From a virus: a stretch of 35,259 nucleotides of DNA. The notes beneath the pieces were generated by a model that saw only the letters and a list, made by a program, of their open reading frames with translations, ran no database searches and was not told where the DNA came from. The stretch is taken from the IMG/VR virus record IMGVR_UViG_3300045988_102484. The stretch is one strand, 5' to 3'. The position numbers and the translations under genes were made by a program. Positions 1-35,259 of the stretch are shown here, piece by piece. How positions within the stretch are numbered: position 1 is the stretch's first letter; each line of letters starts with the position of its first letter.

Positions 1-80
1 AGTATGAGGACTTGCGCCGCGAGTATGAGGACTTGCGCCGCGAGTATGAGGACTTGCGCCGCGAGTATGAGGACTTGCGG
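1..80 (+). repeat. 21-bp tandem repeat GAGTATGAGGACTTGCGCCGC (about 3.9 copies; last copy degenerate, ...CTTGCGG)
   Basis: Direct reading gives units at 1-20 (first base missing), 21-41 and 42-62, with a partial unit at 63-80. The unit is identical to the one at 35161..35259 and encodes REYEDLR heptads. Confidence 0.95.
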
Positions 81-455
81 TACACCCACCACGTTGACGG
101 GAATCACAAGTCTCTAATCAAATGCGCACCGCCTAACAGCACCGGGCGCTTGCATGTATGTCAAAAGCCTGTGGAGCTTCTGCGGCGGCTGGTGCGCGTT
201 TCAAGCGATCCCGGGGACGTGGTGCTGGACTGCTTTATGGGATCCGGCTCTACCGGATGCGCGGCGCTCCGGGAAGGGCGCGACTTCATCGGCATCGAAC
301 TCGACGCCGGATTCTTCGCGGCGGCAAAAAAGCGGATAGAGGAGGAAGCGGCAAACCCGTATGCCGATAATTTGACGATATGGGACGATACGCTTACAAG
401 AAGAGCTTGCCGGACTGGGGCGCACAAACAGCCGCAGACCTCAAAATCGCCATAA
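1..455 (+). CDS. DNA methyltransferase (N4/N6, beta-class), C-terminal half; continuation of 34480..35259 across the circular junction
   Basis: The frame is open from base 1 (track ORF 12..455). HVCQKPVELLRRLV and VLDCFMGSGSTG...GRDFIGIE form the AdoMet-binding FxGxG region typical of the N4/N6 methylase family. Preceded by REYEDLR repeats. Confidence 0.85.
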   Translation, partial: YEDLRREYEDLRREYEDLRREYEDLRYTHHVDGNHKSLIKCAPPNSTGRLHVCQKPVELLRRLVRVSSDPGDVVLDCFMGSGSTGCAALREGRDFIGIELDAGFFAAAKKRIEEEAANPYADNLTIWDDTLTRRACRTGAHKQPQTSKSP

Positions 456-1606
456 AAGCCTACATCCTGTCCGCCGTACTCAATAGCAAGAGCGACGAGC
501 AAATAAGGGAACACGTCCGGAAAGAGGTTGAGGAATTCCGGCAGGAGTTCAGCGAATCGCAAGCGGAGGAGGCGACCGGCTATGTGCAGGAGCTGACCGC
601 GCTGGCGGAGGATGTGCTGGCAATGACGCGGAAGGCGATGGGAAATCTGACGCCGTATATGTTCGCGGCGGCAGTAGCGCCGACTGGGAATCTGACTGAG
701 ACGCAGAAAGCCAACATCGGAAAGGCTGCGCAACTCATCATGCGACCGATCGACAGGGAAACGGTCAGAAAGGTCGCCGTCGAATACCGATACAAGCCGG
801 CAAGCGGAGAGCCGACCGCAGATCTTCCGGAATTCGCTTACAACCGGGCGACGCCCGCGCAGACCTACTACAAGGACGTCCACGAGCAGACGCGGGCATG
901 GATGCAGGATTTCCAAAAGATCAAAGAGAGCCGGAACTTTGTCGCAAATGTAAACCCAAGAGCTTACACGGAGATGGGGGTGCGGTTCGATGCATACCGC
1001 CGCGAAAAGGCTCGGCTGATACAGCAGGGGGTCAAAACCGTATACGTTGCGCCGCACGCCAACTGCTCCTTGCGTTGCCAAAGGTGGCAAGGGCGTGTGT
1101 ACAGTCTGGACGGCTTCCGAGGCGTGCGAGACGGTCGGAACGTGATCCCTATTGAGGACGCCGCGGACAATGTGACGTACACGAGCAAGCGCACCGGGCG
1201 AACGTATCAGGCGGGGCTATTCGCCTATAACTGCCGGCACAGCATGACGCCGTATCAAGACGGGCAGCTTGTTGAGACGATACCGGCGGACGTGGTGGCA
1301 ACGCAACGGGCGCTTGAGGAGCGGCAACGCGCGATGGAGCGCGAGATCCGGTTTCAAAAAGAAAAAGGCACATACTGGGAGATTTTGGCAGGCAAGAACA
1401 ACAACGTCGGACTTGACAAGGTGGCGCGGTCTTGCTACGGCAAGGCGGCTGTTTTGAAAAAAAGATACATAGCATTTTCGAAAAAGAACAACATCCCGGT
1501 TGTTCCAGAGCGCCTTTCGATAATGCAAGGCGAGGCGCTTTACACACGGACAGCACGGGGCAAGCGCGATATCAAGGATGTCAGCGCGAACCCCGATGTC
1601 AAATAA
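380..1606 (+). CDS. Head morphogenesis / minor capsid protein (Mu F / SPP1 gp7-like)
   Basis: 408-aa ORF downstream of the portal. Has the Cys/His motif region ...PHANCSLRC...YNCRHSM... typical of MuF-like proteins. No Shine-Dalgarno precedes ATG 380, which overlaps the methylase by 76 nt, so the start is uncertain (TTG 407 is the alternative). Confidence 0.65.
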   Translation: MGRYAYKKSLPDWGAQTAADLKIAIKAYILSAVLNSKSDEQIREHVRKEVEEFRQEFSESQAEEATGYVQELTALAEDVLAMTRKAMGNLTPYMFAAAVAPTGNLTETQKANIGKAAQLIMRPIDRETVRKVAVEYRYKPASGEPTADLPEFAYNRATPAQTYYKDVHEQTRAWMQDFQKIKESRNFVANVNPRAYTEMGVRFDAYRREKARLIQQGVKTVYVAPHANCSLRCQRWQGRVYSLDGFRGVRDGRNVIPIEDAADNVTYTSKRTGRTYQAGLFAYNCRHSMTPYQDGQLVETIPADVVATQRALEERQRAMEREIRFQKEKGTYWEILAGKNNNVGLDKVARSCYGKAAVLKKRYIAFSKKNNIPVVPERLSIMQGEALYTRTARGKRDIKDVSANPDVK

Positions 1607-1672
1607 AAATATGACTGGAATGTCGTTAAACTATCAAGGCAAGGGACGCGACCCCGTAAAAAAGCGTAGCCG

Positions 1673-2206
1673 ATGGAGGAATTTATGAAAAGAAGCGAAA
1701 TTGAAGCCATCCTGAACAACGCCGATCTTGATGCGGCGGCACGAATCGACCAGATCATGGCGGTGCATGGTCGGGATACGACCGCATGGCAGCAGGAACG
1801 CGCCACATTGACGCAAGAGCGTGACGACGCCCGTGCATCAGGTACCGCGCACGCCGACTATGATGCCGTAGCGGCTGAGCGTGACGAGTTACGCGCGTAC
1901 AAGGCGGACAGAGAGTTGGGCGACAGATTCGCGGCAGTCGTTGGCGGCGCCAAATTTGCGAATGAATACACCGAAAAAGGTGTGCGGCGCGATTTCGCGG
2001 CGGCACTTAGCGACGACGGAAACAAGGACAAGACCGATGCGGACATTTATGCCGGTATTGTCAAGGGGCACGAGTCGGAGTACTTTGTCGGCAAGCCGAG
2101 GATCATCATGCCGGCGCCGCAGGGGGGAAGACATCCCAGGAATGAACTCGAGGCATACATCGATCAGGAGTACAAGGACGATCCCTTTTATAAGCCGAGA
2201 GGCTAA
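1673..2206 (+). CDS. Capsid scaffolding protein (by position and composition)
   Basis: 177-aa charged, helical, Ala/Asp/Glu/Arg-rich protein immediately upstream of the major capsid gene. Alternative start ATG 1685. Confidence 0.6.
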   Translation: MEEFMKRSEIEAILNNADLDAAARIDQIMAVHGRDTTAWQQERATLTQERDDARASGTAHADYDAVAAERDELRAYKADRELGDRFAAVVGGAKFANEYTEKGVRRDFAAALSDDGNKDKTDADIYAGIVKGHESEYFVGKPRIIMPAPQGGRHPRNELEAYIDQEYKDDPFYKPRG

Positions 2207-2227
2207 AAATCAGAAAGGAAAAACACA

Positions 2228-3133
2228 ATGTCGTTCAAATACGTAAACATGAATATCGACGAGGTCTATGCGCGGATTTTTGAGCGTAACTTCTACCGGG
2301 ACACCGTTCTTATGCCGGGTGTGACTTACACCGACAAGTATCAGGACGGACCCGCCGGGGCGATCTACGTCCACAAATTTGCGGACGGTGCGCCAACTGT
2401 ACCGGGAGCTCCCGGTCGTGACTTCACTCACACGGTCGCAAGCGACTCGCTCATCCAGATCTTGCTCAATAACAACTACCAGGAATCGGACAAGCTGTAT
2501 CAGGTTCAGCTTAACGCGATTTCCGCACCCGCCGAAGCAGCGCTATTGACTCGCGTGACGCAGAAGGTGCGCCAGGGTCGCGACCTTTCTGCGCTCGGAT
2601 GCCTCATTACCGAAGGCACGAGGTCTGCCAACTCCGGCGTGATCGGATCCGCTTCCGGGAACGTTTCGGCGCTTGACGCGCTCGCCAAGGAGCGCACTGC
2701 CGCATCCGAGGCGGCAGCTTCTTCTGCTCGCGTCGTTCTTGCCGCACCTCGCTTTGTCGAGCAGTTCGTTCGCGAGGCGTTTGGGAAGTTCACGCCTTCC
2801 TATAACGACACGCTGATCCGTAGCAACGCGCGAGTCATTGACTACCTCGACTTCCACATCATCGAATGCAATATGCTGTCCATCGCGTCCGCGTCCAAGT
2901 ACTATGACAGCACCGGCACGCTGAAGACCGTCGCCCAGACTGATCTCGCCGACGTCGATTTCATCATGTACAATCCGGAAGCCTTCTCGGTCATTGACAA
3001 CCTCAACGTGATGCGCGTCATTGATGGCGGGAAGGACTTCCTCGGCGTGTTGGCACAGGAGGAGGTCAACACCGGATTCAAAGTTACCAATTCCGCGCTC
3101 GTGCGCGTACGCAGAACGACAGCCGCAGGCTAA
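2228..3133 (+). CDS. Major capsid protein
   Basis: 301-aa ORF with RBS GAAAGGAAAAACACA-ATG. Sits after the scaffold and before the head-tail connectors. Typical size and composition. Confidence 0.7.
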   Translation: MSFKYVNMNIDEVYARIFERNFYRDTVLMPGVTYTDKYQDGPAGAIYVHKFADGAPTVPGAPGRDFTHTVASDSLIQILLNNNYQESDKLYQVQLNAISAPAEAALLTRVTQKVRQGRDLSALGCLITEGTRSANSGVIGSASGNVSALDALAKERTAASEAAASSARVVLAAPRFVEQFVREAFGKFTPSYNDTLIRSNARVIDYLDFHIIECNMLSIASASKYYDSTGTLKTVAQTDLADVDFIMYNPEAFSVIDNLNVMRVIDGGKDFLGVLAQEEVNTGFKVTNSALVRVRRTTAAG

Positions 3134-3143
3134 GGAGGCAAGC

Positions 3144-3644
3144 ATGGCAGACGTATACCGCCCGTACAGCGACGGGCAAATGGACTATGACGCGACGCGC
3201 CACAGGTACCGGCTCACGCCTGAGTACGTGCTGAACGAGTTGGGCATAGATCTGGACTCCCAACTTGCGAGCGGGAACGCTGCCGACCGCGGGCGCAACC
3301 CCGGGATATTCCTGCGCCGCGTATCTGACCAGATATACGGCGCGGTGTACAGCACCACGCCGTACCGATTTGGCAAGGAGCGCGAGTTGGCACTTTCGCG
3401 GAACTTCCGCGACACCTTGCGCGACGCCATGTCGGAACAGGTTGTTTACATACTGCAGAACGGGGATCCGTCTGCGTATGCCGGGGTTGACGCTGTGGCG
3501 TATCAATCGGTAGAGCGGGAAAGGCTTGACCAAGCGCGCATAGCGCCGATGGCGCTTGATTTGCTCGTGTACTACGGAATCATCAGCCTCGGGTACCGAT
3601 CCGGGCGAGACATTACGCCGGACTACGACCGGGAGGGATACTGA
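3144..3644 (+). CDS. Head-tail connector / DNA-packaging adaptor protein
   Basis: Internal start of track ORF 3021..3644: TAAGGAGGCAAGC-ATG at 3144. 166 aa, first gene after the capsid gene. Confidence 0.6.
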   Translation: MADVYRPYSDGQMDYDATRHRYRLTPEYVLNELGIDLDSQLASGNAADRGRNPGIFLRRVSDQIYGAVYSTTPYRFGKERELALSRNFRDTLRDAMSEQVVYILQNGDPSAYAGVDAVAYQSVERERLDQARIAPMALDLLVYYGIISLGYRSGRDITPDYDREGY

Positions 3645-4009
3645 TGTACGAGTTTTTGCGGGCAAAAAGCCGGGAACCGTTTACCGCTTTATATTTCAAA
3701 AGCGAGCCAACGCTTCCGATGAATGAACCGGGCGAGCGGTTTGCATACCGCGAGGCTCCGCGCTTTGACAGCGTGGACAATGTGATCCCAAACGTAAAGG
3801 AGCGGAACGCGCAGAAAAGCATAGAAACGACATCGCCGATACGGTTCCTCCCGGATGGGTATGTCGTGATTGATGATACGCTGTGGAGAATCAACACCGT
3901 CACGGCTACGCCGCGCACAGGCATGGCGGCGGCTATAAACCGCCGTCCTCCTGTGACGCAGACGCTGCAGATCCAGCAAGTATACAATCCGACGGGGGCG
4001 AGAGTATGA
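3644..4009 (+). CDS. Head closure / head-tail joining protein (SPP1 gp16-like)
   Basis: 121 aa, ATGA-type coupling at both ends. Assigned by position in the neck module. Confidence 0.55.
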   Translation: MYEFLRAKSREPFTALYFKSEPTLPMNEPGERFAYREAPRFDSVDNVIPNVKERNAQKSIETTSPIRFLPDGYVVIDDTLWRINTVTATPRTGMAAAINRRPPVTQTLQIQQVYNPTGARV

Positions 4010-4371
4010 GGCGGTCTGATTTCCTGCGGATAGCGAGGACGATGGCGGCGAACCTCAAGCAAGTCACGCCCAAGGACACCGGAAACCTTGCATATAATGC
4101 CACAAGGTATGAGCCACTGTCCGCCCAAGCGGTGCGGATATACGTAAACACGCGCGGAGATCACAAACCGGAAAGTCGGGACGGAATCGCTCCCTACTTC
4201 GTTTATGTCAACTATATGAAAAGCAGAAAACGAACGGACAGGAACGGAAACGTGGTAATAAAGCCAAACCGCAATTACCACTACTGGGACGACGCGATTG
4301 ACGCGCAAGTAAAAGAGATCGCCCGCATCGTCGGCGGGGATGTAAAGAAGGAGGGTGCGCCCGATGCTTGA
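4006..4371 (+). CDS. HK97 gp10-family neck/tail-completion protein
   Basis: ATG 4006 overlaps the upstream TGA (ATGA). The sequence ...VTPKDTGNLAYNATRYE... resembles the conserved DTGxLxxS motif of the gp10 family. Track ORF 3883..4371 is an N-extended version. Confidence 0.6.
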   Translation: MRRSDFLRIARTMAANLKQVTPKDTGNLAYNATRYEPLSAQAVRIYVNTRGDHKPESRDGIAPYFVYVNYMKSRKRTDRNGNVVIKPNRNYHYWDDAIDAQVKEIARIVGGDVKKEGAPDA

Positions 4372-5617
4372 TTTCGATAAGCTCAGAGAGCTATACGAGG
4401 TGGAGACTGGGTACACCCTTTTCCACGACTACGGAGAGCTGCAGGATGCCCAAAGATCACACCGCGAAAAGAATACGTTGGTGTATCCGGTTTTCGGCTT
4501 GTTCGCCACAACGCCCGCTCAGCTGACTCCGGTCAAAGGTGCTTTTGTTGGTACGGTAACCGCCAATATTACGGTGCTATGCCGCCCGGATAAGATTGAC
4601 GAGGTGCGCCAACATCTCAACGATACTGCTGTACGCCTTAACGGCACGACCGGAGAGATAGACGGGTACACGTACACGTACAACACAGAGACTTGCTATG
4701 TTGGCGAAGAGATCCGCGACAATATGATGGACTACACTGTCCCGGTTTACCAGTCCATAACGTACAGCATCGTTGAAGGCGGCGTGTCTTCCTACGCTGT
4801 CAAGGTGACCATTGACGGGTTCCCCGTTCCGTCTCTGTCTGTCACGCAGACACGGACTAAAACGTCCAACACATACGCCGGTGATGATATGGTCGGTCGC
4901 GTGGGCGTTCAGCTTGAAGCGTATGGAGTCGATATAACCGTTCCGTGGCTCACCGACGGGATTGTCGGTGTACTACGGAGAGAATGCGCAGAGGCGTCAC
5001 GTGGAATCGCTCACGCCGTCGAAATCGACAACAACGGGGAAATAACGGCGTACCTCATGATTTGCGGAAACATCGTGACTACCGCACAGCCTCCGCTCAA
5101 CGTAGGGCTTACGATATCCATGGTTGAGGCGGTGCCGGAGGCGTCCCGAATACCGTCATGGTGGGTGCCGTTCACGACGGAAAAGCGCGTCGTATCGGTG
5201 AACGCGGACGGGACACCGCGAACGGTGCTTTGGGGCGACGGAACCGGGTGCCATGTGGATGGGCTCTCGTGGCATCGGTATGCCGAAGAAGGCACGCACA
5301 CCGGCTATATCATCGCGCACATGGCAAGCCCGGATTATTTGCCGATGGCGGAAGGCGTGGATCTGACGGGGCGCAGACTGCGCATAGCCAAGGACAGCCC
5401 GACCAGCATTCTCACGGACGCTGACATGGTCAAGACCACGAACGGCGGCACAGAGATACAGGGCGGCAGGCTGTACATGGTTGACGGAACCGATATGATC
5501 CCGATTGACAGGGACATCGGATATTATGGCATAACGAATGGCACCAAGATAGAGGGCATCCTTTCCGGCAAGGTGACGCAGGCGGGAACGATATTGGAGT
5601 ACGATAGAAATGGCTGA
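4364..5617 (+). CDS. Tail protein (possible tail terminator/tube fusion); function unresolved
   Basis: AAGGAGGG lies 9 nt upstream of ATG 4364 (track start GTG 4355). 417 aa, beta-rich, in the position of the major tail protein. Confidence 0.5.
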   Translation: MLDFDKLRELYEVETGYTLFHDYGELQDAQRSHREKNTLVYPVFGLFATTPAQLTPVKGAFVGTVTANITVLCRPDKIDEVRQHLNDTAVRLNGTTGEIDGYTYTYNTETCYVGEEIRDNMMDYTVPVYQSITYSIVEGGVSSYAVKVTIDGFPVPSLSVTQTRTKTSNTYAGDDMVGRVGVQLEAYGVDITVPWLTDGIVGVLRRECAEASRGIAHAVEIDNNGEITAYLMICGNIVTTAQPPLNVGLTISMVEAVPEASRIPSWWVPFTTEKRVVSVNADGTPRTVLWGDGTGCHVDGLSWHRYAEEGTHTGYIIAHMASPDYLPMAEGVDLTGRRLRIAKDSPTSILTDADMVKTTNGGTEIQGGRLYMVDGTDMIPIDRDIGYYGITNGTKIEGILSGKVTQAGTILEYDRNG

Positions 5618-6107
5618 TATTAAATACAGCGTAACAATCCGCGACGAGACGGGAAGCGGAACCGAGACGGTAGCCGGAGCGTCTGAACAGACCGCCGCCA
5701 GACCGGGAACTCCGCTAAGCCAAGGCAGTGCGGAGCGGAGCGCGTCAACCGGAAAGCTGGCGACTGCATTGGTCGCGGTCAAGGCGGTTGAGCCTTATGT
5801 CAATCAAGCGGTTGCATTCACTATTTCCCGCATTGAGTTTTCGACTGGCTCCACGGAGCTGCAGCAACGCGCGCAGATATTCAGCGGTGCGGCATCGTCC
5901 GCCTACTCAATAGGCATGGCGGCTATTGTCGGCGGCTTGCCGGCGGCGGCAGTCGTTGCGGGCGCTCAAATCCTGCAGACCGCCATTTCTGCGATGCAAA
6001 ACGCGGTGGCGATACAGGATCGGAAGGCGCTTGAAGCCGAAACGCTTGCAAACAAGAAGAGCCGGATCGGCGCAATATCAAACAGAAGCAGGGGGGCAAG
6101 GCAGTGA
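5610..6107 (+). CDS. Small Gly/Ala-rich hydrophobic tail/ejection protein (only tape-measure-like candidate)
   Basis: 165 aa with a hydrophobic core (SIGMAAIVGGLPAAAVVAGAQILQTAISAM) and a helical C-terminus. Translationally coupled on both sides. Confidence 0.5.
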   Translation: MADIKYSVTIRDETGSGTETVAGASEQTAARPGTPLSQGSAERSASTGKLATALVAVKAVEPYVNQAVAFTISRIEFSTGSTELQQRAQIFSGAASSAYSIGMAAIVGGLPAAAVVAGAQILQTAISAMQNAVAIQDRKALEAETLANKKSRIGAISNRSRGARQ

Positions 6108-8956
6108 ACAAGGTGCGCGTATCAATAGGCGGGCAGGATTTCACCAAGTTTGCAACCTTGCCTTTAACTCTTCAAAATACGCTCAACGACACGCTGGACA
6201 GCGCTCAGGTGTCTTTGCACAATATGAAGAGGTCGGATTCGTTTGAGCCAATGACGGACGCAGTGCTTACCGTCAACGGCGTGGATACGGCGTATAAGGT
6301 AGCAGGCGACGAGGTTCTTGAGGTGTTCGGCGCTGGTCGGTTCTCGCATACGGTGACGTTGATCGAATACACCAAAGAGTCAGAGCGCTTGATCATGGAG
6401 GCGAAAGCCTTTACACGCCCGAAAATTCCGGACTATTCAGACGGTCAGACCGATGTGACGGTGTACCTGTGGGACGAGGGAACGGCTCCGGCTGATGGAG
6501 CGGATGGCGTGTTGGTAGGTTCGGACACATCGTCGGCGTTTGCGTCCCCAATCCTTAAAGGCGGAGGAAGTATTGCCATTCCGGCAATTTCGAGCATCCT
6601 GCAGAACACGCTGGAGACATACGGCGCCATTTCAACCGGTTACAAGCTAACCGTATACAGGAGTGATAGCCCGCAGAATGTCGGCAGTATGGAGCAAGTC
6701 GGCGAGATGGTTTACTCCGCCGAAGGCGCTCCGGCGGTCGCGCAGGCGTCCGTTGACCTTTCTGCGGTTGGATTCTACTATTTCCGCTATGAGTTCGCAG
6801 GAGGGAAAGAAGCCGCTGGCGGCGTTGAATATAGGTACTACAGCGCCATGTGGCAGGTGTCCGTGGTTTCCAATCCGGTGGCGCGCGATCCGTACACCGT
6901 TCGCAAGGTGGTGGACACGTTGCTGACCGTGTGCGAACCGCTTCGCGTCGGAGATGATCCACGGTACCGGCTGGAGGTTAAGGCTGGGCAGATGGCTGTA
7001 TTCTCGCAGGACGCGCCGGAGTTTCACTTTTCAAATTCCCGCACACTGTGGGAAAATTTGAGGGAAGTCGGGAAGTACATCCACGCCATACCGCGACTTG
7101 TTCCGCGCGTCGGATATACGGCGGTACAGTTTGACGAGCTGGGCGGGAATCAGAACGCGGACACAAGCAAGGGGCGGCGCGTATCCGGATCGGAGTCGTG
7201 GGACATTTCCGCGTATGCCGCCGGGTTGGAGACAATGGCGGCAAACCTTATAACGGCGGAGAATGACGCGCAGAGCACCATATGCGAGCCGTTCGGCAAG
7301 GGGTGGAAATCGCTCCGCACCGCGTCCGAGACTGCTCGGATTCAGGAGGGAACCGCGCACATCGAAACGGCGTACCCAATCGAGAGCGTGTCCCGTGTGC
7401 TTGTCTACTTCCAGTACGACGGCAAGGTGTATCAGGGGGACATCACGCCATACGTTTTTGAAAAAGCAGACTATGACCTCTTGTCAAGCTATACGGGGCA
7501 GTACCCAAATTCAAAGTGCTTTGCGCTGTACTACGCCAGGGGCAGTCAGAATATAAGCGGGCTATGGTACAAGCCAAACGACGAGGTAGCGTCAAGCCTG
7601 AACGCGTTCCAAAACTACGCAATCGCCAACATATGCACAGCGGCTACCGGGTGCTCGCTGAATATATTCAAACAACTGACATATCCGGACATATGCGTCC
7701 GGGTGGAATACATTCCGACCGTCACGGCGCGGATCCACGCCTACAAGCCGGACGCCAAGAGCGGCGGCGGCTTCCTGTCAGACGGACAAGCGGCGAACAG
7801 ACTCAGCGCCAAGGCACTGGGGGAGCACCTTCGGGGACAGCTTGCCATGTTGCCGAGCGCGTCTAAAAGCTGCGCGTGGCTGTTCAAGGATGCAGGAAGC
7901 ATTCCGGAGCCCGGCAAGCTGATTGACGGTCAGTACATATCCGTGATCACGGCTCGCATATACCCGGCTTATTGCGAAGCTCAAATTGACACAGTGAAGG
8001 GATACAACGAGCTGGGATCCTATGTGGAGCTTCCGACGGCTTTCCGCCAGTATGAAATACCGGACAGCCTTGAGCGGTTCACGGTTCTTGACGAGTTTGT
8101 ATACATTTCAGAAACTGCCGAAGCTGACGATTCTGACACTATATGCTCCGAACAACTGAAGGCGGCAGTGGCAAACGCTTTGGACGATGTAAGCGGAACG
8201 ATAGCGCGGCGCGTGTCGCTTGCTTCGGTCACGACAACAGACGATTCCGGCGTAACAATCGCGGCGGATGTGCTCTGTCCCGTCATGTCGCTGTCAGTCG
8301 GCAACGCGGTGTGCTTCTCTTTCCGAACGCAAGACAACTACAGCGCCGGGAACCAGTCGGCAAAGGGCGGAAAGCAATACCGCATGACGCAGGCGGTGCC
8401 GTACGGAGACAAGTACTACGGCACCGCAGAACGGCTCAAATTCGCCTTGTACGCGTCGGCAATGTCAACCGGGGTGATTGCTGGGGCGCACGCATTCCCA
8501 GCCACAGACGGCGCGTCTATCGCGCTCGGCGAAGCAATGGCGAGCACAGGCGCGAAGCCGCTCAAATGGTATAAGGATTCCGCCGAGGTCGGCAATGTGT
8601 CGTACCAGCTTCACGCCATGACAAGGGACGGATTCATTATCGGCGACATGATGATGGCGCACTGCTCTGCGGTTCGCGCCGTCGATGAAACCGAGTCGCC
8701 TGTGCTATACTACTATGGCGAGGAACTAAACCCGCTGACCGGGACGAACGGAACCGAGACAGTACTTGGCGCGGCTGACAGCGTGGGAGCCGTTTCGGAT
8801 GCGGACGGATGGCGCATCTCGTGCGTGACCGTGGAACCGCCGGAAGGATTCAAATCGTGGGCAATCAAACGCGGCGGCGACTTCCTGATCGGCAAGAATT
8901 CCGGTATTGTGCCCAAAAATATTTACTTAAACTTCAAGAGGAGGATCTCCAAATGA
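6104..8956 (+). CDS. Large tail / baseplate-hub protein
   Basis: 950-aa ORF with a GTG start overlapping the upstream TGA (GTGA). Position and size fit a tail-tip/Tal-like protein. No catalytic motif recognised by eye. Confidence 0.6.
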   Translation: MNKVRVSIGGQDFTKFATLPLTLQNTLNDTLDSAQVSLHNMKRSDSFEPMTDAVLTVNGVDTAYKVAGDEVLEVFGAGRFSHTVTLIEYTKESERLIMEAKAFTRPKIPDYSDGQTDVTVYLWDEGTAPADGADGVLVGSDTSSAFASPILKGGGSIAIPAISSILQNTLETYGAISTGYKLTVYRSDSPQNVGSMEQVGEMVYSAEGAPAVAQASVDLSAVGFYYFRYEFAGGKEAAGGVEYRYYSAMWQVSVVSNPVARDPYTVRKVVDTLLTVCEPLRVGDDPRYRLEVKAGQMAVFSQDAPEFHFSNSRTLWENLREVGKYIHAIPRLVPRVGYTAVQFDELGGNQNADTSKGRRVSGSESWDISAYAAGLETMAANLITAENDAQSTICEPFGKGWKSLRTASETARIQEGTAHIETAYPIESVSRVLVYFQYDGKVYQGDITPYVFEKADYDLLSSYTGQYPNSKCFALYYARGSQNISGLWYKPNDEVASSLNAFQNYAIANICTAATGCSLNIFKQLTYPDICVRVEYIPTVTARIHAYKPDAKSGGGFLSDGQAANRLSAKALGEHLRGQLAMLPSASKSCAWLFKDAGSIPEPGKLIDGQYISVITARIYPAYCEAQIDTVKGYNELGSYVELPTAFRQYEIPDSLERFTVLDEFVYISETAEADDSDTICSEQLKAAVANALDDVSGTIARRVSLASVTTTDDSGVTIAADVLCPVMSLSVGNAVCFSFRTQDNYSAGNQSAKGGKQYRMTQAVPYGDKYYGTAERLKFALYASAMSTGVIAGAHAFPATDGASIALGEAMASTGAKPLKWYKDSAEVGNVSYQLHAMTRDGFIIGDMMMAHCSAVRAVDETESPVLYYYGEELNPLTGTNGTETVLGAADSVGAVSDADGWRISCVTVEPPEGFKSWAIKRGGDFLIGKNSGIVPKNIYLNFKRRISK

Positions 8957-11019
8957 TAATCTACGCAAATGCGGACGGAGCGGTGCAGTCCTCGCCGTCT
9001 TTCCTCCCGTGCGGATCTGGAGGAATTCCGGTGCAAATCGTTGCGCCGTATTATGCCGGATGGACATGCTCGGTCGCGGTCACTCCTCCGTCCATGCTGA
9101 TCATTGATCCTGTCATTCTTACGCCATCGTTTGGCGGGGATCTCGGAGTATGGACGGGCAGGATGCCTCCCGGCACAGCGTCAAAACCGGGCGGCGGAAC
9201 GTATCAACTGCAGTTCGTCAGCGCAGACGGTCAGACGGTTGCAACGCTGTCCGGCACCTACTATGTGCAGCGCGGCGTGGTAGATGCGTACCCGGAGGAC
9301 ATGAGCGACCTGTCCTCGTACAGTCTGAAAACGCTGGCTGTTCTTCTGTCGCAGTTTGCGAACAAATACAACGAGTTTGCAACAAGGCTGGAAGATCTGG
9401 AAAACGGCTCCGGCTCTGTCCCGGACAACGTGGTGACTACTGACACATTGAAGGACGATTTACAAGGAATTGAGGGGTACGAGATGAAATTGATCAAGAA
9501 TGTGCTGTCATGGGGGATTTCCGGAAAAGTGCTGGCATCCGTGGTGCTGGCTGGCTTGTCAACTCTGACGTCGTGTTTTTGGACGCAGACAAACCGGGAC
9601 AATCTGGCGACAATGTTGGAGAGCGTTCCCATTGTTGCGGAAACGGAAACCGAGGCGGAAGCCATCAACACGGTTCGCGAATCGCTTACGACTGCATTGC
9701 GGACTACGGCGCCGGATGAGCCGGAATATGTGTACATCACGTTTGCGCTCGATGGCGTGACCGCCTCCATCGGAGGTCAGACCTACGAGAACGGCATTGC
9801 TCCCGTTGAGCTTGGGAAAAGCGTTTCGATAACGTTTACGCCCAAAGCTGACAATATTTCTGCAAGACCAGCCGACGGAGCCACGATTACAGCGCCGGCG
9901 GGCTATACCGGCGAGAACGGAGTAGCTGATGGCGTGTATGTAATCAAATTCGCCCCGACAGCCGACGCATCGGTATCGTGCGTGGGGGCTGTGATTAAGT
10001 CGCCCGAAGTTCTGGCGGGGATAGAAGTCAACCACTGCACGCTCCCCGCCAACGGAGCGACTGGCGTCTATGATGTGTACCTCGGCTCCGGCTCGCCTAT
10101 CGCCACTTACGGCGACATGCAGGGCTATATGAGCGTGCGGGCTATCTACAAGCGGGACGGAGTGCAGACGCGCACCGAGGAGCTGACCGACTACACAATC
10201 GCTAACGCCGAGGACTATATCAGCGTGTCCGGGCTGTATGCCATCGTCACGGTCAGATACGGCAAGTTTTCCGCGACGATCTTACTCAACGAAGTTTCCA
10301 AATACACCATGTCCGGCGCTGTATTCTACCTCGACGGAGAAGTGCTGGAAGGTAGCACCGTTTCGCTTCCGGTTGGAAAGACATTCAAAAGCCTTATATC
10401 TTCCGGTCGGCTGAAGGTGAAAACCATTTCTGATATGTTCGGCACGCGCTGGGCAAAGCGGGAATGGTCAGACATCTTTAAGTCAGAGGTAAACATTGCG
10501 GGAAAATATTCGGAAGTTGAAGCCGTCCAAAGCTATGATGGATATACGCCGTCCTGCCGGTTCTCTTTCGGAAATACTCTGACCACTGTCAATACTGCAA
10601 GCGCCACGTTTACGCTGAAACCAGTTGCGCCGGGTTCGACGGTTACGGTCACGCAAAGCGGTGACGGATTCAGAATCGAAGAGCTGAGCGGCGCGACTTC
10701 CGGAACCGTTGAAATATCGAACGGACTGCTGGAACTCGTCATAAAGGTGGCAAGCGGATACACCTCGTCCGGCGTGTTTACCGTGACCAAAAACGGAGAG
10801 ACGCTGACGGCTGGAACCGGATATCTCGTCACCGGCAACGATACAGACGGGTACGCGCTTTCCGTGTCCGGATGTGCTGACGGCGACAATGTGACGGTTC
10901 ATCTTTCGACCACTACGGCACAGGCTGACAATATCCGCTTTGAAAACGGAGTGCTGACCATCTTGGCGCTCGCCAACACACCGACGCAAACGGAAGACGG
11001 AATCCTGCATATTGTATAA
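8953..11019 (+). CDS. Tail fibre / receptor-binding protein with C-terminal Ig-like repeats
   Basis: ATG 8953 overlaps the upstream TGA (ATGA). 688 aa. Track ORF 8809..11019 is an N-extended version. Has a central coiled segment and a beta-rich C-terminus. Confidence 0.6.
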   Translation: MIIYANADGAVQSSPSFLPCGSGGIPVQIVAPYYAGWTCSVAVTPPSMLIIDPVILTPSFGGDLGVWTGRMPPGTASKPGGGTYQLQFVSADGQTVATLSGTYYVQRGVVDAYPEDMSDLSSYSLKTLAVLLSQFANKYNEFATRLEDLENGSGSVPDNVVTTDTLKDDLQGIEGYEMKLIKNVLSWGISGKVLASVVLAGLSTLTSCFWTQTNRDNLATMLESVPIVAETETEAEAINTVRESLTTALRTTAPDEPEYVYITFALDGVTASIGGQTYENGIAPVELGKSVSITFTPKADNISARPADGATITAPAGYTGENGVADGVYVIKFAPTADASVSCVGAVIKSPEVLAGIEVNHCTLPANGATGVYDVYLGSGSPIATYGDMQGYMSVRAIYKRDGVQTRTEELTDYTIANAEDYISVSGLYAIVTVRYGKFSATILLNEVSKYTMSGAVFYLDGEVLEGSTVSLPVGKTFKSLISSGRLKVKTISDMFGTRWAKREWSDIFKSEVNIAGKYSEVEAVQSYDGYTPSCRFSFGNTLTTVNTASATFTLKPVAPGSTVTVTQSGDGFRIEELSGATSGTVEISNGLLELVIKVASGYTSSGVFTVTKNGETLTAGTGYLVTGNDTDGYALSVSGCADGDNVTVHLSTTTAQADNIRFENGVLTILALANTPTQTEDGILHIV

Positions 11020-11031
11020 GGGGGTGCAAAA

Positions 11032-12381
11032 ATGAGTAAAAACATAAAGATTAACGGGACAACATACAACGGCGTCCCATCCGTGGCTATTCCGCTCGCC
11101 GATAATTCCGGAGAGGCGCTTTTCCGGGACGCATCCGAGGTAATTGACACGCCGACAGCCACCAAATCAGTCACAGCAAACGGCGAGTATGACGTTACGA
11201 ATTTTGCAAAGGTGGCGGTGGCAGTGTCCGGCGAAGCTCCAACCTTGCAGTCAAAGAGTGTGACGCCTGGAACCTCGGCGCAGACGGTCACGCCGGACAG
11301 CGGCTACGACGGGCTTTCGCAAGTGACGGTTGGAGCGGTGCAGGTGCAGGAAAAGACCGTAACACCGGGAACCTCGGCGCAGACGGTCACGCCGGACGCG
11401 GGGAAGTATCTGTCCAAGGTGACGGTGGGGGCGGTAGCCGGTGCGCCGGTGCTGTCTGCGCTGGGTGTATCGCCGACGGCTGTCACAGTGCCGGCGGGGA
11501 CGGCGGCGGATGGTATCAAGAGTTATCTGACCGCCATGAGCGGCACCTACACGCTGACCGGGTACACGGGGACGCTGACCAAAGACCTGACGTCTGCTAT
11601 CAGCTCCGCGACGGTAAGCGGGACACTGCCGAGCGCCGGAAATACGTCGGCTATGACTATAAGCTACGACGGAAAGTCTGCAATCGTCTCGGTCACTGTG
11701 GAGGCGGCAGCTCCCACGCTGACCGGGTTGAGCGCTACCTATACCGGCGGAACGGTCGCGGCTGGCACGACGCTTTCCCAGCTGACCGAGGTAGTCAAGG
11801 CGACATACTCCGACGGCACCACGTCGGCGGCACTGACCAAGGGGACGGACTACACGCTGTCCGGGGAGCTGACAGCGGGACAGGCGAACACAGTCACGGT
11901 CACGGGCGCGGGGACGTATGCAGGATTCACAACGAGCTTTTCGGTGACGGTGGCGGGCGCCGCCGCGGTAACAAGCTCCGCCGGAACAGGGTCGAACAGC
12001 ACGGGTAATTGGCAAAGAACGCTGACCGTTTCGCAGGAAACCGCGCTGACGGGCGACATAAACAAGATAACCATTGTCATGAATGACGCCTTGATAAGTC
12101 AAGCAAATGTTAACAACTTGTACAACTGCAATCTTACCAAAAACGCATCTGGCAACTGGGAAGGATCGGTTCGTGTGGTCAACAATCGAAACAGCGAATC
12201 GGGTTGGCGGAATTTTACGGATAATAATTACGCGACTGTTATAATTTCCGGCGGGAAGGTGACGAAAGTGGAGATTCCAACCACCTACATGAGCGAGTCT
12301 CTTCCGAATTTCAATGCACGCTTTATGTTTGATAAAGACGGCATCTCTCCGTCCTACTATGTGACGGTTGAAAGCGTATGA
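11032..12381 (+). CDS. Tail fibre protein with 33-aa KxVTPGTSAQTVTPDxGY..VTVGAV repeats
   Basis: 449 aa with RBS GGGGGTGCAAAA-ATG. Thr/Ala/Gly-rich beta repeats, including an internal tandem duplication. Confidence 0.65.
   Translation: MSKNIKINGTTYNGVPSVAIPLADNSGEALFRDASEVIDTPTATKSVTANGEYDVTNFAKVAVAVSGEAPTLQSKSVTPGTSAQTVTPDSGYDGLSQVTVGAVQVQEKTVTPGTSAQTVTPDAGKYLSKVTVGAVAGAPVLSALGVSPTAVTVPAGTAADGIKSYLTAMSGTYTLTGYTGTLTKDLTSAISSATVSGTLPSAGNTSAMTISYDGKSAIVSVTVEAAAPTLTGLSATYTGGTVAAGTTLSQLTEVVKATYSDGTTSAALTKGTDYTLSGELTAGQANTVTVTGAGTYAGFTTSFSVTVAGAAAVTSSAGTGSNSTGNWQRTLTVSQETALTGDINKITIVMNDALISQANVNNLYNCNLTKNASGNWEGSVRVVNNRNSESGWRNFTDNNYATVIISGGKVTKVEIPTTYMSESLPNFNARFMFDKDGISPSYYVTVESV
11269..11397 (+). 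repeat. Intragenic tandem duplication (identical 30-bp cores at 11269..11298 and 11368..11397, period 99 bp)
   Basis: GGAACCTCGGCGCAGACGGTCACGCCGGAC occurs twice, 99 bp (33 codons) apart. Confidence 0.9.
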
Positions 12382-15300
12382 CGGCATTTGTTACATATGC
12401 GGCGGGAACACATTCCGCCGCGATAGGCTACAGTGCGGGCAGGCAGACGGTTTCCCCGCGCTACGTGCCCGACACGGACGGCGGAGCTGTCACGGTCACG
12501 GTCAACGGCGAATCTGTCGGCACAAATCCGCAGACGCTGACAATCAAGGCAGGGGACACGGTAAGCGCATCCGGCGGCGCTTGCGTGTTTCAAGTCAAAA
12601 TCGACTGGGACTATTCGCAGGACAAGCCGCTGTCTATCTACCATTGGGTGGATATGTCCGACTCTCTTGGCGATGTTGACCTGCATGGCGCGTCCTCTAC
12701 TTCTTCCGGAATAAAAGGCGACTACAAGTACAGTAAGGTTATTGAGGACAGAACAGGGTTGCAAGTCACATATCTTTCAAAAGGCGGGTGCGGATTCTAC
12801 AAAGGAGGCGGCACGGTTTACGCTTCCGGCAACATCGTTGCCAATCGTGCGGCAAACGTACCGCACGATGCGGACATAGTAACGCTGTGGGGCTCGTATA
12901 ATGACCAGATAATCGGCGCCTATATCGCAAGCAACACGGAGTGTGACACGACGGACGCATGGCACGGGCAACCGACTTTCGGGCGCATTCCGATTTGTCT
13001 GGACGCAGACGGAAACCCCGTATGGAAGGCGGGTGTTTCCGACAAATACCTATACGGCGGCAAGAAGCTCACCGCGAGCGTGCTGAAAGATTGCCCGCTG
13101 ACCGAAACCCTGACCGGCATTGACGGAACGCCGAAAAAGCAGACATACGCGGCATACATCAATGAGGCGGTGCACATTATTCGCAAACGCGCACCGTTTG
13201 CAAAAATACGCTTTGTGTCCGGAGGCTGGTGCCGGAACAACGGAGAAGGCAATTTCATGTGGAAAAACGTGCAGTACCTGCTTTGGGAAATGGCGAACCG
13301 CGCGAACCACGAGTGGCTGAACCTGCTGTGGTGCACCTATCCGGGGAAAGGATATCCCGCCGGATATGTGGATACCATCGCCGACTATCGAGTCGGCACG
13401 GACAACAGCGGCAACAGTGCGGATTATCGGCAGGCGGTACTGTCACAGGGAAACCCGTACCTGAACTTTATTTCCGGCTGGGGGCTGTCCTACGGGCAGG
13501 CGAACTCCGACCACTCCATTGCGTCAGACCCGACCGCATCCGACCTGTTCACCATCGCTTACGGTTGGTGGGCAAGCCCCGGACACCCGAACGACGATTT
13601 TCACGAGCAATTCCACGCGCCTGTCGTGTGTGAATATCTATGCCGGCAGCTCGGCGTGGACACTTCCTGCCTGCCGGAACGTATAAGAGCAACACGGGCA
13701 GAAGTGACCTATAAAAGCGGCTACACGGAATACACTAAGCTGGCAGCCATGCCGACGCAGGTGTCCTCTGTTTCCCTTCCCTCGCCCTCTCTGACCGTCC
13801 GCCTCGGCGAAACGGCAAGCCTTGCGGCAACGGTGTCTCCGGCAAGCGCGGCAGAATCCCGCGTGCTGTTCGTGTCGTCCAATGAAGCAGTAGCAACTGT
13901 GGACGCAGAAGGAATCGTGACGGCAGTCAGTGAAGGCACGGCAACGGTTGAGGCGGTGACCGTGGATGGCGGAAAGCGAGCGGCGGCAACCGTTACGGTT
14001 ACTGCTTCCGCAACGCGGAAGCATTGGAAAACCTATTCTGCCGAATCCGCAGGCGTAACGGTGACAGACGAGGCAGGCGCCACGGCGCAGGTGCTGTCCG
14101 TTGCGGGCGGAACGCTCGCCTTTGTAGGGGCTTCGGTGACGGTTTCCGTAAACGGCAAATCCGTCGGCACAAATCCGCAGACGCTGACAGTCAAGGCAGG
14201 GGACACGGTAAGCGCATCCGGCGGCGCGTGCGTGTTTCGCGTCAGGACTCGGCACGAGTTTGCCAAAGACGGTTCTGACACGTTCTATGGGCTTAACTGG
14301 GTTTGCGTTGGCGATTCGCTCCTGTCTATACAGCAAAACGGAGCAGACGGGTTCAACAACTATTCGCAGGCGGTCAAGGCGTGGGAAATGCTATCCGGTC
14401 AGTACGCAGACGGACGGGCGGAATATGACTCGTCAAATGTCACGAATAACATGAAGCGTCCAGCTCTCATGAGCGGGATAAACTGCTACGGCGGCAAGAA
14501 TCTGGCGGGAACGCTGTTCGCGCAAGGCGGAACCGGGATGTACAGGAACTCCCCGTATTACTTGCGCCTTGAGGATTGCCCGCACGATGCGGACATTATA
14601 ACGATTTACGGGTCGATCAACGACTGGAATTATCGGGTGGCGGGAGCTTCCGGCGATGAAGCCTATGGATCAACGCGCGGCAAATTCTTCACGGAATCCA
14701 GTATGGCTAAATTCACCGACCGGCTGACTTACGCGCAGAATGTTATGGAAAAAGACGGATATGACGCCACCGATATATCCACGTATGCGCGTTATGTCTC
14801 AAAGGCGATCGAGACAGCACACAGGCAGGCTCCGCTCGCCAAGGTCGTAGTGCTATCGCCGATCTTCTATAATGTGCAGAACTCGGCGACAAGCAGCCGT
14901 CTGTATTCTGACCCGCCGAACTCCCGCTATATCGTCGTACAGGACTACCATCGCAAGTATGGCGCCGACTGGCTGAGCTGGGCAACATGGGGACTCCAAA
15001 GTTCCGCCACTTACAATGCCGCCCTTAACCGATGGACGATCACAACCGCGTCAAATTCCTGGTTGGATGACAGCAGCATCCTTGTGGACGGCGAGACGAT
15101 CCCGGCACACAAGATGATGAGCGACACGGCGTTCGCCGAGAAATACGTTTACGATTACAGCGCCTCAGCCGTATCCTACGGACACATGAATTCGCTGTAT
15201 AACGAGATATACCTTGCTCCAAAGTTCGCGAATCTGATCTGCGATACCCTGGGGCTTTCCGGGTACTATCTGCCGCAGGGACTCAAATGCAACAATTTGA

Positions 15301-15704
15301 CATACATCAAACCGGCAGAACCAGATCCGGAGCCGACAGTATACAGAATATCCGTCACGGCGACGGGTTGCACTGTGTCGGGGGCGTCCACCATCACGGA
15401 AGGCGGAACGGCGACGCTGACGGCAACCGCGGACAGCGGGTACAGTCTGCCGGATGCGGTGACGGTCACAGGGGCATCCTACTCATGGAACAGCGCGACC
15501 GGGGTGCTCACGCTGTCAGACCCGACCGGGGCTGTGTCCGTAACGGTGACGGCAGTTAAGGAGGCAGAGCCGGAGTTGATTCCGCTGTTTGATCGAAACG
15601 GGAACAGGATACAGATCCGCGATAGACTGTGGGTTAAATCTTCCGGCGGAATGATTCACCCGGATCACATATGTGATAAAGTCGGAAACAAAATACAACT
15701 TTAG
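12378..15704 (+). CDS. Tail-associated protein with two [N-domain + SGNH/GDSL-like esterase] modules, a Big_2-like Ig domain and a C-terminal Ig-like domain
   Basis: 1108 aa. Module 1 has DMSDSLGD, LWGSYNDQ and GHPNDDFH. Module 2 has VCVGDSLLS, IYGSINDW and SYGHMN. These match SGNH blocks I, III and V. The Big_2-like segment is SVSLPSPSLTVRLGETASLAATVSP...VTAVSEGTATVEA. Confidence 0.7.
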   Translation: MTAFVTYAAGTHSAAIGYSAGRQTVSPRYVPDTDGGAVTVTVNGESVGTNPQTLTIKAGDTVSASGGACVFQVKIDWDYSQDKPLSIYHWVDMSDSLGDVDLHGASSTSSGIKGDYKYSKVIEDRTGLQVTYLSKGGCGFYKGGGTVYASGNIVANRAANVPHDADIVTLWGSYNDQIIGAYIASNTECDTTDAWHGQPTFGRIPICLDADGNPVWKAGVSDKYLYGGKKLTASVLKDCPLTETLTGIDGTPKKQTYAAYINEAVHIIRKRAPFAKIRFVSGGWCRNNGEGNFMWKNVQYLLWEMANRANHEWLNLLWCTYPGKGYPAGYVDTIADYRVGTDNSGNSADYRQAVLSQGNPYLNFISGWGLSYGQANSDHSIASDPTASDLFTIAYGWWASPGHPNDDFHEQFHAPVVCEYLCRQLGVDTSCLPERIRATRAEVTYKSGYTEYTKLAAMPTQVSSVSLPSPSLTVRLGETASLAATVSPASAAESRVLFVSSNEAVATVDAEGIVTAVSEGTATVEAVTVDGGKRAAATVTVTASATRKHWKTYSAESAGVTVTDEAGATAQVLSVAGGTLAFVGASVTVSVNGKSVGTNPQTLTVKAGDTVSASGGACVFRVRTRHEFAKDGSDTFYGLNWVCVGDSLLSIQQNGADGFNNYSQAVKAWEMLSGQYADGRAEYDSSNVTNNMKRPALMSGINCYGGKNLAGTLFAQGGTGMYRNSPYYLRLEDCPHDADIITIYGSINDWNYRVAGASGDEAYGSTRGKFFTESSMAKFTDRLTYAQNVMEKDGYDATDISTYARYVSKAIETAHRQAPLAKVVVLSPIFYNVQNSATSSRLYSDPPNSRYIVVQDYHRKYGADWLSWATWGLQSSATYNAALNRWTITTASNSWLDDSSILVDGETIPAHKMMSDTAFAEKYVYDYSASAVSYGHMNSLYNEIYLAPKFANLICDTLGLSGYYLPQGLKCNNLTYIKPAEPDPEPTVYRISVTATGCTVSGASTITEGGTATLTATADSGYSLPDAVTVTGASYSWNSATGVLTLSDPTGAVSVTVTAVKEAEPELIPLFDRNGNRIQIRDRLWVKSSGGMIHPDHICDKVGNKIQL
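12516..12590 (+). repeat. 75-bp intragenic repeat, copy 1 (73/75 identical to 14163..14237)
   Basis: GTCGGCACAAATCCGCAGACGCTGACA[A/G]TCAAGGCAGGGGACACGGTAAGCGCATCCGGCGGCGC[T/G]TGCGTGTTT, read directly. Confidence 0.95.
14163..14237 (+). repeat. 75-bp intragenic repeat, copy 2
   Basis: Same sequence as 12516..12590 with two substitutions. Encodes VGTNPQTLT(I/V)KAGDTVSASGGACVF. Confidence 0.95.
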
Positions 15705-15733
15705 AGAAAATTCAGAGCAAGGAGAATGAAATT

Positions 15734-16117
15734 TTGAAGCTTGAAATAATGAAAGCCCCCAAAAAGGAAGCTTTGTTTACAGCGATGAACCAGCCCGGTA
15801 TTTTCGCCGAGGCTGACGTTCGGGGAAACCTTAATATCGCGGGAGTCCGGTACCGCGTGTCAACGGGTGGAATCAATCCAACGATACCGGTTGACGGATC
15901 GGTTCCGATCGTCTTTGAGGAAGATGGCGGAGAGGTGTATCCGGTCAGGCTTGCCAAGATCAGATCTGGACGAATTGTCCCAGATGTGACGGACGCCGAT
16001 GTCGTTGAGATCCTCGCGCGGGTCATGCGAATCGAGGAAAGCATCGAGGAACTTCGCCAAAAGATTGAAAGCACGGACGCCAAAGTTGACAACGACCTTC
16101 TTGGCAGTATTTTTTGA
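15734..16117 (+). CDS. Hypothetical protein (possible fibre chaperone/assembly factor, by position)
   Basis: 127 aa, TTG start 9 nt after AAGGAGA. Alternative start ATG 15749. Confidence 0.5.
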   Translation: MKLEIMKAPKKEALFTAMNQPGIFAEADVRGNLNIAGVRYRVSTGGINPTIPVDGSVPIVFEEDGGEVYPVRLAKIRSGRIVPDVTDADVVEILARVMRIEESIEELRQKIESTDAKVDNDLLGSIF

Positions 16118-16133
16118 AAGGGGTATAAAAACC

Positions 16134-16934
16134 ATGAAAAAAAGCAAACTGTTCGCATTCCTTACAGCAATCCTTCTGTTGTTCTCCGCCTGCATCGTCT
16201 CGGCGCAGGCGGCAGAGTCGGAATCCGGCGCGGAAACTCCTGCGGAATCAATCTCGGAAACGGCATCCGGCGCCGAAACCGGCACGGATACCGAAACCGA
16301 TACGTCGGCAAAGACGCTGACGGCGGAAGAGATTGAAAGCATCCTCGCGGATGCCTCACCGGAGCAGGTGAAGTACATCAAAGCCAAAATCGAGTCGGTT
16401 CTGTCAGGGCTGGAGGGATACAACGTGACCGGATGGGATAAGGTAGCGGCATGGGTGACGCGCAATATCTACGCGGTATCATGGGCTATCTTCGGTATTG
16501 GCGTTGTCTTCGCCGCGTTTGTATACATTCGCAAGAATCGCGGTCTGATGCGTCAGCTTGCCACGCTAAACAACAACAGCGTGGAAATTGCAAAAGCAAG
16601 CCACGAGGACAGCGGCAGAGCGTTGGATGCGGTCAAACAATACGCGGCAGAAACGGCGGAAATGCGTGAAGCGGTGGCGGAAATGACCGAAGAAGTCGCC
16701 GAAATGCTTGCGGCGCATGAATCAACAAGCGCGGAGAGGGATGCGGCGGTGGCAGAGATTGACGCGCAGAGAAAGGCAGAAACGGACGCCATCCTCTTGC
16801 TTGCCGACACACTGGAGGCAATGATGCAGTGCTCCCGCATCAACGATGCCAGAAAGGACGAGATCGCCGCCAAATACGCCGCCGCGAAGCGGCTGATTGG
16901 AGGTGCCACGGATGAAAAAACCGGTAACGGTTAA
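16134..16934 (+). CDS. Exported/membrane protein: signal peptide, acidic low-complexity region, one TM helix, coiled coil
   Basis: Starts MKKSKLFAFLTAILLLFSACIVSAQA (ATG 16134 within track ORF 15999..16934). TM segment AVSWAIFGIGVVFAAFVYI, followed by an AEM-rich helical tail. Confidence 0.6.
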   Translation: MKKSKLFAFLTAILLLFSACIVSAQAAESESGAETPAESISETASGAETGTDTETDTSAKTLTAEEIESILADASPEQVKYIKAKIESVLSGLEGYNVTGWDKVAAWVTRNIYAVSWAIFGIGVVFAAFVYIRKNRGLMRQLATLNNNSVEIAKASHEDSGRALDAVKQYAAETAEMREAVAEMTEEVAEMLAAHESTSAERDAAVAEIDAQRKAETDAILLLADTLEAMMQCSRINDARKDEIAAKYAAAKRLIGGATDEKTGNG

Positions 16935-17349
16935 AAGGATGTGCTACGTCCTTTCATACGTCGTCGGGATCGGTGTCCCGGTGTGGGCGGTTATGGAAAA
17001 GTTCCCGATTTGGGCGAAGGAGTACAGCCCGGCTAAATCGGCGGGGATCGGTCTGCTTCTTATCGCTTGCATAGTGGTTGCAGTCGGCAGAAAGGTCATA
17101 GTGCCGGCGATCGCAAAGTGGCTCGGGTGGCTTGTAGGCTGGGTCGCGCTTGCGCTTGGAGCCGGACTGCTTGCCGGAATCTCGGTATGGCTTTACAATT
17201 CATTGCAAATTCTGCATGACCTCGGAACCGTTTGCATCGCCTGTTGCGTCGGCTTTTCCATTGCCGCCGCAATAGCGGCGGTGGGGAAAATAATAGGGGA
17301 ATCGGAAGCCCCGAGAAAGGAAGATCACAATGGAGTTGGAACGGATTGA
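16912..17349 (+). CDS. Polytopic membrane protein (about 4 TM), holin-like candidate
   Basis: GGAGGTG lies 6 nt before ATG 16912 (track ORF 16897). 145 aa, almost entirely hydrophobic helices. Confidence 0.55.
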   Translation: MKKPVTVKRMCYVLSYVVGIGVPVWAVMEKFPIWAKEYSPAKSAGIGLLLIACIVVAVGRKVIVPAIAKWLGWLVGWVALALGAGLLAGISVWLYNSLQILHDLGTVCIACCVGFSIAAAIAAVGKIIGESEAPRKEDHNGVGTD

Positions 17350-18322
17350 AGAGGAAAGCGGATTTGAAAAAAAGGCAATCGCCTATAATGCCAAAAGTAA
17401 AGCCGCAGCTCATATTTTTGGAAACAACTTGTCACTGATCATCTGCTTTCTTCTTCCGGCGCTCTTTGTCTTCACGATCTGGACAAGACCGACGATCAAT
17501 GCCGGCTTTGCAGTCATGGGAGACTTTGCCATGACTATCGTGATTTTCCTCGCCGGTCAGCGCGCGGCGCTCAACGTGGGGATAGAAGGCGGGAAGCTGG
17601 ACGACGAGTATCTTTCAGCTCGCGCCAAATATCGAGAGGAGAGGGACAAGGTGATAGCCTGTGGAATAAGTCGACTCCCGGATTTTTGCGAAAAAGAAAT
17701 ATCCGAAGAGCTGGACAATGCCATCCGCGTCCGTTGCCGACGGCTTAAAATCAGCCGTGCCGAAATGGAGGAAATGCTTGCCATGAAGCCGGGCGAGCTT
17801 GCCGCAAAAAGGGGGAAGGCGTTCGCCGCCAAATTTGAACCGCTCCGCCGCATAGAGCCGATTGAGCTCACGGACGACATGCTCCTTTCGGAAGGGCGAG
17901 AGTCCTCCAAGCGCGGGGGGCTTGGAAAAGGAGCGGAAGAACATCTGGAAGAGCGCTGGCGTGGAAAGCGCGGAGCAGCGCATATCGCAATCAGCATATT
18001 GACTGTGGTCTTTTCTGTCGCCGTTGGATTCGCAATGGCTGACGGCGTGTCGCTCGCGCTTATTGTTTACACGATTTACAAGATGCTCATGCTTCTCGCG
18101 CGAATGGCGAACAGCTACCGAGCGGGAGCGAAGGCGTATAATACCTACGAAGCCCAATTTCTAACAAACAAGACGAAATACTTGGTCAAATATCAAGAGT
18201 TTGTAAAGGAGGCGGAAAATCACGAAGGTAAAGAGGTGCACACGGAACCAGCTGGACGAATTCTGTGCGAATGCAGGGTTGACCGATCGGCAGAAATACA
18301 TTGTCAAAAGGAAGCTGTTTGA
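17330..18322 (+). CDS. Membrane protein with N- and C-terminal TM pairs and a charged central domain
   Basis: 330 aa. Hydrophobic segments LSLIICFLLPALFVFTIW, FAMTIVIFLAG, IAISILTVVFSVAVGFAM and LALIVYTIYKMLMLLA. The last ~15 codons overlap the next gene and may be non-native. Confidence 0.55.
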   Translation: MELERIEEESGFEKKAIAYNAKSKAAAHIFGNNLSLIICFLLPALFVFTIWTRPTINAGFAVMGDFAMTIVIFLAGQRAALNVGIEGGKLDDEYLSARAKYREERDKVIACGISRLPDFCEKEISEELDNAIRVRCRRLKISRAEMEEMLAMKPGELAAKRGKAFAAKFEPLRRIEPIELTDDMLLSEGRESSKRGGLGKGAEEHLEERWRGKRGAAHIAISILTVVFSVAVGFAMADGVSLALIVYTIYKMLMLLARMANSYRAGAKAYNTYEAQFLTNKTKYLVKYQEFVKEAENHEGKEVHTEPAGRILCECRVDRSAEIHCQKEAV

Positions 18323-18473
18323 CGGAGACAACCCGCTTGTGGTGAAAATATGCATGGAACTATGCATAAGTAAATCAACATATCATCGCGATGTCAACGA
18401 GATCCGGAAATTGCTACATCAATACCTAAACGAAAAAGAAACTTTGGCGGAACTTTATCGAAAATTAAAATGA
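18279..18473 (+). CDS. Small HTH protein, sigma-70 region-4-like
   Basis: 64 aa: (L)TDRQKYIVKRKLFDGDNPLVVKICMELCISKSTYHRDVNEIRKLL resembles LTxRQxxV...IAxxLGISxxTV. Only a TTG start is available and the RBS is weak. Confidence 0.45.
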   Translation: MTDRQKYIVKRKLFDGDNPLVVKICMELCISKSTYHRDVNEIRKLLHQYLNEKETLAELYRKLK

Positions 18474-18488
18474 ACTTATATGGACTAA

Positions 18489-18513
18489 AGGCGGGACGCT
18501 GCCCCGCCTTTTT
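18489..18513 (+). terminator. Rho-independent terminator
   Basis: GGCGGG / CCCGCC stem (18490-18495 / 18503-18508), 7-nt loop, T5 tract. Confidence 0.75.
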
Positions 18514-18549
18514 GGCGTTATAATAAAAATACATTAGGAGGTGATCGGA

Positions 18550-18909
18550 ATGGCATATGGATATCAGCCCGGCAATTATGGCTTTATGCCCGGACAAATG
18601 GGGCAGTCCCAATCTTTTGGAGCTTATGGCATACCGCAGGCGCAGCAACCGACTTCCAACAAGTTGTTTGTCGTTTCCGCGGAAGATGCCTTGTCAAGAT
18701 TTGCGGCGCCAAATAGCATCATGATTTATCTGCTTCAGGACGAATCAACCCTATTTGAAGTATACACAGACGGTCAGGGGAAAAAGTCAATCAGAGCGCG
18801 GACGCTTACGGATGCGGCGCAGGAAGCTCCGGTTGAATATGCGACCAAAGCGGAACTGGAAGAGCTCAAAAAGGCAATAGATTCCATTAAGGGAGGAACA
18901 GCAACATGA
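18550..18909 (+). CDS. Hypothetical protein (Gly/Gln/Pro-rich N-terminus plus compact beta domain)
   Basis: AGGAGG lies 8 nt upstream of ATG 18550 (track start GTG 18541). 119 aa. Confidence 0.65.
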   Translation: MAYGYQPGNYGFMPGQMGQSQSFGAYGIPQAQQPTSNKLFVVSAEDALSRFAAPNSIMIYLLQDESTLFEVYTDGQGKKSIRARTLTDAAQEAPVEYATKAELEELKKAIDSIKGGTAT

Positions 18910-19163
18910 TCAATCCGGCGCAACTTATGCAGATGGTATCAGGGATGCTGCGAGGCGGAAATCCGCAGATGATTGCCCAGCAGATTCTTCGCCAAAATCC
19001 GCAGTTTGCTCAAGCGCTCCAGGGGCAGAACCCTCAAGCCATGGCGCAGAGCATGTTGAGGCAAGCCGGGCTTTCCCCACAGCAGATCCAGCAGATTGCG
19101 CAGGCAATCCAAGGCGGAGGATCTTCCATGCACAGCCCCGGAGCGTATGGGGCAAGGCAGTAA
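18906..19163 (+). CDS. Gln-rich helical repeat protein
   Basis: 85 aa, ATGA-coupled to the upstream gene, GGAGGA RBS. Repeated NPQ..AQ motifs. Confidence 0.6.
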   Translation: MINPAQLMQMVSGMLRGGNPQMIAQQILRQNPQFAQALQGQNPQAMAQSMLRQAGLSPQQIQQIAQAIQGGGSSMHSPGAYGARQ

Positions 19164-19216
19164 TTTCATCCGGAGCGCGCCCGGTTTGAAATAAAAAACG
19201 AAAGGAGAAAAAAACA

Positions 19217-19843
19217 ATGAGTGACTTTGCAGAAGGCTACGCGGTAGGTCAGTCCAACGGAGCCTATACCGATGGATTCGGCGGAGGCGGCGGCTGGGTT
19301 TGGATCATCGTCCTTTTCGCACTTTTCGGATTTGGCGGCTGGGGCAACAACCGAAATCAGGGCGCGGTGACCGAAGCGGGTTTGTGCAACGCAATGGGCT
19401 TCAATGATTTGGCAAATGCTGTCGGGCGGCTTTCCGACCAGAACCAAAATCAGACCATGACGCTCGGCAACGGGATTTGCAATCTCGGCTACGAGATGCA
19501 GGGAAGCATCGGGCAGCTCGGGAAGGATGTGGCTCTGTCTCAGGCGGAGCTCTCTCGGCAGATCTCCGACTGTTGCTGTGGCACACAGCGAGCGATTGAC
19601 GCCGCAAAATACGATCAGTCGCTTGGATTCGCCGCGGTAAACGCCAATATCGATGCCAAGTTCGCCGCGCTTGAAAAGGCTGGTCTTGAGCGGCAGATCG
19701 CCGATCAGGCGGCGAAGATCAACCAGCTGGAGCTGGCTCAGCAGATGTACGGCGTGGTGCGGTATCCCAATGGCTACACCTACAATGCCGGTGCATCCCC
19801 GTTCTGCGGATACGGTCAGTGCTGCGGCTCCGCAATCCAGTAA
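19217..19843 (+). CDS. Membrane-anchored Cys-rich coiled-coil protein with Gly-rich N-terminus
   Basis: AAAGGAGAAAAAAACA-ATG. N-terminus GFGGGGGWVWIIVLFALFGFGGWG (Gly-rich plus TM). CCC and CC clusters. 208 aa. Confidence 0.65.
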   Translation: MSDFAEGYAVGQSNGAYTDGFGGGGGWVWIIVLFALFGFGGWGNNRNQGAVTEAGLCNAMGFNDLANAVGRLSDQNQNQTMTLGNGICNLGYEMQGSIGQLGKDVALSQAELSRQISDCCCGTQRAIDAAKYDQSLGFAAVNANIDAKFAALEKAGLERQIADQAAKINQLELAQQMYGVVRYPNGYTYNAGASPFCGYGQCCGSAIQ

Positions 19844-19923
19844 ATCAAATTTTGGGGACTAATTATCCCCCATAAAATGGGGGGCGGGAATACTCGCCCC
19901 TGATTTGAATAAGGAGGAAAGCC

Positions 19924-20367
19924 ATGCTATTGATTGGAATCAAAAACACGAACGCGCAGACCCTTATATCCGGCGAGAACATCAACCTCGGGGCTGTATA
20001 CCGCCGGTACTGCCGGCGCAACTCATGCGGAACTCCGTCGTTCTCCGCATCCGGCACCGATCTGACAATCAACGCCGCCGGGATCTACCACGTCACGGCG
20101 ACGATGGTATGCACCGCAACGGTTGCCGGAATTGTATCGGCAGAGCTTTTCGCCAACGGGGTGGCGATCCCGGGCGCGATATCATCCGAGACGATAACGA
20201 CAGCCGGTACAGAACAGCGGACGCTTGTGATCGACCAGTACGTATTGGTTGACAGGGCTTGCACGCTCGGAACAAACGCAATCCGACCGGTGTCCTTGTC
20301 GATCGTAAACGCGGGAGTCGGCGCAACGTACTCTGCGATTACGCTCAACGCAGAAAAAGTGGCATAA
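19924..20367 (+). CDS. BclA C-terminal-domain-like (C1q/TNF-like jelly roll) protein without collagen repeats
   Basis: AAGGAGGAAAGCC-ATG, 147 aa. The segments ..AAGIYHVTATMVCTATVAGIVSAELFANGVAIPGAISS.. and ..SAITLNAEKVA parallel my memory of the Bacillus anthracis BclA CTD (..TGFYKITVIANTATASVLGGLTIQVNGVPVPGTGSS.., ..ASIIIEKVA). Confidence 0.55.
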   Translation: MLLIGIKNTNAQTLISGENINLGAVYRRYCRRNSCGTPSFSASGTDLTINAAGIYHVTATMVCTATVAGIVSAELFANGVAIPGAISSETITTAGTEQRTLVIDQYVLVDRACTLGTNAIRPVSLSIVNAGVGATYSAITLNAEKVA

Positions 20368-20381
20368 AGGGGGCGAGCGAG

Positions 20382-20867
20382 GTGAACGAAGTCGCAAGAA
20401 GGATCCTCATGGAAAGGCATCGCCGCCGAAAAGAACACGAAGCCACAGAGCCGGAAGAGCGGCGCGTCACAGTGCACGCCGCGATTTCCGACGATAACGA
20501 GCCGATTCGTCAAAGCGAAGATCTGGAAAATGAAGATCTGACGGAAGACGAGATGCGAGAATGGGCGCGCAATTTGCGAAACGCTGACGGTTCGCACGGC
20601 GCGCGCTTTTCGCGGCGCGAGATTGAGCGTGCCGCCGATGATCTCGGCATCAAAAATACCGGATACTCCCTCGATGACTTGTGGATGGCGGCAAATATGT
20701 CGTATTCTGACTACTGCGGCGCCTTGCTTGAGGTTTGTCCCGGAAATCGAAGCGAGGAGACCGCGCTCTACACTAAAATCGGAGCCGCTTTCCTGGACGA
20801 CTCCGATGCCTCGGTGCGCGGCTCGGAAAAATTGATGCTATACTATCGGTGTATAGTCGATGAATAA
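20382..20867 (+). CDS. Hypothetical protein (acidic N-terminus; ..NADGSHGARFSRREIE.., ..WMAANMSYSDYCGAL..)
   Basis: In-frame GTG 20382 follows AGGGGG. Alternative start ATG 20409. Track ORF 20259 overlaps the upstream gene. Last gene before the terminator. Confidence 0.55.
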   Translation: MNEVARRILMERHRRRKEHEATEPEERRVTVHAAISDDNEPIRQSEDLENEDLTEDEMREWARNLRNADGSHGARFSRREIERAADDLGIKNTGYSLDDLWMAANMSYSDYCGALLEVCPGNRSEETALYTKIGAAFLDDSDASVRGSEKLMLYYRCIVDE

Positions 20868-20870
20868 GAA

Positions 20871-20891
20871 AGCGGAGGCAACGCCTCCGCT
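20871..20891. terminator. Hairpin between convergent genes (bidirectional terminator)
   Basis: AGCGGAGGC-AAC-GCCTCCGCT, a 9-bp perfect stem. T-rich on the minus-strand exit side and moderately T-rich on the plus side. Confidence 0.7.
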
Positions 20892-20924
20892 CTCTTCACT
20901 TGTTCTTTATTTGTTTTTTTTATT

Positions 20925-21170
20925 TTATTGGTTTTCCCATTTTTTGAATTCTATGATTATTTTTGTCACGTTTTCAAAGTCGATGTATCCGTTTTCGTCC
21001 GGTTCACCTTTTACTACTGCGTAGTATTTGATTTTTCTCTTTTCCTCTTTAGTTAGGTATTTTTCCCATTCCCATTTTGCTTCTTGGATTGCTTCTTCTT
21101 TTGTTTTGAACATTGTTTGGAATCGGTCTACATTTTCTTGGCGAATAATTGCGTAAGCTTCATTTTTCAT
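20925..21170 (-). CDS. Small Lys/Glu-rich hypothetical protein in a low-GC island (third gene of the operon)
   Basis: AGGAGG RBS then ATG at 21170 (internal to track ORF 20925..21233). 81 aa. My hand count gives about 33% G+C against GC-rich flanks. Confidence 0.6.
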   Translation of the reverse strand: MKNEAYAIIRQENVDRFQTMFKTKEEAIQEAKWEWEKYLTKEEKRKIKYYAVVKGEPDENGYIDFENVTKIIIEFKKWENQ

Positions 21171-21405
21171 CTTTTCTTTCCTCCTTTGAACGATCCGATG
21201 TTTTCTTTGTCCGCCTATCCCTGAGCGGCTCAACGCCGGGGACGGCGGCAGCGATCAGCTCGCCGACAAATAAATTTACTGTTTTTCCGGCTTCTTTCGC
21301 CGCGTCTTTTACTTTTTGCGCGTCAGATTTCCGCAAGCTGATGTTGAGCGGCGAGTAGTTTTCGCGCTTATAATCACGAGTGTAATCTTTCAAGTTGTAG
21401 CCCAT
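21160..21405 (-). CDS. Ribbon-helix-helix (CopG/Arc-like) DNA-binding protein, antitoxin-like
   Basis: 81 aa. NISLRKSDAQKVKDAAKEAGKTVNLFVGELI fits the RHH strand-helix-helix pattern, followed by a basic disordered tail. Overlaps the downstream gene by 11 nt. Confidence 0.55.
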   Translation of the reverse strand: MGYNLKDYTRDYKRENYSPLNISLRKSDAQKVKDAAKEAGKTVNLFVGELIAAAVPGVEPLRDRRTKKTSDRSKEERKDEK

Positions 21406-21477
21406 ATTATTCTTTTCTTGCCTTTCTGATGATGCTCATCCCTTTCTGCGGGGATTAGCCGCCCCGCTCGGCTATCA

Positions 21478-21780
21478 TCAAAAGTTGTGGATCTCGCCGT
21501 CTCGCCCGATGTATCTTTCGTGGCATAGCTTTGCCATTTCAAGACCGCTAAAAACGATTTGCATCGGGTGCAGTCCAGCTTCTTTTTTGCCGTTCGTGAA
21601 ATCCGCGTACTTTCTGCGCGTGCCGAAGTTATCATTTTTGACGATGATGTCGCCGCGCTCGTTTCCGAAGTTAACAACCACCGCGCGAACCTCCCGGTTG
21701 ACATTGAAGTGATTTTCGTCGATATCGAACACCTCCTTGTATATCTTGGTCGTCAATTCCGCTTTCGTTGCCTTTCCCAT
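21478..21780 (-). CDS. Hypothetical protein (first gene of the attP-proximal operon)
   Basis: GGAGGA lies 7 nt before ATG 21780 (track ORF starts at 21798). 100 aa, no motif recognised. Confidence 0.6.
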   Translation of the reverse strand: MGKATKAELTTKIYKEVFDIDENHFNVNREVRAVVVNFGNERGDIIVKNDNFGTRRKYADFTNGKKEAGLHPMQIVFSGLEMAKLCHERYIGRDGEIHNF

Positions 21781-21840
21781 TTTCCGTTCCTCCATCATTT
21801 ATTTGTTTTCGTTTTATGGGCTCCTTGCCCCTGTGGCTGT

Positions 21841-21869
21841 ATTATACCACAATTCGCGCGAATTGTCAA
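21841..21869 (-). promoter_or_regulatory. Consensus sigma-70-type promoter with an 18-bp palindromic operator
   Basis: The minus strand reads TTGACA (21869..21864), a 17-nt spacer, then TATAAT (21846..21841). The perfect palindrome ACAATTCGCGCGAATTGT (21849..21866) fills the spacer and overlaps the -35. Confidence 0.8.
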
Positions 21870-21894
21870 GGGGGTTTGAAAAATTTTTTTCAAA

Positions 21895-21920
21895 TTTTCG
21901 TTTCAATTTTTCGTTTCAAA
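21895..21920. repeat. Two tandem 13-bp units TTTTCGTTTCAA(T/A); candidate integrase arm-type sites
   Basis: CGTTTCAA at 21899..21906 and 21912..21919, in the same orientation as the copies at 22116 and 22128. Confidence 0.6.
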
Positions 21921-22012
21921 TAACGCGCAAAAAGCCAGTACAAACCGCGCGCAAACATGCGCGTTTGCTCTATTTTTTGAGCATAAAAAGCGCCGTGCAT
22001 CAACAGAAAAGT

Positions 22013-22041
22013 AAAAAAGCCTTGTTTTCACAAGGCTTTTT
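22013..22041. terminator. Bidirectional hairpin terminator next to the attP core
   Basis: A6-GCCTTG-TTTTCA-CAAGGC-T5. On the minus strand it directly follows the tRNA-like 3' end. Confidence 0.75.
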
Positions 22042-22044
22042 GTT

Positions 22045-22069
22045 TGGAGCGAGTAACGGGAATCGAACC
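22045..22069 (-). other. attP core: 3'-terminal ~25 nt of a tRNA (T-loop, acceptor strand, discriminator U, CCA)
   Basis: The minus strand reads GGTTCGATTCCCGTTACTCGCTCCA. Upstream sequence does not complete a cloverleaf. The integrase gene lies 63 bp away. Confidence 0.7.
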
Positions 22070-22115
22070 GTTTACTATGTGCGAAAATCCATTGTCGGAT
22101 ATATATTTTTTTCGG

Positions 22116-22135
22116 CGTTTCAAATTTCGTTTCAA
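22116..22135. repeat. Two further CGTTTCAA copies (12-bp spacing) overlapping the int stop codon
   Basis: CGTTTCAA at 22116..22123 and 22128..22135. Confidence 0.6.
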
Positions 22136-23199
22136 TTTTTGCTAAAAACTCCAGAAAAATAGGACTGCAGCTGATCCTGGACGCTGCTCTTTTTGGACGC
22201 CATGATGTGCCCGTAAACTTGGTCAATCATGTTCTCTGTCTCGTGCCCGACATAGTCCGCGATGTACTTCTTCGGCACGTTGAGCGACAGCATGACGGAT
22301 ATCAGATAATGTCGCAAGTCGTGGAAGCGGTACTGCCGGACGCCTGCACGTTTAATGACCCACCGCCAGCGCGACGTGATGTCCGCCGGGTTGATCGTGA
22401 TGCGGTCGCCCGGCTCCGCTCCGTTCGGCTTGGCGGCATTCAGCGCGTCCACGACCGCCGGGAACAGCTTGATGGTTCGCGTGCCGGCTCTCGTCTTGGT
22501 TGTCTTTGTGTGGTATTCATTGTCGTCTCCGAGTACCAGTGCCTGATGGATGCTGATGATGCCATCGTATAGATCTACATCGCGCCACGTGAGCGCGGCG
22601 ATCTCCGAACGACGCATACCACAGCAGGCGCCAAGTAAGACCGGGATTTCCATATCGGTGCCGGCGGCGGCTTGCATAATGCGCCGAATCTCCTGCTCTG
22701 TCGGTATCCTGACCGTGCTCCGCTCCTTCTGCGGCATTCGAATGTTGAAAGTCACGTCCGGCATCTCGTCAGCAAGAGACGCCGAAAAAAGCCCGTAGGC
22801 GTTGCGAACCGTTTTGGGCGCAACTCTGCGTGCCTCATCGTTTACGACGCTCTGGACGAGATTTTGCGACAGCCCCGACAGTTTAGCATCCAGAAGCTCC
22901 TGCAAATTGTTCCGGACTATGCCACGGTATGAGCGAATCGTAGCCGGGGACAGGACTGCGGCGCGGCGGTCTATATAGTCGTTCATCATGTCGCGGACGG
23001 TTCGTCCCTGCCCTGTCCGTGCCGCGCGCTTGTCTGCCTTGCGCGCGGCAAGCTCCAGCTGAACCTCGGCATAGGTGGCGCGCGTGATTGACTCGACGAT
23101 AGACTTACCGTCCGGATCCTTTCCGGCGTATATGCGCGCCGTATAGGAGCCGGACGGGAGTTGTTTGATTCTGGGTAGCCTTGTGTTGCGTCGCGTCAT
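22132..23199 (-). CDS. int: Tyrosine recombinase / phage integrase
   Basis: 355 aa. Has ..AALTWRDVDL.. (Arg), HDLRHYLIS (HxxR) and GHETENMIDQVYGH (His...Tyr), plus an N-terminal SAM-like arm/core-binding region. Adjacent to attP. Confidence 0.92.
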   Translation of the reverse strand: MTRRNTRLPRIKQLPSGSYTARIYAGKDPDGKSIVESITRATYAEVQLELAARKADKRAARTGQGRTVRDMMNDYIDRRAAVLSPATIRSYRGIVRNNLQELLDAKLSGLSQNLVQSVVNDEARRVAPKTVRNAYGLFSASLADEMPDVTFNIRMPQKERSTVRIPTEQEIRRIMQAAAGTDMEIPVLLGACCGMRRSEIAALTWRDVDLYDGIISIHQALVLGDDNEYHTKTTKTRAGTRTIKLFPAVVDALNAAKPNGAEPGDRITINPADITSRWRWVIKRAGVRQYRFHDLRHYLISVMLSLNVPKKYIADYVGHETENMIDQVYGHIMASKKSSVQDQLQSYFSGVFSKN

Positions 23200-23621
23200 C
23201 TCTTATCTATCACAATCTGGGTAACCTTCCCGTCCCGGCAATACACGGTAACGGTCAGAAGGTAGCCCTGCGAGGAAACGCGCCAATACGGGAATATACA
23301 GAGCGTTGAGGTCGGGTATCTGCGCGCGAACACATACGACACGGAGCCGTCCTCCAGTATGCTCTTTGCCGGAGAAAATCCGGCGGACTCAACAATCCTG
23401 ACCGCCGTTTCTTCTACGAGCCCGATCTGCAGGCACTTGGCGCTTTCTCGCAACTGGCGCACCTTGTCACGCTCCCGCGACTGCTTGCAGAACGCGACGA
23501 CAAAGCCGATCATCAGATAGAGCGCCAAAGCAATGCCTACGATAATCAGGGTGCGCTTGACGTCTACGTTCTTGGTGGCAGGTGCCACACCGTTCGACAC
23601 AATGAAAGATAAAAACCGCAT
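23196..23621 (-). CDS. Single-pass membrane protein co-transcribed with int (superinfection-exclusion candidate)
   Basis: AGGAGG then ATG 23621 (internal to track ORF 23196..23780). 141 aa. TM segment LIIVGIALALYLMIGFVVAF. ATGA overlap with the int start. Confidence 0.6.
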   Translation of the reverse strand: MRFLSFIVSNGVAPATKNVDVKRTLIIVGIALALYLMIGFVVAFCKQSRERDKVRQLRESAKCLQIGLVEETAVRIVESAGFSPAKSILEDGSVSYVFARRYPTSTLCIFPYWRVSSQGYLLTVTVYCRDGKVTQIVIDKR

Positions 23622-23639
23622 AGTATCCTCCTGAAGTAT

Positions 23640-23645
23640 ATTATA
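23640..23645 (-). promoter_or_regulatory. -10 box (TATAAT) of a probable promoter for the membrane-protein/int operon
   Basis: The minus strand reads TATAAT about 19 nt upstream of ATG 23621. The -35 is poor (CGGACG with a 16-nt spacer). Confidence 0.4.
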
Positions 23646-23734
23646 GTTGTTTTTCAAGGCGCGTCCGCCGTCGATTTTACCAAATATATCTTTACAATTT
23701 ATGCCAAAAGTCAATAGACGCGGACGGCGGCAGG

Positions 23735-23743
23735 TGTTATAAT
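23735..23743 (+). promoter_or_regulatory. Extended -10 promoter (TGTTATAAT) reading toward the repressor gene
   Basis: TGnTATAAT at 23735..23743. A weak -35, TAGACG, lies 17 nt upstream. Confidence 0.55.
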
Positions 23744-23773
23744 AAGACATGAAGAAAAGCAAGGAGGAAAAAA

Positions 23774-23953
23774 ATGACAAAATCGGAATTGCAAGAACGC
23801 CTGACCGCCATCATTCGCGCGAGCGACAAGCCCGAGCTTGTCGCCGCTCTCACTGTCCTTTCCGCTCGTACATACGTGCGATTGCTTCGACCGTCTGCAG
23901 GAAGTCCTCCCGCTTGTCCGCCGGGACACTGTCCGCCGCCTTCAGAACGCTGA
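23774..23953 (+). CDS. 59-codon ORF with strong RBS, convergent with and overlapping the repressor 3' end (small protein or antisense RNA)
   Basis: AAGGAGG lies 6 nt (AAAAAA) upstream of ATG 23774. Encodes MTKSELQERLTAIIRASDKPELVAALTVLSARTYV... Below the 60-aa track cut-off. The last ~35 codons are antisense to 23850..23953. Confidence 0.4.
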   Translation: MTKSELQERLTAIIRASDKPELVAALTVLSARTYVRLLRPSAGSPPACPPGHCPPPSER

Positions 23954-24194
23954 CCATATACGGCGGCATTTCGCCCTCTGCTTCGGCAGGGGGCTTTTTT
24001 TCGTCCCGCTCGGTCAATAGATCCGCAACCGATACGCCGAAATAATCCGCAATCTTGCGAACCGTTGAGTTTCGCGGGACAGTATTATCGCCCCATTCCG
24101 AGAAAACAGAGGAAGAGAAACCGAGGTCTGTCATAACCTTAGACGGAGATACGCCCTTGTCGGCGCAGATTTTGATGAAATTACTCTTAAACAT
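23850..24194 (-). CDS. XRE-family HTH repressor (CI-like)
   Basis: 114 aa. ..KGVSPSKVMTDLGFSSSVFSEWGDNTVPRNSTVRKIADYFGVSVADLL.. is a classic HTH_3 domain. Divergent from the early promoter. No SD precedes ATG 24194, so the transcript may be leaderless. Confidence 0.85.
   Translation of the reverse strand: MFKSNFIKICADKGVSPSKVMTDLGFSSSVFSEWGDNTVPRNSTVRKIADYFGVSVADLLTERDEKKPPAEAEGEMPPYMVSVLKAADSVPADKREDFLQTVEAIARMYERKGQ
23973..24001 (+). terminator. Rho-independent terminator on the + strand, embedded in the repressor coding region
   Basis: GCCCTCTGC-TTCG-GCAGGGGGC (9 bp including one G.U pair, TTCG loop) followed by T7 (23995..24001). Confidence 0.75.
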
Positions 24195-24236
24195 GGCAAA
24201 CGTTACAAAACCCTTTTTTCAAAATTGTGCAACCAT

Positions 24237-24288
24237 ACAAAACCGAGAAAAACCGAACAAGACTATTGACAAACCGAGAAAAACCGAG
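24237..24288 (+). promoter_or_regulatory. Operator-like direct repeats (two ACAAA(A)CCGAGAAAAACCGA units = four AACCGA half-sites)
   Basis: AACCGA at 24241, 24251, 24273 and 24283, with spacings of 10, 22 and 10 bp. The second unit forms the spacer of the early promoter. Confidence 0.65.
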
Positions 24289-24294
24289 TATAAT
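24266..24294 (+). promoter_or_regulatory. Early lytic promoter (perfect TTGACA-N17-TATAAT)
   Basis: TTGACA at 24266..24271, a 17-nt spacer, TATAAT at 24289..24294. Divergent from the repressor gene. Confidence 0.85.
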
Positions 24295-24300
24295 ACTGTT

Positions 24301-24423
24301 GCACCCACCGAGAGGCGCTTGACGTCCAGATCATCCTGCCCGGATGATCCGGCGGGTGCCCATCGCGACCCTCCTGTTCCTCGCCCGCCGAAAGGTGGGC
24401 ATTGGAAAGGGATGGAAAATCGC
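24301..24423 (+). ncRNA. Structured 5' leader: two long imperfect hairpins directly downstream of the early promoter
   Basis: Hairpin 1 (24301..24359): GCACCCACCG pairs with CGGCGGGTGC and encloses an 8-bp GATCATCC/GGATGATC stem-loop. Hairpin 2 (24365..24423): nested GCGA/UCGC, CCCU/AGGG and UUCC/GGAA pairs plus a 7-bp apical stem capped by GAAA. Confidence 0.5.
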
Positions 24424-24593
24424 AACAAGCCACCCAAAAGACGACAGAAAAGACACAACCAAAACACACTTGCATTATAGCAGATTCGTGTCTTGCTGTC
24501 AATAGCCAAAATTCAAAAAAAGGAGTTGAAACTCGGAAAAATTGAACGGAAAGCCCCAAAATTTAAGCAAAAGAAGGAAAGGAGAAGCGAGGA

Positions 24594-24806
24594 ATGAAGT
24601 GCTTTGAAGTAGGAGATCGGGTTGTGTGGAAGGGATTCCACGGAAAGCTCATCGTGGTGACGCAGCGCAACAAATGCGGCATCGAGTTCGACGCCTGCAA
24701 GAAGGAGGTTCCGATGCGCGGCACAATCGCGCTGGCGCTCAGCACCGACGGAGCCGACGGCAAGTGGTGGGCATGGGCTCCCATGACTCAGATTGACCTT
24801 GAGTGA
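24594..24806 (+). CDS. Early hypothetical protein
   Basis: 70 aa with RBS GAAAGGAGAAGCGAGGA-ATG. First ORF of the early operon. Confidence 0.6.
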   Translation: MKCFEVGDRVVWKGFHGKLIVVTQRNKCGIEFDACKKEVPMRGTIALALSTDGADGKWWAWAPMTQIDLE

Positions 24807-24822
24807 TTGAGGAGGACAGGAA

Positions 24823-25065
24823 ATGACAGAGAAAATCATCGTGTGCAAATACGAGAACGGAGCGCTTGCATCGAGCTCCGAGGTCAAGCGGGCATCGACG
24901 GCGTTCTGCAACGTGGAGGCATTTCTCCGCGAGATGCAGAGAGAAATCCTGTCCGGCGTCCGCGGCGGCGAGATGTACGCCGAAGACGGTATCATTTCCA
25001 CAGCATACTCCGAGAACGGTCTGCGGTGGGTGTTCAGAGAGGAGGTGAAAATCAGTGCTGTCTAA
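24823..25065 (+). CDS. Early hypothetical protein
   Basis: 80 aa with RBS GAGGAGGACAGGAA-ATG. Confidence 0.6.
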   Translation: MTEKIIVCKYENGALASSSEVKRASTAFCNVEAFLREMQREILSGVRGGEMYAEDGIISTAYSENGLRWVFREEVKISAV

Positions 25066-25450
25066 ACGGGACTACAAGGCGCGGTTGCTTGCGACCGGGA
25101 CTACAAGTCAGAAGGTCGCCGATCTAATCGGCGCGGCAATCGGGGAGCCGGTGGCACGCTACGAGTTGGCGCGGTGCTTTGACTACAAGTGCGACTCCGG
25201 AAAGGTGAGCAGGATAAGAGCGGAGGCGGACAGGATAACCGCCAAGCTGGTGCGGCGGCGCGAAAACGAGGAGAAAGAGGACGTGATCGACGCGCTCAAG
25301 CGCGAGGGCGTCCTGACGCCTGACAAGGACGTGACGATCTTCCTCGGCGACTACAGCTGGGGCGCGACGGTGTTCGTGTTCATAGGCGGCGAGTTTTACG
25401 GCATCCGAAACCCTGAAACCGGGAAGTGGAGGATGCGGAAGGATGGCTAA
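25055..25450 (+). CDS. Early hypothetical protein, possible N-terminal HTH
   Basis: 131 aa, GTG start 8 nt after GAGGAGGTG. Candidate HTH: ..TSQKVADLIGAAIGEPVARYELAR.. Confidence 0.55.
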   Translation: MLSKRDYKARLLATGTTSQKVADLIGAAIGEPVARYELARCFDYKCDSGKVSRIRAEADRITAKLVRRRENEEKEDVIDALKREGVLTPDKDVTIFLGDYSWGATVFVFIGGEFYGIRNPETGKWRMRKDG

Positions 25451-25679
25451 AAAGGCAGGGACAAACAAGATGCTGGCGACCGTCGGGAGCAACATCGCCT
25501 GCCTGACCAAGGTCAGGGGCAAGACCTGCGAGGAGATGGCGCAGACTCTGTGCATGAGCCGCAACACGTGGCACAACCGCGTGTCCAATCCGGGCAGCAT
25601 CTCGTTGCTTGAGCTCGACGCGATAGCCAAGGCGCTCGGAACCACGCCGCAACGGATTTTGACGGAAACGGCATGGTGA
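25443..25679 (+). CDS. XRE-family HTH protein (Cro-like/early regulator candidate)
   Basis: 78 aa. ..KTCEEMAQTLCMSRNTWHNRVSNPGSISLLELDAIAKALGTTPQRIL.. fits HTH_3. Confidence 0.7.
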   Translation: MAKKAGTNKMLATVGSNIACLTKVRGKTCEEMAQTLCMSRNTWHNRVSNPGSISLLELDAIAKALGTTPQRILTETAW

Positions 25680-25966
25680 GTGCGTCAAGAATTTTCGGCG
25701 CGGACGGCGTCATACACGCCGCGCGACCTGAATCAATCGCCACCGAGGCGGAGGAGGGGCAGACACACAAGCCGTACAGGCGGCACAACTGCGAGGACAT
25801 ATCGGTCTGCCTTAACTGTCAAAAGCCGTACTGCCCCGGGATCTGCATGGATGTCCGGGCGGGCGCTGAAAAAGCAAAGCGAAAAAGGGATTCCAGGAAC
25901 AGGAGGAAAAAGCAAGGAAATGAGGTACCGAGCAAAAAAGAGCCGGCGGAGAGAGATATACCGTGA
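25673..25966 (+). CDS. Small Cys-rich (zinc-finger-like) protein with basic tail
   Basis: 97 aa with the cluster HNCEDISVCLNCQKPYCPGIC. Overlaps the alternative ORF 25920..26099. Confidence 0.45.
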   Translation: MVSASRIFGADGVIHAARPESIATEAEEGQTHKPYRRHNCEDISVCLNCQKPYCPGICMDVRAGAEKAKRKRDSRNRRKKQGNEVPSKKEPAERDIP

Positions 25967-26099
25967 CCGCGAGGAGCGGTATTGCCGCCAGATCGACGAG
26001 GACCGCAACGCCGCCGGCGAGGATATCATCCGGGCGGAGCGGGAGGCTATCATCCGGGACATGATGGATGGCGTTCGCCGTTGGGGAGGGTACTGCTGA
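25920..26099 (+). CDS. Small basic/acidic helical hypothetical protein
   Basis: ATG 25920 follows AGGAGGAAAAAGCAAGGAA and is internal to track ORF 25680..26099. 59 aa. It is unresolved whether this ORF or 25673..25966 is expressed across the overlap. Confidence 0.4.
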   Translation: MRYRAKKSRRREIYRDREERYCRQIDEDRNAAGEDIIRAEREAIIRDMMDGVRRWGGYC

Positions 26100-26115
26100 T
26101 GGAGGATAGGGAAAC

Positions 26116-26844
26116 ATGGAAGGTGAAAAACTGATGTTCCGCGATTTGCAAGCGGACGAAGTGGATGTTCGCGCATCCACCGTGAACGAAAATGGAGTAA
26201 CGCTCCTTCTATACAAGGACGCACGGTGCGACCAAGCAATACTGGACGAGACGGTAGGCGCCCTAAACTGGCAGAGGCACCACACGCGGGATAATGCCAA
26301 CTGCATAGTCTCAATTTGGGACAGCTTCAAGAATCAGTGGGTTGAAAAGGAAGATACCGGAAAGGAGAGCAACACAGAAGCTGAAAAGGGATTAGCTTCG
26401 GACAGCTTCAAAAGAGCTTGTTTCAATTGGGGCATCGGCAGAGAGCTGTACACCGCTCCGTTCATCTGGGTAGCGGCGCAAAACCTAAAACAATTAAAAC
26501 CGGGCAAGAACGGGAAACTACAGTGTTTTGACAAATTCATCGTCAAAAAAATGACAGTTGAAGCCAAGAAGATCACCGCATTGGTGATCGTAAATCAAGA
26601 TACTGGGAAAATCGTCTTTTCTCTCGGCGATCCCGGGCGGAAAGAGCCGCCGCATGCTCCGAAAGCCCCAACACAGCCACAGGATCGCGAGCTCGTGGCT
26701 CAGATCAGGCAGCTCTATCCAGGCGAGCGAATCGCCAAAATGCTTGATTTTCACAACGTCAGCAAGCTGGAGGATATACCTGCGGAAACGCTCGCCAAGT
26801 ACGTGGCGGTCGCTATGAAGAAAGGAGAACAGGATGGAAAGTGA
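26116..26844 (+). CDS. Rad52/Sak-like single-strand annealing protein
   Basis: 242 aa. ..LQADEVDVRASTVNENGVTLLLYKDARCDQAILDETVGALNW.. and ..EKGLASDSFKRACFNWGIGRELY.. match conserved Rad52_Rad22-family blocks as I remember them. Lies upstream of ssb. Confidence 0.75.
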   Translation: MEGEKLMFRDLQADEVDVRASTVNENGVTLLLYKDARCDQAILDETVGALNWQRHHTRDNANCIVSIWDSFKNQWVEKEDTGKESNTEAEKGLASDSFKRACFNWGIGRELYTAPFIWVAAQNLKQLKPGKNGKLQCFDKFIVKKMTVEAKKITALVIVNQDTGKIVFSLGDPGRKEPPHAPKAPTQPQDRELVAQIRQLYPGERIAKMLDFHNVSKLEDIPAETLAKYVAVAMKKGEQDGK

Positions 26845-27181
26845 TTTCAAGGATCTGATCCGGTTTGAACCGGGAACGCATGATCTGACGGCTGAAGCTG
26901 TTGAGCTTATCGCCACAGTATCCGCCCAGAAGCGGGACATCGACCGTGCCGAAAAGCTGATCAAGGCAAAGCTGCTCGGCGTGATGGGTGCAAACGCGGT
27001 CAGCAAGTTTGAATGCGACCGGCTTTCGGTCTCGCTGGTAACGCCCGCAAGCAAGCCGCGCGAAGAGCTCGATGTGGAGGGATTGACGCGGGATTTTCCG
27101 GAAATAATCGCCGCATATACGCGGAAGGTGGAAGGGGATCCCAAGGCTCCCTATATCAAAATAACGGTACGGGAGGTATAA
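26834..27181 (+). CDS. Hypothetical protein of the recombination module
   Basis: 115 aa, overlaps the SSAP gene by 11 nt and lies between the SSAP and SSB genes. Confidence 0.6.
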   Translation: MESDFKDLIRFEPGTHDLTAEAVELIATVSAQKRDIDRAEKLIKAKLLGVMGANAVSKFECDRLSVSLVTPASKPREELDVEGLTRDFPEIIAAYTRKVEGDPKAPYIKITVREV

Positions 27182-27185
27182 ATCG

Positions 27186-27662
27186 GTGGCACTCAACCTT
27201 AACAAAGTCATTATTGCGGGTCGGTTATGCGCCGACCCGGAGGTAAAAACAACGCAGAGCGGATTGTCGGTCGTGACGGTGCGGGTGGCGGTAAATCGAC
27301 GCACAAAAGCCGGGGAGCATCCCGAGGCTGACTTCTTCACGGTGACAGCGTGGAGGCAGACCGCCGAGTTCATCGGGAAGTACTTCCGGAAGGGATCAGC
27401 GATCTGCGTTGCCGGGTCGCTGACAGTCCGAACTTGGGAGGATCGGGATGGAAACCGCCGGCAATCGACGGAGATCGTCGCGGACGAGGCTCTTTTCGCA
27501 GAAAGCAAACAGGACGGAAGCCAAGCCGGAGCGCAGTCTGCGGCATCTTCTCAAGCTCCTGCGGACTCGCAGGGCGTAAATCCACATTACAGCGCAGTTC
27601 CCGGAACGCCGGACGGGATGGCTTTTGAACAAGTCGGCGAAGATGATGACTTGCCGTTTTGA
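27186..27662 (+). CDS. ssb: Single-stranded DNA-binding protein
   Basis: 158 aa, GTG start after GGGAGG. OB-fold N-terminus (LNKVIIAGRLCADPEVKTTQSG..VTVRVAVNRR...FFTVTAWRQTAE), Gly/Gln/Ser-rich linker and an acidic DDDLPF tail. Confidence 0.95.
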   Translation: MALNLNKVIIAGRLCADPEVKTTQSGLSVVTVRVAVNRRTKAGEHPEADFFTVTAWRQTAEFIGKYFRKGSAICVAGSLTVRTWEDRDGNRRQSTEIVADEALFAESKQDGSQAGAQSAASSQAPADSQGVNPHYSAVPGTPDGMAFEQVGEDDDLPF

Positions 27663-27694
27663 ACGGCAAAAAAGAAAGGAACAGGTAAACAAAA

Positions 27695-27970
27695 ATGGAA
27701 GCAGTCAACAACATGATCGGGAAATACGTTATCGCTCGCGGAAATAGATCCGGCATATTTGCTGGAACGTTCTCCTTCGGGGAACCTTGGAGCAAGCGCA
27801 CTTGCCTTTGGCTACGCGGGCTTCCACTTTTGGTTCCAACGAATATTTGCAAAAATCACGAACCATGGGTGAACACGAAAGGGCATCCCGGTCACTCGGG
27901 GCGAGATCCGAAGATCCGCGCTAAAACCTTTCGAGGAATCGCCAAGGCGATGGCTGAGCAATGGGGATAG
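27695..27970 (+). CDS. Chimeric small ORF whose C-terminal ~65 aa look like the C-terminus of a phage DNA (cytosine) methyltransferase (remnant)
   Basis: 91 aa. FGEPWSKRTCLWLRGLPLLVPTN...RAKTFRGIAKAMAEQWG resembles the ...SKxTCLWLKGLPxLxPTN...RSKTFxGIAxAMAxQWG tails I recall from phage MTases. No catalytic motifs are present. Confidence 0.4.
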   Translation: MEAVNNMIGKYVIARGNRSGIFAGTFSFGEPWSKRTCLWLRGLPLLVPTNICKNHEPWVNTKGHPGHSGRDPKIRAKTFRGIAKAMAEQWG

Positions 27971-27976
27971 ATATCA

Positions 27977-29017
27977 ATGAGATGGTCGGAGGAGTCAGAC
28001 GGATGCACCGAGCGAATTTCCGAGATTGTGCAGAAAATCCTTGAAGCCGGGAAGCAAATAGGGAGAGCTGAGCGGGAAGCGGAAATCAAAGCCGAAAGAC
28101 GGCAGAAGGACGCCGAGAGGAAGGCGAGAAGCCGAAAAAACGTGTCACGTGACCTTGGCGAAGATGTCACAGGACATTCCGGAGAATGTCACGTGACATT
28201 TGTGCCGGAAAAGCAATGTTCAAAAATTCAAGAGGTCGGCAACAACGAGGCTTTCCGCGACATGATTGACGCCGCAATTTTGGACGGCGAACAATCAATA
28301 AAGGCATTGATTGACAGTGCTTTTATAGAGGGGAAAGAAGAAGGAACCAAGGAGGCGGAGCAAGAAAGAAAGAGGAAAGAAAGCGCTGATAGAAACAATC
28401 GGCGAATTGCAAAAAAGGGACAATTGTCCGCGGACGTGTCCGCGGACATGTCCCCGGACAATTCGAGCGGTTCCCCCTCCTTTTCGCCCCCCTTTTTCCC
28501 CCCCTCTTTTTCCCCCTTGAACCCCTTTTTAACTCCCCCCTATAATCCCCCCACTTTTCCGCCCCCTCGCGCGGTCAACGCTGACGCGTTGACCTATGCG
28601 CCGGAAGGTCACCGCTGTCGCGGCGACCGCGTGCGGTCAGAACGGGGACGCGGAAGTTTGGCGCAAGACGGCGGAAAGACCGCGGATCTATTCGCCGAGT
28701 TCTGGAACAGGTATCCGCGGAAACAACACAAGCAGGAGGCTTGGCGTGAGTGGTGCAGACTTGCACCGGACGCCGAAACGACCGACCTCATCGCGCGAGC
28801 CGTAGAAACGCGCAAGCAGTCACGGCTCTGGCAGGAGGACGGTGGACGGTACGTCCCAAAGCCCGATAAGTTCCTACGCGGCAGGCAGTGGGAGGATGAG
28901 CTGCTTGAAGTGGACAAGCCGCAAGAATACAGCGGCGACGGTGCCAGCGGTACATTCGACACGAATGACTTCTTTCGAGCGGCGGTCGAAAAAGCCACTG
29001 GCGACACAGAAAAATGA
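27977..29017 (+). CDS. Replisome-organiser/replication-initiation-like protein containing the putative origin
   Basis: 346-aa ORF. The C-terminus (FAEFWNRYPRKQHKQEAWREW...GGRYVPKPDKFLRGRQWEDE) matches a motif common in phage replication-associated proteins. The middle third is low complexity and coincides with the iterons and polypyrimidine tract, so the true protein could instead start near TTG 28658. Confidence 0.5.
   Translation: MRWSEESDGCTERISEIVQKILEAGKQIGRAEREAEIKAERRQKDAERKARSRKNVSRDLGEDVTGHSGECHVTFVPEKQCSKIQEVGNNEAFRDMIDAAILDGEQSIKALIDSAFIEGKEEGTKEAEQERKRKESADRNNRRIAKKGQLSADVSADMSPDNSSGSPSFSPPFFPPSFSPLNPFLTPPYNPPTFPPPRAVNADALTYAPEGHRCRGDRVRSERGRGSLAQDGGKTADLFAEFWNRYPRKQHKQEAWREWCRLAPDAETTDLIARAVETRKQSRLWQEDGGRYVPKPDKFLRGRQWEDELLEVDKPQEYSGDGASGTFDTNDFFRAAVEKATGDTEK
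28143..28198. repeat. Iteron set A: three TGTCAC(G/A)(T/G)GAC(A) palindrome-like sites with 22-bp period
   Basis: Sites at 28143..28153, 28165..28176 and 28187..28198. GTCACGTGAC is a perfect palindrome. Confidence 0.75.
28425..28460. repeat. Iteron set B: three abutting TGTCC(G/C)CGGAC(A) palindromes with 12-bp period
   Basis: Sites at 28425..28435, 28437..28448 and 28449..28460. Shares the TGTC-N4-GACA architecture of set A. Preceded by the palindrome GGACAATTGTCC. Confidence 0.75.
28471..28594 (+). promoter_or_regulatory. Strand-asymmetric polypyrimidine tract (C5-C8 and T4-T5 runs) followed by a 9-bp inverted repeat; putative ori unwinding/structure element
   Basis: 28471..28567 is roughly 90% C/T on the + strand by my count. 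GGTCAACGC-TGAC-GCGTTGACC at 28573..28594. Confidence 0.5.
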
Positions 29018-29200
29018 ATCAGGAGGTTGCTTGAAATATGCAAGCTGTACAACCACGGCGCGTCTCCGTATATGGTCAAGGCTGGCGAGAAGATCAGCCA
29101 GCTTGTGATACTCCCGATCATCACGCCGGATCCGGAAGTGGTTGACAGCCTTGCAGACACCGAACGAGGAACCGGCGGGTTCGGGAGTACCGGGAAATGA
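29018..29200 (+). pseudogene. dUTPase remnant (C-terminal ~55 codons only)
   Basis: The frame after the TGA at 29015 reads ..EICKLYNHGASPYMVKAGEKISQLVILPIITPDPEVVDSLADTERGTGGFGSTGK*. These are dUTPase motifs IV and V (GxKIxQLV, RGxGGFGSTG). Motifs I-III are absent in all frames upstream. Confidence 0.75.
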
Positions 29201-29670
29201 GATGTGATTGTTGCCCATTATGCCCGACAGCCGAAGATGATGTTTGCCCCGAAAGCGAGGGGAAATACGGCATAGAACACTCTGACGGTACGGCGGGTTG
29301 TAAGCACCCCTATAATTGGGCGAAGAAGCGGGACGAAGCATACAGCGATCATTTGGGCGATATGGGAACGGATATGGGAATTGAAATGACCTTTACTGCC
29401 GAAGAGCTCGACCGTGTAATCAAAATCTGCAAGCATATGATAGGTCTTGACAGCGCAAGACCATATCACCGAAACGGCAAAGCCTTTTACAAGCCGTACC
29501 GCAATTATTATGAAGAACCTTTGTCCGGAAATGCTCTTTTAGACAGAATGCCGCAACACGTTATAAACGCTTCAAAAGGTATTTTCTCTACTTGGTATAA
29601 ATTAACAAACAGCGGATTACGGTGGTTAGGCGGACGGCTTAACACAACGATAAAGCAGGAGGAACTATGA
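29197..29670 (+). CDS. Hypothetical protein with Cys-rich N-terminus
   Basis: 157 aa. The ATGA overlap with the stop of the dUTPase remnant is a relic of translational coupling. Confidence 0.6.
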   Translation: MRCDCCPLCPTAEDDVCPESEGKYGIEHSDGTAGCKHPYNWAKKRDEAYSDHLGDMGTDMGIEMTFTAEELDRVIKICKHMIGLDSARPYHRNGKAFYKPYRNYYEEPLSGNALLDRMPQHVINASKGIFSTWYKLTNSGLRWLGGRLNTTIKQEEL

Positions 29671-30005
29671 CAAACGAAGAAGCGAAGGAACTGCTTGCGC
29701 ACAAGCTGCGCCAGATCATTGACAACTGGGACGGGACTGAGGAAACAAAGCTGATCGGCGATGCTTTGGCGGTGGCAGTGTCCGCGATAGACAGAGCCAC
29801 GCCGAAAAAGGTCAAGCCGTATCAGAAAATATGCCCGTGTTGCGGGAAAGGCGAGCCGGTACCCGGTTGGTATGTTTGCGGATCGTGCGGAAGCGACGCG
29901 GTATATTCCGACGAGCTTGCCGAGTTAAAATTCTGCGAAGACTGCGGTCAGGCTCTTGACTGGAGCGGAACAGAAGCGTGCGAAAGCGAGGAGCGCGGAG
30001 TATGA
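29667..30005 (+). CDS. Zinc-ribbon hypothetical protein
   Basis: 112 aa with CPCCGK...CGSCGS...CEDCG motifs. ATGA-coupled. Confidence 0.6.
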   Translation: MTNEEAKELLAHKLRQIIDNWDGTEETKLIGDALAVAVSAIDRATPKKVKPYQKICPCCGKGEPVPGWYVCGSCGSDAVYSDELAELKFCEDCGQALDWSGTEACESEERGV

Positions 30006-30056
30006 TTGCGGCGCTACTCACAGGCAGAGGCAGAAAGATATTGAGGGAGGAAACCA

Positions 30057-30269
30057 ATGACAAATTTTGACAGAGTAAAAGCGATGAATGCCGAGGAAAT
30101 GGCAGAGTTTTTAACAAAGGAATATGACGGAGTCTGCTCTTGTTGCGCAATCGAGGATTGGGAAAAACGAGAAGTAAGATGTTATTCGATCCCCGGAATG
30201 TGTACGCAAGGCGTAAGACGGTGGCTTGAAAGCGAGGTGGCGGAACATGCCGAGGTACATTCACGATAA
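30057..30269 (+). CDS. Hypothetical protein
   Basis: 70 aa with RBS GAGGGAGGAAACCA-ATG. Confidence 0.55.
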   Translation: MTNFDRVKAMNAEEMAEFLTKEYDGVCSCCAIEDWEKREVRCYSIPGMCTQGVRRWLESEVAEHAEVHSR

Positions 30270-30325
30270 CGCCGAACTGACGGAGGGGCTGCTATGATGG
30301 CGAAAGAAACGGAGCGGTTCCGGTC

Positions 30326-30508
30326 ATGATTGCGGCACTATTCGCAAGCATTACAGCGCTTTTCGCCGTGGCATTTGTAGTGGCTTGCTGTCAAATATCC
30401 TGCATAGAATCCAAAAGAGAGGAGGCGCGGCTTGCTGCATATCACGATACCAATACAGCCAGTGACCAAAAAGAACAGCCAGCAGATATGCCGGAACGGC
30501 AGAGGTAG
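30326..30508 (+). CDS. Small single-TM protein
   Basis: 60 aa. Hydrophobic N-terminus IAALFASITALFAVAFVVACC. Overlaps rusA by 77 nt. Confidence 0.4.
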   Translation: MIAALFASITALFAVAFVVACCQISCIESKREEARLAAYHDTNTASDQKEQPADMPERQR

Positions 30509-30806
30509 ACCGCTTATCCGGCAGTCAGACCGATACACGGCATACGAGGAAGCCGCTCTGCTGTACCTGCGCCGGCATAAGTGGGCGGGCGGATTACCAG
30601 TGAACGTCCGCGCTGTGTTCTACGTTCCCGATCGACGCAGGCGGGACTTGGTAAACCTCTTGGAGGCGTTGGATGATTGCCTCGTTCGTGCCGGTGTACT
30701 TCCGGATGACTGCTGGGCAATCATCCGCTCGCACGACGGCTCACACGTGGAAGTTGACAAGCTAAACCCGCGAACGGAAATTGAGATATCGGAGGTGAAT
30801 GCATGA
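30432..30806 (+). CDS. rusA: RusA-family Holliday-junction resolvase
   Basis: 124 aa, TTG start 6 nt after GAGGAGG. ..IPIQPVTKKNS.., ..RRRDLVNLLEALDDCLVRAGVLPDDCWAI.. and ..NPRTEIEI fit the conserved RusA pattern (D-x-D-N-like block, DD block). Confidence 0.75.
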   Translation: MLHITIPIQPVTKKNSQQICRNGRGRPLIRQSDRYTAYEEAALLYLRRHKWAGGLPVNVRAVFYVPDRRRRDLVNLLEALDDCLVRAGVLPDDCWAIIRSHDGSHVEVDKLNPRTEIEISEVNA

Positions 30807-30955
30807 AAAAGCTCATAGCTTCATTGCGCCACGCATGGGCGTGGATCTGGCAGACATGCGGCACGTGCGCATATCGTGACTGCTCGTCGAATTGCGCTGA
30901 GTGCTATATTTGCCGGCACGGAAAGCCAAGGTGGATCTATGCAGGCAAACGCTAA
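30803..30955 (+). CDS. 50-aa Cys-rich mini-protein
   Basis: ATG 30803 overlaps the rusA TGA. Encodes MKKLIASLRHAWAWIWQTCGTCAYRDCSSNCAECYICRHGKPRWIYAGKR. Below the track cut-off. Confidence 0.4.
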   Translation: MKKLIASLRHAWAWIWQTCGTCAYRDCSSNCAECYICRHGKPRWIYAGKR

Positions 30956-31316
30956 CGCCATTGCGACCGGAAAGCAAGCGGCTACATCAGCGTTTCAGCT
31001 TTTCGGAGCGGTCGGATCTCCGGCTGATCCGAACATCGAGGACTACCGTGAAGACTTGGAAACCTACCGCGACTTGCACGCCGTCGCTGTGGTTCTGTCA
31101 ATCCTGCAGGACGAGGGGAAGGACATCGTCGTTGACGCGGTGCGGCAGATTTACATTGAGCCGTTCAAGGAGAACGTGAGCCGCAAGCGCGTCATTGATG
31201 ACCGCGTGATACGCTTTTCCATGACGCGGTACGTGTCGGTTCGGTCTGTTTACCGATACCTGCTGGACGCGCGTAGGCTGTTCGCGTCGGTTCGATTTCC
31301 AAGCAAATTTGTGTAA
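30939..31316 (+). CDS. ArpU/RinA-like late-gene transcriptional activator
   Basis: Internal ATG of track ORF 30876..31316, 125 aa. The C-terminal segment ..RVIRFSMTRYVSVRSVYRYLLDARRLFASV resembles the region-4-like HTH of the ArpU family. Lies immediately upstream of terS. Confidence 0.5.
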   Translation: MQANANAIATGKQAATSAFQLFGAVGSPADPNIEDYREDLETYRDLHAVAVVLSILQDEGKDIVVDAVRQIYIEPFKENVSRKRVIDDRVIRFSMTRYVSVRSVYRYLLDARRLFASVRFPSKFV

Positions 31317-31328
31317 AATGCCGAAAAG

Positions 31329-31374
31329 GTGCCCTTTTACTGTCAGAATAATGACAGGAGCAGGGCACTTTTTT
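31329..31374 (+). terminator. Compound hairpin terminator between the late regulator and terS
   Basis: Outer stem GTGCCC/GGGCAC (31329-34 / 31363-68), inner stem CTGTCA/TGACAG (31340-45 / 31352-57), then T6. Confidence 0.7.
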
Positions 31375-31417
31375 GGTTTAGAATGATAGCATGGACTACA
31401 ACGAAAGGAGGTGCACC

Positions 31418-31843
31418 ATGTCCGAGAAAAGTGAAGAAGCGCGGAAGAGGTACCAAGCGCCTCAGTTTGTCGCGGGCTCAGCCCGGGCGAGCGAAGCTGG
31501 AAAAAAAGGAGCTGCCGCGTCTGCAAGGAAGCGAGCCGAACGCGCTTTGATTCGTAAGACACTGGAGGATGTTCTTTCCAGCGACTTCCCTATGAAAGAC
31601 GAGAAAAAGCGCCTCCGACTGCTCGGGTTCGATCCGAAAACGGTACAGCAAGCGCTTGTCATGTCGGTGATTGCCAAAGCGATCCAGGACGGGAACAACA
31701 AGGCACTGATTCAATACGCTCAGCTCTTGGGTGAGCTTGAATTCACGGACAACGGATCCTCCAAGGTTGACGCTATACTCGCGGAGATTGACCGCAAGGC
31801 GGAGGACGACCGATGCGAAGTCGAAGACGATGGCGACGCTTGA
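31418..31843 (+). CDS. terS: Terminase small subunit
   Basis: AAAGGAGGTGCACC-ATG (internal to track ORF 31391). 141 aa. Has a basic ..GKKGAAASARKRAERA.. segment and the helical ..AKAIQDGNNKALIQYAQLLGE.. pattern typical of TerS. Overlaps terL. Confidence 0.65.
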   Translation: MSEKSEEARKRYQAPQFVAGSARASEAGKKGAAASARKRAERALIRKTLEDVLSSDFPMKDEKKRLRLLGFDPKTVQQALVMSVIAKAIQDGNNKALIQYAQLLGELEFTDNGSSKVDAILAEIDRKAEDDRCEVEDDGDA

Positions 31844-33053
31844 CCTGACGGCAAAGCAGCGCGAGTTCTGGCGCGGCTGTACACATCGTTGGAACATCAA
31901 ATGCGGCGCCACACGTAGCGGAAAGACGTACCTCGATTACTTCCTGATCCCTCGCCGTTTGCGCGACACAGCCGGTCTTGAAGGTCTTGCGGTCATTATG
32001 GGCGCAACACAGGCGACCGTCAGACGGAACATCATCGAGCCGATGAAGCGCATCTGGGGGGACGATCTGGTCGGGGATATCCGGAACGACAACACGGTGC
32101 AGCTGTTCGGCGAGCGGTGCTTTGTCATCGGCGCCGACAAGGTCAGCCAAGTTGACAAGGTGCGCGGCGCGTCCATCAAATACTGCTATGGTGACGAGGT
32201 CGTGACGTGGCATCAAGAGGTTTTCGAGATGCTCAAAACGCGACTTGATAAGCCGTACAGCAAGTGCGACGCGACATGCAATCCTGGAAGCCCGGAGCAT
32301 TGGCTAAAGGCTTTCGTTGACTCATCCGGCGCGGATATATTCTACCAGCAATACACCATTTTTGACAATGATTTTCTTGATCCGGCTGTTCTTGCGGATA
32401 TGCTCCGCGAGAACAAAGGAATATACTACCAGCGCTATATACTCGGTCAATGGGTTCGCGCCGAGGGCGCGATTTACCGAGAGTTTGCGGACAATGAAGA
32501 GCAGTTTTTGATTGACGCGGACAAGCTGCCGCGCGAGCGATTCGGCGAGATTGTGATCGGGCAAGACTTCGGCGGACATAAATCCAAGCACGCATGGACT
32601 GCGACGGCAATCACGAGGGACTTGCGCGAATTGTATGTGCTTCGCTCCGAGGAATACGATGCGACCGGAATGGCGGTTGAGACTATGATCGAGCATTTCC
32701 GACGGTTCTACAGCGGGATCCGGGAGAGGTACGGGAACGTATCCGCCGTCTACGCAGACAGCGCAGAACAAGCGATAATCAACTCTGAGCGGATTTCCGG
32801 ACTGCCGGTCAGAAACAGCATAAAAAACGAGATAAACGACCGTATACGCGCTACCGATCGACTTCTGACCGGGCGGCGCATTCACGTCGTGCGCGGCGAA
32901 AATGCATCACTGTGCAAGGCGCTCCGCGAGGCGGTTTGGGATGACAAGTCAAAAAGCGATACTCGGCTTGACATCCCTGGCGTGACCAACATTTGCCCGC
33001 TTGACGCCTTCGAGTACTCCTGGGAGCACCGGATCCGCGCGCTTACGGCGTGA
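31830..33053 (+). CDS. terL: Terminase large subunit (PBSX/Terminase_3-like)
   Basis: 407 aa from ATG 31830. Walker A CGATRSGKT, Walker B-like IKYCYGDEV, and C-terminal nuclease block ..VYADSAEQAII.. Confidence 0.85.
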   Translation: MATLDLTAKQREFWRGCTHRWNIKCGATRSGKTYLDYFLIPRRLRDTAGLEGLAVIMGATQATVRRNIIEPMKRIWGDDLVGDIRNDNTVQLFGERCFVIGADKVSQVDKVRGASIKYCYGDEVVTWHQEVFEMLKTRLDKPYSKCDATCNPGSPEHWLKAFVDSSGADIFYQQYTIFDNDFLDPAVLADMLRENKGIYYQRYILGQWVRAEGAIYREFADNEEQFLIDADKLPRERFGEIVIGQDFGGHKSKHAWTATAITRDLRELYVLRSEEYDATGMAVETMIEHFRRFYSGIRERYGNVSAVYADSAEQAIINSERISGLPVRNSIKNEINDRIRATDRLLTGRRIHVVRGENASLCKALREAVWDDKSKSDTRLDIPGVTNICPLDAFEYSWEHRIRALTA

Positions 33054-34480
33054 ACATACGCAAGGGGGGACATACCGTGAGTATAACTTTTGAACCGGGA
33101 TGGCTTGCGGTTAACTTCCGCGCCGCTCTTGAGAAGGCACTCAATGTATTCGGGCAGAAGGGCAAGGCGACCGAGACCTTGATGCAGCAGAGGGTTGAGG
33201 AGACGTGGGCGCGTCAATACATGGCGACCGACAAGATCAATTTTGCCGAGATTTTTGCCGTTCGGCTGACAAACTATGCCGCCAACGGCTCAACTGTGGA
33301 ATGCGAGGACGAGGGGACCGGCGCAGTCCTGCGTTCCATGTGGTCGAAGCTGTACAAGTGGATGCCGCTCGGTATAGCAACCGGGCGCGTCTATCTACTG
33401 CCGTACATAGTCGGCGATAGCGTATACGTCTCGTTCGTTCCGCAGTCGCAAGTCATCGAGACCGACATGACCGGCGACGATGTGATCGGGTTTGTCTGCA
33501 TCGCGGACACAAAGGCGATGAACCACAAAGAATACTGCCGCATCGAGCACTACCACTACGACCGGGGAACCAGATCGTACAGCATCAGCAATAAGGCGGT
33601 CGAAAGAACCAGCGGGGCTGAGGTGCCGTTGGATATTATCCCGTCATGGAGTCAGATCCAGCCCGTAATTGTGTTCGCAGGAGTGGACGCGCCGCTCTTT
33701 GGGTTCGTTGACAGCCCGCGAGACAACAGGTTACCGTCCAAGCCTGCCGGAGCCGGCATACTGTACGGCTGCGAATCCACCGTAAAAGAGATCCTTGACT
33801 GTATTCGGCAGTACGAGACTGAATACAACAACACGGTGTCGGTTCTCGGCGTAAACCAAAGCCTTGCGGCGCCCGTGATTGATCCGGTCACTGGATTTGC
33901 AAGCGGCGTTGACACTTCCGCATTGCCGCCACGATACATCCGGTACAATGCAATCGGGAAGCTCGGAGCGGATCAGTCTGACCTGTTCTCCGTGTTCTCA
34001 CCGGACATTCGAGGGGAGGCGTATCGGTCAAGATTGCTTGACCTATTCGGGCGGCTGGAGCGTCAGGTTGGAACATCGTCCGGCATTCTGACGCCCGCAG
34101 AAACCGCACAGGCGACTGCGACGCAAGTCCGCAGAACGATGTACGACACGCTCTGCATGGTTGACCGCATTCGGGAAAGCGTTGAGCGTGCGGTTGATGA
34201 CGTAGCCTATGCCGTATCCGTTCAGCTTTCCGCAATCGGTCATGCGGTCGGTGACTATAAGCCGTCAATCACTTGGGGCGACGGCATGGAGACCGCCAAG
34301 GATGAGCACTTTGCAATGATGTCGCAGGCGCACTCCTCCGGCGTGATATCAGATGCCGAATATCGGCAGGAGGTATATCCGAGCGAGAGTATTGACGAAG
34401 CGCAGGAAGCGGTCGAGAAGATTCGTGCGGAAAAGCCGGATCCGCTGATGTCCATGTTCCCAGCGGAGGGTGACGAGTGA
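33050..34480 (+). CDS. Portal protein
   Basis: 476-aa ORF directly after terL (GTGA overlap). Alternative start GTG 33077 lies 6 nt after AAGGGGGGA. Size and position are typical, and the C-terminus is acidic. Confidence 0.75.
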   Translation: MNIRKGGHTVSITFEPGWLAVNFRAALEKALNVFGQKGKATETLMQQRVEETWARQYMATDKINFAEIFAVRLTNYAANGSTVECEDEGTGAVLRSMWSKLYKWMPLGIATGRVYLLPYIVGDSVYVSFVPQSQVIETDMTGDDVIGFVCIADTKAMNHKEYCRIEHYHYDRGTRSYSISNKAVERTSGAEVPLDIIPSWSQIQPVIVFAGVDAPLFGFVDSPRDNRLPSKPAGAGILYGCESTVKEILDCIRQYETEYNNTVSVLGVNQSLAAPVIDPVTGFASGVDTSALPPRYIRYNAIGKLGADQSDLFSVFSPDIRGEAYRSRLLDLFGRLERQVGTSSGILTPAETAQATATQVRRTMYDTLCMVDRIRESVERAVDDVAYAVSVQLSAIGHAVGDYKPSITWGDGMETAKDEHFAMMSQAHSSGVISDAEYRQEVYPSESIDEAQEAVEKIRAEKPDPLMSMFPAEGDE

Positions 34481-35259
34481 TGCAGCTGATACATGGAGAC
34501 TGCATCAGCGCAATGGAGCAGATGCCGGACGGTTCTGTTGACCTTATCCTGACGGATCCGCCGTACAACATCAAAGTCAAAAGAACCAAGAACGGGAAGG
34601 CGCGCACGGAGGAATGGGACTGCATCAAAGATTATCCGGATTTCATGATGCGGTGGATAACGCAAGCCAACCGGGTACTAAAGCCGCAAGGCGTCATGTA
34701 CTTTTTCCACAACGACATGAATCAGCTCCCGGAAATCATGGAGCGGATTCGGAAAGAAACAGACTTTGCGCTTATCTCGTTCCTGATATGGGACAAAGGG
34801 GAATGCCGGGCGCAAGCATGGAAATGCAGGGACGCCGAAAGCCACACCGCGTTGCGCTCGTGGTTCAACACATGCGAATATATCCTGCATTATGTTAAGA
34901 GCGGAGCCAGCAAAACAGAACGGGACAAGACAGGACTCGACCGGATATACAGCAACCCGGAGCTATTCCGACCGCTCAAAGAGTGGTATCGCTCCGAACT
35001 CAAGCGCCTCGGAAAGACGGAAGCGGAATTGATAGACTTTTACAAGCAAGTCACCGGAAAAGGAAGTGGAATGTTCCGCCACTATTTCAAAGATTCACAG
35101 TTTGAGATTCCAACGGCGGATGTATATCGAAAGGTGTTTTTCCCGTTCGGATTCCGCCGCGAGTATGAGGACTTGCGCCGCGAGTATGAGGACTTGCGCC
35201 GCGAGTATGAGGACTTGCGCCGCGAGTATGAGGACTTGCGCCGCGAGTATGAGGACTTG
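34480..35259 (+). CDS. DNA methyltransferase (N4/N6, beta-class), N-terminal half; runs off the window end and continues at base 1
   Basis: ATG 34480 overlaps the portal TGA. Encodes MQLIHGDCISAMEQMPDGSVDLILTDPPYN (DPPY at 34555..34566). There is no stop codon to the end of the window, so it is absent from the ORF track. The last 99 nt are REYEDLR repeats. Confidence 0.85.
   Translation, partial: MQLIHGDCISAMEQMPDGSVDLILTDPPYNIKVKRTKNGKARTEEWDCIKDYPDFMMRWITQANRVLKPQGVMYFFHNDMNQLPEIMERIRKETDFALISFLIWDKGECRAQAWKCRDAESHTALRSWFNTCEYILHYVKSGASKTERDKTGLDRIYSNPELFRPLKEWYRSELKRLGKTEAELIDFYKQVTGKGSGMFRHYFKDSQFEIPTADVYRKVFFPFGFRREYEDLRREYEDLRREYEDLRREYEDLRREYEDL
35161..35259 (+). repeat. 21-bp tandem repeat GAGTATGAGGACTTGCGCCGC (4 full copies + 15 nt)
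   Basis: Units at 35161, 35182, 35203 and 35224, plus a partial unit at 35245..35259. All copies are identical. Confidence 0.95.

Follow-up and report, generated by a model that had tools for sequence, protein, structure and literature searches.

Five co-directional genes (g1 to g5) with usable ribosome binding sites (RBSs) and an intrinsic terminator at each end were analysed in the window, a stretch of 35,259 nt representing a complete gut Clostridia phage genome (IMGVR_UViG_3300045988_102484). These genes form a real accessory module that is probably transcribed separately. The favoured reading, at a probability of about 0.45, is that the module is a host-directed accessory unit of Clostridia phages, composed of the two mini-operons g1-g2-g3 and g4-g5, and that it is neither virion hardware nor a lysis system. 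The module, its boundary elements and the upstream regulator g0 are arranged as follows, with occurrences counted among 56 phage loci carrying g4:

18279 to 18473, plus strand: g0, small HTH regulator of 64 aa with a TTG start (Pfam Mga HTH)
18487 to 18511, plus strand: intrinsic terminator, 9-bp stem and U-run, -16.1 kcal/mol, which sets the module apart from the late genes upstream
18550 to 18909, plus strand: g1, 119 aa, RBS AGGAGG, homologues in 54 of 56 loci
18906 to 19163, plus strand: g2, 85 aa, RBS GGGAGG, start overlapping the g1 stop, in 53 of 56 loci
19217 to 19843, plus strand: g3, predicted single-pass membrane protein of 208 aa, RBS AAGGAG, in 55 of 56 loci
19854 to 19870, plus strand: small hairpin with the core GGAYTARYTATCC at 19856 to 19868, short stem and, in the window, the 7-nt loop CUAAUUA
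19876 to 19905, plus strand: internal terminator-like hairpin between g3 and g4, U-tract weak in the window
19924 to 20367, plus strand: g4, stand-alone protein of 147 aa with a predicted BclA-CTD/C1q/TNF-type jelly roll, RBS AAGGAGG
20382 to 20867, plus strand: g5, 161 aa, GTG start, pI 4.8, RBS AAGGGGG, in 52 of 56 loci
20871 to 20891, both strands: bidirectional terminator, -20.1 kcal/mol (z -4.2) on the plus strand and -24.9 kcal/mol (z -6.1) on the minus strand

Both flanking hairpins fold as intrinsic terminators, and homologues of all five genes recur in unchanged order in dozens of loci, which agrees with the original prediction of five genes enclosed by two terminators; the strong RBSs described there are also seen. 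The downstream terminator ends both the module and convergent minus-strand genes. Among relatives, a terminator-like site within 160 nt upstream of g1 was found in 23 of 52 loci compared to 26 of 520 random windows, an enrichment of about 9-fold. Judging by its sequence, a TATAAT hexamer at positions 18519 to 18524, located 3' of the first terminator and with no clear -35 element, is a candidate promoter of the module. A sporulation-type promoter recognised by sigma-E or sigma-K was not noticed upstream of g1 on inspection by eye.

The reading frame of g0 is open from position 18207 and overlaps the end of a 330-aa membrane ORF. This gene had been described as a sigma-region-4-like HTH gene. 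The HTH assignment stands, as the Pfam Mga HTH model passes its cut-off (E 1.1e-6, 29.6 bits versus 21.1 bits). Matches to regulator and sigma-factor PHROGs are weak, with E 0.01 to 0.035 for the sigma factors. Matches to RinA and to a SpoIIID-like model (E 0.01, below the cut-off) are weak as well. The sequence of g0 resembles the C-terminal HTH of a membrane-HTH protein, 'c6', which precedes the module in 35 of the 56 loci.

The initial view of the module as a single operon is supported by the bracketing terminators but not by the g3-g4 spacer, where a third, internal terminator-like hairpin follows g3; the unit is therefore regarded as g1-g3 plus g4-g5. This internal terminator and its conserved covarying hairpin are new findings beyond the original prediction. 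The segment from 19845 to 19905, which holds both the small hairpin and the terminator-like stem, folds at -26.7 kcal/mol (z -3.1), and a search of the same segment with Rfam covariance models returned no match at E<=1. In relatives, the spacer between g3 and g4 is 98 nt long at the median and has a median z of -3.6, with z < -2 in 40 of 49. The hairpin core GGAYTARYTATCC has one exact match in the whole window and is matched exactly in 30 of 62 loci, always on the plus strand and, in every locus mapped, within the g3-g4 spacer. Its two outer pairs covary and are 100% paired, with a covariation score of 0.37 versus 0.09 for shuffles (0/500). The small hairpin is likewise combined with a terminator in the loci L026, L027, L001 and L012, and a terminator-like stem is present in L029 and L032. 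Hairpin and internal terminator together are compact and may represent a new regulatory RNA of Gram-positive phages; roles of the hairpin in processing or stability, or as a DNA operator, are equally possible.

In a co-occurrence survey, the five families recurred as a block in the 56 loci with g4, with order and strand kept. These loci span G+C contents from 27% to 56%, and the module proteins share 30-65% identity; gene order is conserved across very divergent phages. In the relative MT835537.1, matches to Phage_holin_4_1 (1e-31), Amidase_3 (4.5e-11) and SPOR were obtained, and the holin and amidase genes lie, as read by eye, directly upstream of an HTH-g1-g3-g4-g5 block that is followed by the integrase. 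The position between lysis region and lysogeny module, originally put forward as that of a moron, is seen in this relative but not in the window, where the integrase adjoins the module but a lysis region is not recognisable: neither Pfam nor PHROG revealed a holin or endolysin in the complete 35 kb. In phages of C. perfringens, g1-g2-g3 lie about 3.5 kb downstream of amidase and holin genes, after an antirepressor gene and among recombination genes. These phages have no annotated integrase or repressor and belong to a group isolated as virulent. Therefore, the core triad is not considered a purely lysogenic-conversion function.

Since neither a holin nor an endolysin is recognisable in the window, a lysis-related role of nearby or module genes is still conceivable for this phage. 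In such a role, g3 would act as a single-pass holin of the T4 T type or as an antiholin partner in accessory lysis or lysis timing. The size and predicted topology of g3 are holin-like, the module occupies the usual place of lysis cassettes, in eight relatives 43 Pfam families lie within 6.5 kb of g4 and the 25 commonest of them include no lysin or holin, and a small protein with a Cys..His..Asp pattern closes the module in 37 of 56 relatives. However, the gene for this small protein is absent from the window, the first terminator insulates the module from the late operon, and no enzyme-like family or fold and no Pfam or PHROG lysin or holin family was found for g1 to g5. Furthermore, alongside the module or its core, three relatives encode a canonical amidase and holin, which disfavours the lysis system that had been offered as an alternative, and we regard this explanation as very unlikely. 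In relatives, the separate holin and amidase genes and, in the C. perfringens phages, the non-structural neighbourhood of the triad agree with the earlier view that these are not typical virion or lysis genes.

As a separate observation, neither a holin nor an endolysin could be recognised in this complete phage genome, so the neighbouring membrane-protein genes may encode a novel lysis system.

For g4, the fold of the BclA C-terminal domain (CTD) or of C1q had been anticipated, and this is borne out by its AlphaFold2 model (pLDDT 92.3). Foldseek searches of the PDB placed BclA CTD structures at all of ranks 1-5 (E 3.8e-10 to 3e-9, TM 0.69-0.76); the best matches were 3tyj, 3twi and 1wck, followed by 9h38, 9h3d and 7r5i, and EDA, F-BclA, ExsF/ExsFA and C1q appeared lower, among TNF-family structures. 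Sequence identity to the BclA structures is 17-18%, and the Pfam family BclA_C (PF18573) matches residues 39-99 only, with an E-value of 1.3e-5 and 25.5 bits, below the 38-bit cut-off; one close homologue has a precomputed PF18573 match. On the basis of its modelled structure, g4 is a member of the BclA/C1q/TNF jelly-roll superfamily. The absence of collagen repeats and of an anchoring N-terminus was also correctly described, as no run of five or more GXY triplets occurs in any frame of the window and the fold begins at residue 3.

This type of fold gives some weight to the possibility that the module is a virion-associated or assembly set, with g4 as a separately encoded fibre or decoration knob and g1, g3 and g5 as fibre, chaperone or ejection proteins. 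TNF/C1q knobs are typical of phage fibres, and Foldseek matches of g4 in BFVD include tail-fibre, fibritin and collagen-repeat proteins in addition to gut-phage proteins of 130-153 aa, two of which are named 'BclA protein'. In gut phages, the module lies 3' of tail-fibre genes on the same strand, and alignments indicate coiled-coil segments in g1 and g3. Nevertheless, membrane proteins, a regulator and a terminator stand between the tail genes and the module, which follows the holin and amidase in MT835537.1, while the triad follows an antirepressor gene in the C. perfringens phages. The membrane segment of g3 is a further argument against virion hardware, and so is the strong conservation of g4: among its 241 homologues, the 120 listed have lengths of 146-178 aa, alignment columns average 59% identity and the length stays close to 147 aa. 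The receptor-binding tips of tail fibres, unlike g4, are variable. A virion-associated role is considered quite unlikely.

The order of elements in g3 is an acidic N-terminus, a Gly-rich hydrophobic segment, helical repeats, a CCC motif that is invariant (alignment A5) and a Cys-bearing tail. The Gly-rich stretch had been placed at the very start of the protein but is located at residues 20-43 instead. A resemblance of the start to YjcZ-type sporulation proteins could not be upheld, as no YjcZ model in Pfam or NCBIfam matched and the likeness is one of composition only; YjcZ-type proteins are a few tens of residues long, whereas g3 has 208 aa. Searches with g3 gave no match in Pfam at E<=1 or in NCBIfam at E<=0.1. 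The protein matches phrog_16490 (E 3.6e-14), a family of unknown function with members in cultured C. perfringens phages, and represents a short-tailed subtype that ends in ..VVRYPNGYTYNAG... The g3 family comprises at least 7,989 clusters (90% identity) at E<=0.001; among the 120 matches listed there are no Pfam domains, and any name given by a source is only 'hypothetical protein'. Since the AlphaFold2 monomer model is unreliable (pLDDT 43), the topology of g3 and any oligomer are derived from the charge distribution only. The segment before the span has no Lys or Arg, and the first basic residue directly follows the span in a conserved NR(G) motif. Accordingly placed, the short acidic N-terminus would be outside and the long helical, Cys-bearing tail in the cytoplasm.

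The fifth gene had been predicted to encode an acidic protein of about 160 aa, which matches g5. Its Arg-rich N-terminus is followed by a C-terminal DUF7841 domain (residues 47-145) that passes the Pfam cut-off (44 bits versus 25.2 bits, E 2.9e-11). There are 521 representatives at E<=0.001, with the domain at or near the C-terminus in the 150 listed, and relatives of g5 have a long N-terminal region rich in R/G/Y/D. A Tyr/Gly/Gln/Pro-rich low-complexity head opens the g1 protein, followed by a conserved domain of about 55 aa and a helix at the C-terminus (alignment A10). No Pfam family was found for g1, the PHROG search gave a weak match to phrog_21718, and its profile found nothing among PDB sequences. 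The g2 protein is helical with NPQ-type repeats (alignment A12), contains 24% Gln and 9% Met and has a pI of 12. Profile matches of g2 in the PDB were dismissed as repeat or design artefacts.

A hydrophobic signal-like segment is present in g3 and absent from g1, g2, g4 and g5. From its absence in the four non-membrane proteins, we infer that the proteins assemble inside the cell on a membrane anchor and are directed at the host; the missing export signals likewise argue against the decoration of the vegetative envelope. In the proposed mechanism, the Gln/Met-rich g2 and the partly disordered g1 would act together with membrane-inserted g3, and regulated read-through of the internal terminator would add g4, probably as a trimer, and g5. 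The outcome would be a protein assembly on the cytoplasmic face of a host membrane, and the module would serve to alter the host, not to assemble or release virions. In our own ranking, the preferred specific version is a coat-like layer covering the forespore membrane on its mother-cell side, followed by phage exclusion or envelope remodelling at the vegetative membrane. The most detailed proposal takes g1-g2-g3 and g4-g5 as an undescribed phage system inside Clostridia, in which a coat-like, BclA-knobbed structure is anchored to a membrane such as that of the forespore and changes the spore surface or transmission, with the GGAYTARYTATCC hairpin as a new riboregulator that switches on the second half by controlling read-through of the internal terminator; this is rather doubtful.

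A spore-surface role is a physically coherent candidate. Here, proteins made in the mother cell would be deposited on the forespore, with g3 anchoring them to the outer membrane of the forespore and g4 serving at the surface in the manner of BclA or ExsFA. The ranking of BclA, F-BclA, ExsF and ExsFA in the structure search and the BclA_C match of g4 are in line with this, as are the four proteins without export signals, which is expected of mother-cell assembly, the Cys/Gly/Gln-rich, coat-protein-like composition, and the weak SpoIIID-like match of g0. In addition, C. perfringens, the one cultured host with the core triad, forms spores. On the other hand, the triad occurs in the C. perfringens phages without an annotated integrase from the group isolated as virulent, neither YjcZ nor any coat-protein family was matched, no sigma-E or sigma-K promoter was noticed, g4 has no collagen stalk or exosporium-targeting region, and the BclA_C fold is common in phage fibres too. 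Spore-surface conversion is considered rather improbable as a specific explanation.

Superinfection exclusion or abortive infection would make g3 a membrane effector or gatekeeper and the soluble proteins its sensors or regulators, expressed from the prophage and in early infection. A terminator-bracketed unit with a neighbouring regulator would suit this function, as would the location between lysis genes and integrase in MT835537.1, next to the integrase in the window and, for the triad, among non-structural genes in C. perfringens phages. However, PADLOC defence models found nothing for g1 to g4 and, for g5, only DrmC with a non-significant E of 0.016; enzymatic or nucleotide-binding domains were not detected, and only about 25 residues of g3 would face outside. 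Defence cargo is usually swapped between phages, whereas five to six genes are kept in order here at 30-65% identity across many phages. An exclusion function is unlikely.

The g3 family is among the larger unannotated families of gut Clostridia phages and marks a blind spot in virome annotation; assigning g3 a function would provide an annotation for thousands of genes. Should the module alter spores or the cell envelope, phages would have a means of influencing both transmission and persistence of gut anaerobes.

Compared to known systems, the module resembles phage morons in its terminators on both sides, the adjacent regulator and the proximity to an integrase. In contrast to morons, the block is not sporadic but ordered in 56 loci, its core triad is also found in phages without an annotated integrase, and its G+C content equals that of the phage (0.47-0.56 across the interval versus about 0.55). 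Due to this conservation across phages and the phage-like G+C content, it is not regarded as a typical moron. The spacer is reminiscent of the lambda N/boxB system, in which an Arg-rich peptide recognises a small hairpin upstream of a terminator: here, a hairpin with a short stem and a conserved loop lies just 5' of an intrinsic terminator inside the operon, and the N-terminus of g5 holds the Arg-rich stretch ARRILMERHRRRK. This likeness is one of geometry only, as the spacer hairpin has no sequence relationship to boxB and no boxA. Finally, g4 has the same compact all-beta jelly roll as the BclA CTD and ExsFA and, like ExsFA/BxpB, is a stand-alone domain with no collagen stalk. It differs from full-length BclA in having neither the N-terminal exosporium-targeting region nor the collagen-like GXX stalk, and from both BclA and ExsFA in being phage-encoded and held in a fixed five-gene context.

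Five co-directional genes with Shine-Dalgarno sites occupy the interval 18550-20867 of the window, and both flanking hairpins fold as intrinsic terminators, which confirms the five-gene unit between two terminators described in the original prediction. The unit is composed of a terminator, g1-g2-g3, a hairpin with an internal terminator, g4-g5 and a closing terminator:

18487-18511 plus U-run, upstream intrinsic terminator, folding at -16.1 kcal/mol
18550-18909, + strand, g1, 119 aa
18906-19163, + strand, g2, 85 aa
19217-19843, + strand, g3, 208 aa
19854-19870, + strand, small hairpin in the g3-g4 spacer with the conserved core GGAYTARYTATCC
19876-19905, + strand, terminator-like hairpin in the g3-g4 spacer, 3' of the small hairpin
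19924-20367, + strand, g4, 147 aa
20382-20867, + strand, g5, 161 aa, GTG start
20871-20891, downstream terminator, bidirectional, z -4.2 and -6.1

The conservation of this unit was surveyed with tblastn, clustering and family HMMs over genome and viral collections. The block is kept in the same order and on the same strand in 56 distinct g4 loci, with g3 present in 55, g1 in 54, g2 in 53 and g5 in 52; part of this shortfall is due to contig ends cutting loci, e.g. locus L002. An identical g4 was found on one IMG/VR contig, and the G+C content across the module loci ranges from 27 to 56 %. Terminator-like sites at most 160 nt upstream of g1 are present in 23 of 52 loci, compared to 5 % of random windows. 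A fixed extended -10 promoter 5' of g1 was rejected, as it is seen in a subset of loci only. In 37 loci (e.g. L006:9308-9676), though not in the window, the module has a sixth gene, about 122 aa long. In its product, 'DCVTRAIS' is conserved and one His, one Asp and two Cys are invariant, a Cys..His..Asp pattern that, judged by these residues, looks papain-like or zinc-ribbon-like; its matches in Pfam are Phage_YunG-like and weak.

A narrower core of g1-g2-g3 is shared by cultured C. perfringens phages, such as vB_CpeS-17DYC and XP41-N3, and by an uncultured faecal phage (record MT835524.1, locus L029). In core-only phages, g4 is replaced after g3 by another small Cys-rich beta-type protein of 119-136 aa, for which neither a Pfam match nor a PDB sequence match was found in the following three loci:

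L029:9480-9890, g4-replacing Cys-rich protein
L026:6602-6961, g4-replacing Cys-rich protein
L027:6634-7011, g4-replacing Cys-rich protein

Downstream of this protein, L029 encodes one of 102 aa with a weak rubrerythrin-like match (E 0.003).

The spacer between g3 and g4 is structured in most loci, with a median length of 98 nt, a median z of -3.6 and z < -2 in 40 of 49. The core of its small hairpin occurs once in the window and matches exactly in 30 of 62 loci, on the + strand only, and all mapped copies lie in the g3-g4 spacer. Two outer pairs of the hairpin vary (AU/CG/GC/UA and GC/CG/UA) while pairing stays at 100 %, and the covariation score of 0.37, against 0.09 for shuffles, was reached by none of 500 shuffles. 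No Rfam match was found for the hairpin. A small hairpin and a terminator also follow g3 in the C. perfringens phages, which have no g4, and a terminator-like stem follows it in L029. The hairpin at 19854-19870 may serve in riboregulation or bind a protein. Expression of g4-g5 would depend on regulated read-through of the internal terminator. The Arg-rich start of g5 makes this protein a candidate binding partner of the hairpin, although this composition is only a lead.

Directly upstream of the module lies a small HTH gene (g0, 18279-18473), originally described as sigma-region-4-like. The HTH assignment stands, with a score above the Pfam Mga-HTH cut-off, but the sigma matches are weak, as are the RinA-like ones. 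The g0 frame is open from 18207 and overlaps, in the +1 frame, the 3' end of a 330-aa membrane ORF (17330-18322). In many relatives, the membrane domain and the same HTH form one protein (c6), and such a membrane protein with a C-terminal HTH resembling g0 precedes the module in 35 loci. Region 17330-18473 of the window may hold a gene that has been split, a small gene starting at TTG or a fusion with a frameshift. An AgrB-like match of c6 is borderline, at 21.6-23.5 bits for a cut-off of 23 bits. On the other side of the module, small minus-strand genes (21478-21798, 21160-21405 and 20925-21233) converge on its terminator. They are preceded by a minus-strand sigma-70-type promoter at 21869-21841 (TTGACA, 17 nt, TATAAT, with TG; 12 of 12 matches) and are probably expressed from the prophage. 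One of them matches phrog_1672 and another phrog_13890, both without an assigned function.

The window as a whole looks like the complete, circularly permuted genome of a temperate tailed phage with the following landmarks:

31.7-34.5 kb, terminase and portal genes
0.4-1.6 kb, minor capsid gene
6.1-9.0 kb, presumed tape-measure gene, 950 aa
12.4-15.7 kb, presumed fibre gene, 1108 aa, with an Ig-like (Big_2) domain
22132-23199, minus strand, integrase

Its large terminase is closest to those of phages of Mediterraneibacter, Flavonifractor, Butyrivibrio and Faecalibacterium. Between the portal and minor capsid genes, ORF 12-455 contains a DNA methylase domain (N6_N4_Mtase, E 7e-23), with a match confined to the C-terminal portion of this Pfam model. 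Three module loci, L018 (JAMPDF010000001.1), L010 and L007, are located in MAGs labelled Prevotella, Mucispirillaceae and Anaeroplasmataceae and have a G+C content of 27-34 %. Since this seems too low for Prevotella, mis-binning may explain at least this label, which would then not name the true host.

No holin or endolysin family was detected in window ORFs of at least 70 aa with Pfam and PHROG, nor was a holin or lysin among the 25 most frequent Pfam families of eight related neighbourhoods. A lysis role of the module, the alternative in the original prediction, was at first attractive because of this lack in the window. However, the related complete phage MT835537.1 encodes Phage_holin_4_1 (1e-31), Amidase_3 (4.5e-11) and SPOR in a Pfam sweep. 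By eye, these lysis genes occupy about 21.56-22.67 kb and are immediately followed by an HTH-g1-g3-g4-g5 block and an integrase. In the C. perfringens phages, an amidase and a holin are likewise annotated, about 3.5 kb upstream of g1-g3. Since these relatives keep a holin and an amidase besides the module or its core, the module as the main lysis system was rejected. Its predicted position downstream of the lysis genes is borne out in both, and it is therefore not a canonical lysis system; an accessory role in lysis is very unlikely. Where a relative has holin and amidase, the window carries three membrane-type protein genes (within 15734-18322), which are candidates for a novel lysis system:

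15999-16934, signal-peptide/TM protein
16897-17349, polytopic membrane protein
17330-18322, 330-aa membrane protein

The latter two had no tblastn match in 50,697 GenBank phage records.

The BclA-like fold proposed for g4 proved right at the structural level. With Pfam BclA_C, g4 reaches an E-value of 1.3e-5 and 25.5 bits, below the 38-bit threshold. Its AlphaFold2 model, based on a 30-sequence alignment, is all-beta with a pLDDT of 92.3, and Foldseek ranks BclA C-terminal domains first in the PDB (E 3.8e-10 to 3e-9, TM 0.69-0.76), followed by EDA/TNF ligands, the F-BclA tip domain, ExsF/ExsFA and C1q heads. The best matches among predicted viral structures are proteins of 130-153 aa from uncultured gut phages, two of them labelled 'BclA protein'. 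Collagen repeats, whose absence from g4 had been noted, are missing from every frame of the whole window. Judging from the predicted structure, g4 belongs to the fold superfamily without being a BclA orthologue. In GenBank phages, tblastn found no match to g4, and an HMM search detected a divergent copy in MT835537.1. A role of g4 as a receptor-binding tip is unlikely because its sequence is too conserved and its length too uniform, and the module as a virion accessory set is quite improbable.

The remaining proteins offer few functional clues. g5 is a DUF7841 protein (Pfam, 44 bits), and an exhaustive search found 521 representative relatives at E<=0.001. Among the best 150 of these matches (93-338 aa), the domain is found at the C-terminal end or close to it, the N-terminal part is variable and no fusions with known domains are apparent. 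This variable part is a long R/G/Y/D-rich region in the relatives and just an Arg-rich start in the g5 of the window. No paper mentioning DUF7841 was found. g3 matches only phrog_16490, without an assigned function, and its profile search returned at least 7,989 clusters at E<=0.001; the 120 matches listed contained no Pfam domain. It has a single hydrophobic segment (residues 20-43), its alignment shows an invariant CCC motif and a tail with Cys, and the AlphaFold2 monomer model is of low confidence (pLDDT 43). The suggested likeness to YjcZ-type proteins was discarded, as no YjcZ model matched. In g1, a head rich in Tyr, Gly, Gln and Pro precedes a conserved domain of about 55 aa and a C-terminal helix, and g2 contains 24 % Gln and 9 % Met with a pI of 12. 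PDB sequence profile searches with g1, g2, g3, g5, an extra gene (c4) and the alternative fourth gene (g4') gave no meaningful match: the TALE-repeat matches of g2 are a repeat artefact and a 'Gogy' match is a de novo designed protein. Defence models did not match g1-g5.

The preferred reading starts from the lack of a hydrophobic signal-like segment in g1, g2, g4 and g5. In the alignment, basic residues are absent from the N-terminus of g3, and the first Arg comes after the membrane segment. Given this charge pattern and the missing export segments, the bulk of g3 and its likely partners should be cytoplasmic. The module would then form a host-directed, membrane-anchored intracellular assembly in two steps, g1-g3 and then g4-g5. 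We give the general claim of a host-directed accessory assembly a probability of roughly 0.45. Its spore-surface version draws on the BclA, ExsFA and F-BclA matches and is physically coherent, since the cytoplasmic face of the engulfing membrane is the forespore surface in a sporulating cell. This version is doubtful. A literature search for a link between prophages and exosporium proteins found nothing relevant. Exclusion or envelope remodelling at the vegetative membrane fits the position and insulation of the module equally well; the exclusion version is unlikely. Both versions fall within the general claim, and the likelihoods are not meant to sum to one. Pure lysogenic conversion was rejected, since vB_CpeS-17DYC has no annotated integrase or repressor and phages related to it were obtained by screening for virulent isolates (PMC3118219, PMC10353432).

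Compared to known systems, g4 is by its fold assignment a new member of a known superfamily; similar proteins of a few uncultured phages have already been flagged by automated annotation. No earlier description was found of the five-gene block, of the covarying hairpin or of the g3 family, which is very large and unannotated. That the module is something categorically new is rather doubtful, and it is rated as a phage accessory operon.

Follow-up and report, generated by a model that had tools for sequence, protein, structure and literature searches.

What is the role of a compact three-gene operon that a temperate phage carries directly beside its attachment site, under a promoter that matches the consensus at every position? 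The question is raised by a 35,259-nt stretch of viral DNA (hereafter the window) from a temperate, siphovirus-like phage whose host is an uncultured Oscillospiraceae gut bacterium. Here genes A, B, and C, with a strong promoter ahead of them and a terminator behind, form a minus-strand cassette directly beside attP (Table 1). A preliminary description, made from the sequence of the window alone, took this cassette for a candidate tripartite toxin–antitoxin (TA) system or defence moron. Its three reading frames, including the overlap of B and C, hold as first drawn, and pN/pS values among relatives (A 0.11, B 0.12, and an elevated 0.54 for C) indicate that all three are real coding genes. We argue that the cassette is probably a modular accessory operon repressed by its own product B and not an obligate three-part system.

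Table 1. Features of the cassette and its surroundings, in window coordinates
Feature	Position	Strand	Remarks
Convergent DUF7841 gene	20259..20867	+	
Cassette terminator hairpin	20868..20888	-	Minus-strand terminator prediction; kept in L007; abuts the DUF7841 stop codon
Gene C, 81 aa	20925..21170	-	Overlaps B by 11 nt; small, mostly acidic family; fast-evolving, very AT-rich
Gene B, 81 aa	21160..21405	-	Basic, pI 9.65; putative Arc-like ribbon-helix-helix repressor; variable basic tail
Gene D 3′ remnant	21407..21440	-	34 nt; D is 56 aa in relatives; supplies the ATCATCA arm and the ribosome-binding region of B
GC-rich hairpin, GCGGGG-N8-CCCCGC	21448..21467	-	After A in all A-carrying relatives; remnant in L015, which lost A
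Outer inverted repeat, TGATGAT/ATCATCA	21480..21474 and 21433..21427		Around GCGGGG/CCCCGC
Gene A, 100 aa	21478..21780	-	Variable cargo; large, highly conserved, unannotated family of mobile elements
Cassette promoter	21841..21869	-	TTGACA 21869..21864, 17-nt spacer, TATAAT 21846..21841; TG extended -10
Perfect 18-bp palindrome, ACAATTCGCGCGAATTGT	21849..21866	.	9+9 inverted repeat; ACAATTC-GCGC-GAATTGT; putative operator for B
A/T-rich palindrome, TTTGAAAAA-NN-TTTTTCAAA	21875..21894	.	Just upstream of the -35
Two TTGAAACG direct repeats, attP P′ arm	21899..21919	-	30–50 nt upstream of the cassette -35; two further copies at 22116..22135
Phage-borne terminator	22014..22041	-	Directly after the attP core; predicted; invariant among relatives
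attP core, GGTTCGATTCCCGTTACTCGCTCCA	22045..22069	-	Same sequence as the 3′ terminus of host tRNA-Gly(CCC)

An Insulated, Low-GC Cassette at the Future Prophage End

The cassette lies in the interval bounded by attP and the last of the late genes, which becomes a prophage end once the phage has integrated. In the integrated prophage of a relative (L014), a complete tRNA-Gly(CCC) (4254–4327) ends in GGTTCGATTCCCGTTACTCGCTCCA, phage DNA continues from there, and the cassette promoter follows ~175 nt downstream of the attP core; ARAGORN found no whole tRNA in the window. The motif TTGAAACG occurs five times in the window, with four copies flanking the attP core, and is conserved in relatives, a pattern suggesting that these repeats are likely arm-type sites bound by Int. 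As judged from sequence, the predicted terminator behind the core shields the cassette from transcripts of int and, after integration, from those of the tRNA gene. This terminator and the integration of L014 bear out the earlier view of the operon as separate from the CI/int unit and destined for a prophage end. At the other end, a minus-strand terminator is predicted where a shared bidirectional one had been proposed, and its use in both directions is plausible since the hairpin directly follows the stop codon of the convergent DUF7841 gene.

Base composition also sets the cassette apart. Its GC content is 44% (33% in gene C) against 55% for the whole window, with a trough of 34–48% across the cassette between flanks of 55–60%. 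Together with a promoter and terminator that appear, at the level of sequence, independent of neighboring operons, and with presence/absence polymorphism among near-identical phages (below), this composition agrees with the moron reading, which we retain. The locus had no blastn match among GenBank phages, and an Rfam scan of 20700..22300 returned nothing near threshold.

Because the cassette adjoins attP and the arm-type repeats, B might instead be a recombination directionality factor that controls excision at the adjacent site, and the N-terminal segment of one A homologue (P0097) resembles an excisionase-type helix-turn-helix (HTH) by eye. However, that segment has no Pfam match, the palindrome lies within the promoter and not among the arm repeats, and derivatives without int and attP still have B. 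Excisionases are winged-helix or HTH proteins and are not known to be ribbon-helix-helix (RHH) proteins. We regard excision control as the least credible of the accounts considered here, with hardly any probability of being correct.

A Consensus Promoter with an Operator-Like Palindrome

The description of the promoter as textbook proved accurate. It matches the consensus at 12/12 positions and adds the TG of an extended -10, and perfect TTGACA-N17-TATAAT promoters occur three times in the window compared with none in 100 dinucleotide-preserving shuffles (chance expectation 0). The promoter is kept in 10 relatives; in L011 it has two weakening changes.

The perfect palindrome reported in this promoter is likewise real, reaching from the final 3 nt of the -35 across most of the spacer, with the centers of its two arms 11 bp apart. 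It is the sole match to its sequence in the window, even with three mismatches tolerated. Across 11 phages the 14 columns of its arms are invariant, compared with 31% variable columns in the neighboring intergenic sequence (P about 0.005, for arms that partly overlap the -35 and phages that are closely related), and 3/4 columns of its center vary (GCGC, GCGT, GCAC, or ACGC among relatives). By this pattern of conservation the palindrome behaves like an operator. An inverted repeat overlapping the operon promoter, as expected of operons that pair anti-CRISPR with anti-CRISPR-associated genes (acr-aca), is thus present, with a regulator whose binding is putative. The A/T-rich palindrome just upstream may be an UP-like element or part of the attP P′ arm.

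Other controllers were considered for the palindrome. CI was dropped since the repeats of the CI/Cro region, of the AAACCGAGAAAAACCGA type, bear no relation to the cassette palindrome, which is itself single-copy in the window. Sites for host regulators (LexA/Cheo box, cre, Rex) were rejected by eye, the half-sites being misfits in orientation or sequence.

Gene B Is the Constant Element and Resembles Arc

B is the only gene found in every variant of the cassette (15/15 related contigs). The preliminary description called its product an RHH protein. B has no Pfam RHH match and, like A and C, no NCBIfam match and no PADLOC family at E ≤ 1. Its best sequence match in the PDB is the RHH regulator AvtR (E = 0.056), and tblastn against phages gave weak matches only, to AvtR-like regulators of archaeal lipothrixviruses. 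Among PHROGs it matched phrog_11622 (“transcriptional regulator,” E = 0.008) and phrog_13890, both weak or without assigned function. B aligns in register with Arc/Mnt (LNISL/FNLRW; GKTVN/GRSVN); the hhalign score against Arc is 17.6, whereas 200 shuffled B sequences averaged 9.3 and reached at most 14.9, although hhalign probabilities are low. It is also in register with the Pfam-supported RHH protein of another lineage, L043 (E = 0.033). These weak but consistent signals suggest that B may be Arc-like, and the RHH assignment has weak support from its AvtR and Arc resemblances and none from Pfam.

An Arc-like product of a strong promoter brings to mind immI of phage P22, a Pant-arc-ant unit with Mnt, in which Arc, an RHH protein from the same transcript, turns a near-consensus promoter down. 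The cassette could by extension control lysis and lysogeny, with the strong promoter driving a small antirepressor (A or C) until B shuts the operon off. The register of B with Arc, the likeness of the promoter and its overlapping operator to Pant, and the occurrence of the A domain in P0107 and P0097 as a fusion with HTH DNA-binding domains all fit such a switch. However, we find no Mnt-like second repressor to silence an antirepressor in lysogens and, in Pfam and PHROG searches, no homology to Ant, Tum, or other antirepressors. Furthermore, A is found in elements with unrelated repressors, and cargo is gained and lost among phages whose CI proteins are near-identical and whose operator repeats are the same. 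An immI-like switch is thus very unlikely.

Cargo Is Exchanged Around a Constant Putative Regulator

Among the 15 closely related phage contigs we found five layouts: A-B-C, A-D-B-C, D-B-C, C′-A-B-C, and C′-A-B, where C′ is a paralogue with 38% identity to C that lies upstream of A in L007 and L031. The first four share the cassette promoter, and the fifth is a deletion derivative that lacks it. Depending on the relative, the slot from the promoter to B is filled by A, D, A and D, or C′ and A; A is missing from L011, L014, and L015, which have D instead. The trio of A, B, and C is therefore not fixed in related phages. A constant small DNA-binding regulator beside variable small cargo, the composition of acr-aca operons, is what the layouts display, with B constant and A, D, and C′ varying upstream of it.

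The deletion derivatives (L007 type) lack the CI C-terminus, int, attP, the promoter, and the palindrome but retain C′-A-B. Retention of these genes without int and attP fits a use in lytic growth. Since B was kept when promoter and palindrome were lost, it may have another role or may not yet have decayed.

Exchange of cargo also accounts for the 72-nt spacer between A and B, which had been presented as a structured element, a hairpin nested in an outer inverted repeat. Both repeats are present, and the predicted RNA fold (-23.9 kcal/mol, z = -2.0) is modestly better than that of shuffled sequences. However, 34 nt of the spacer are a remnant of D, matching the tail of its reading frame (...EMSIIRKARKE*) in L012, L014, L015, and L017, and comparison with relatives shows that the outer repeat is partly accidental. 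The inner, GC-rich hairpin is not an intrinsic terminator, as no T-run follows it. A role for the spacer as regulatory RNA was dropped, since a hairpin that travels with A and the remnant of a deleted D explain it better.

The layouts bear on the TA proposal as well. In a type II system, B would be an RHH antitoxin and autorepressor with C as the toxin or, in reverse order, with A as the toxin, the third gene being accessory. Several features suit this arrangement: B is followed by a small gene with a strong Shine-Dalgarno sequence and an 11-nt overlap, the operator palindrome lies inside the promoter, B and C are adjacent in 12/15 contigs, TacA1 antitoxins are the best-scoring family for the RHH protein beside A in L043, and L001–L006 have a PemK toxin gene near A, a few genes away and not adjacent to it. 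Conversely, partners in an obligate adjacent pair should not come apart, and here C is deleted with B kept in L007–L009, L031 has two C-type genes but one B, and A without B and B without A both occur. Nor does B have the conserved toxin-neutralizing segment of an antitoxin. It is near-invariant to about residue 64 and then continues in four different tails, frame-shifted in L015 and P0122 (C being intact) and truncated in L007. With a trio that is not conserved, a variable B tail, and cargo without resemblance to toxins (below), the tripartite TA reading, a type II pair with an accessory third gene, is poorly supported and improbable, if less so than an immI-like switch.

A and C Are Uncharacterized Families without a Detected Toxin Fold

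Gene A was described as having no recognizable motif, and searches of Pfam, PHROG, PADLOC, and NCBIfam agree, as do tblastn searches of GenBank phages and PLSDB plasmids and a search of the PDB with a profile of the A family, none of which gave a match. Yet the family is large, with at least 441 clusters at E ≤ 1e-3 and a range from Clostridia to Olsenella. Homologues of A share 67–91% identity among the 120 matches listed, and an alignment of 54 homologues has 21 invariant columns. In many elements A occurs without B or C, and in others it sits inside long early operons.

C belongs to a different kind of family, with 59 representative homologues of median charge -7.4. Its only library match is phrog_1672, a function-unknown family; Pfam, PADLOC, and NCBIfam gave none, and neither did tblastn against GenBank phages. 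AlphaFold2 models of A (pLDDT 87) and C (pLDDT 91.7, in the order beta-beta-alpha-alpha-beta-beta) are confident. In Foldseek searches the A model found nothing better than E = 0.3 in the PDB and BFVD, and neither model found anything below E = 0.9 in the PDB. Classical toxin folds are thus among those that the A and C models do not match, and no toxin family was detected for either protein in Pfam, PADLOC, or NCBIfam; the mostly acidic character of C-family proteins also speaks against a TA pair.

The same proteins bear on lysogenic conversion, in which the cargo would protect the lysogen, as a new prophage defence or superinfection exclusion system under the control of B. Position at a prophage end, a promoter of its own unrelated to CI operators, the low-GC island, and content that varies by presence and absence would all be expected of such a system. 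Variable lysogen-expressed genes near the integration/immunity region of mycobacteriophages reportedly confer defence (Dedrick et al. in 2017), which counts in its favor. However, no cargo protein matched any PADLOC family of known or candidate defence proteins at E ≤ 1, and A and C are small and soluble, without membrane segment, nuclease, ATPase, or sensor domain. Furthermore, derivatives unable to lysogenize retain C′-A-B, and A also occurs within the long early operons of other elements. Lysogenic conversion seems to us a doubtful explanation, albeit the least improbable of the four alternatives.

The Same Design Recurs in Other Lineages

Other temperate lineages, with different sequences, show the same design of int, attP, and a strong promoter with a palindrome in its spacer, followed by A, alone or with further small genes. 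In two of them the final gene is small and RHH or RHH-like, and in one of these two the assignment has Pfam support. The order in L043 is int, attP, TTGACA-N17-TACAAT with an 11+11 palindrome, A, and an RHH gene, whose best Pfam match is TacA1 (E = 6e-8), with RHH_1 and Arc also matched. In L021 and L049 the promoter is at or near consensus and comes with a palindrome of another sequence; variable small genes follow, A among them, and then a last small gene that is constant. Kinship of this last gene with B as an RHH gene was considered and set aside, the resemblance being by eye only and without statistical support. In L019 a promoter inverted repeat accompanies an HTH–A fusion, and in L033 a 59-aa HTH_3 gene follows a gene of the C family.

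A Proposed Self-Limiting Burst of Exchangeable Cargo

How might an accessory operon under its own repressor work? Once the DNA enters the cell, the housekeeping RNA polymerase of the host would fire the maximal-strength promoter. B, an Arc-like RHH protein on our reading, would then be made and, as it accumulates, would bind the palindrome over the -35 and spacer, holding expression of the operon low and steady in newly infected cells and lysogens alike. The hairpin terminator behind the tRNA-derived attP core would block upstream transcription, and the second terminator would end the operon. A, D, C, and C′ would in this scheme be exchangeable cargo and not partners of one machine.

In its logic the cassette agrees with acr-aca anti-defence operons, which likewise combine a strong promoter and an inverted-repeat operator with small cargo that varies and a small repressor that does not. 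Counter-defence or host takeover would be the most likely role of the cargo. That it is anti-defence is a tentative suggestion, which we consider possible but fall well short of asserting. A fuller version, more tentative still, is that A represents a new, widespread, and conserved family of small effectors, without a fold match in the PDB or BFVD, in phages of gut Clostridia and some Coriobacteriia, expressed in bursts from promoters autorepressed by Aca-like RHH proteins and disabling a conserved host defence or process, while C represents a further family, one of fast-evolving acidic inhibitors, in operons of the same type.

Several observations count against the main reading. B lacks a Pfam RHH match and persists in L007-type phages without the promoter and palindrome, and no cargo protein matched a known defence family. 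The placement of C, downstream of the regulator and overlapping it, is more typical of a TA pair than of acr-aca, and A, by its identities and pN/pS given above, is unusually conserved for an anti-defence protein.

The cassette marks a fast-exchanging cargo slot in phages of uncultured Oscillospiraceae, and this slot carries two uncharacterized families, one large and without a fold match (A), the other small, mostly acidic, and fast-evolving (C). If the cargo is truly counter-defence or defence, it would be a set of candidates from an almost unexplored host group. Recurrence of a consensus promoter, a spacer palindrome, and a small RHH or HTH gene in several lineages also suggests a possible search handle for new gut-phage cargo, as aca genes have been for anti-CRISPRs.

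Comparison with Known Systems

The architecture itself, a self-repressed accessory operon at a prophage end, is already familiar. Temperate siphophages of Firmicutes have moron regions that separate attP from the lysis or late genes, such as the immune-evasion cluster of Staphylococcus aureus, the prophage toxins of Streptococcus pyogenes, and the acrIIA locus of Listeria. The cassette shares with these regions its genomic position, its own promoter and terminator, an aberrant base composition, and mosaic content; it differs in that its cargo families are uncharacterized and its host is an uncultured Oscillospiraceae bacterium. With P22 immI it shares a near-consensus promoter and an Arc-type RHH gene, putative here, on the same transcript. 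However, arc is the first gene in P22 and B is not first here, neither Mnt nor a homologue of Ant was found, and the cargo is variable.

Type II TA systems with RHH antitoxins (RelBE, ParDE, CcdAB, and TacAT; PMC2812701, PMC3920265) also have an RHH gene followed by an overlapping small gene and a palindromic operator in a strong promoter, and autoregulation is their expected behavior. In contrast to these systems, the cassette has one or two extra genes upstream of the RHH gene, no detected toxin family or toxin fold, and an antitoxin-like tail that is not conserved, and its partner genes are gained, lost, and duplicated independently.

Differences from acr-aca operons (bioRxiv 10.64898/2026.07.27.740549; PMC9410906; PMC8633003) are that no cargo protein here is a known Acr, that an extra gene, C, follows and overlaps the regulator, and that typical Acr proteins are far less conserved than A. 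Likenesses are an inverted repeat that lies over the core elements of a strong promoter, a small DNA-binding gene that stays constant and recurs beside small variable cargo, often unannotated or acidic, and a place in the accessory regions of phages and prophages. For a regulator of the RHH type in anti-defence operons, Aca14 provides a precedent (bioRxiv 10.64898/2026.07.27.740549).

A probable autorepressed, modular accessory operon at the prophage end

The minus-strand cassette beside attP is most likely an autorepressed, modular accessory operon, in which B, a putative ribbon-helix-helix (RHH) protein, would serve as the constant regulator, while A, C, and the further small genes D and C′ of relatives would be interchangeable cargo; this is the simplest account of the sequence comparisons. 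Every element named in the preliminary description (promoter, palindrome, three genes, and spacer) was recovered in place. The cassette promoter, with a TG extended −10, fits the consensus at 12/12 positions and is one of three perfect consensus promoters in the window, vs. none in 100 shuffles. GC content falls to 34–48% over the whole cassette region (33% in gene C), vs. 55–60% on either side.

Features of the cassette and its surroundings in the window
Feature	Coordinates	Strand	Remark
Whole region	~24200 to 20860	minus	CI-like gene, int, attP, cassette, terminator, in this order
CI-like HTH gene	24194..23850	minus
Small predicted membrane protein gene		minus	between CI-like gene and int
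Tyrosine integrase (int)	23199..22132	minus
attP core	22069..22045	minus	25-nt segment resembling a tRNA 3′ end
Terminator hairpin	22041..22014	minus	after attP core
A/T-rich stretch		minus	TTGAAACG repeats; between that terminator and cassette promoter
Cassette promoter	21869..21841	minus	TTGACA-N17-TATAAT
Gene A	21780..21478	minus	100 aa
A–B spacer		minus	72 nt, between genes A and B
Gene B	21405..21160	minus	81 aa
Gene C	21170..20925	minus	81 aa; 11-nt overlap with B
Terminator hairpin	20888..20868		ends cassette; abuts stop codon of convergent DUF7841 gene

The attP-proximal location, also part of the preliminary description, is borne out by an integrated relative. Relatives reached through C homologues are phage contigs of ~34 kb with a gene order identical to that of the window. 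Contig L014 is an integrated prophage: its bacterial genes, which NCBI names Oscillospiraceae or Eubacteriales and which include that for ribosomal protein S20, lead up to an intact tRNA-Gly(CCC) gene with the phage sequence GGTTCGATTCCCGTTACTCGCTCCA as its 3′ end. Beyond this point, L014 and the window are collinear through terminator, repeats, promoter, and cassette. The TTGAAACG repeats lie two per side of the attP core, matching expectation for arm-type integrase sites. In the integrated state the cassette is at the prophage end, directly downstream of a host tRNA gene and a phage-supplied terminator. The attP P′ arm also contains, between terminator and cassette promoter, a 36-aa ORF (MHGAFYAQKIEQTRMFARGLYWLFARYLKRKIETKI, 21890–22000, minus strand) that is open in nearly all relatives (L013 has no listed copy, and those of L015 and L031 are longer). 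This ORF lacks an obvious ribosome-binding site, shows many nonsynonymous changes, and overlaps the palindrome CGCGCATGTTTGCGCGCG (21946–21963); an attP feature at the DNA level is a likelier explanation than a gene.

A candidate operator in the cassette promoter

Several lines of evidence point to the promoter palindrome as a putative operator for a cassette-encoded repressor. ACAATTCGCGCGAATTGT is a perfect palindrome that occurs once in the window, even with three mismatches permitted. Across 11 phages, 14/14 arm columns are invariant, vs. 31% variable among background intergenic columns from attP core to promoter (P ~0.005, or ~0.016 without the three −35 positions), and 3/4 columns of the center vary, the pattern expected if two contacted half-sites flank an uncontacted center. 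The same design, in different sequences, recurs in further temperate phages with an A-family gene beside int and attP. In L043, a perfect 11+11 palindrome occupies the spacer and −10 of a TTGACA-N17-TACAAT promoter, followed by A and then a protein matching Pfam TacA1, RHH_1, and Arc. In L021 and L049, the promoter is consensus or near-consensus and has a palindrome of another sequence, and differing small-gene sets that include A precede a constant last small gene; L019 combines an inverted repeat in the promoter with an HTH–A fusion. Cognate autoregulation would predict such pairing of different palindromes with different small regulators in one architecture. The probable CI operators of the window phage are repeats unrelated to ACAATTCGCGCGAATTGT, which makes CI no obvious candidate for the ligand.

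B is basic (pI 9.65) and has no RHH match in Pfam. Its best PDB sequence match is the RHH regulator AvtR (E = 0.056), and it weakly matches a PHROG annotated as transcriptional regulator. It runs in register with Arc through beta-strand, helix A, G-x-S/T turn, and helix B, with an hhalign score of 17.6 vs. a mean of 9.3 and maximum of 14.9 for shuffles of B (n = 200).

Cassette variants and the toxin–antitoxin reading

Behind a shared promoter, five layouts occur among 15 contigs of the phage clade: A-B-C (window, L013, L016, L018, L029, and L030, which shows A-B up to the contig end), A-D-B-C (L012, L017), D-B-C (L011, L014, L015), C′-A-B-C (L031), and C′-A-B (L007–L009, which have lost that promoter). 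B is the sole gene common to all. D is a 56-aa protein for which no homologues of known function were found, and C′ is a paralogue of C (38% identical). By DNA alignment with relatives, the A–B spacer is composite, consisting of a GC-rich hairpin and 34 nt left from the 3′ end of a deleted D. By chance, this D remnant contributes ATCATCA, one arm of the outer inverted repeat. The hairpin is always 3′ of A, and part of it persists in L015 despite the loss of A there. All three genes are genuinely protein-coding, with pN/pS values of 0.11 (A), 0.12 (B), and 0.54 (C).

These variants bear on the original proposal of a tripartite toxin–antitoxin system or defense moron. The moron with an operator-controlled promoter is supported, whereas the tripartite system is not: the A-B-C trio is not conserved, confident models of A and C reveal no detectable toxin family or fold, and C-type genes undergo duplication and deletion independently of B. 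The tail of B, the part with which an RHH antitoxin would be expected to hold its toxin, is likewise not conserved, with four different tails among relatives after about residue 64, and is frame-shifted in relatives keeping C. A B–C pair with a novel toxin, favored chiefly by the 11-nt gene overlap and B–C adjacency in 12/15 contigs, we consider quite improbable.

The L007 type arose by three deletions bounded by microhomology. The first, at GATT, eliminated int along with half of attP and the C-terminal portion of CI, whose codon ~50 is now fused to the attP core; the others removed the cassette promoter with its palindrome, and gene C. The remaining genes are predicted to be transcribed from the CI promoter. 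Such derivatives (L007–L009 and L032; L007:3600–3830 and 4640–4700) come from several metagenomes and presumably represent virulent mutants that circulate in the gut.

Cargo families

The A family numbers at least 441 homologous clusters, mostly of 96 aa, and occurs in Ruminococcus bromii, Lachnospiraceae, other Clostridia, and Olsenella. Identity to the window protein is 67–91% among the 120 homologues listed; 21 columns are invariant among the 54 homologues aligned. A has no match in Pfam, PHROG, NCBIfam, or PADLOC and was not found in 50,697 GenBank phage records or PLSDB plasmids; Foldseek matched its confident AlphaFold2 model (pLDDT 87, pTM 0.69) to nothing in PDB or BFVD. The C family comprises ~59 representative clusters of 70–80 aa proteins (median net charge −7.4); the sole library match of C is phrog_1672, a PHROG of unknown function, and its very confident model (pLDDT 91.7) yielded no PDB match.

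Three proteins, each from a single contig, join these domains to others: P0107 (L019:6001–6474) fuses an N-terminal XRE-type HTH to A, P0155 fuses the same kind of HTH to C, and in P0097 an excisionase-like segment without a Pfam match precedes A. Whether these are real fusions or lost stop codons, they point to small DNA-binding genes as frequent immediate upstream neighbors of A/C cargo genes. In R. bromii-type elements L001–L006, a PemK-family toxin gene with its own consensus promoter lies 2–3 kb downstream of A (around 8100–9900) and is not its neighbor.

Neighboring switch, accessory slot, and late genes

The other two perfect (12/12) promoters, at 24266–24294 (plus) and 24474–24502 (minus, ~280 nt upstream of the CI start), face each other across ~180 nt in the interval that separates the CI-like gene from the early genes. 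The pair is conserved in relatives and resembles the convergent, face-to-face lysis–lysogeny switch of coliphages 186 and P2; the rightward promoter is embedded in AAACCGAGAAAAACCGA-type direct repeats, probably the CI operators. The predicted membrane protein gene between CI and int (23196–23780, minus) is annotated with a TTG start (194 aa), the true start probably being a later ATG. Close relatives have genes of different sizes at this position (118, 141, and 194 aa), which suggests that it is another variable accessory slot, perhaps one for superinfection exclusion.

Convergent with the cassette, the last two late-operon genes carry only domain-of-unknown-function annotation. The first (19924–20367, plus; 147 aa) has a subthreshold BclA C-terminal-like domain (E = 1.3e-5, 25.5 bits vs. 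a 38-bit cutoff); the second, the DUF7841 gene (20259–20867, plus), is listed as 202 aa from a TTG start and called as 161 aa in relatives. No lysin or holin was recognized beside the cassette in the window's clade, unlike in L019, L021, and L053.

Possible role and relation to known systems

For the cargo, several observations point tentatively to counter-defense or host takeover: the genes of the slot precede a constant regulator, C-family proteins are mostly acidic and evolve fast, a C-family gene is followed elsewhere by a small HTH gene, A occurs within long early operons of other elements, and C′-A-B is kept in deletion derivatives unable to lysogenize. The very strong conservation of A, however, is atypical of anti-CRISPR proteins. 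That the cargo instead protects the lysogen, through a new defense or exclusion function, is the second-best reading, though an unlikely one; an excision factor or an antirepressor circuit of the immI kind is less likely still. The cassette architecture is of a known kind, and the cargo families are uncharacterized, one being very widespread, which makes the locus a lead of moderate interest for functional screens in gut-phage biology. The autorepressed operon proposed here would share its organization with acr–aca anti-defense operons, among whose regulators Aca14, itself an RHH protein, binds an inverted repeat over the promoter (preprint, bioRxiv 10.64898/2026.07.27.740549).

What the first reader, a model, noticed from the sequence alone, without database searches (positions are those of the whole stretch)
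23735..24001. Complete convergent transcription unit (promoter, RBS, 59-codon ORF, strong terminator) overlapping the 3' half of the repressor gene in antisense
Four + strand elements form one unit:
- An extended -10 promoter, TGTTATAAT (23735..23743).
- A perfect AAGGAGG RBS.
- An ORF at 23774..23953.
- A 9-bp TTCG-loop hairpin followed by T7 (23973..24001).

Why it is notable:
- The terminator lies inside the repressor coding region (23850..24194, minus strand). The ~250-nt transcript is therefore antisense to roughly the last 150 nt of the repressor mRNA.
- The first ~25 residues of the ORF look like a normal helical peptide. The remainder is Pro-rich and is dictated by the opposite strand.

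Interpretation:
- This resembles antisense or convergent control of immunity, with conceptual parallels in lambda oop and P22 sar.
- It could be a switch component, either an anti-repressor RNA or a micro-protein, that the ORF track misses because it falls under 60 aa.
Basis: partly seen in the sequence, partly recalled or inferred. Interest (0 to 1): 0.65.

Follow-up and report, generated by a model that had tools for sequence, protein, structure and literature searches.

The report
Convergent small gene ending inside repressor gene
A gut-bacterial prophage carries a real, conserved mini-gene that faces its repressor gene and stops at a terminator built into the repressor's flexible linker; it most likely makes a small protein that switches the repressor off, as was recently shown for Bacillus "arbitrium" phages.

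Summary
All four + strand elements are present at the stated coordinates. Sixteen natural copies of the 333-bp cassette (window 23669..24001) keep TG, TATAAT, AAGGAGG and ATG unchanged, while other non-coding positions vary. In the part of the small ORF outside the repressor gene, 5 of 6 variable sites are at third codon positions. One hairpin variant carries a compensatory double change.

An antisense hairpin plus T-tract also sits in the linker-coding segment of 52 of 65 distinct related repressors (0.015 expected per locus). There are 29 different stem sequences, and 26 of them are more stable on the antisense strand. A cultured Flavonifractor phage has one too.

In at least five other lineages the convergent small ORF resembles the repressor's own two-helix tail and looks like a diverged inverted duplicate of it. 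In the window's lineage this similarity is not significant.

Best reading: a small antirepressor like AimX or SinI. Its embedded terminator would stop read-through into the lytic operon. No aimR or aimP genes are present. An RNA-level antisense role is not excluded. I classify it as a new variant of a known kind. The linker terminator appears to be undescribed.

The parts
23669..23734 (.). Upstream part of the conserved cassette. The left recombination boundary lies at 23669/23670. It contains the -35-like TAGACG (23715..23720).
   Evidence: identity collapses to the left of 23669 in copies that carry a different upstream membrane-protein gene. 12 of 66 positions vary.
23735..23743 (+). Extended -10 promoter element TGnTATAAT. 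The transcription start near 23750 is inferred.
   Evidence: 10 of 12 consensus matches plus TG. Only the n position (23737, t/c) varies among 16 copies.
23761..23767 (+). Shine-Dalgarno sequence AAGGAGG, 5-6 nt upstream of the ATG.
   Evidence: It is intact in all copies, and only the spacer length and base vary.
23774..23953 (+). Small ORF of 59 codons. Residues 1-38 (23774..23887) are the predicted two-helix part. Residues 39-59 are a disordered extension read antisense to the repressor tail.
   Evidence: Third-codon-position bias. AlphaFold helices at residues 3-16 and 20-38.
23850..23953 (.). Tail-to-tail overlap of the small ORF and the repressor gene. An imperfect coding palindrome is centred at 23871/23872: ARTY on the + strand (23864..23875) faces ARMY on the - strand (23868..23879).
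   Evidence: Direct reading. Related lineages show the same reflected arrangement.
23973..24001 (+). Intrinsic terminator of the + strand unit: hairpin GCCCTCTGC-TTCG-GCAGGGGGC followed by T7. It is encoded inside the repressor's linker (residues 65-74, EKKPPAEAEG).
   Evidence: Compensatory change. Homologous position in 52 of 65 distinct repressors. Strand asymmetry.
24015..24194 (-). Repressor N-terminal HTH (XRE/HTH_26) domain, residues 1-60. This is the exchangeable immunity-specificity module.
   Evidence: At least five different HTH modules are joined to the same cassette.
23964..24014 (-). Repressor linker, residues 61-77, predicted to be disordered. It hosts the antisense terminator.
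   Evidence: pLDDT below 50 for residues 64-75.
23853..23963 (-). Repressor C-terminal two-helix tail, residues 78-114. It is the presumed oligomerisation domain and the presumed target of the small protein.
   Evidence: helices 78-87 and 92-111. The tail is conserved together with the cassette.

Best explanation
This is a genuine, self-contained convergent gene in the lysogeny module of a temperate phage of gut Oscillospiraceae.

How it is expressed. An extended -10 promoter (23735..23743) starts a transcript of about 250 nt. A strong RBS drives translation of a small protein. Its first ~38 residues form a helix-turn-helix hairpin, and the remainder is a tolerated read-out of the opposite strand.

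What the protein most likely does (inferred). It acts as an antirepressor. It would bind the two-helix C-terminal tail of the phage repressor, block its oligomerisation and so release the early lytic promoter. AimX does this to AimC in Bacillus arbitrium phages, and SinI does it to SinR.

What the terminator does. The transcript ends at an intrinsic terminator written into the codons of the repressor's disordered linker. This is the only stretch between the small gene and the lytic promoter whose coding sequence is free enough to hold a hairpin. Inferred role: it stops antirepressor transcription, which runs in the same direction as the lytic operon, from reading through the operator region into the lytic genes. 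It also limits the antisense overlap to the tail-coding part.

Shown: the elements, their conservation, the coding signature, the generality and strand bias of the terminator, and the tail-like small ORFs in sister lineages.
Inferred: expression, protein-protein binding, and the insulator role.
For: - Elements present at the stated coordinates.
- 16 copies from IMG/VR, Logan, ENA and JGI human-gut assemblies keep TG, TATAAT, AAGGAGG and ATG invariant. 5 of 6 substitutions in the non-overlapping ORF part are at third codon positions.
- The hairpin shows a compensatory change.
- The same cassette is joined to at least five different HTH modules, with the junction exactly at the T-run.
- Antisense terminator at repressor residues ~65-78 in 52 of 65 distinct repressors, against 0.015 expected per locus.
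- 29 distinct stems. The antisense RNA is more stable in 26 of 29, mean -19.0 against -14.4 kcal/mol.
- The terminator is also present in the cultured Flavonifractor phage Chenonceau.
- Convergent small ORFs with an RBS occur in L030, L037, L049, L060 and L066. In each, the small ORF is the best match to its own repressor tail among ~125-150 six-frame ORF pieces (z 5.1-9.1; shuffle z 4.3-7.5).
- An HMM built from four of these small ORFs finds the repressors as its next-best hits among 14,044 ORF pieces.
- Nucleotide identity between the two arms by codon position is 51/61/38 %, which points to protein-level conservation.
- AlphaFold: the repressor is HTH, disordered linker, then two helices. 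The small ORF product has two helices.
- Foldseek hits covering the full length include SinR/SinI 1b0n and the phi106 repressor-AimX complex 9sf2, both weak.
- Experimental precedent for this geometry and mechanism: bioRxiv 10.1101/2025.11.23.689978.
- The two candidate operator copies (24240..24256 and 24271..24287) are absent from the small-ORF promoter.
Against: - There are no expression data of any kind.
- In the window's own lineage the small ORF is not significantly similar to its repressor tail (z 1.1; not the best piece). It is also not hit by HMMs of small ORFs or tails from other lineages.
- Pfam (including SinI) and PHROGs give nothing.
- The coding signature rests on only six variable sites.
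- Cassette identity of 94-98 % may simply be the background identity of a closely related phage group.
- The linker terminator also occurs where the repressor is followed directly by a co-directional gene. It is therefore not tied to an adjacent small ORF.
- The Foldseek E-values are weak (0.01-0.1).
- Nothing shows what regulates the promoter. No LexA-type box lies near it.
Confidence: 0.5

Rival explanations
1. The RNA is the effector. The ~250-nt transcript, or the act of convergent transcription, lowers repressor output or the expression of the downstream membrane-protein and integrase genes. This would work by duplex formation and RNase III cleavage, or by polymerase collision. Translation of the small ORF would be incidental or would only stabilise the RNA.
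For: - The whole transcript is complementary to the repressor transcript, because no minus-strand terminator follows the repressor stop codon.
- The terminator always leaves the tail-coding part covered and the HTH part free, even in loci where the nearest convergent small ORF lies hundreds of nt away.
- The transcript folds better than shuffled sequences (z -2.6).
Against: - An invariant perfect RBS and ATG, together with third-position substitutions, are not expected for a non-coding RNA.
- In the one system with this geometry that has been tested, start-codon and recoding mutants showed the protein to be the effector and the antisense RNA to be nearly without effect.
Confidence: 0.2
2. The terminator is only an insulator that shields the immunity switch and lytic operon from any leftward-originating + strand transcription (late operon, morons or host read-through). 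The small ORF would be a decaying remnant of an inverted duplication with no present function.
For: - The terminator is present in many loci without an adjacent small ORF.
- The window's small ORF has no significant similarity to anything except its own copies.
Against: - The promoter, RBS and ATG are invariant in 16 copies, whereas neighbouring positions vary at 22 %.
- The ORF is intact in all 16 copies.
- A coding-type substitution pattern is present.
- Small ORFs of the same kind persist in many deeply diverged lineages.
Confidence: 0.12
3. The element acts on the sense strand. GA-A_AAA_AAG in the repressor frame, followed by the hairpin, would be a dnaX-type -1 frameshift or slippage site. 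It would yield a repressor isoform without the normal tail.
For: An in-frame A_AAA_AAR heptamer abuts the hairpin in the window and in 13 of 29 hairpin classes.
Against: - 16 of 29 classes lack an A_AAA_AAR heptamer (14 have none at all), yet all keep the hairpin plus antisense T-tract.
- The spacer is -1 to 2 nt, whereas known stimulators need about 5-9 nt (own knowledge).
- 44 of 292 stem pairs are G.T on the antisense strand, which makes them A.C mismatches in the sense RNA. The sense hairpin is weaker in 26 of 29 classes.
- TTCG loops read CGAA on the sense strand.
- The -1 frame in the window runs on for about 90 codons of unconserved sequence.
Confidence: 0.05
4. The small protein is real but has another job. 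Examples are a directionality or excision cofactor for the neighbouring integrase, or a regulator of the membrane protein.
For: It lies two genes from the integrase (22132..23199) and diverges from the membrane-protein gene. No direct evidence links it to the repressor in this lineage.
Against: - It stays physically fused to the repressor tail when both the upstream gene and the HTH module are exchanged.
- In sister lineages the small ORF copies the repressor tail, not any integrase-related fold.
- A two-helix peptide of 38 residues is unlike known excisionases (own knowledge).
Confidence: 0.08

Closest known systems
AimX-AimC of Bacillus arbitrium phages (phi106, W23, Wbeta, BMBtp14, Waukesha92; Kabel et al., bioRxiv 10.1101/2025.11.23.689978; PDB 9sf2)
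   Same: - A small ORF (29-80 aa there, 59 here) sits convergent to a small HTH repressor and overlaps its 3' end in antisense.
- The repressor is built as HTH, unstructured linker, then a helical C-terminal oligomerisation domain.
- The small proteins are mostly helical, highly divergent, and differ whenever the repressor's C-terminal domain differs.
   Different: - There is no aimR/aimP upstream. The unit has its own constitutive-looking extended -10 promoter, and no LexA box.
- Here the transcript is stopped by a terminator inside the repressor linker. The aimX transcript is reported to extend through the repressor gene.
- The host is gut Oscillospiraceae, not Bacillus.
- No sequence similarity was shown, and binding is untested.
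SinI-SinR of Bacillus subtilis (PDB 1b0n; PMC3163267)
   Same: - SinR is a 111-aa XRE-type repressor with a two-helix multimerisation tail.
- SinI is a 57-aa antagonist that resembles that tail and forms a heterodimer (abstract).
- In L030, L037, L049, L060 and L066 the small ORF likewise resembles its own repressor's tail.
- Foldseek lists 1b0n_A over 109 columns.
   Different: - There is no match to Pfam SinI.
- The genes are convergent and overlapping, not a same-strand sinI-sinR pair.
- In the window's lineage the tail resemblance is not significant.
- The context is a phage immunity module, not a chromosomal biofilm switch.
Short cis-antisense RNAs of phage switches: lambda oop and P22 sar (own knowledge)
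   Same: Each has its own promoter and its own intrinsic terminator. Each is a short transcript that overlaps the end of a regulatory gene on the opposite strand.
   Different: oop and sar are non-coding and act as RNA. Here there is a perfect, invariant RBS and a conserved ORF. The terminator lies inside a domain linker of the target gene.
LexA-controlled small antirepressors of Gifsy prophages (PMC3121763)
   Same: Small proteins that inactivate a non-cleavable phage repressor by binding to it.
   Different: They are encoded elsewhere in the prophage under LexA control. They are not convergent or overlapping with the repressor gene, and no embedded terminator is involved.

Membership tests
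AimX/AimC-type antirepressor module | Small ORF convergent to a small HTH repressor gene and overlapping its 3' end | tested here: met
   ORF 23774..23953 (+) and repressor 23850..24194 (-) overlap by 104 nt.
AimX/AimC-type antirepressor module | Repressor built as HTH domain, unstructured linker, then helical C-terminal oligomerisation domain | tested here: inconclusive
   The AlphaFold model gives an HTH at 1-60, a low-confidence linker at 61-77, and helices at 78-87 and 92-111. Oligomerisation itself was not tested.
AimX/AimC-type antirepressor module | Located downstream of aimR-aimP and activated by AimR | tested here: not met
   No + strand ORF of AimR size lies upstream. The neighbours are a minus-strand membrane-protein gene and the integrase gene.
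AimX/AimC-type antirepressor module | Direct binding of the small protein to the repressor's C-terminal domain, blocking oligomerisation and DNA binding | not testable with these tools
Biochemistry or AF-Multimer is needed.
SinI/SinR | SinI domain (Pfam PF08671) in the antagonist and in the repressor tail | tested here: not met
   No SinI hit for the repressor, its tail, or ten small ORFs at E up to 10.
SinI/SinR | The antagonist is homologous to the repressor's own multimerisation domain | tested here: inconclusive
   Met in L030, L037, L049, L060 and L066. Not significant in the window's lineage (z 1.1). Only reflected matches are seen there: DK.E and AR.Y.
Intrinsic (Rho-independent) terminator | G+C-rich stem-loop immediately followed by a U-tract on the transcribed strand | tested here: met
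   9-bp stem, TTCG loop and T7. About -19 kcal/mol.
Intrinsic (Rho-independent) terminator | Structure conserved through covariation and specific to one strand | tested here: met
   29 different stems at the same protein position. 44 of 292 pairs are G.T on the antisense strand. The antisense RNA is more stable in 26 of 29.
Intrinsic (Rho-independent) terminator | Actual termination of transcription | not testable with these tools
   Term-seq or in vitro transcription is needed.
Non-coding cis-antisense RNA (oop/sar type) | No translated ORF; acts by base pairing | tested here: not met
   Invariant AAGGAGG and ATG, and a coding-type substitution pattern.
dnaX-type -1 programmed frameshift site (sense strand) | In-frame X_XXY_YYZ heptamer with a stimulatory structure 5-9 nt downstream, conserved among homologues | tested here: not met
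   The heptamer is present in the window, but the spacer is -1 nt. An A_AAA_AAR heptamer is found in only 13 of 29 hairpin classes. The hairpin is weaker on the sense strand.

The most novel reading that the evidence does not exclude
A large group of Clostridia phage repressors carries a portable 'tail plus anti-tail' module with three properties.
- The antirepressor gene arose by inverted duplication of the repressor's own oligomerisation helices and still overlaps them tail-to-tail.
- Its terminator is encoded in the repressor's disordered linker, where it acts as an obligatory insulator between antirepressor transcription and the lytic operon.
- The hairpin and T-run also mark the junction at which DNA-binding modules and tail modules are reshuffled.

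The window would be one diverged member of this group.
Probability: 0.35. Interest if true: 0.8.

Novelty: new variant of a known kind. Interest (0 to 1): 0.68.

Why it matters
- Induction mechanism. Small antirepressors facing the repressor gene would not be a peculiarity of Bacillus arbitrium phages. They would be a common switch design in temperate phages of human-gut Clostridia, where induction mechanisms are largely unknown and these genes are invisible to annotation.
- Coding and signals. The terminator in the linker shows a regulatory RNA signal on one strand being written into the unconstrained linker of a protein on the other strand. Only the cross-lineage comparison, not the single-sequence scan, showed it to be more than chance.
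- Testability. The work yields directly testable pairs of repressor tail and small protein, and a cultured entry point in Flavonifractor phage Chenonceau. It also suggests why immunity modules recombine exactly at the linker.

Tried and rejected
- blastn of the lysogeny region against 50,697 phage records: no match.
- The small ORF against 5.8 billion proteins: no candidate.
- The small ORF against 1.84 billion representatives: only P0016, a frameshifted copy of the same ORF.
- The repressor tail against GTDB genomes: nothing.
- Pfam and PHROGs on the small ORF, the tail and ten small ORFs from other lineages: nothing useful. DUF1707 at E 0.088 was dismissed.
- HMMs of small ORFs (4 and 10 seeds) and of non-window tails do not reach the window's small ORF or tail. 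Homology of the window's peptide to those families is therefore not claimed.
- Rfam at permissive threshold: only sub-threshold sRNA models that match the terminator hairpin (best 21.6 bits against a gathering score of 49.5). Rejected.
- Firmicute LexA box: 7 weak matches in the window against 26 expected, none at the promoter. The one at 23867..23880 is the coding palindrome and lacks GAAC/GTTC.
- The repressor's candidate operator (AAACCGAGAAAAACCGA) is absent from the small-ORF promoter.
- An internal start at M76 giving a free tail peptide was considered, because GAGGG precedes the ATG and P0002 is called that way in L088. It was rejected as a general mechanism because the Met is not conserved in other lineages.
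- Co-variation of tail type with small-ORF type under one HTH was not counted as independent evidence. Everything downstream of the hairpin is exchanged as one block.
Full report
1. THE OBSERVATION

The window is a temperate phage genome of about 55 % G+C. Structural and lysis genes lie on the + strand up to about 21 kb. A minus-strand lysogeny module follows: integrase at 22132..23199, a membrane protein at about 23196..23621, and an HTH_26/XRE repressor at 23850..24194. Early genes then run on the + strand from about 24.3 kb.

- Promoter: TAGACG, 17 nt, then TG-t-TATAAT (23715..23743).
- RBS: AAGGAGG (23761..23767).
- ORF: ATG at 23774, ORF 23774..23953.
- Terminator: a 9-bp hairpin with a TTCG loop (23973..23994), then T7.

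The terminator lies in repressor codons 65-74 (EKKPPAEAEG).

A single-sequence scan is not significant by itself. Terminator-like sites are no commoner than in shuffled sequence. The case therefore rests on comparison with related sequences.

2. CLOSE RELATIVES

Searches with the repressor, its tail and the small ORF recovered 15 further copies of a 333-bp cassette (window 23669..24001). They come from IMG/VR, Logan, ENA and JGI human-gut assemblies and are 94-98 % identical to the window.

Both flanks are exchanged. To the left there are two unrelated membrane-protein genes. To the right there are at least five different HTH modules, including double-HTH forms. The right junction falls exactly at the T-run.

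This high identity may simply be the background identity of a closely related phage group, so I looked at which positions vary:
- TG, TATAAT, AAGGAGG and ATG never vary. 20 of 90 other non-coding positions do (P about 0.01). The n of TGnTATAAT and the RBS spacer do vary.
- In the 73 ORF positions outside the repressor gene there are six variable sites. Five are at third codon positions and four are synonymous (P = 0.018).
- In the overlap, the repressor frame takes only conservative changes (RK to KR, Q to R, S to T, K to R). The small ORF takes L to S, R to H and C to W. The small ORF's C-terminal ~25 residues are therefore probably just tolerated.
- The hairpin shows one compensatory T-A to C-G exchange (L001, L096). 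It is synonymous in the repressor frame. A second change turns the G.U pair into A-U (L082, L099).

Several relatives are damaged or deleted:
- L088 has a stop codon at the T-run.
- L089-L092 have lost the integrase, the promoter and the ORF start.
- P0015 fuses the repressor at the linker to the integrase.

In these variants the breakpoints cluster at the linker.

3. DISTANT RELATIVES: THE TERMINATOR

I scanned 99 loci that encode repressors 30-50 % identical to the window's, with quite different tails. An antisense-strand hairpin plus T-tract sits at the same protein position, immediately after the HTH domain at residues ~65-78.

With a stem of at least 8 bp it is present in 52 of 65 distinct full-length repressors. 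The background density is 0.22 per kb per strand, which predicts 0.015 per locus.

There are 29 different hairpin sequences, so the structure is conserved and the sequence is not.

Three observations point to the antisense strand as the functional one:
- The T-tract always follows the hairpin on that strand.
- 44 of 292 stem pairs are G.T there, which makes them A.C mismatches in the repressor mRNA.
- The antisense RNA hairpin is the more stable in 26 of 29 classes (mean -19.0 against -14.4 kcal/mol, Wilcoxon p = 7e-6). TTCG loops recur.

The cultured Flavonifractor phage Chenonceau has the element in an unannotated 112-aa repressor ORF (L108 1719..1696). Listeria phage B025 does not.

AlphaFold places the hairpin-encoded residues in a disordered linker between the HTH (residues 1-60) and two C-terminal helices (78-87 and 92-111).

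4. DISTANT RELATIVES: THE SMALL ORF

Several lineages have a convergent small ORF with an RBS that overlaps the repressor's 3' end: L003, L030, L037, L049 and its relatives, L060, and L066/L080.

In L030, L037, L049, L060 and L066 this ORF is the best match to that locus's own repressor tail among ~125-150 six-frame ORF pieces (z 5.1-9.1). Sequence shuffling gave z 4.3-7.5 and 3.0 for L037.

An HMM built from four of these small ORFs finds the repressors themselves as its next-best hits among 14,044 ORF pieces (E 0.004-0.26).

The similarity extends outside the overlap. In L066, RKLTPER in the small ORF matches RKMSPEQ in the tail. Nucleotide identity between the two arms is 51/61/38 % at codon positions 1/2/3. 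This indicates protein-level conservation of a diverged inverted duplication whose arms overlap tail-to-tail.

In other loci the repressor is followed directly by a co-directional gene, often an ImmA-like metalloprotease. There, tail-like convergent small ORFs lie 300-900 nt further on (L004, L007, L008, L010, L011). In L011, no antisense-strand terminator was found in the 400 nt scanned downstream of the repressor stop, short of that ORF's stop about 500 nt downstream; L004 has a weak 5-bp one.

5. THE WINDOW'S OWN LINEAGE

The geometry is the same here. The centre of symmetry is at 23871/23872, with ARTY on the + strand facing ARMY on the - strand. In the ungapped reflection, D18-K19-x-E21 of the small ORF faces D93-K94-x-E96 of the repressor.

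However, similarity between the small ORF and the tail is not significant (z 1.1). HMMs from the other lineages do not reach the window's small ORF or its tail.

AlphaFold, run on the single sequence, predicts helices at residues 3-16 and 20-38 and a disordered remainder. This is the same kind of hairpin as the tail.

For the window, then, the tail-mimic idea is an inference from position and architecture. It is not a demonstrated homology.

6. WHAT IS KNOWN

A 2025 preprint (10.1101/2025.11.23.689978) reports the following for Bacillus arbitrium phages:
- aimX encodes a 29-80-aa protein. Its gene is convergent to the small HTH repressor aimC and sometimes overlaps it.
- AimX binds AimC's C-terminal oligomerisation domain and prevents oligomerisation and operator binding.
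- Start-codon and recoding mutants leave little role for the antisense RNA.
- The authors compare the mechanism with SinI/SinR.

Foldseek with the repressor model lists SinR/SinI (1b0n_A) and the phi106 repressor-AimX complex (9sf2_A) among the hits that cover the full length, but weakly (E 0.045 and 0.11).

The window differs from the AimX system in several ways:
- It has no aimR or aimP.
- It has its own extended -10 promoter.
- It has no LexA box and no repressor operator at that promoter.
- It has an embedded terminator, whereas aimX transcripts are said to extend through aimC.

I found no description of a terminator in a repressor linker. Absence from the searched library is not proof of absence.

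7. MECHANISM

The most likely mechanism is that the unit expresses a small antirepressor that acts on the repressor tail.

The small gene points the same way as the lytic operon. Unterminated transcription from it would cross the repressor gene in antisense. It would then run through the operators (24240..24287) and the early promoter (24266..24294) into the lytic genes.

The disordered linker is the one stretch in between whose coding sequence can be shaped freely. This would explain why the terminator sits there, and why it persists wherever a convergent small ORF lies downstream.

Rival readings:
- An RNA-level role, through duplex formation with the repressor mRNA or through transcriptional interference, is not excluded and could coexist with the protein role.
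- A sense-strand frameshift reading is weak. An A_AAA_AAR heptamer is present in only 13 of 29 classes, the spacer is about 0 nt, and the sense hairpin is the weaker one.

What controls the promoter is unknown.

8. VERDICT

The unit is very probably a switch component. A micro-protein is more likely than a pure antisense RNA.

In kind it is a new variant of the AimX/SinI type of antirepressor, found in gut Oscillospiraceae phages (host assignment).

Two features seem new and general: the terminator encoded in the repressor linker, and the origin of the small gene as an overlapping inverted copy of the repressor tail. The first is shown for the window. The second is shown for sister lineages only.

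Noticed in passing
window 24266..24294 (+) and 24502..24474 (-): Two perfect 12/12 sigma-70-type promoters face each other about 180 nt apart, at the start of the early region. The minus-strand one also has an extended TG. Transcripts from the two would overlap across the early leader. It is unclear whether the minus-strand promoter feeds the repressor gene through a ~280-nt leader or makes an antisense RNA.
   Followed up: partly
window 24301..24425 (+): The early leader is strongly structured: two hairpin domains, MFE -62.2 kcal/mol, z -4.06 against shuffles. It is conserved in L001, L002 and L082 although the adjacent HTH and operator modules differ. One stem keeps its pairing with a different loop (GAAA in the window, TTTC in L001). 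There is no Rfam match.
   Followed up: partly
window 24240..24256 and 24271..24287: The 17-mer AAACCGAGAAAAACCGA occurs exactly twice in the window, flanking the -35 of the early promoter. These are probably the repressor's operators. L001 and L002 have different repeats at the same place, in step with their different HTH domains.
   Followed up: partly
window 1612..1668 (+): Rfam GP20-b RNA motif (47.1 bits against a gathering score of 36.2), just upstream of the ORF at 1673..2206 in the structural region.
   Followed up: no
L088 ~2970..3000; L089-L092; protein P0015: Natural variants are broken at the linker or hairpin. L088 has a TAG stop at the mutated T-run, which yields a tail-less HTH protein and a separately called 39-aa tail ORF. 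L089 and L092 have 3-4-nt deletions in the G-run. L089-L092 have lost the integrase-side module. P0015 is an in-frame fusion of the repressor at the linker to the integrase C-terminus. The hairpin and T-run look like a hotspot for recombination or deletion.
   Followed up: partly
window 23751..23774 and 23993..24006: The A-rich 5' UTR and RBS of the small-ORF transcript are complementary to the U-tract of its own terminator (12 nt, 92 %). They pair in the MFE fold of the whole transcript. This may be an incidental A-run/U-run match, or a 5'-3' closing helix that masks the RBS.
   Followed up: no
L004, L008/L028 and L009: region 120-520 nt downstream of the repressor stop, antisense strand: One HTH type with nearly the same linker hairpin carries three different tails. 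Each tail comes with a different convergent two-gene mini-operon: a tail-like small ORF beginning MYCTK or MSSCT, followed by a second small ORF that is hydrophobic in two of the three.
   Followed up: partly
L108 (Flavonifractor phage Chenonceau, ON453904) 1501..1839: The deposited annotation splits the repressor region into short hypothetical ORFs. An intact 112-aa XRE repressor ORF with the linker terminator is unannotated. It overlaps the start of the annotated metalloprotease gene.
   Followed up: partly
window 25443..25679 (+): A second small HTH protein (78 aa; phrog_4583 'transcriptional repressor', E 7e-08) is encoded in the early operon. It is a possible Cro-like or AimL-like partner of the switch.
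   Followed up: no

What the first reader, a model, noticed from the sequence alone, without database searches (positions are those of the whole stretch)
34480..35259. In-frame REYEDLR heptad VNTR between the catalytic (DPPY) and AdoMet-binding (FxGSGST) halves of a late-expressed DNA methyltransferase
Sequence observations:
- The 21-bp unit equals exactly 7 codons, so a copy-number change can never frameshift the gene.
- All copies are identical at the nucleotide level, which suggests recent or ongoing slippage or recombination.
- The charged heptad (R-E-Y-E-D-L-R) would form a helical spacer of variable length.

Why the position matters:
- The repeat sits where beta-class N4/N6 methyltransferases (order: motif IV ... 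TRD ... motif I) carry their target-recognition region.
- Established precedent: in the Type I enzymes EcoR124I/II, the copy number of a short in-frame repeat in HsdS changes the spacer length of the recognised sequence.

Inference:
- Repeat length here may tune specificity, oligomerisation or activity. That would be an in-frame form of phase variation.
- The gene is wedged between the portal and MuF genes, so it is probably made late and protects progeny DNA from restriction.
Basis: partly seen in the sequence, partly recalled or inferred. Interest (0 to 1): 0.7.

Follow-up and report, generated by a model that had tools for sequence, protein, structure and literature searches.

The report
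Variable heptad repeat in phage methyltransferase
A phage DNA methyltransferase gene carries a perfect, in-frame 21-base tandem repeat encoding a probable coiled-coil helix whose length differs between related phages; this is real and widespread in the enzyme family, but its exact length here is unresolved and its effect on the enzyme is unknown.

Summary
The repeat is real. A perfect 21-bp unit (RREYEDL) sits in frame in a beta-class N6_N4 DNA methyltransferase, between a helical insert and motif X/I.

The window is a circular contig broken inside the array: 105 bp at the 3' end, 79 bp at the 5' end, 77-bp end overlap. The copy number is therefore unresolved. Five is the floor a k=77 de Bruijn assembly prints for any number of at least 5.

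- **Close relatives:** 63 orthologues carry 1-5 copies.
- **Wider family:** about 100 relatives at roughly 50% identity, and about 60 of 101 more distant cluster representatives, carry their own arrays of 1-7 copies, consensus xxYExLR.
- **Homogeneity:** arrays are often nucleotide-perfect within a lineage and differ between lineages.

Length variation between genomes is thus supported.

One caveat matters. Genomes identical except for one unit came from two assembly pipelines that differ systematically by one copy. Short-read counts are good only to about ±1, and rapid switching is not shown.

The heptad has a Tyr/Leu core and aligns unit for unit with the Helicobacter pylori fucosyltransferase heptad repeats, a known dimerisation element and molecular ruler. 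My best reading is a slippage-prone coiled-coil stalk. Tuning of target specificity is untested and geometrically awkward.

The parts
34480..35259 (+). 5' part of the methyltransferase gene (residues 1-260). The ATG overlaps the portal stop codon (TGATG).
   Evidence: Pfam PF01555 at 144 bits; phrog_67.
34555..34566 (+). Motif IV, DPPY (catalytic).
   Evidence: invariant P27 P28 Y29 in 82 sequences.
34858..34899 (+). SWFNTCEYILHYVK. This is the last strand of the N-terminal half (motif VIII region). The variable insert starts after it.
35155..35259 (+). Heptad array at the 3' end of the window: 5.0 perfect copies of CGCCGCGAGTATGAGGACTTG (RREYEDL).
1..79 (+). The same heptad array at the 5' end of the window: 3.8 perfect copies. 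Bases 1-77 are identical to the last 77 bases of the window.
3..455 (+). 3' part of the methyltransferase gene, read from base 3. It contains the rest of the array, YTHHVD (81-98), HVCQKP (153-170), FMGSGST motif I (234-254) and the stop codon TAA (453-455).
33050..34480 (+). Portal protein gene, immediately upstream.
   Evidence: phrog_533, 4.4e-53.
380..1606 (+). Minor head / MuF-like gene (Phage_min_cap2). It overlaps the last 76 nt of the methyltransferase gene.
   Evidence: PF06152, 5.8e-18; phrog_581.
31731..33053 (+). Terminase large subunit gene.
   Evidence: PF03237; phrog_2.

Best explanation
The 21-bp array is a replication-slippage-prone, in-frame minisatellite. It encodes a Tyr/Leu-core heptad helix, a probable coiled coil.

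**Position in the protein.** The helix sits inside a phage beta-class (probably N6-adenine) DNA methyltransferase. It links a flexibly tethered helical insert (residues about 153-225) to the conserved H-x2-D-x2-H / HxCQKP segment that leads into the AdoMet-binding half.

**Conservation and variability.** The helix is an old, conserved part of this methyltransferase family, and at least one unit is always present. Because its unit is a heptad, gaining or losing units changes only its length, by about 10.5 Å per unit. The angular register of what it connects is kept, so many lengths are tolerated.

**Most likely role.** I think it acts as a dimerisation element or stalk, as shown for the near-identical heptads of H. 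pylori fucosyltransferases. On this reading its copy number drifts by slippage with little or no effect on target sequence.

**Shown here:** the anatomy, the conservation and the copy-number differences between genomes.

**Inferred:** the coiled coil, the dimerisation and the functional consequences.
For: **Array and reading frame**
-.

**Enzyme family**
- PF01555 at 144 bits against a 26.7-bit cut-off.
- CcrM, M.BceJIV, RsrI and MboIIA match residues 3-130 and 284-349 only.

**Orthologue copy numbers**
- 1 copy in 15 proteins, 2 in 31, 3 in 10, 4 in 6, and 5 in 1.

**Diverged relatives (98 proteins)**
- 1-7 copies.
- Flank lengths are constant at 70 and 23 residues and show no correlation with copy number.

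**Heptad conservation**
- Among 132 distinct heptads: Y 92%, E 77%, L/M 90%, R/K 96%.
- Tyr and Leu are therefore spaced 3 and 4 residues apart, as in the a/d positions of a coiled coil.
- The acidic and basic residues fall where g and e positions would lie.
- Degenerate arrays, such as the five Y..L heptads in a Vibrio phage methyltransferase, still keep the Y/L stripe. This argues for selection on a multi-heptad amphipathic helix.

**DNA arrays**
- They are 100% perfect within lineages but use different codons between lineages.

**Structure prediction**
- AF2 predicts one straight helix at 229-258 for 5 copies and a 4-residue helix for 1 copy, with the rest unchanged.

**Similarity to known heptads**
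- phmmer of the array alone against PDB sequences finds the H. pylori FucT heptads DDLR[AVI]NY aligned unit for unit (E=1.6e-7). All other weak hits are coiled coils.
- The Pfam leucine-zipper model HALZ matches below threshold.
- The FucT heptads are reported to mediate dimerisation and to act as a molecular ruler (PMC2583950).
Against:
- AF2 confidence over the array is only 62-70, and pTM is 0.68-0.70.
- The helix is internal. A parallel coiled coil would therefore separate the insert from the core by up to about 50-70 Å, spanned on the other side only by a low-confidence linker of about 12-20 residues.
- One-copy alleles are common (15 of 63). A long coiled coil is thus not required for a functional gene, if those alleles are functional.
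- No methylation or oligomerisation data exist for any member that I could find.
Confidence: 0.5

Rival explanations
1. **Specificity ruler or contingency locus.** The number of heptads sets the distance or geometry between a DNA-reading module and the catalytic pocket, or between the two subunits of a dimer. Slippage would then reprogram the methylated motif or the enzyme's activity, and selection would maintain the variability as a fast counter to diverse host restriction systems.
For: - The array lies at the edge of the variable, TRD-like insert.
- Arrays stay nucleotide-perfect in many diverged lineages, and 55 of 98 relatives have adjacent identical units.
- Copy number is uncorrelated with flank divergence: 57% of pairs differ at 99% identity or more, against 69% below 94%.
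- Precedents exist. HsdS repeat number sets the spacer length (PMC3983042). FucT heptad number acts as a ruler (PMC2583950).
Against: - The enzyme has no HsdS-like two-TRD architecture.
- One heptad is about 10.5 Å, or about 3 bp and roughly 100° around B-DNA. Single-unit steps would put the two modules on different faces of one duplex.
- Flanks and linker do not co-vary with copy number.
- Perfect arrays are self-perpetuating without selection.
- The apparent fast switching is confounded by the assembly pipeline.
- No methylome data are available.
Confidence: 0.15
2. **Neutral junk expansion.** Only the last unit, next to R-N/Y-x-H, is functional. Extra copies are selectively irrelevant slippage products in a solvent-exposed helix.
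For: - One-copy alleles are frequent.
- AF2 models with 1 and 5 copies are otherwise the same.
- There is no co-variation with flanks.
Against: - Old, degenerate multi-unit arrays keep Tyr and Leu in register while other positions drift. Unconstrained junk should not do this.
- Only 2 of 98 diverged relatives have a single unit.
Confidence: 0.25
3. **Assembly artefact.** The array, or its variation, is produced by de Bruijn graph assembly rather than present in the DNA.
For: - The window is broken in the array, with a 77-nt end overlap.
- k-mer content saturates at 2, 3, 4, 5, 6, 7 and 8 copies for k = 21, 31, 55, 77, 99, 119/127 and 141.
- In five sample pairs, one pipeline reports exactly one unit more than the other in otherwise identical genomes.
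Against: - The array itself occurs in frame in hundreds of assemblies from several sources and assemblers.
- Arrays with unit-specific substitutions cannot be collapsed and still range from 2 to 7 units.
- One-copy alleles are found identically in NCBI, Logan and ENA assemblies.
- The artefact therefore concerns exact counts, not the existence of the feature or of between-lineage variation.
Confidence: 0.08

Closest known systems
Heptad-repeat region of Helicobacter pylori alpha1,3/4-fucosyltransferases FutA/FutB (DD/NLRV/INY units)
   Same: - The unit is 7 residues and 21 bp, and is in frame.
- The pattern is the same, Y-acidic-x-L-R, and aligns unit for unit (E=1.6e-7).
- Copy number varies between and within strains.
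- The region is reported as a dimerisation domain and molecular ruler (PMC2583950).
   Different: - The FucT repeats lie at the C-terminus of a GT-B glycosyltransferase, next to membrane-anchoring helices.
- Here the array is internal, between two halves of one Rossmann-type methyltransferase domain, in a phage gene.
- There is no homology outside the repeat.
- The function of the array here is untested.
Central repeats of Type I HsdS subunits (EcoR124I/EcoR124II and H. pylori group 2 S genes)
   Same: - An in-frame short repeat sits in a helical spacer of a DNA methylation enzyme.
- Its copy number varies naturally.
- In HsdS it sets the length of the non-specific spacer of the target (PMC3983042).
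   Different: - HsdS is a separate specificity subunit with two recognition domains joined by the repeat-bearing coiled coil, and its unit is 4 residues.
- This protein is a single-chain beta-class methyltransferase with one insert and a 7-residue unit.
- No effect on the target has been shown.
Beta-class N6-adenine DNA methyltransferases with solved structures (CcrM 6PBD, M.BceJIV 8URK, M.RsrI 1EG2, M.MboIIA 1G60, M1.HpyAVI 5HFJ)
   Same: - The motif order is the same (IV ... X, I) and the fold is the same (Foldseek probability 1.0).
- Sequence matches cover residues 3-130 and 284-349.
- From my own knowledge, these enzymes act as dimers.
   Different: None of them has the ~150-residue insert (131-283) with the helical module and the heptad array. 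No solved structure covers it.
Simple-sequence-repeat phase variation of Type III mod and Type I hsd genes (phasevarions)
   Same: A slippage-prone repeat lies inside a methyltransferase gene.
   Different: Those repeats are not multiples of three, so they switch the gene on and off by frameshift. This one is 21 bp and never changes frame.

Membership tests
Beta-class N6_N4 DNA methyltransferase (Pfam PF01555) | Match to the family model above the curated threshold. | tested here: met
   PF01555 at 144.4 bits against a 26.7-bit cut-off, residues 20-345; phrog_67 at 4.4e-72.
Beta-class N6_N4 DNA methyltransferase (Pfam PF01555) | Permuted motif order: catalytic D/SPPY (IV) lies N-terminal to the AdoMet motif FxGxG (I), with a variable region between them. 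| tested here: met
   DPPY at residues 26-29. HVCQKP and FMGSGST follow the array. CcrM aligns to residues 3-130 and 284-349.
Beta-class N6_N4 DNA methyltransferase (Pfam PF01555) | Fold similarity to solved members. | tested here: met
   Foldseek probability 1.0 to CcrM, M.BceJIV, RsrI, MboIIA and HpyAVI. The AF2 model has pLDDT 79.8.
Beta-class N6_N4 DNA methyltransferase (Pfam PF01555) | Methyltransferase activity, and the target base (N6-A versus N4-C) and motif. | not testable with these tools
   DPPY rather than SPPY, and nearest structures that are all N6-adenine enzymes, suggest N6-A. This is inference only.
H. pylori FucT-type heptad VNTR | A tandem 7-residue unit with Tyr/Leu core and the pattern Y-D/E-x-L-R. 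| tested here: met
   Unit-for-unit alignment to 5zoi residues 364-420, E=1.6e-7. Family consensus.
H. pylori FucT-type heptad VNTR | Copy number differs among closely related genomes. | tested here: met
   1-5 copies in 63 orthologues. Exact counts are uncertain by ±1.
H. pylori FucT-type heptad VNTR | C-terminal position in a GT10 fucosyltransferase, followed by amphipathic membrane-anchoring helices. | tested here: not met
   The array is internal to a PF01555 domain, and there is no glycosyltransferase domain.
H. pylori FucT-type heptad VNTR | The repeat mediates dimerisation, and its length sets product size (ruler). | not testable with these tools
No biochemical data exist.
Type I HsdS repeat spacer (EcoR124 type) | A separate specificity subunit with two target-recognition domains flanking the repeat. 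| tested here: not met
   This is a single polypeptide with the catalytic motifs. No HsdS-type domain appeared among the Pfam hits.
Type I HsdS repeat spacer (EcoR124 type) | Copy number correlates with the spacer length of the recognised sequence. | not testable with these tools
   No methylome data are available.
Phase-variable (ON/OFF) methyltransferase genes | A repeat unit that is not a multiple of 3, so that slippage shifts the frame. | tested here: not met
   The unit is 21 bp.
Coiled coil | Heptad periodicity with hydrophobic a/d positions and charged e/g positions. | tested here: met
   Y 92% and L/M 90% at positions 3 and 6; R/K 96% at position 7; acidic residues at positions 2 and 4. 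Weak PDB hits are all coiled coils.
Coiled coil | Two or more helices actually pair. | not testable with these tools
   Only monomer AF2 was available, and it shows a straight helix with pLDDT 62-70.

The most novel reading that the evidence does not exclude
The xxYExLR heptad arrays found across a large family of phage beta-class methyltransferases would be true contingency loci.

- Slippage changes the length of a coiled-coil stalk.
- That changes the geometry between a DNA-reading helical module, or the partner subunit, and the catalytic pocket.
- The result is a changed methylated motif or methylation efficiency.

Phage populations would then hold a standing mixture of protection patterns against host restriction systems. 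This would be the first repeat-length 'molecular ruler' in a Type II-like or orphan methyltransferase, and the first in a virus.
Probability: 0.12. Interest if true: 0.85.

Novelty: new variant of a known kind. Interest (0 to 1): 0.55.

Why it matters
**Biological interest**
- In-frame repeat-length variation is known to retune a glycosyltransferase (H. pylori FucT) and Type I specificity subunits.
- In four literature searches on this theme I found no report of it in single-chain beta-class methyltransferases or in phage anti-restriction enzymes.
- Here it is a family-wide trait. It appears in about 60 of 101 cluster representatives at 50% identity.
- If length matters for dimerisation, activity or target choice, phages would carry a cheap, reversible way of diversifying DNA protection.

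**A direct experiment is available**
- Express alleles with 1 to 7 units and read the methylomes.

**Technical consequences**
- These arrays break short-read phage assemblies.
- They give pipeline-dependent copy numbers.
- They create terminal overlaps made only of tandem repeat, which can be mistaken for genuine direct terminal repeats when genome completeness is called.

Tried and rejected
1. **Linked homodimer model.** I built an AF2 input of protein+protein rows with a paired alignment (A2) to test coiled-coil pairing.

2. **One-copy orthologue model.** AF2 gave the same pLDDT and pTM as the 5-copy model. The array is therefore not what limits confidence in domain placement. No coordinates were available to measure geometry.

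3. **'Isogenic' protein pairs as evidence of rapid switching.** P0126/P0127, P0151/P0147 and P0157/P0156 differ only by one unit.
   - I traced two of the three pairs to their contigs; P0151/P0147 was not traced.
   - In both traced pairs the two alleles come from two assembly pipelines.
   - Those pipelines differ systematically by one copy in what look like the same samples.
   - I therefore rejected these pairs as evidence of rapid switching.

4. **Co-variation of copy number with flank length.** I tested the linker and flank lengths and found no correlation.

5. **Host assignment through species-representative genomes.** The family is almost absent there. The hits were an Anaerovibrio MAG at 43% identity and a Ruminococcus MAG contig that starts in an array. 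Otherwise only P0048 lies on a 230-kb Gehongia tenuis contig.

6. **GenBank phages.** No relative exceeds 31% identity.

7. **Literature.** Four searches found no description of heptad or coiled-coil repeats in phage methyltransferases.

8. **Whole feature as an artefact, or ON/OFF phase variation.** Both readings are rejected; see the rival explanations and membership tests.
Full report
**1. What is in the sequence**

Tandem Repeats Finder reports two perfect arrays of the same 21-bp unit. One lies at 35155..35259 (5.0 copies, 100% matches) and one at 1..79 (3.8 copies, 100% matches).

The ORF that starts at ATG 34480 overlaps the portal stop codon as TGATG. It runs to the end of the window in frame and ends in ...FGF(RREYEDL)5. 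Read from base 3, the start of the window continues (YEDLRRE...)LRYTHHVDGNH...HVCQKP...FMGSGST... to a TAA at 453-455.

The window is therefore a circularly closed phage contig that was cut inside the array. The first and last 14, 35, 56 or 77 bases are identical. The joined gene thus encodes 385, 392, 399 or 406 residues with 5, 6, 7 or 8 heptads.

**2. The copy number here is a floor, not a measurement**

I rebuilt the locus in silico with 1-12 units and compared k-mer sets. For k=77 the k-mer content is identical for every copy number of at least 5, which corresponds to a pure run of 107 bp. That is exactly what remains after trimming the 77-nt overlap.

The corresponding floors for other k values are:

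| k | Copy number at which k-mer content saturates |
|---|---|
| 21 | 2 |
| 31 | 3 |
| 55 | 4 |
| 99 | 6 |
| 119/127 | 7 |
| 141 | 8 |

The 77-nt maximal overlap and the 79-nt left run fit a k=77 graph assembly. This is my inference. A second, 99.4%-identical contig (L028, IMG/VR 3300045988_124450) also begins inside the array. So do several more distant relatives (L036-L038, L051). The window carries at least 5 units and possibly more.

**3. What the gene is**

- The joined protein matches Pfam N6_N4_Mtase at 144 bits against a 26.7-bit cut-off, over residues 20-345. It also matches PHROG 67, 'DNA methyltransferase'.
- Solved beta-class enzymes (CcrM, M.BceJIV, MboIIA, RsrI, HpyAVI, PvuII) match by sequence only over residues 3-130 and 284-349.
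- They match the AF2 model by fold with Foldseek probability 1.0.
- DPPY (residues 26-29) precedes FMGSGST. That is the beta-class order, and DPPY points to N6-adenine (inference).
- Residues 131-283 have no solved counterpart. In the model they comprise:
  - a low-confidence linker (144-151, pLDDT below 50);
  - a four-helix module (153-223);
  - one straight helix (229-258, pLDDT 62-70) that is the array;
  - a confidently placed segment carrying invariant H264, D267, H270, R284, H286, K290 and P291.
- A one-copy orthologue gives the same model, with a 4-residue helix in place of the long one and the same pTM, 0.70 against 0.68.

**4. Genomic context**

The gene order is terminase large subunit (31731-33053), portal (33050-34480), methyltransferase, then a MuF-like minor head protein (380-1606). 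All are on one strand with overlapping ends. No consensus promoter or terminator lies between them.

The same order is found in orthologous contigs. Late co-expression is a fair inference.

It is a property of this phage group only. In 3-kb flanks of the other family members I found no homologues of this portal or MuF. In a Methanosarcinales virus the related gene sits near a primase gene, 1.8 kb and five small genes upstream of it.

**5. Comparative evidence for length variation**

*Orthologues (at least 85% amino-acid identity, 91-94% nucleotide identity).* These 63 proteins carry the following numbers of units:

| Units | Proteins |
|---|---|
| 1 | 15 |
| 2 | 31 |
| 3 | 10 |
| 4 | 6 |
| 5 | 1 (this window) |

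Some arrays have unit-specific substitutions that a graph cannot collapse. Examples are HREYEDL-RREYEDL twice in P0131, and REYDDF-RREYDDL-RREYEDL-RREYEDL in P0128.

*Relatives at 47-56% identity.* Ninety-eight of these carry their own arrays of 1 to 7 units:

| Units | Proteins |
|---|---|
| 1 | 2 |
| 2 | 27 |
| 3 | 29 |
| 4 | 27 |
| 5 | 11 |
| 6 | 1 |
| 7 | 1 |

- Lengths change in steps of seven residues, apart from short extra insertions at the N-terminal edge in some relatives, and the flanks have constant length.
- Units are often identical within a protein (55 of 98) but differ between proteins. Examples are QDYESLR x6, RDYESLR x4, QEYEAMR x4, and KDYEGLR/KDYEELR/REYEELR x7.
- At DNA level the arrays are 100% perfect in many lineages with different codons.

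*More distant representatives.* In a search of 50%-identity cluster representatives, about 60 of 101 full-length hits have 2-5 such heptads at the same position.

*Remote members.* These keep the element too. A Methanosarcinales virus enzyme at 27% identity has REYEDLRREYEDLRRPF. A Vibrio phage enzyme has five degenerate Y..L heptads.

The element is therefore old, and its length differs between lineages.

**6. A caveat found on the way**

Three protein pairs were identical outside the array and differed by one unit. I traced two of them to their contigs.

- The 3-copy alleles all come from assemblies named '..._METAG-scaffold_N'. The 2-copy alleles all come from MEGAHIT 'k119_/k141_' assemblies.
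- The contigs have nearly the same lengths and break points.
- L134 against L136: 21 kb, 2 mismatches and one 21-bp gap.
- L135 against L137: 17 kb, 0 mismatches and one gap.
- L138 against L142: 13.7 kb, 0 mismatches and one gap.
- All five assemblies from one pipeline report one unit more than all five from the other.

There are two possible explanations. Either these samples hold both alleles and the pipelines pick differently, or one pipeline miscounts. The sign and size of the difference are what a graph collapse would give.

I cannot decide between them without reads. Perfect-array counts from short-read assemblies are therefore trustworthy only to about ±1, and rapid within-population switching is not demonstrated.

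In line with either reading, the chance that two orthologues differ in copy number hardly depends on how diverged their flanks are. It is 57% at 99% identity or more, and 69% below 94%.

**7. What the repeat probably does**

*Sequence evidence for a coiled coil.*
- Across 132 distinct heptads, position 3 is Tyr (92%), position 4 Glu (77%), position 6 Leu/Met (90%) and position 7 Arg/Lys (96%).
- Tyr and Leu are spaced 3 and 4 residues apart, the a/d pattern of a coiled coil. Arg falls at e, and an acidic or small residue at g.
- Old, degenerate arrays keep the Tyr/Leu stripe. This argues for selection on a multi-heptad amphipathic helix rather than on a single unit.
- The array alone, searched against all PDB sequences, finds the heptad region of H. 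pylori alpha1,3-fucosyltransferase (DDLR[AVI]NY) aligned unit for unit, E=1.6e-7. Every other weak hit is a coiled coil.
- The Pfam leucine-zipper model HALZ matches below threshold.

*The FucT precedent.* The FucT heptads vary from 1 to 17 copies. They are reported to be needed for quaternary structure, to form a dimerisation domain, and to act as a molecular ruler for O-antigen fucosylation (PMC2583950).

*Geometry (from established helix geometry).* A heptad adds about 10.5 Å and two full turns of a supercoiled helix. Gain or loss of units changes length but not the relative orientation of the parts joined. That explains why only multiples of seven are seen and why many lengths are viable.

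*Best reading.* The array is a slippage-prone coiled-coil stalk or dimerisation element. At least one unit is needed, and its length drifts.

**8.

HsdS repeat number does set the spacer in Type I targets (PMC3983042). However, that architecture, two recognition domains on a separate subunit, is absent here.

One heptad corresponds to about 3 bp and roughly 100° around B-DNA. A rigid ruler along one duplex should not tolerate single-unit steps, and the flanks do not co-vary with copy number.

The idea is not excluded, because flexible tethering or a dimer acting on two sites could accommodate it. I rate it at about 0.15.

**9. Novelty**

I found no report of heptad or coiled-coil repeats in phage or beta-class methyltransferases. 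No solved structure covers the region.

The phenomenon belongs to a known kind: in-frame repeat-length polymorphism of a helical spacer, as in FucT and HsdS. Here it appears in a new enzyme class and in viruses, and it is a family-wide trait.

**10. Verdict**

| Question | Conclusion |
|---|---|
| Observation | Confirmed; the copy number here is unresolved (at least 5) |
| Variable number between genomes | Supported |
| Rapid switching | Unproven and confounded by assembly |
| Coiled-coil stalk | Probable |
| Effect on specificity | Unknown |

Interest is moderate to good, because a simple experiment with alleles of 1 to 7 units would settle the matter.

Noticed in passing
window 1-77 and 35183-35259: The contig's 77-nt terminal overlap consists only of the tandem array. 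Software that calls 'direct terminal repeat = complete genome' would accept it. The closure is probably right, because relatives are 33-37 kb, but the repeat is not a true genome terminus.
   Followed up: partly
L134-L137 and L138-L143 (ENA assemblies ERZ286... versus ERZ273...): Two assembly pipelines give otherwise identical phage genomes (0-2 mismatches in 14-21 kb) that differ by exactly one 21-bp unit, always in the same direction. This is either mixed populations or a systematic miscount of tandem repeats.
   Followed up: partly
window 81-170 (protein residues 262-291): Directly after the array lie invariant H264, D267, H270, R284, H286, K290 and P291. In most relatives the segment reads N-Y-H-R-C-D-x-M-H-C-N ... 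H-T-C-Q-K-P. This His/Cys/Asp cluster looks like a possible metal site. It has no counterpart in the solved beta-class enzymes matched by sequence.
   Followed up: no
window 28425-28560, inside ORF 27977-29017 (+): Three copies of the palindrome-containing unit (G)TCCGCGGAC(A) are followed by a long C/T-rich tract (CCCCCTCTTTTTCC repeats) and a promoter-like TTGAAC-18-TATAAT at 28517-28546. It looks like an origin or regulatory region embedded in a gene.
   Followed up: no
window 21888-21921 and 22116-22139: Repeated TTTCAAATTTTCG / CGTTTCAAATTT motifs lie where a + strand ORF (21737-22162) meets a - strand ORF (22132-23199). They may be operator sites.
   Followed up: no
P0017 (230 aa, 11 contigs, longest 37.8 kb): A natural deletion allele of the orthologous methyltransferase lacks residues about 122-275, that is, the whole insert and the array. 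It joins ...KNGKPE directly to CAPPNSTGRLH.
   Followed up: no
P0014 (NCBI, 336 aa), P0016 and P0152: Three aberrant alleles occur at or near the array. In P0014 the array runs straight into VVLDCF, with 49 residues missing. P0016 is frameshifted before the array, which is then read as STANMRT units. P0152 is frameshifted about 20 residues after it. These are either misassemblies at the repeat or real defective alleles.
   Followed up: no
window 380-455: The last 76 nt of the methyltransferase gene overlap the MuF-like gene. The encoded tail (residues about 353-385) is predicted disordered (pLDDT about 35) and is conserved among orthologues.
   Followed up: no
L130 (BK063672.1, Caudoviricetes sp. 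vir515, host given as Methanosarcinales) 2353-3396: A methyltransferase only 27% identical overall carries REYEDLRREYEDLRRPF. It is encoded by DNA 89% identical to the window's repeat unit. This is the only GenBank phage hit to the window DNA.
   Followed up: partly
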